From a virus, in the IMG/VR virus record IMGVR_UViG_3300020041_000157, positions 1 through 6,400 of that record: DNA of 6,400 nucleotides; one strand, given 5' to 3'. Position 1 is the stretch's first letter, and every line of letters begins with the position of its first letter. This document shows, piece after piece, positions 1 to 6,400 of this stretch. The notes under the pieces were generated by a model. It did not search any database and was not told the origin of the DNA. It was given only the letters and a program-made list of their open reading frames with translations. The position numbers were made by a program, and so were the translations under genes.

Positions 1-121
1 AAAAATATCAAACCATGCCAATGTGGCCTAAATGTCAAAGGGCCATACTCGCCCTGAATGAAATATTTAATATCAAGCGTTTTACCGAAATAATACTGAT
101 ATTGACGACGAACACGCTTTA
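1..121. repeat. Terminal redundancy from circular wrap-around; exact copy of 6280..6400
   Basis: Compared base by base, 1..121 equals 6280..6400 with no mismatch. The Rep reading frame runs seamlessly from 6280 into 6279, which implies a circular unit of 6,279 nt. Confidence 0.97.
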
Positions 122-509
122 TATGCGCTGAAATATCCGACTTCGAGAAAACAGGAACAAAAACACCGGTATCAACATACTTTTCGGGATTTAAATACCT
201 ATTGAACACATTTTCGTGTGAAAGGTTGTACTGCAAAGACTTCGACGGGTGTTCGTAAAAATACTTTTTCAAAATATTGAAGAAATCACAGCCGTTGTTT
301 ACAAACTTCACGTGCTTGTAAGAAAGAAATGTATTCGGATACTTATATGTAACAAAGAGCATGTATTTATGCTGCTTAGCTTCTTCCCTTAAACGCACAA
401 ACCAAGAGTTAGTTTGCTGACGAGAACATTCAACGCAATCACCGCAAGGCCGATATATCAACCGACCTTGCGTATCGCGTCTATTTGTAGGAACAGGATG
501 TAAACACAT
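1..509 (-). CDS. VP4: Replication initiator VP4 / phiX A-like HUH rolling-circle endonuclease, N-terminal part; continues across the circular junction into 6279..5916
   Basis: ATG at 509..507, hand-translated as MCLHPVPTNRRDTQGRLIYRPCGDCVECSRQQTNSWFVRLREE... This contains the Cys cluster (C-x19-PCGxCxxC) and the W..R...E pattern that I recall from the N-terminus of microvirus VP4. The frame stays open to position 1 and is in phase with the 5916..6317 ORF (509-38 = 471, a multiple of 3). The start lies 2 nt after the stop of the 197-aa ORF (TAATTATG). Confidence 0.9.
   Translation of the reverse strand, partial: MCLHPVPTNRRDTQGRLIYRPCGDCVECSRQQTNSWFVRLREEAKQHKYMLFVTYKYPNTFLSYKHVKFVNNGCDFFNILKKYFYEHPSKSLQYNLSHENVFNRYLNPEKYVDTGVFVPVFSKSDISAHIKRVRRQYQYYFGKTLDIKYFIQGEYGPLTFRPHWHGLIF
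67..77 (-). other. phiX174-origin-like core CTTGATATTAA; candidate Rep nick site on the viral strand (second copy at 6346..6356)
   Basis: The minus strand reads ACGCTTGATATTAAATATTTC. An 11-nt stretch is identical to the phiX174 ori core CAACTTG/ATATTAATAAC, including the G/A nick dinucleotide. It is on the coding strand and inside the Rep gene, as in phiX174. Confidence 0.4.
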
Positions 510-511
510 AA

Positions 512-1105
512 TTACTTAAATTGAAATCCATGAACATATCCAAACAAAGCAGAGAGTTCTTTCATGATAAACAAATGATACTTTGTAAGACATTCCAGCT
601 TGTCAACAACACGGGGATAGGAATCAACAAACTCTGAAATCCGATTAAAAATAACCTTAGAAGTGTCAGCGCAAAGATGCTGTAATGCATCATCTCCCTT
701 AACACTTTCAAGAAGAGACAAATCAAAGTCGGTTGGCTCAATGGAGAGCTTCAAGGAATGCAAAGAGGTGTCTAATGTAAAGAAGAATAAGTTCAAATAC
801 TCAAAGTATGAACGAGGCTTCAAAGCTACATTCATATACATGGAAGACAAGAGACCGTAATCATACGCCATAATATGAGAGATGAATCTATAATGCAAGA
901 ATCCCTCACGCGTCAAATGCGCAACAAGAACACCACGAGGATCGGAGGGGTCCTCTACCAAAGCATTATAAAACACGTAAAAAGACATTGGTGCAAAAAC
1001 GGGATTAAAACGATCATCATTGGCATTCAAAAGTATTTTTTGAATGCTGACAGGAAGCGAATCAAAAATCTCACTTCTCTTGGAGTTGATTGGTTGTTGT
1101 AACAT
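512..1105 (-). CDS. Hypothetical protein, 197 aa, function unknown; translationally coupled to Rep
   Basis: ATG at 1105..1103 and stop TAA at 514..512, 2 nt before the Rep ATG. The ORF is long, on the same strand as all other genes, and preceded by the only perfect Bacteroides-type promoter in the genome. I recognise no motif by eye. Confidence 0.7.
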   Translation of the reverse strand: MLQQPINSKRSEIFDSLPVSIQKILLNANDDRFNPVFAPMSFYVFYNALVEDPSDPRGVLVAHLTREGFLHYRFISHIMAYDYGLLSSMYMNVALKPRSYFEYLNLFFFTLDTSLHSLKLSIEPTDFDLSLLESVKGDDALQHLCADTSKVIFNRISEFVDSYPRVVDKLECLTKYHLFIMKELSALFGYVHGFQFK

Positions 1106-1132
1106 AACTTTATTGTTTTAAGGTTTATGTGC

Positions 1133-1164
1133 CAAAGATACGAATTAGTGTGCACACAAACAAA
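1133..1164 (-). promoter_or_regulatory. Bacteroides-type promoter: -33 TTTG (1164..1161), 20-nt spacer, -7 TATCTTTG (1140..1133)
   Basis: Minus strand: TTTG-TTTGTGTGCACACTAATTCG-TATCTTTG. This matches the published Bacteroides consensus of TTTG and TAnnTTTG. It ends 27 nt upstream of the ATG of the 197-aa ORF. Confidence 0.5.
1148..1157. repeat. Perfect 10-bp palindrome GTGTGCACAC within the promoter spacer; possible operator
   Basis: Read directly from the sequence; the 10-mer is its own reverse complement. It lies between the -33 and -7 elements. Confidence 0.5.
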
Positions 1165-1192
1165 TTAAAAGTGTTAAAAAAATCAAAATTTT

Positions 1193-1207
1193 TTCCGCTT
1201 CACGGAA
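1193..1207 (-). terminator. Weak stem-loop after the VP2 stop (TTCCG-tgaag-CGGAA) followed by an A/T run
   Basis: Minus strand: TGAGTATTTTAATTCCGTGAAGCGGAAAAAATTTTGATTTTTTT. The stem is only 5 bp, so this is a marginal intrinsic terminator. Confidence 0.25.
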
Positions 1208-1216
1208 TTAAAATAC

Positions 1217-2554
1217 TCATTTCGCCAAAGGCGTTTGCGTTACAGTTGTTGTACTGCCTCCGGTCATAACACCTTGTGAATCAAAATTTGTTGTCGTCGT
1301 TGTACCTGTATAACCTCCTGAGCGACCAATATTAGAATACGGAAACACAACGCCCGTAACAGCGTTGGCCACATTAACAAGATTTCCAAAAATACAATCA
1401 ACAATCGAAAGTTTACGATGCGTCTCCATTGAGCGCACCTGCTGTTTAAGATTATTAACCTGCTCATTAGGTCCTCCTGCATCAAGCCACGCATCAACTT
1501 GTGCCTCCATTGCCTTGAAATAATCGGAAGAGGAACTATAATGCTGGGCTTGAGTATCCATGAGACGCTTTTGAAAATCAAGCGTTTCTCGAAGCGTTTC
1601 AGCCTGCCAATTGGTAAGAGTGGTTTGCGCAATAGACTGTGCGATCTGAAAGTCTTTCTGTTCAATATCTTTCTTAATCCAAGAAATTTTCTTATCATTT
1701 ACAGAAATTAAAGAATCATTTACCTGCATACGAGACAGGGACTCATTAATAGCTTGACGACGTTCCTCTATCCATACACCACCTTTGTCTAAACCCATTT
1801 GATTTTGAGCAGCACGATAATCGGCATCAATAGAAGCGATACGCGCTTGTGCTTCTTTCAACTGAGAATCAACCCGAGTATTTTCTTTAAGCTCATCATA
1901 ATAATGCTCCTGTGAACGCTTCAAATGAGCATCGCGATACTCATCATAAATACGAGAAACAGAACCTATACCGTCTGTAAACATACCAAGCATTTCCAAC
2001 AACATTTGACCACCGGGAAGATTGGAAATACCAGCTCCCATATCACCAACAGAGGCAGAAGCAGCAGAGGCAGCGCCAGAGGTAGCGCCAGAACCAGCGG
2101 AAGCGGCAGCACCATTCATGGAGGTAGGACCTTGTGCACCACCGGTCATGGCCAAAGCGGGATTCAAGCCAGCCTGCTCGTACTGTCTAACCATTGCTTG
2201 CGGAGACTGATATTGATTATACATCTCTTCCTCCCAAAAACGTTGCTTCTCGGCCTCAGCAGAATTAAACGCTTGCGAATTAGCTTGCATTTCGGCATTA
2301 AAAGCTTGCGCGTCCTCCTGCATTTGCTTATTAAACTCCATTTGTTCAAGCATTGTTTTGTAATTATACTGGGCTTGAAAAGCATCAGAAGTAGAAATGC
2401 CTGCACCAGCCTCATATTCGTCATAATTGGCCGCAAGAGAACCTTGTATAAGGCTTGTTAACCAATCGGGGGTAACACCGGACGTTTCAGACAGAAAACG
2501 CCGATTACTGTCTTCAAACGATCTATTACGTCGCTTTCGTTGAAATATTCCCAT
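1217..2554 (-). CDS. VP2: Minor capsid / DNA pilot protein VP2 (phiX H-like), 445 aa
   Basis: Contains ..QAMVRQYEQAGLNPALAMTGG.., matching the AGLNPxL motif I recall as typical of microvirus VP2 pilot proteins. This is followed by a Gly/Ala/Ser-rich tract, a long heptad-like Q/E/K/R-rich region and a Thr-rich C-terminus. ATG at 2554..2552, stop TGA at 1219..1217. Confidence 0.85.
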   Translation of the reverse strand: MGIFQRKRRNRSFEDSNRRFLSETSGVTPDWLTSLIQGSLAANYDEYEAGAGISTSDAFQAQYNYKTMLEQMEFNKQMQEDAQAFNAEMQANSQAFNSAEAEKQRFWEEEMYNQYQSPQAMVRQYEQAGLNPALAMTGGAQGPTSMNGAAASAGSGATSGAASAASASVGDMGAGISNLPGGQMLLEMLGMFTDGIGSVSRIYDEYRDAHLKRSQEHYYDELKENTRVDSQLKEAQARIASIDADYRAAQNQMGLDKGGVWIEERRQAINESLSRMQVNDSLISVNDKKISWIKKDIEQKDFQIAQSIAQTTLTNWQAETLRETLDFQKRLMDTQAQHYSSSSDYFKAMEAQVDAWLDAGGPNEQVNNLKQQVRSMETHRKLSIVDCIFGNLVNVANAVTGVVFPYSNIGRSGGYTGTTTTTNFDSQGVMTGGSTTTVTQTPLAK

Positions 2555-2556
2555 AA

Positions 2557-2835
2557 CTACCTACGTCTTACAGGTTCATCTTCACCAAACAAAAAATCAA
2601 AGAAAGAGAGTACGGTGGAAGCAATAGCGGAAATCGGATTTGAAGCAGAAGCGAGATTAATCATTTGCTGCATCATATTCTTACTTTGTTCGTCCTCATT
2701 AGAGGCCAACTCCTCGGCATTGGACATAACAGACTGAGAGGTTAATTGCTGCATAGCCTGCATATTTTGCTGAACGTAAGAAGAAGACATTTTAAAGAAC
2801 GAAGAAACACCATTTGTCATAAATTGAGACGCCAT
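2557..2835 (-). CDS. Hypothetical protein, 92 aa, Q/M/S-rich; translationally coupled to VP2
   Basis: ATG at 2835..2833 and stop TAG at 2559..2557, 2 nt before the VP2 ATG (TAGTTATG). It fills an otherwise non-coding gap in a compact genome. No recognisable motif. Confidence 0.55.
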   Translation of the reverse strand: MASQFMTNGVSSFFKMSSSYVQQNMQAMQQLTSQSVMSNAEELASNEDEQSKNMMQQMINLASASNPISAIASTVLSFFDFLFGEDEPVRRR

Positions 2836-2878
2836 ATTTTCATGTTTTAAGGATTGAACATTTTTATTTATGTGTCAA

Positions 2879-2953
2879 TCCGCCGTACCATAGCGAGATA
2901 CGGCGGAGTGAATGCCGGTTGACCGTCATTCACCACCCGGCGACGACGTCGCC
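2879..2953. repeat. Three consecutive GC-rich stem-loops straddling the stop of the 120-aa ORF
   Basis: Hairpin 1: 2879..2887 tccgccgta pairs with 2899..2907 tacggcgga (9 bp, 11-nt loop). Hairpin 2: 2908..2914 gtgaatg pairs with 2927..2933 cattcac (7 bp, plus an inner cggt/accg pairing). Hairpin 3: 2939..2944 ggcgac pairs with 2948..2953 gtcgcc (6 bp, 3-nt loop). The region is clearly more GC-rich than the rest of the genome. Confidence 0.75.
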
Positions 2954-3288
2954 GTAGGTTGACTTGCAAGACCGGAACCGGGTTGATTGGAAGCAGCTGT
3001 ACCAACATTTGACTGTAAACCGATGTTAAGAGATTTAAAGCCCTTAGCAATCATCATCAAATCAAAATCGTTATTCACACGAAAACCGACTTGCGAGATT
3101 TCTTTCAAATCATTATAAACAATATCAGAAACATCATTCGGAATCGTCTGAGTGCTTATTATTTTATTAATATCAACAGCAAGCCCCGGAAGTGTTACGC
3201 CAAGAGTACAAGGCGGGACAACATTACGGCCATAAAACGTACGATTAGCACGGGAAATAATCTTATCAAGTTCTTTTTGGCTTTTCAT
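2926..3288 (-). CDS. Hypothetical protein, 120 aa; possible scaffolding or structural protein, unproven
   Basis: ATG at 3288..3286, stop TGA at 2928..2926. It lies between the capsid and pilot genes on the same strand. The C-terminus is a low-complexity G/S/T/P/A tail. I recognise no homology. Confidence 0.6.
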   Translation of the reverse strand: MKSQKELDKIISRANRTFYGRNVVPPCTLGVTLPGLAVDINKIISTQTIPNDVSDIVYNDLKEISQVGFRVNNDFDLMMIAKGFKSLNIGLQSNVGTAASNQPGSGLASQPTATSSPGGE

Positions 3289-3306
3289 AATAAATCATTT
3301 AATAGA

Positions 3307-3432
3307 TTAATCACTTGAATTATCTTTCTCTTGTTTTTCTTGACGTCTCCTTCTCGACCAGCGGACAAAATCCACAATCCAAGAGATATAGAAGAATACG
3401 CCCTTTAAAATCTTTTTTGTTTGCTCTTTCAT
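3307..3432 (-). CDS. Small ORF, 41 aa: MKEQTKKILKGVFFYISWIVDFVRWSRRRRQEKQEKDNSSD; candidate J/VP8-like basic packaging peptide or small membrane/lysis peptide
   Basis: Hand-translated; it falls below the ORF-track length cutoff. Its ATG (3432..3430) overlaps the VP1 stop TGA (3431..3429) as ATGA. Stop TAA at 3309..3307, 18 nt before the next gene. It has a hydrophobic core (GVFFYISWIVDFV) followed by an RRRR cluster. Without it, about 140 nt of this compact genome would be non-coding. Confidence 0.5.
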   Translation of the reverse strand: MKEQTKKILKGVFFYISWIVDFVRWSRRRRQEKQEKDNSSD

Positions 3433-5234
3433 AATTGACGACCTCTATATGGAACATTTTCTTTATGCGTATTTTTCAAATCACCAAGTGTAGGTATTAC
3501 GTACTCAGCAAGAGGTGTAACTTTCTTGAATGAGAAGAAGAAGTCAGCCCAAGTAACAGCGCCAAGAGAATAACCGGCCGCCAAAACAGAATCAAGTTCA
3601 TCAATGGCTATTTCAACAAAATCCTTATTGAGTTGAAAATTATCAAAATAACGCTGCAAAGTAAAGGCCGAAAGTGAACCGGTAGGCTGCAACAATCCGT
3701 GTACCTCGTCATCATGATACTTGTATTCTGAATATTGCTGCTGATAACCAAAATAATCAGTAGAAAAAATACTTTTAGGCGCTTCAACGGTAGAACCGGC
3801 AACTGCAAGGTAAGGATTCATCATCAATTCGGTTACAGTAACAGCCTGCTCGCCAAGTCCTTGTAAAAGAGGATTAGCAAAATCGCCTATCTTAGAACGA
3901 GACAAATAACGGCGAGTACCGCTACCATAATAAGCATGAGGAACAACAGAAGCGATAACCATAAGAAAGCCATGCTCGGTTGACGTAAATGTATCGAACA
4001 AACTATCTTTTCCATAACCATGCGTAGAACCCGCACGAGAACCGACAGCACCATTAAAAGGATTTCGATTGTATGTTTCACTTTCAGCGGAATATGTAGA
4101 GTTAGAAACACCTTTCGTATAAAGACCAAACTTTGAAGAACCCAAGAAAAGAGGTCTATCCAACAACGCATCAGAAGGTAAAATACCCCAAGTTGCCTTT
4201 ATCTGATCGGAATAACGCATACCAGCTATATTATTACGCTCCAACCAACGCTGCAAAACATTCGCAGAACGTATTTGCGGTATGGTTAAATTACTTTGAC
4301 CGTCAGGAATAGAAATAGAAGCAGGAGACATAGCCGCTTGCGGATAAAATGAGCAAGTGGTATAATAATCCTTTTCCCAGCAACGCTGATGTAAAGAAAA
4401 GAGAGTCGGTGTCTTCTGTTTATCGATTGCAGAAGACGAAGCATTTCCATAAAAAGCGAGAGACGATGAGATAGGCATAGAATAAGAAAGATGCCCAATT
4501 TCGGGTTCAGCCGTATATGCTTGGCCACCGGTAATTCCCAACAATGAGGCGGCATATTCATTAACCTCCGTATCTATGATATTGTTATATGGTAAAAACG
4601 ATATAGTATCATTTGCAGCACCATTTGAACGAACAAATAGCGGAGTTACAATATTCGGATTTCGATACCAATCGTCGTAAATCTTATGATACGCGAGAAA
4701 ACTTAACATGTTGGGAATTGTCACGAACTCGTTCATAGAGGCAGGCTCCGTTCCACCTTGAACCTTAATTCCCAAATAATCGGACAAAGAACCGGGCCCA
4801 AAGAATGGTAACTCCGATTCTGCCATATAATCGGTATCAAAACCATACGTGGTTTTTAATTCCTCGTAATTAGCATACTTAAAAGTCCGATGAATATTAG
4901 GCAAAACAGTCGGCCGATAAACTTGCGGGGAAAACGGATTATAAACGGGCATCGTCATAAAATCCTGCCAACCAGCCCAGAGAATACGATTCGGGACAAA
5001 AAATGCCTCCAAACGCATATCGATACGACCATAAAACTCAGTGGCCATAGGTGGTAGTTGAGCTTCACACATGTAGCCAAGCGAATATGTTTCATTCGGC
5101 AAAACTTCCTCTACAAGAACAGGTATCAATGTACCCGTCGTCATAGACAAAATGTTTTCAAATGACAAATCCATGCCCGAACGATTGGGAATATCGACGG
5201 GCTGCTGCTTAAAAATTTTCGATAAATGTGCCAT
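3429..5234 (-). CDS. VP1: Major capsid protein VP1 (phiX F-like), 601 aa
   Basis: The N-terminus ..PNRSGMDLSFENILSMTTGTLIPVLVEEVLPNETY.. matches the characteristic Microviridae capsid signature (RSxFDLS .. T..G.L.P). The size fits the longer Alpavirinae-type capsids. ATG at 5234..5232. Confidence 0.93.
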   Translation of the reverse strand: MAHLSKIFKQQPVDIPNRSGMDLSFENILSMTTGTLIPVLVEEVLPNETYSLGYMCEAQLPPMATEFYGRIDMRLEAFFVPNRILWAGWQDFMTMPVYNPFSPQVYRPTVLPNIHRTFKYANYEELKTTYGFDTDYMAESELPFFGPGSLSDYLGIKVQGGTEPASMNEFVTIPNMLSFLAYHKIYDDWYRNPNIVTPLFVRSNGAANDTISFLPYNNIIDTEVNEYAASLLGITGGQAYTAEPEIGHLSYSMPISSSLAFYGNASSSAIDKQKTPTLFSLHQRCWEKDYYTTCSFYPQAAMSPASISIPDGQSNLTIPQIRSANVLQRWLERNNIAGMRYSDQIKATWGILPSDALLDRPLFLGSSKFGLYTKGVSNSTYSAESETYNRNPFNGAVGSRAGSTHGYGKDSLFDTFTSTEHGFLMVIASVVPHAYYGSGTRRYLSRSKIGDFANPLLQGLGEQAVTVTELMMNPYLAVAGSTVEAPKSIFSTDYFGYQQQYSEYKYHDDEVHGLLQPTGSLSAFTLQRYFDNFQLNKDFVEIAIDELDSVLAAGYSLGAVTWADFFFSFKKVTPLAEYVIPTLGDLKNTHKENVPYRGRQL

Positions 5235-5302
5235 AATATTTTTATTGGTTAAACATTGAATATCGCAAAAGAAGAACTCATATTCGTTAATCCCAAATGG
5301 AT

Positions 5303-5350
5303 ATTATCAAATAATGTTAAATAAAGCGTGATTTAACATTATTCAATAAT
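5303..5350. repeat. Long hairpin in the Rep-VP1 intergenic region: 13-bp perfect stem, 8-nt loop, plus a 5-bp extension
   Basis: 5310..5322 aataatgttaaat pairs with 5331..5343 atttaacattatt, with loop aaagcgtg. After a 2x2 mismatch, attat (5303..5307) pairs with ataat (5346..5350). It sits in the largest non-coding region (5235..5415). Confidence 0.8.
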
Positions 5351-5415
5351 CCTACATTTGTTTTTAACCAATATTAAATTCTATAAAGGCGATACAATGA
5401 CAAACCAAAAAAACA

Positions 5416-5886
5416 TTAATAGGCTAGAAGTGAGGAAGCCGTACACTCGTCGAAAACAGCTCGGGCAATAGAATAGTAGGCGTTCGGCTTGGCTCGTCGT
5501 AAACGTAAGCGAGCAAACTCTTCATAAAATTTCTTGTAAAGCGAATCCACATCACACGGCGACGCATCAACCAATTCTGAGGCCGACTTTCCAAGTAACT
5601 CAGAAAATTTTTCCTCAAAAAGTATTCGTAAGTAACGATCCTTAAATCGAACAAATTTTGCCGCAGTATCGCGGATATAAGAAGAACAATCAACCGATCG
5701 AAAACGGGCAAAGTCTTTAACTTCGTGTCCATATTTTAAAACTTTATTATTGAAAGATGAAATGCGAGAGGATATAACATTCACAACGTACTCGGCGCCG
5801 TCATACATATATTTACGCTTCAATTCGAGACGTTTGTATAAGATCTTAACACGCGGCACCAATCGGTCAGAGAAATATCGAGGCAA
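5416..5886 (-). CDS. VP4: C-terminal domain of replication initiator VP4, encoded in the -1 frame relative to the upstream Rep ORF; probably expressed only as a fusion
   Basis: The listed start is TTG, not ATG. This frame is open upstream to 5940 and so overlaps the end of the frame-0 Rep ORF across the T9 run. It reads ..FFYRFVNKHGKLIQLLLPRYFSDRL.., resembling the G-x-x-x-LPRYY-type motif I recall from the C-terminal half of microvirus VP4. Stop TAA at 5418..5416. Confidence 0.7.
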   Translation of the reverse strand: MPRYFSDRLVPRVKILYKRLELKRKYMYDGAEYVVNVISSRISSFNNKVLKYGHEVKDFARFRSVDCSSYIRDTAAKFVRFKDRYLRILFEEKFSELLGKSASELVDASPCDVDSLYKKFYEEFARLRLRRAKPNAYYSIARAVFDECTASSLLAY

Positions 5887-5915
5887 TAAAAGTTGTATAA
5901 GTTTCCCATGTTTAT

Positions 5916-6400
5916 TTACAAACCGGTAAAAAAAAACTTGTTATACAAAACCTTAAACTCTTCAAAATCTTGAACGTTCTCTATCTGCTGGCGCAGATCG
6001 GGGTGAAGCTTCATGAGCTTCTCGAAATACGCATTACCAATCCCCTTCGACATTACACGCGGAGGTTTCTGGATATAGCCAGCTTGAACATAGGGTGTTT
6101 GTTCGTCAAGATGCTTACAAACATACTTTGCCACATACTCGATTGTACTGTCAGTGCTTGCACGATCAGACAGGTCAACCTCTTTTATGTCAATCGCAGC
6201 GTCTTTATGATTGACGTCGGAAAAATGCGAAAGCCAATCATTGTATATCAAATCCTTGACCTGAGCAAAATCCTCATTTAAAAATATCAAACCATGCCAA
6301 TGTGGCCTAAATGTCAAAGGGCCATACTCGCCCTGAATGAAATATTTAATATCAAGCGTTTTACCGAAATAATACTGATATTGACGACGAACACGCTTTA
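5916..6400 (-). CDS. VP4: Replication initiator VP4, central catalytic part (6280..6400 duplicates 1..121); frame-0 stop TAA at 5918..5916
   Basis: HUH motif HWHGLIF (H-W-H at 6302..6294). Double-tyrosine motif EYVAKYVCK (6137..6114), nearly identical to the phiX174 A active-site YVAKYVNK. An SKGIG motif lies downstream. The M of the listed 133-aa ORF is actually an internal TTG (Leu). The full frame-0 product from 509 across the junction to 5916 is 873 nt, or 290 aa. Confidence 0.92.
   Translation of the reverse strand, partial: KRVRRQYQYYFGKTLDIKYFIQGEYGPLTFRPHWHGLIFLNEDFAQVKDLIYNDWLSHFSDVNHKDAAIDIKEVDLSDRASTDSTIEYVAKYVCKHLDEQTPYVQAGYIQKPPRVMSKGIGNAYFEKLMKLHPDLRQQIENVQDFEEFKVLYNKFFFTGL
5928..5936 (-). 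other. T9 homopolymer (A9 on plus strand): candidate slippery or recoding site, or a homopolymer sequencing error, at the Rep frame junction
   Basis: The viral strand reads AAC AAG TTT TTT TTT ACC GGT TTG TAA. The frame-0 stop follows 3 codons after the run, and the -1 frame is open through the run. By eye this is the longest homopolymer in the genome. Confidence 0.6.
6280..6400. repeat. Terminal redundancy from circular wrap-around; exact copy of 1..121
   Basis: Same comparison as for 1..121. This is not an independent element; the window is simply longer than the genome. Confidence 0.97.

Follow-up and report, generated by a model that had tools for sequence, protein, structure and literature searches.

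A conserved run of nine T residues as a probable recoding site in the replication initiator gene of a gut microvirus

The replication initiator (Rep) gene of a microvirus is spread over two reading frames that meet at nine consecutive T residues (T9), and comparison with related genomes argues that T9 is an inherited, genuine recoding site, a reading that we regard as likely. Because most of the relatives share the break and the part of the gene downstream of it is under protein-level selection, the full protein is probably produced by a deliberate slip at the level of RNA or protein. The window (the whole stretch of DNA analyzed, 6,400 nt) represents a complete circular microvirus genome; positions 1–121 are identical to 6280–6400, and this 121-nt terminal direct repeat sets the unit genome at 6279 nt. 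The split gene originates from a small single-stranded DNA (ssDNA) phage of the gut. The VP1 protein is at most 50% identical to those of unclassified fecal microviruses, a blastn search (distant mode) of GenBank phages with the Rep region gave no match, and a prophage and host search with the Rep profile across 185,579 genomes gave none that was confirmed.

Rep is encoded on the minus strand, and its 0-frame ORF starts at an ATG (509..507) located at the opposite end of the window from the T-run. The terminal repeat and translation of the circular sequence show that the 5' part of this ORF (1..509) runs over the circular junction into 6279..5916; in the window, the 3' part (5916..6400) holds the HWH motif (6302..6294), the tyrosine codons of YVAKY (6137..6135 and 6125..6123), and the stop codon TAA (5918..5916), for a total of 290 aa. 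The earlier note had placed the N-terminal cysteine cluster, the HUH motif, and the YVAKY tyrosines in this frame, and all three are indeed found there. The cysteines C22, C25, and C28 are invariant across the Rep family, and the segments RPHWHGLIF (H163, H165) and EYVAKYVCK (Y218, Y222), which contain the HUH metal-binding motif and the YxxKY tyrosine pair, are invariant in two Rep-family alignments. Rep scores 37.6 bits with Pfam PF23343 (REP_ORF2-G2P), above the cut-off of 27.8 (E = 2.9e-9), and PHROG 942, "replication initiation protein," matches it with E = 5e-33. By these significant profile matches, Rep is a microvirus HUH replication initiator (VP4 / PF23343, PHROG 942).

The minus strand reads TTTTTTTTT at 5936..5928. 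In the 0 frame the run encodes the phenylalanines of ..VLYNK FFF TGL, with the stop codon three codons past the run, after 290 codons. The −1 frame is closed upstream by a stop at 5941..5943 (TAA here, TGA in relatives), such that the overlap of the two frames is confined to 5919–5940. From 5940 the −1 frame is open to a TAA at 5418..5416, adding 167 codons beyond the 0-frame Rep; this continuation (5416..5940) encodes residues 288–457 of the fusion and the stop. The T9 run (5928..5936, U9 in the mRNA) is the proposed slip site. It lies inside the ~24-nt overlap, and one added T fuses both ORFs into a 457-aa ORF with the junction FFFYRFVNK, while without the addition the product is 290 aa. The run also contains a perfect U_UUU_UUU heptamer (5934..5928) of the X_XXY_YYZ type in the 0-frame phase, with the 0-frame codons UUU UUU, and scanning of the overlap revealed no other frame overlap or slippery element. 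Thus, the split at T9 described in the earlier note is borne out by the letters, as is its arithmetic of 457 against 290 aa, which was implicitly based on a circular genome and holds only for one because the Rep ATG and the T-run are at opposite ends of the window. The rarity of T9 was considered as an argument and dropped, since 51% of first-order Markov simulations of a genome of the same composition contain a run of nine. What is beyond chance, as judged from sequence comparison, is the placement of the run in an eight-codon two-frame overlap where it rebuilds a homologous ORF, together with its conservation in relatives.

Homologues that carry Rep as one uninterrupted ORF do exist. The nearest outgroups, P0002 and P0003, have single 456-aa ORFs that are 57% identical to the fused protein over 100% of its length, and the −1-frame part is collinear with them. 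Their junction reads KYFFYRF and is encoded on an in-frame T8, while that of P0028 reads KYFSYRF. On this comparison, the single ORF is the ancestral state of Rep. The part of Rep encoded past the break includes an LPRY motif (L302, P303, R304, and Y305 of the fusion; 5875..5886, minus strand) found only in the −1 frame. In an alignment of nine Reps that share 21–57% identity, just 23 columns are invariant, P303 and Y305 among them, and LPRY aligns with MPKYY of P0008, a gokushovirus-type Rep of 278 aa. The (L/M)P(R/K)Y pattern is therefore supplied through the −1 frame and is missing from the 0-frame product alone. That LPRY is invariant down to 21% identity, and is present even in a short gokushovirus-type Rep, indicates that the shifted part is needed. 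Because this invariant motif is missing, the 290-aa product, which the earlier note had called a catalytic-core protein, is not a complete catalytic core. The suggestion that the −1 frame encodes a normal microvirus VP4 C terminus holds in part: the first ~40 residues bear the family-wide LPRY, but the remainder is mostly specific to a small clade. Indeed, the C-terminal part has only five representatives (50% clustering) among 1.8 billion proteins and has no family of its own in Pfam or PHROG, and a PDB profile search with the C-terminal domain gave only chance matches to dehydrogenases. AlphaFold models this part poorly, with a mean pLDDT of 60 and values below 50 over most of residues 288–457. 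The PHROG 942 envelope does span the junction on the fusion (1–326 compared with 1–259), but the score is 111 vs. 116 bits, and we do not count it as evidence.

The run and its surroundings were compared among 23 related genomes (88–99.9% nucleotide identity) from at least 15 datasets, drawn from IMG/VR, ENA, NCBI, and Logan assemblies. T9, flanked by the same two stops, is present in 18 of them; T10 is present in four (L007, L016/L017, and L018), and one (L002) has A+T9 in frame. None has T8 or T11. The protein cluster has 420 members, of which the 15 listed are mostly 290 aa, and the T9:T10 ratio is based on the 23 loci and these 15 of the 420 cluster proteins. The in-frame alleles are scattered over the tree, with at least three to four origins inside T9 clades. 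Near-identical strains from separate datasets (L020/L021, L022/L024, and L016/L017) have equal run lengths. An artefact would be marked by run lengths that disagree between assemblies, with the in-frame length in the majority, and this pattern was not observed among the 23 relatives. An unconstrained intergenic T-run 500 nt away, by comparison, varies from T7 to T10. It differs (T7 vs. T8) even between contigs that are 99.9% identical, which suggests that homopolymer calls, or homopolymers themselves, are somewhat labile. The lengths of the Rep run are, on this comparison, nonrandom: T8 and T11 are absent, whereas the intergenic run varies freely. In addition, all three phenylalanine codons of the run are TTT in every case, with no TTC, while 12 of 19 other conserved phenylalanine codons vary between TTT and TTC (p about 0.05).

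The site has the layout expected of an mxiE-type transcriptional-slippage site, with at least nine A or T on the sense strand within the overlap of two ORFs that one added nucleotide joins. Conservation of both the run and the ORF organization is the comparative criterion of Baranov et al. 2005 (PMC1088944), and in the same 18 genomes the frame downstream of the run is also conserved. All 167 −1-frame codons are free of stops and indels in 18 of 18 T9 genomes. For codons 295–352, with T9 genomes only, dN/dS is 0.096 in the −1 frame (bootstrap confidence interval 0.043–0.173) compared with 1.2 and 3.6 for the two remaining frames; it is ~0.09 for codons 288–352, and 0.06 for the 0-frame part of Rep. 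Because the in-frame alleles are scattered over the tree, some of the selection on the C-terminal part could date from in-frame phases of the lineages; in a clade of eight genomes that all have T9 (~12% nucleotide divergence) the −1-frame dN/dS is 0.108. By these substitution patterns, strong purifying selection acts on the −1 frame of T9 genomes, beginning at the run itself, and the frame is probably translated in them. Across the 14 codons after the run, −1-frame changes are nearly all synonymous (Y, R, F, N, G, K), and the same changes read in the 0 frame give T/I, D/G/V, and L/S. A conserved start codon in the −1 frame was not found among the T9 genomes. The codon after YRF is GTA in seven of them (the window included), GTG in seven, and ATG in four, and the first TTG downstream is TTA in L023. 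These codons indicate that translation of the −1 frame would enter from upstream rather than at an internal start. The RTGA arrangement, in which an ATG or GTG overlaps the 0-frame stop, is present in 11 of 18 T9 genomes; this is a classic coupling arrangement, and the C-terminal part could be expressed separately through it. Collectively, the 18 T9 relatives with split frames, the single-ORF homologues, and purifying selection from the run onward support the recoding that the earlier note had put forward.

The distal C-terminal part contains an additional feature, separate from the recoding site: an embedded ORF of 102 codons (5424..5732, minus strand, Rep 0 frame) that is a candidate overlapping gene for a basic protein (pI 10.5). 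It is open in 21 of 21 full-length relatives, with the same start and stop in the outgroup L019, and in this region dN/dS is 0.27 in the embedded frame compared with 0.96 in the Rep frame. Its length carries no significance, as an open stretch that long arises in 20–26% of codon shuffles; the candidate is supported by the substitution pattern and conserved boundaries only.

Other explanations of the break must be weighed against these data. In the earlier note, a one-base miscall of a true T10, with a single 457-aa ORF, was the alternative to recoding. Homopolymers are prone to error, some relatives do read T10, and it is routine in the field to treat split microvirus genes as assembly frameshifts, patched with Ns (PMC9239249). 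However, T9 is read in 18 of 23 contigs across studies, assemblers, and archives, with the same length when the same strain is found in different datasets; symmetric noise around T10 would have produced T11 and T8, and the gene tables of the relatives' genomes contain no second frameshifted gene. With T9 this frequent and the −1 frame under purifying selection, we reject the miscall as very unlikely. Decay of the gene is, if anything, harder still to credit. It would mean that a 1-nt deletion killed a dispensable C-terminal extension, leaving the 290-aa protein as the sole Rep and a remnant downstream. Gokushovirus-type Reps of only ~280 aa exist (P0008), most of the C-terminal part is nearly without homologues outside the clade, and naive dN/dS is ~1 in its distal portion. 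That distal value is, however, inflated because of the conserved overlapping frame, and distal pN is 0.06, far below the neutral pS of 0.24–0.34. A remnant would also not be expected to retain 167 codons without a stop or indel over 18 diverged T9 genomes or a dN/dS of 0.09 for codons 288–352, and LPRY, which short Reps have as well, lies past the break.

Two further explanations accept T9 as real, and we consider both improbable. One is gene fission, whereby a 290-aa nuclease and a separate protein of ~155–167 aa would act together in trans, the second being made by termination-reinitiation or coupling at RTGA or from a start at TTG 5886. The ATG or GTG lies exactly on the 0-frame stop in the 11 genomes noted above, and gene callers annotate a 167-aa ORF (P0022, P0023, and P0027). 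Yet the start is not conserved, given that seven T9 genomes, the window among them, have GTA and one has TTA for the next TTG. Moreover, in the −1 frame nearly all changes to the Y-R-F codons and to codons 291–301 are synonymous even though these codons are upstream of the putative starts, and the ~24-nt overlap offers no other slippery element or frame overlap. The second is phase variation at the DNA level, with each population a mixture of T9 and T10, full-length Rep made from T10 only, and no recoding of RNA or protein; T9 genomes would then be frequent mutants, hitch-hikers, or carriers of another isoform program. Consistent with this, in-frame alleles fall inside groups of T9 genomes on at least three to four occasions, the nearby intergenic T-run differs at 99.9% identity, and hypermutability of long runs is established (PMC1088944). 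But 18 of 23 assemblies have T9 as their consensus, as does the whole eight-genome clade (~12% nucleotide divergence). Rep works in a singly infected cell, and T9 without recoding would leave the LPRY region missing in almost every infection; selection would then hold T10 as the majority, and the opposite is observed.

In the recoding that we favor, standard decoding would stop three codons after the run, giving a 290-aa Rep with the zinc-type cysteine cluster, HUH motif, and catalytic tyrosines but without LPRY and the 170-residue C-terminal region. In part of the expression events a shift to the −1 frame inside the run would instead yield the 457-aa Rep, with the junction ..NKFFFYRFVNK... 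The route we favor is mxiE-like, in which RNA polymerase would realign on the A9 template and generate U10 (or U7) transcripts. As an alternative or additional route, two tRNA-Phe could slip −1 in tandem on U_UUU_UUU; both routes would lead to the identical 457-aa protein. The run, its conservation, and the selection on the −1 frame are observed in the sequences; slippage, its level and efficiency, and any separate function of the 290-aa form are inferred. Bacterial transcriptional slippage becomes evident at 9A/9T, though it seems to be suppressed in some AT-rich bacteria (PMC1088944). Stimulators of ribosomal frameshifting, either a hairpin or pseudoknot 5–9 nt downstream or an upstream Shine–Dalgarno-like sequence, were not detected at the site. 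The 116 nt downstream fold less stably than shuffled sequences (z = +1.78), and minimum free energies in individual genomes lie between −2.4 and −6.9 kcal/mol, with no stem common to the genomes downstream of the run, which confirms the lack of a stimulatory hairpin reported in the earlier note. Upstream, a Shine–Dalgarno-like element would be limited to AAGG here and AAAG in many relatives, and in the fold upstream of the run the U-run merely pairs with A-rich sequence (z = −1.4). No terminator-like site was found at the T-run. The absence of downstream structure fits slippage on a long run, because such slippage needs none.

Because a long run slips both ways, T10 alleles would be expected to give both proteins as well, with their ratio reversed, and this would account for the viability and interconversion of both alleles. 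We raise, as a tentative extension, that the T-run may be a tunable switch, in which T9 and T10 interconvert (at least three to four events are counted in the 23 genomes) and thereby set opposite ratios of truncated to full-length Rep; a 6-kb ssDNA phage would then carry a contingency-type locus. The truncated Rep, with nuclease motifs but without LPRY and the C-terminal domain, could by analogy have its own role, for example as a regulator or inhibitor like A* or IS OrfA. Stopping early might, in addition, leave the start of the embedded basic ORF (5424–5732) free.

Several known systems resemble the proposed Rep site. In mxiE of Shigella flexneri, RNA polymerase adds a single non-templated U at a U-run and thereby fuses two ORFs into a longer product (PMC1088944). 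As at the Rep site, the ORFs overlap, a slip is used for the long product and standard decoding for the short one, and no RNA structure is required (PMC1088944, PMC7762205). However, mxiE is a plasmid-borne bacterial regulator of the AraC type for which slippage was shown experimentally, whereas Rep is a phage HUH initiator with comparative evidence only, and, unlike mxiE, an in-frame T10 allele of the microvirus gene also circulates. In dnaX, long and short forms of a replication protein likewise arise by a slip on a homopolymer or heptamer (A9 in Thermus thermophilus and a −1 frameshift in Escherichia coli), and the transcriptional and translational levels reach the same outcome (PMC1088944). 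In contrast to T9, dnaX produces its long form from the templated frame and its short form by slipping, an arrangement that resembles the T10 allele. E. coli dnaX also has strong stimulators, an upstream Shine–Dalgarno-like element and a hairpin, and the Rep site has neither. IS transposases (OrfA/OrfAB), which rely on A9 slippage or −1 frameshifting, share with Rep a DNA-processing enzyme split over two frames and a slippery run conserved with the ORFs (PMC1088944). They belong to other enzyme families and use A-runs or A_AAA_AAG heptamers, and the protein made from their upstream ORF is a DNA-binding regulator, in contrast to that of Rep, which bears the catalytic residues.

Gene A of phiX174, also a microvirus Rep gene, encodes two proteins of unequal length and common sequence, A and A*. 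The parallel drawn with A/A* in the earlier note stands as an analogy of outcome, but the mechanism and the retained end differ. A* is the C-terminal part of its protein and arises by in-frame internal initiation, while the short Rep is N-terminal and ends at the 0-frame stop, and only a frame change gives the long one. Beyond the HUH superfamily, phiX174 and Rep showed no sequence similarity. In insect endosymbionts, frameshifted genes are reportedly rescued through errors of the polymerase at poly(A) tracts (Tamas et al. 2008). There, as proposed here, a long homopolymer can bear a 1-nt indel because slippage restores the frame in some transcripts, and run length varies by strain. The endosymbiont case is nevertheless viewed as a rescue of decay under weak selection; in Rep, the out-of-frame allele is the conserved majority, in an essential gene under strong selection.

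Bacteria, IS elements, and some RNA viruses are known to use recoding at homopolymer runs. A full-text literature search found no report of it for the Microviridae or for the replication initiator of an ssDNA phage. Rep isoforms otherwise arise by internal initiation, as in phiX174 and f1, or by splicing in eukaryotic ssDNA viruses; if true, the slippage proposed here would be a new route to two Rep isoforms in rolling-circle replicons. Large surveys repair breaks in microvirus genes with Ns as assembly errors (PMC9239249), and at least one such break is, on the comparative evidence, a conserved, selected feature. In annotation, conserved frameshifts at runs of at least nine should be flagged by the pipeline rather than merged or discarded. 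Finally, the natural T9, T10, and A+T9 alleles would provide a compact system in which to separate transcriptional from ribosomal slippage, and the same alleles are suited to asking what role a truncated HUH nuclease may have.

Translation of the window as a circle confirmed the split Rep gene described in the earlier note, whose coordinates and arithmetic were all correct. The first 121 bases of the window recur exactly at its end (direct repeat, 1–121 = 6280–6400). This overlap, left by assembly, marks a complete circular genome with a unit length of 6,279 nt, and Rep crosses the junction. Every long ORF lies on the minus strand, including that of the Phage_F-type major capsid protein (3429–5234) and a 445-aa ORF. 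Gene calls place minus-strand ORFs of 197 aa (512–1105, directly upstream of Rep), 92 aa (2557–2835), and 120 aa (2926–3288) at syntenic positions in every related contig; the first two had no PHROG match at E ≤ 0.1, and the sole match of the third was weak (E = 0.029) and to a family of unknown function. The Rep ORF, which defines the 0 frame, runs from the ATG at 509..507 through position 1 to 6279 and on to the TAA at 5918..5916 (290 codons). Its FFF codons, three codons ahead of this stop, are the T9 run at 5936..5928. From 5940, just past a TAA at 5943..5941, the −1 frame stays open as far as the TAA at 5418..5416. It shares only 24 nt with the 0 frame; the T9 run is the sole slippery element there, and adding one T gives a 457-aa protein with the junction ..YNKFFFYRFVNKHGK...

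The earlier note had asked whether relatives keep a T-run with split frames, and most do. The ingroup comprised 23 loci (88–99.9% nucleotide identity in Rep), drawn from Logan assemblies of SRA runs and from metagenome assemblies in IMG/VR, ENA, and NCBI; 18 of them, window included, carry T9 and are out of frame. Four carry T10 and are in frame (L007, L018, and the sister runs L016/L017), and one, L002, is in frame with AAAATTTTTTTTT (A+T9), encoding KIFFYRF; no T8 or T11 was found at the Rep run in these loci. Run length agrees across archives for L020/L021, a pair at 97% identity, and for L022/L024, at 99.9%; no gene but Rep is frameshifted in the gene tables for the related contigs. Given this consistency, the alternative raised in the earlier note, a sequencing or assembly miscall of a true T10, is rejected as highly unlikely. 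An intergenic T-run immediately past the Rep stop (5407–5413) served as control: across these genomes it occurs as T7, T8, T9, and T10, and it differs (T7 versus T8) even between the 99.9%-identical L022 and L024. Unconstrained homopolymers are thus either truly hypermutable or subject to assembly noise. Homopolymers drift when unconstrained; the run in Rep is kept at T9, T10 turning up now and then.

In all 18 T9 genomes, the −1 frame ends at one shared stop after 167 open codons free of indels. Nei–Gojobori analysis of the T9 genomes gave a −1-frame dN/dS of 0.096 over codons 295–352 (pS 0.243, pN 0.028; codon bootstrap 0.043–0.173), compared with 1.19 and 3.6 in the remaining two frames; the value was 0.108 in an all-T9 clade of eight genomes and 0.06 in the N-terminal ORF of Rep. 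Immediately after the run, the −1 codons of the T9 genomes read Y(TAT/TAC) R(CGA/CGG/CGT) F(TTT/TTC) V/M N(AAT/AAC) K H/R G(GGG/GGA) K(AAA/AAG) L I/V Q L L, seven codons varying synonymously and the three replacements being conservative. Ahead of the 0-frame stop, which is always codon 291 (TAA in 7, TGA in 11), these substitutions, read in that frame, are T/I, D/G/V, and L/S. The comparison indicates that the signal of coding selection begins at the T9 run itself. No start codon is conserved in the post-run stretch of the 18 genomes: the codon following YRF is GTA (seven genomes, window included), GTG (seven), or ATG (four), and the first TTG (5886) is TTA in L023. Selection on residues unreachable from any start argues that ribosomes translating the −1 frame have come from the upstream ORF. 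The −1 frame must then be translated in T9 genomes and entered at the run.

A search of the fused sequence against 5.8 billion proteins answered whether homologues are single ORFs, as the earlier note had also asked: P0002 and P0003 (both 456 aa and 57% identical) span the whole fused Rep unbroken, covering 100% of the query. The 290-aa P0001 (94% identical) stands for a 90%-identity cluster of 420 sequences; the cluster members listed comprise ten of 290 aa, two of 457 aa, one 241-aa fragment ending FFFTDL, and two separate 167-aa C-terminal ORFs. The distant Reps P0005 and P0006 (408 and 434 aa; 69% and 86% of the query covered) also extend across the junction in alignment. In the DNA of the outgroup, L019, the junction is an in-frame T8 (AAA TAT TTT TTT TAT), and another relative reads KYFSYRF. 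These homologues indicate that the fused single-ORF Rep is the ancestral form; a Tyr-to-Phe change likely made T10, and one T was then lost.

In an alignment of nine Reps at 21–57% identity, only 23 columns are invariant, among them three Cys, the two HUH His, and two Tyr. P303 and Y305 of the LLPRY motif are also invariant, and the motif is encoded past the break, at 5886..5875. Even P0008, a 278-aa gokushovirus-type Rep adjoining a Phage_ORF5 gene, aligns across the junction, with MPKYY at this site. The 290-aa product, termed a catalytic-core protein in the earlier note, therefore has the catalytic residues and is not a complete core, since it is without an invariant element of even the shortest members; the shifted product is thus likely the essential one. 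The remaining ~140 C-terminal residues are specific to a small clade (5 representatives among 1.84 billion sequences). This region has no family in Pfam or PHROGs and a poor structure model, and a PDB search with it returned chance matches only.

In an outgroup-rooted tree from the first 978 nt, the sister of L007 (T10) is L009 (T9; 93% bootstrap) and that of L016/L017 (T10) is L010 (T9; 89%); L002 groups with L001 (T9; 67%), and L018 (T10) lies apart. L002 (IMGVR_UViG_3300022758_000234, near locus position 2853) reads GAC AAA ATT TTT TTT TAT (KIFFY), its frame being restored by an extra A beside an intact T9, not by a tenth T. The frame was thus restored independently at least three or four times within a T9 background. 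Such restorations imply that the full-length frame is repeatedly acceptable or favoured, a further argument that the post-run part of Rep (C part) matters, and that T9 and T10 alleles are both viable. Given these scattered in-frame alleles, selection on the C part may act partly in in-frame phases, as DNA-level phase variation without recoding would have it. We consider such phase variation unlikely, since the consensus is T9 almost everywhere and a T9 genome, once infecting, must provide its own Rep.

Gene fission, with separate initiation of the C part, would explain why at 5916–5921 the −1 codon over the 0-frame stop is ATG or GTG in 11 of the 18 T9 genomes (L004, L009, L010, L012–L014, L020–L024), making an RTGA stop-start overlap, a classic coupling arrangement. 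Yet seven T9 genomes, window included, have GTA there, and codons upstream of any start are under selection; completed fission is improbable, and the ATG/GTG may be an emerging start, a step towards it. Decay of a dispensable C-terminal extension could be read from a naive dN/dS near 1 over codons 354–453, but pN there (0.061) is far under the neutral level of 0.24–0.34, and the ratio is high because a second conserved frame depresses synonymous change; we regard decay as extremely improbable.

Within the distal C part, in the Rep 0 frame, lies an embedded minus-strand ORF of 102 codons (5424–5732; MDTKLKTLPVF.., pI 10.5). It is open in 21 of 21 full-length relatives and, with start and stop unchanged, in the 57%-identity outgroup. 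In this region dN/dS is 0.27 in its own frame versus 0.96 in the Rep frame, and past Rep codon 361 variable sites cease to cluster at the Rep third codon position. An equally long open stretch occurs in 20–26% of codon shuffles, and the ORF has no PHROG match. It is an unproven candidate for an overlapping gene, comparable to phiX174 B/K/E. P0029, a predicted protein of 89 aa (ENA contig of 1,967 nt), starts in the embedded-ORF frame (MDTKLKTLPVFDRLIVLLISAILRQNLFDL) and then follows that of the Rep C-terminal part (LGKSPSELVD..LLAY), which implies a variant with a ~50-nt deletion joining the two; either a defective genome or a misassembly may lie behind it. In L015 (OLYI01007499.1, locus 435–1135 and beyond), Rep residues 1–244 are matched at only 84% identity, the 0 frame stops after 114 codons, and the junction region is unrelated to other loci; the copy may have diverged or degraded, or may be a chimera.

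The T9 run is probably a recoding site in Rep, one of the two possibilities offered in the earlier note and the one supported by T9 conservation, −1-frame selection, and single-ORF homologues. RNA polymerase would realign on the A9 template and add one U or, alternatively, tRNA-Phe would re-pair in tandem at −1 on U_UUU_UUU, of which 5934..5928 is a perfect, in-phase heptamer; both routes would yield the same protein. Selection against A/T runs is evident from length nine in many bacterial genomes, conserved 9-runs in ORF overlaps are a published criterion of functional sites, and in Shigella mxiE one U inserted at a U-run joins mxiEa and mxiEb into a longer product (PMC1088944). None of the usual stimulators of efficient bacterial −1 frameshifting was found around the run: the 116 nt on the downstream side form a less stable structure than their shuffled versions (z = +1.78), in agreement with the earlier note, which saw no convincing hairpin, the relatives share no downstream stem, and an upstream AAGG is not conserved among them. 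No terminator-like site was found at the run. As a stimulator is missing and the run is long, the transcriptional route appears the likelier of the two. The run itself looks protected (about P = 0.05, a modest significance), since all three of its Phe codons are always TTT and never TTC, whereas variation is seen in 12 of the other 19 conserved Phe codons.

In mechanism, the closest parallels are mxiE and the A9/T9 sites in IS elements; in outcome, the closest is dnaX, with two isoforms of one replication protein. The phiX174 A/A* pair is a loose analogy only, as it arises by in-frame internal initiation and retains the C-terminal part; Rep here is not of that kind. Full-text literature searches turned up neither transcriptional slippage nor programmed frameshifting for any microvirus gene, and the one large survey mentioning split microvirus genes treated them as assembly errors and inserted Ns (PMC9239249). 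The finding is relevant to specialists in recoding and in ssDNA phages, its reach being narrowed by the small clade. Viability of both alleles would be expected if the 9–10 run slips both ways; each allele would then, as we infer by likeness to Thermus dnaX, make both proteins, in differing proportions.
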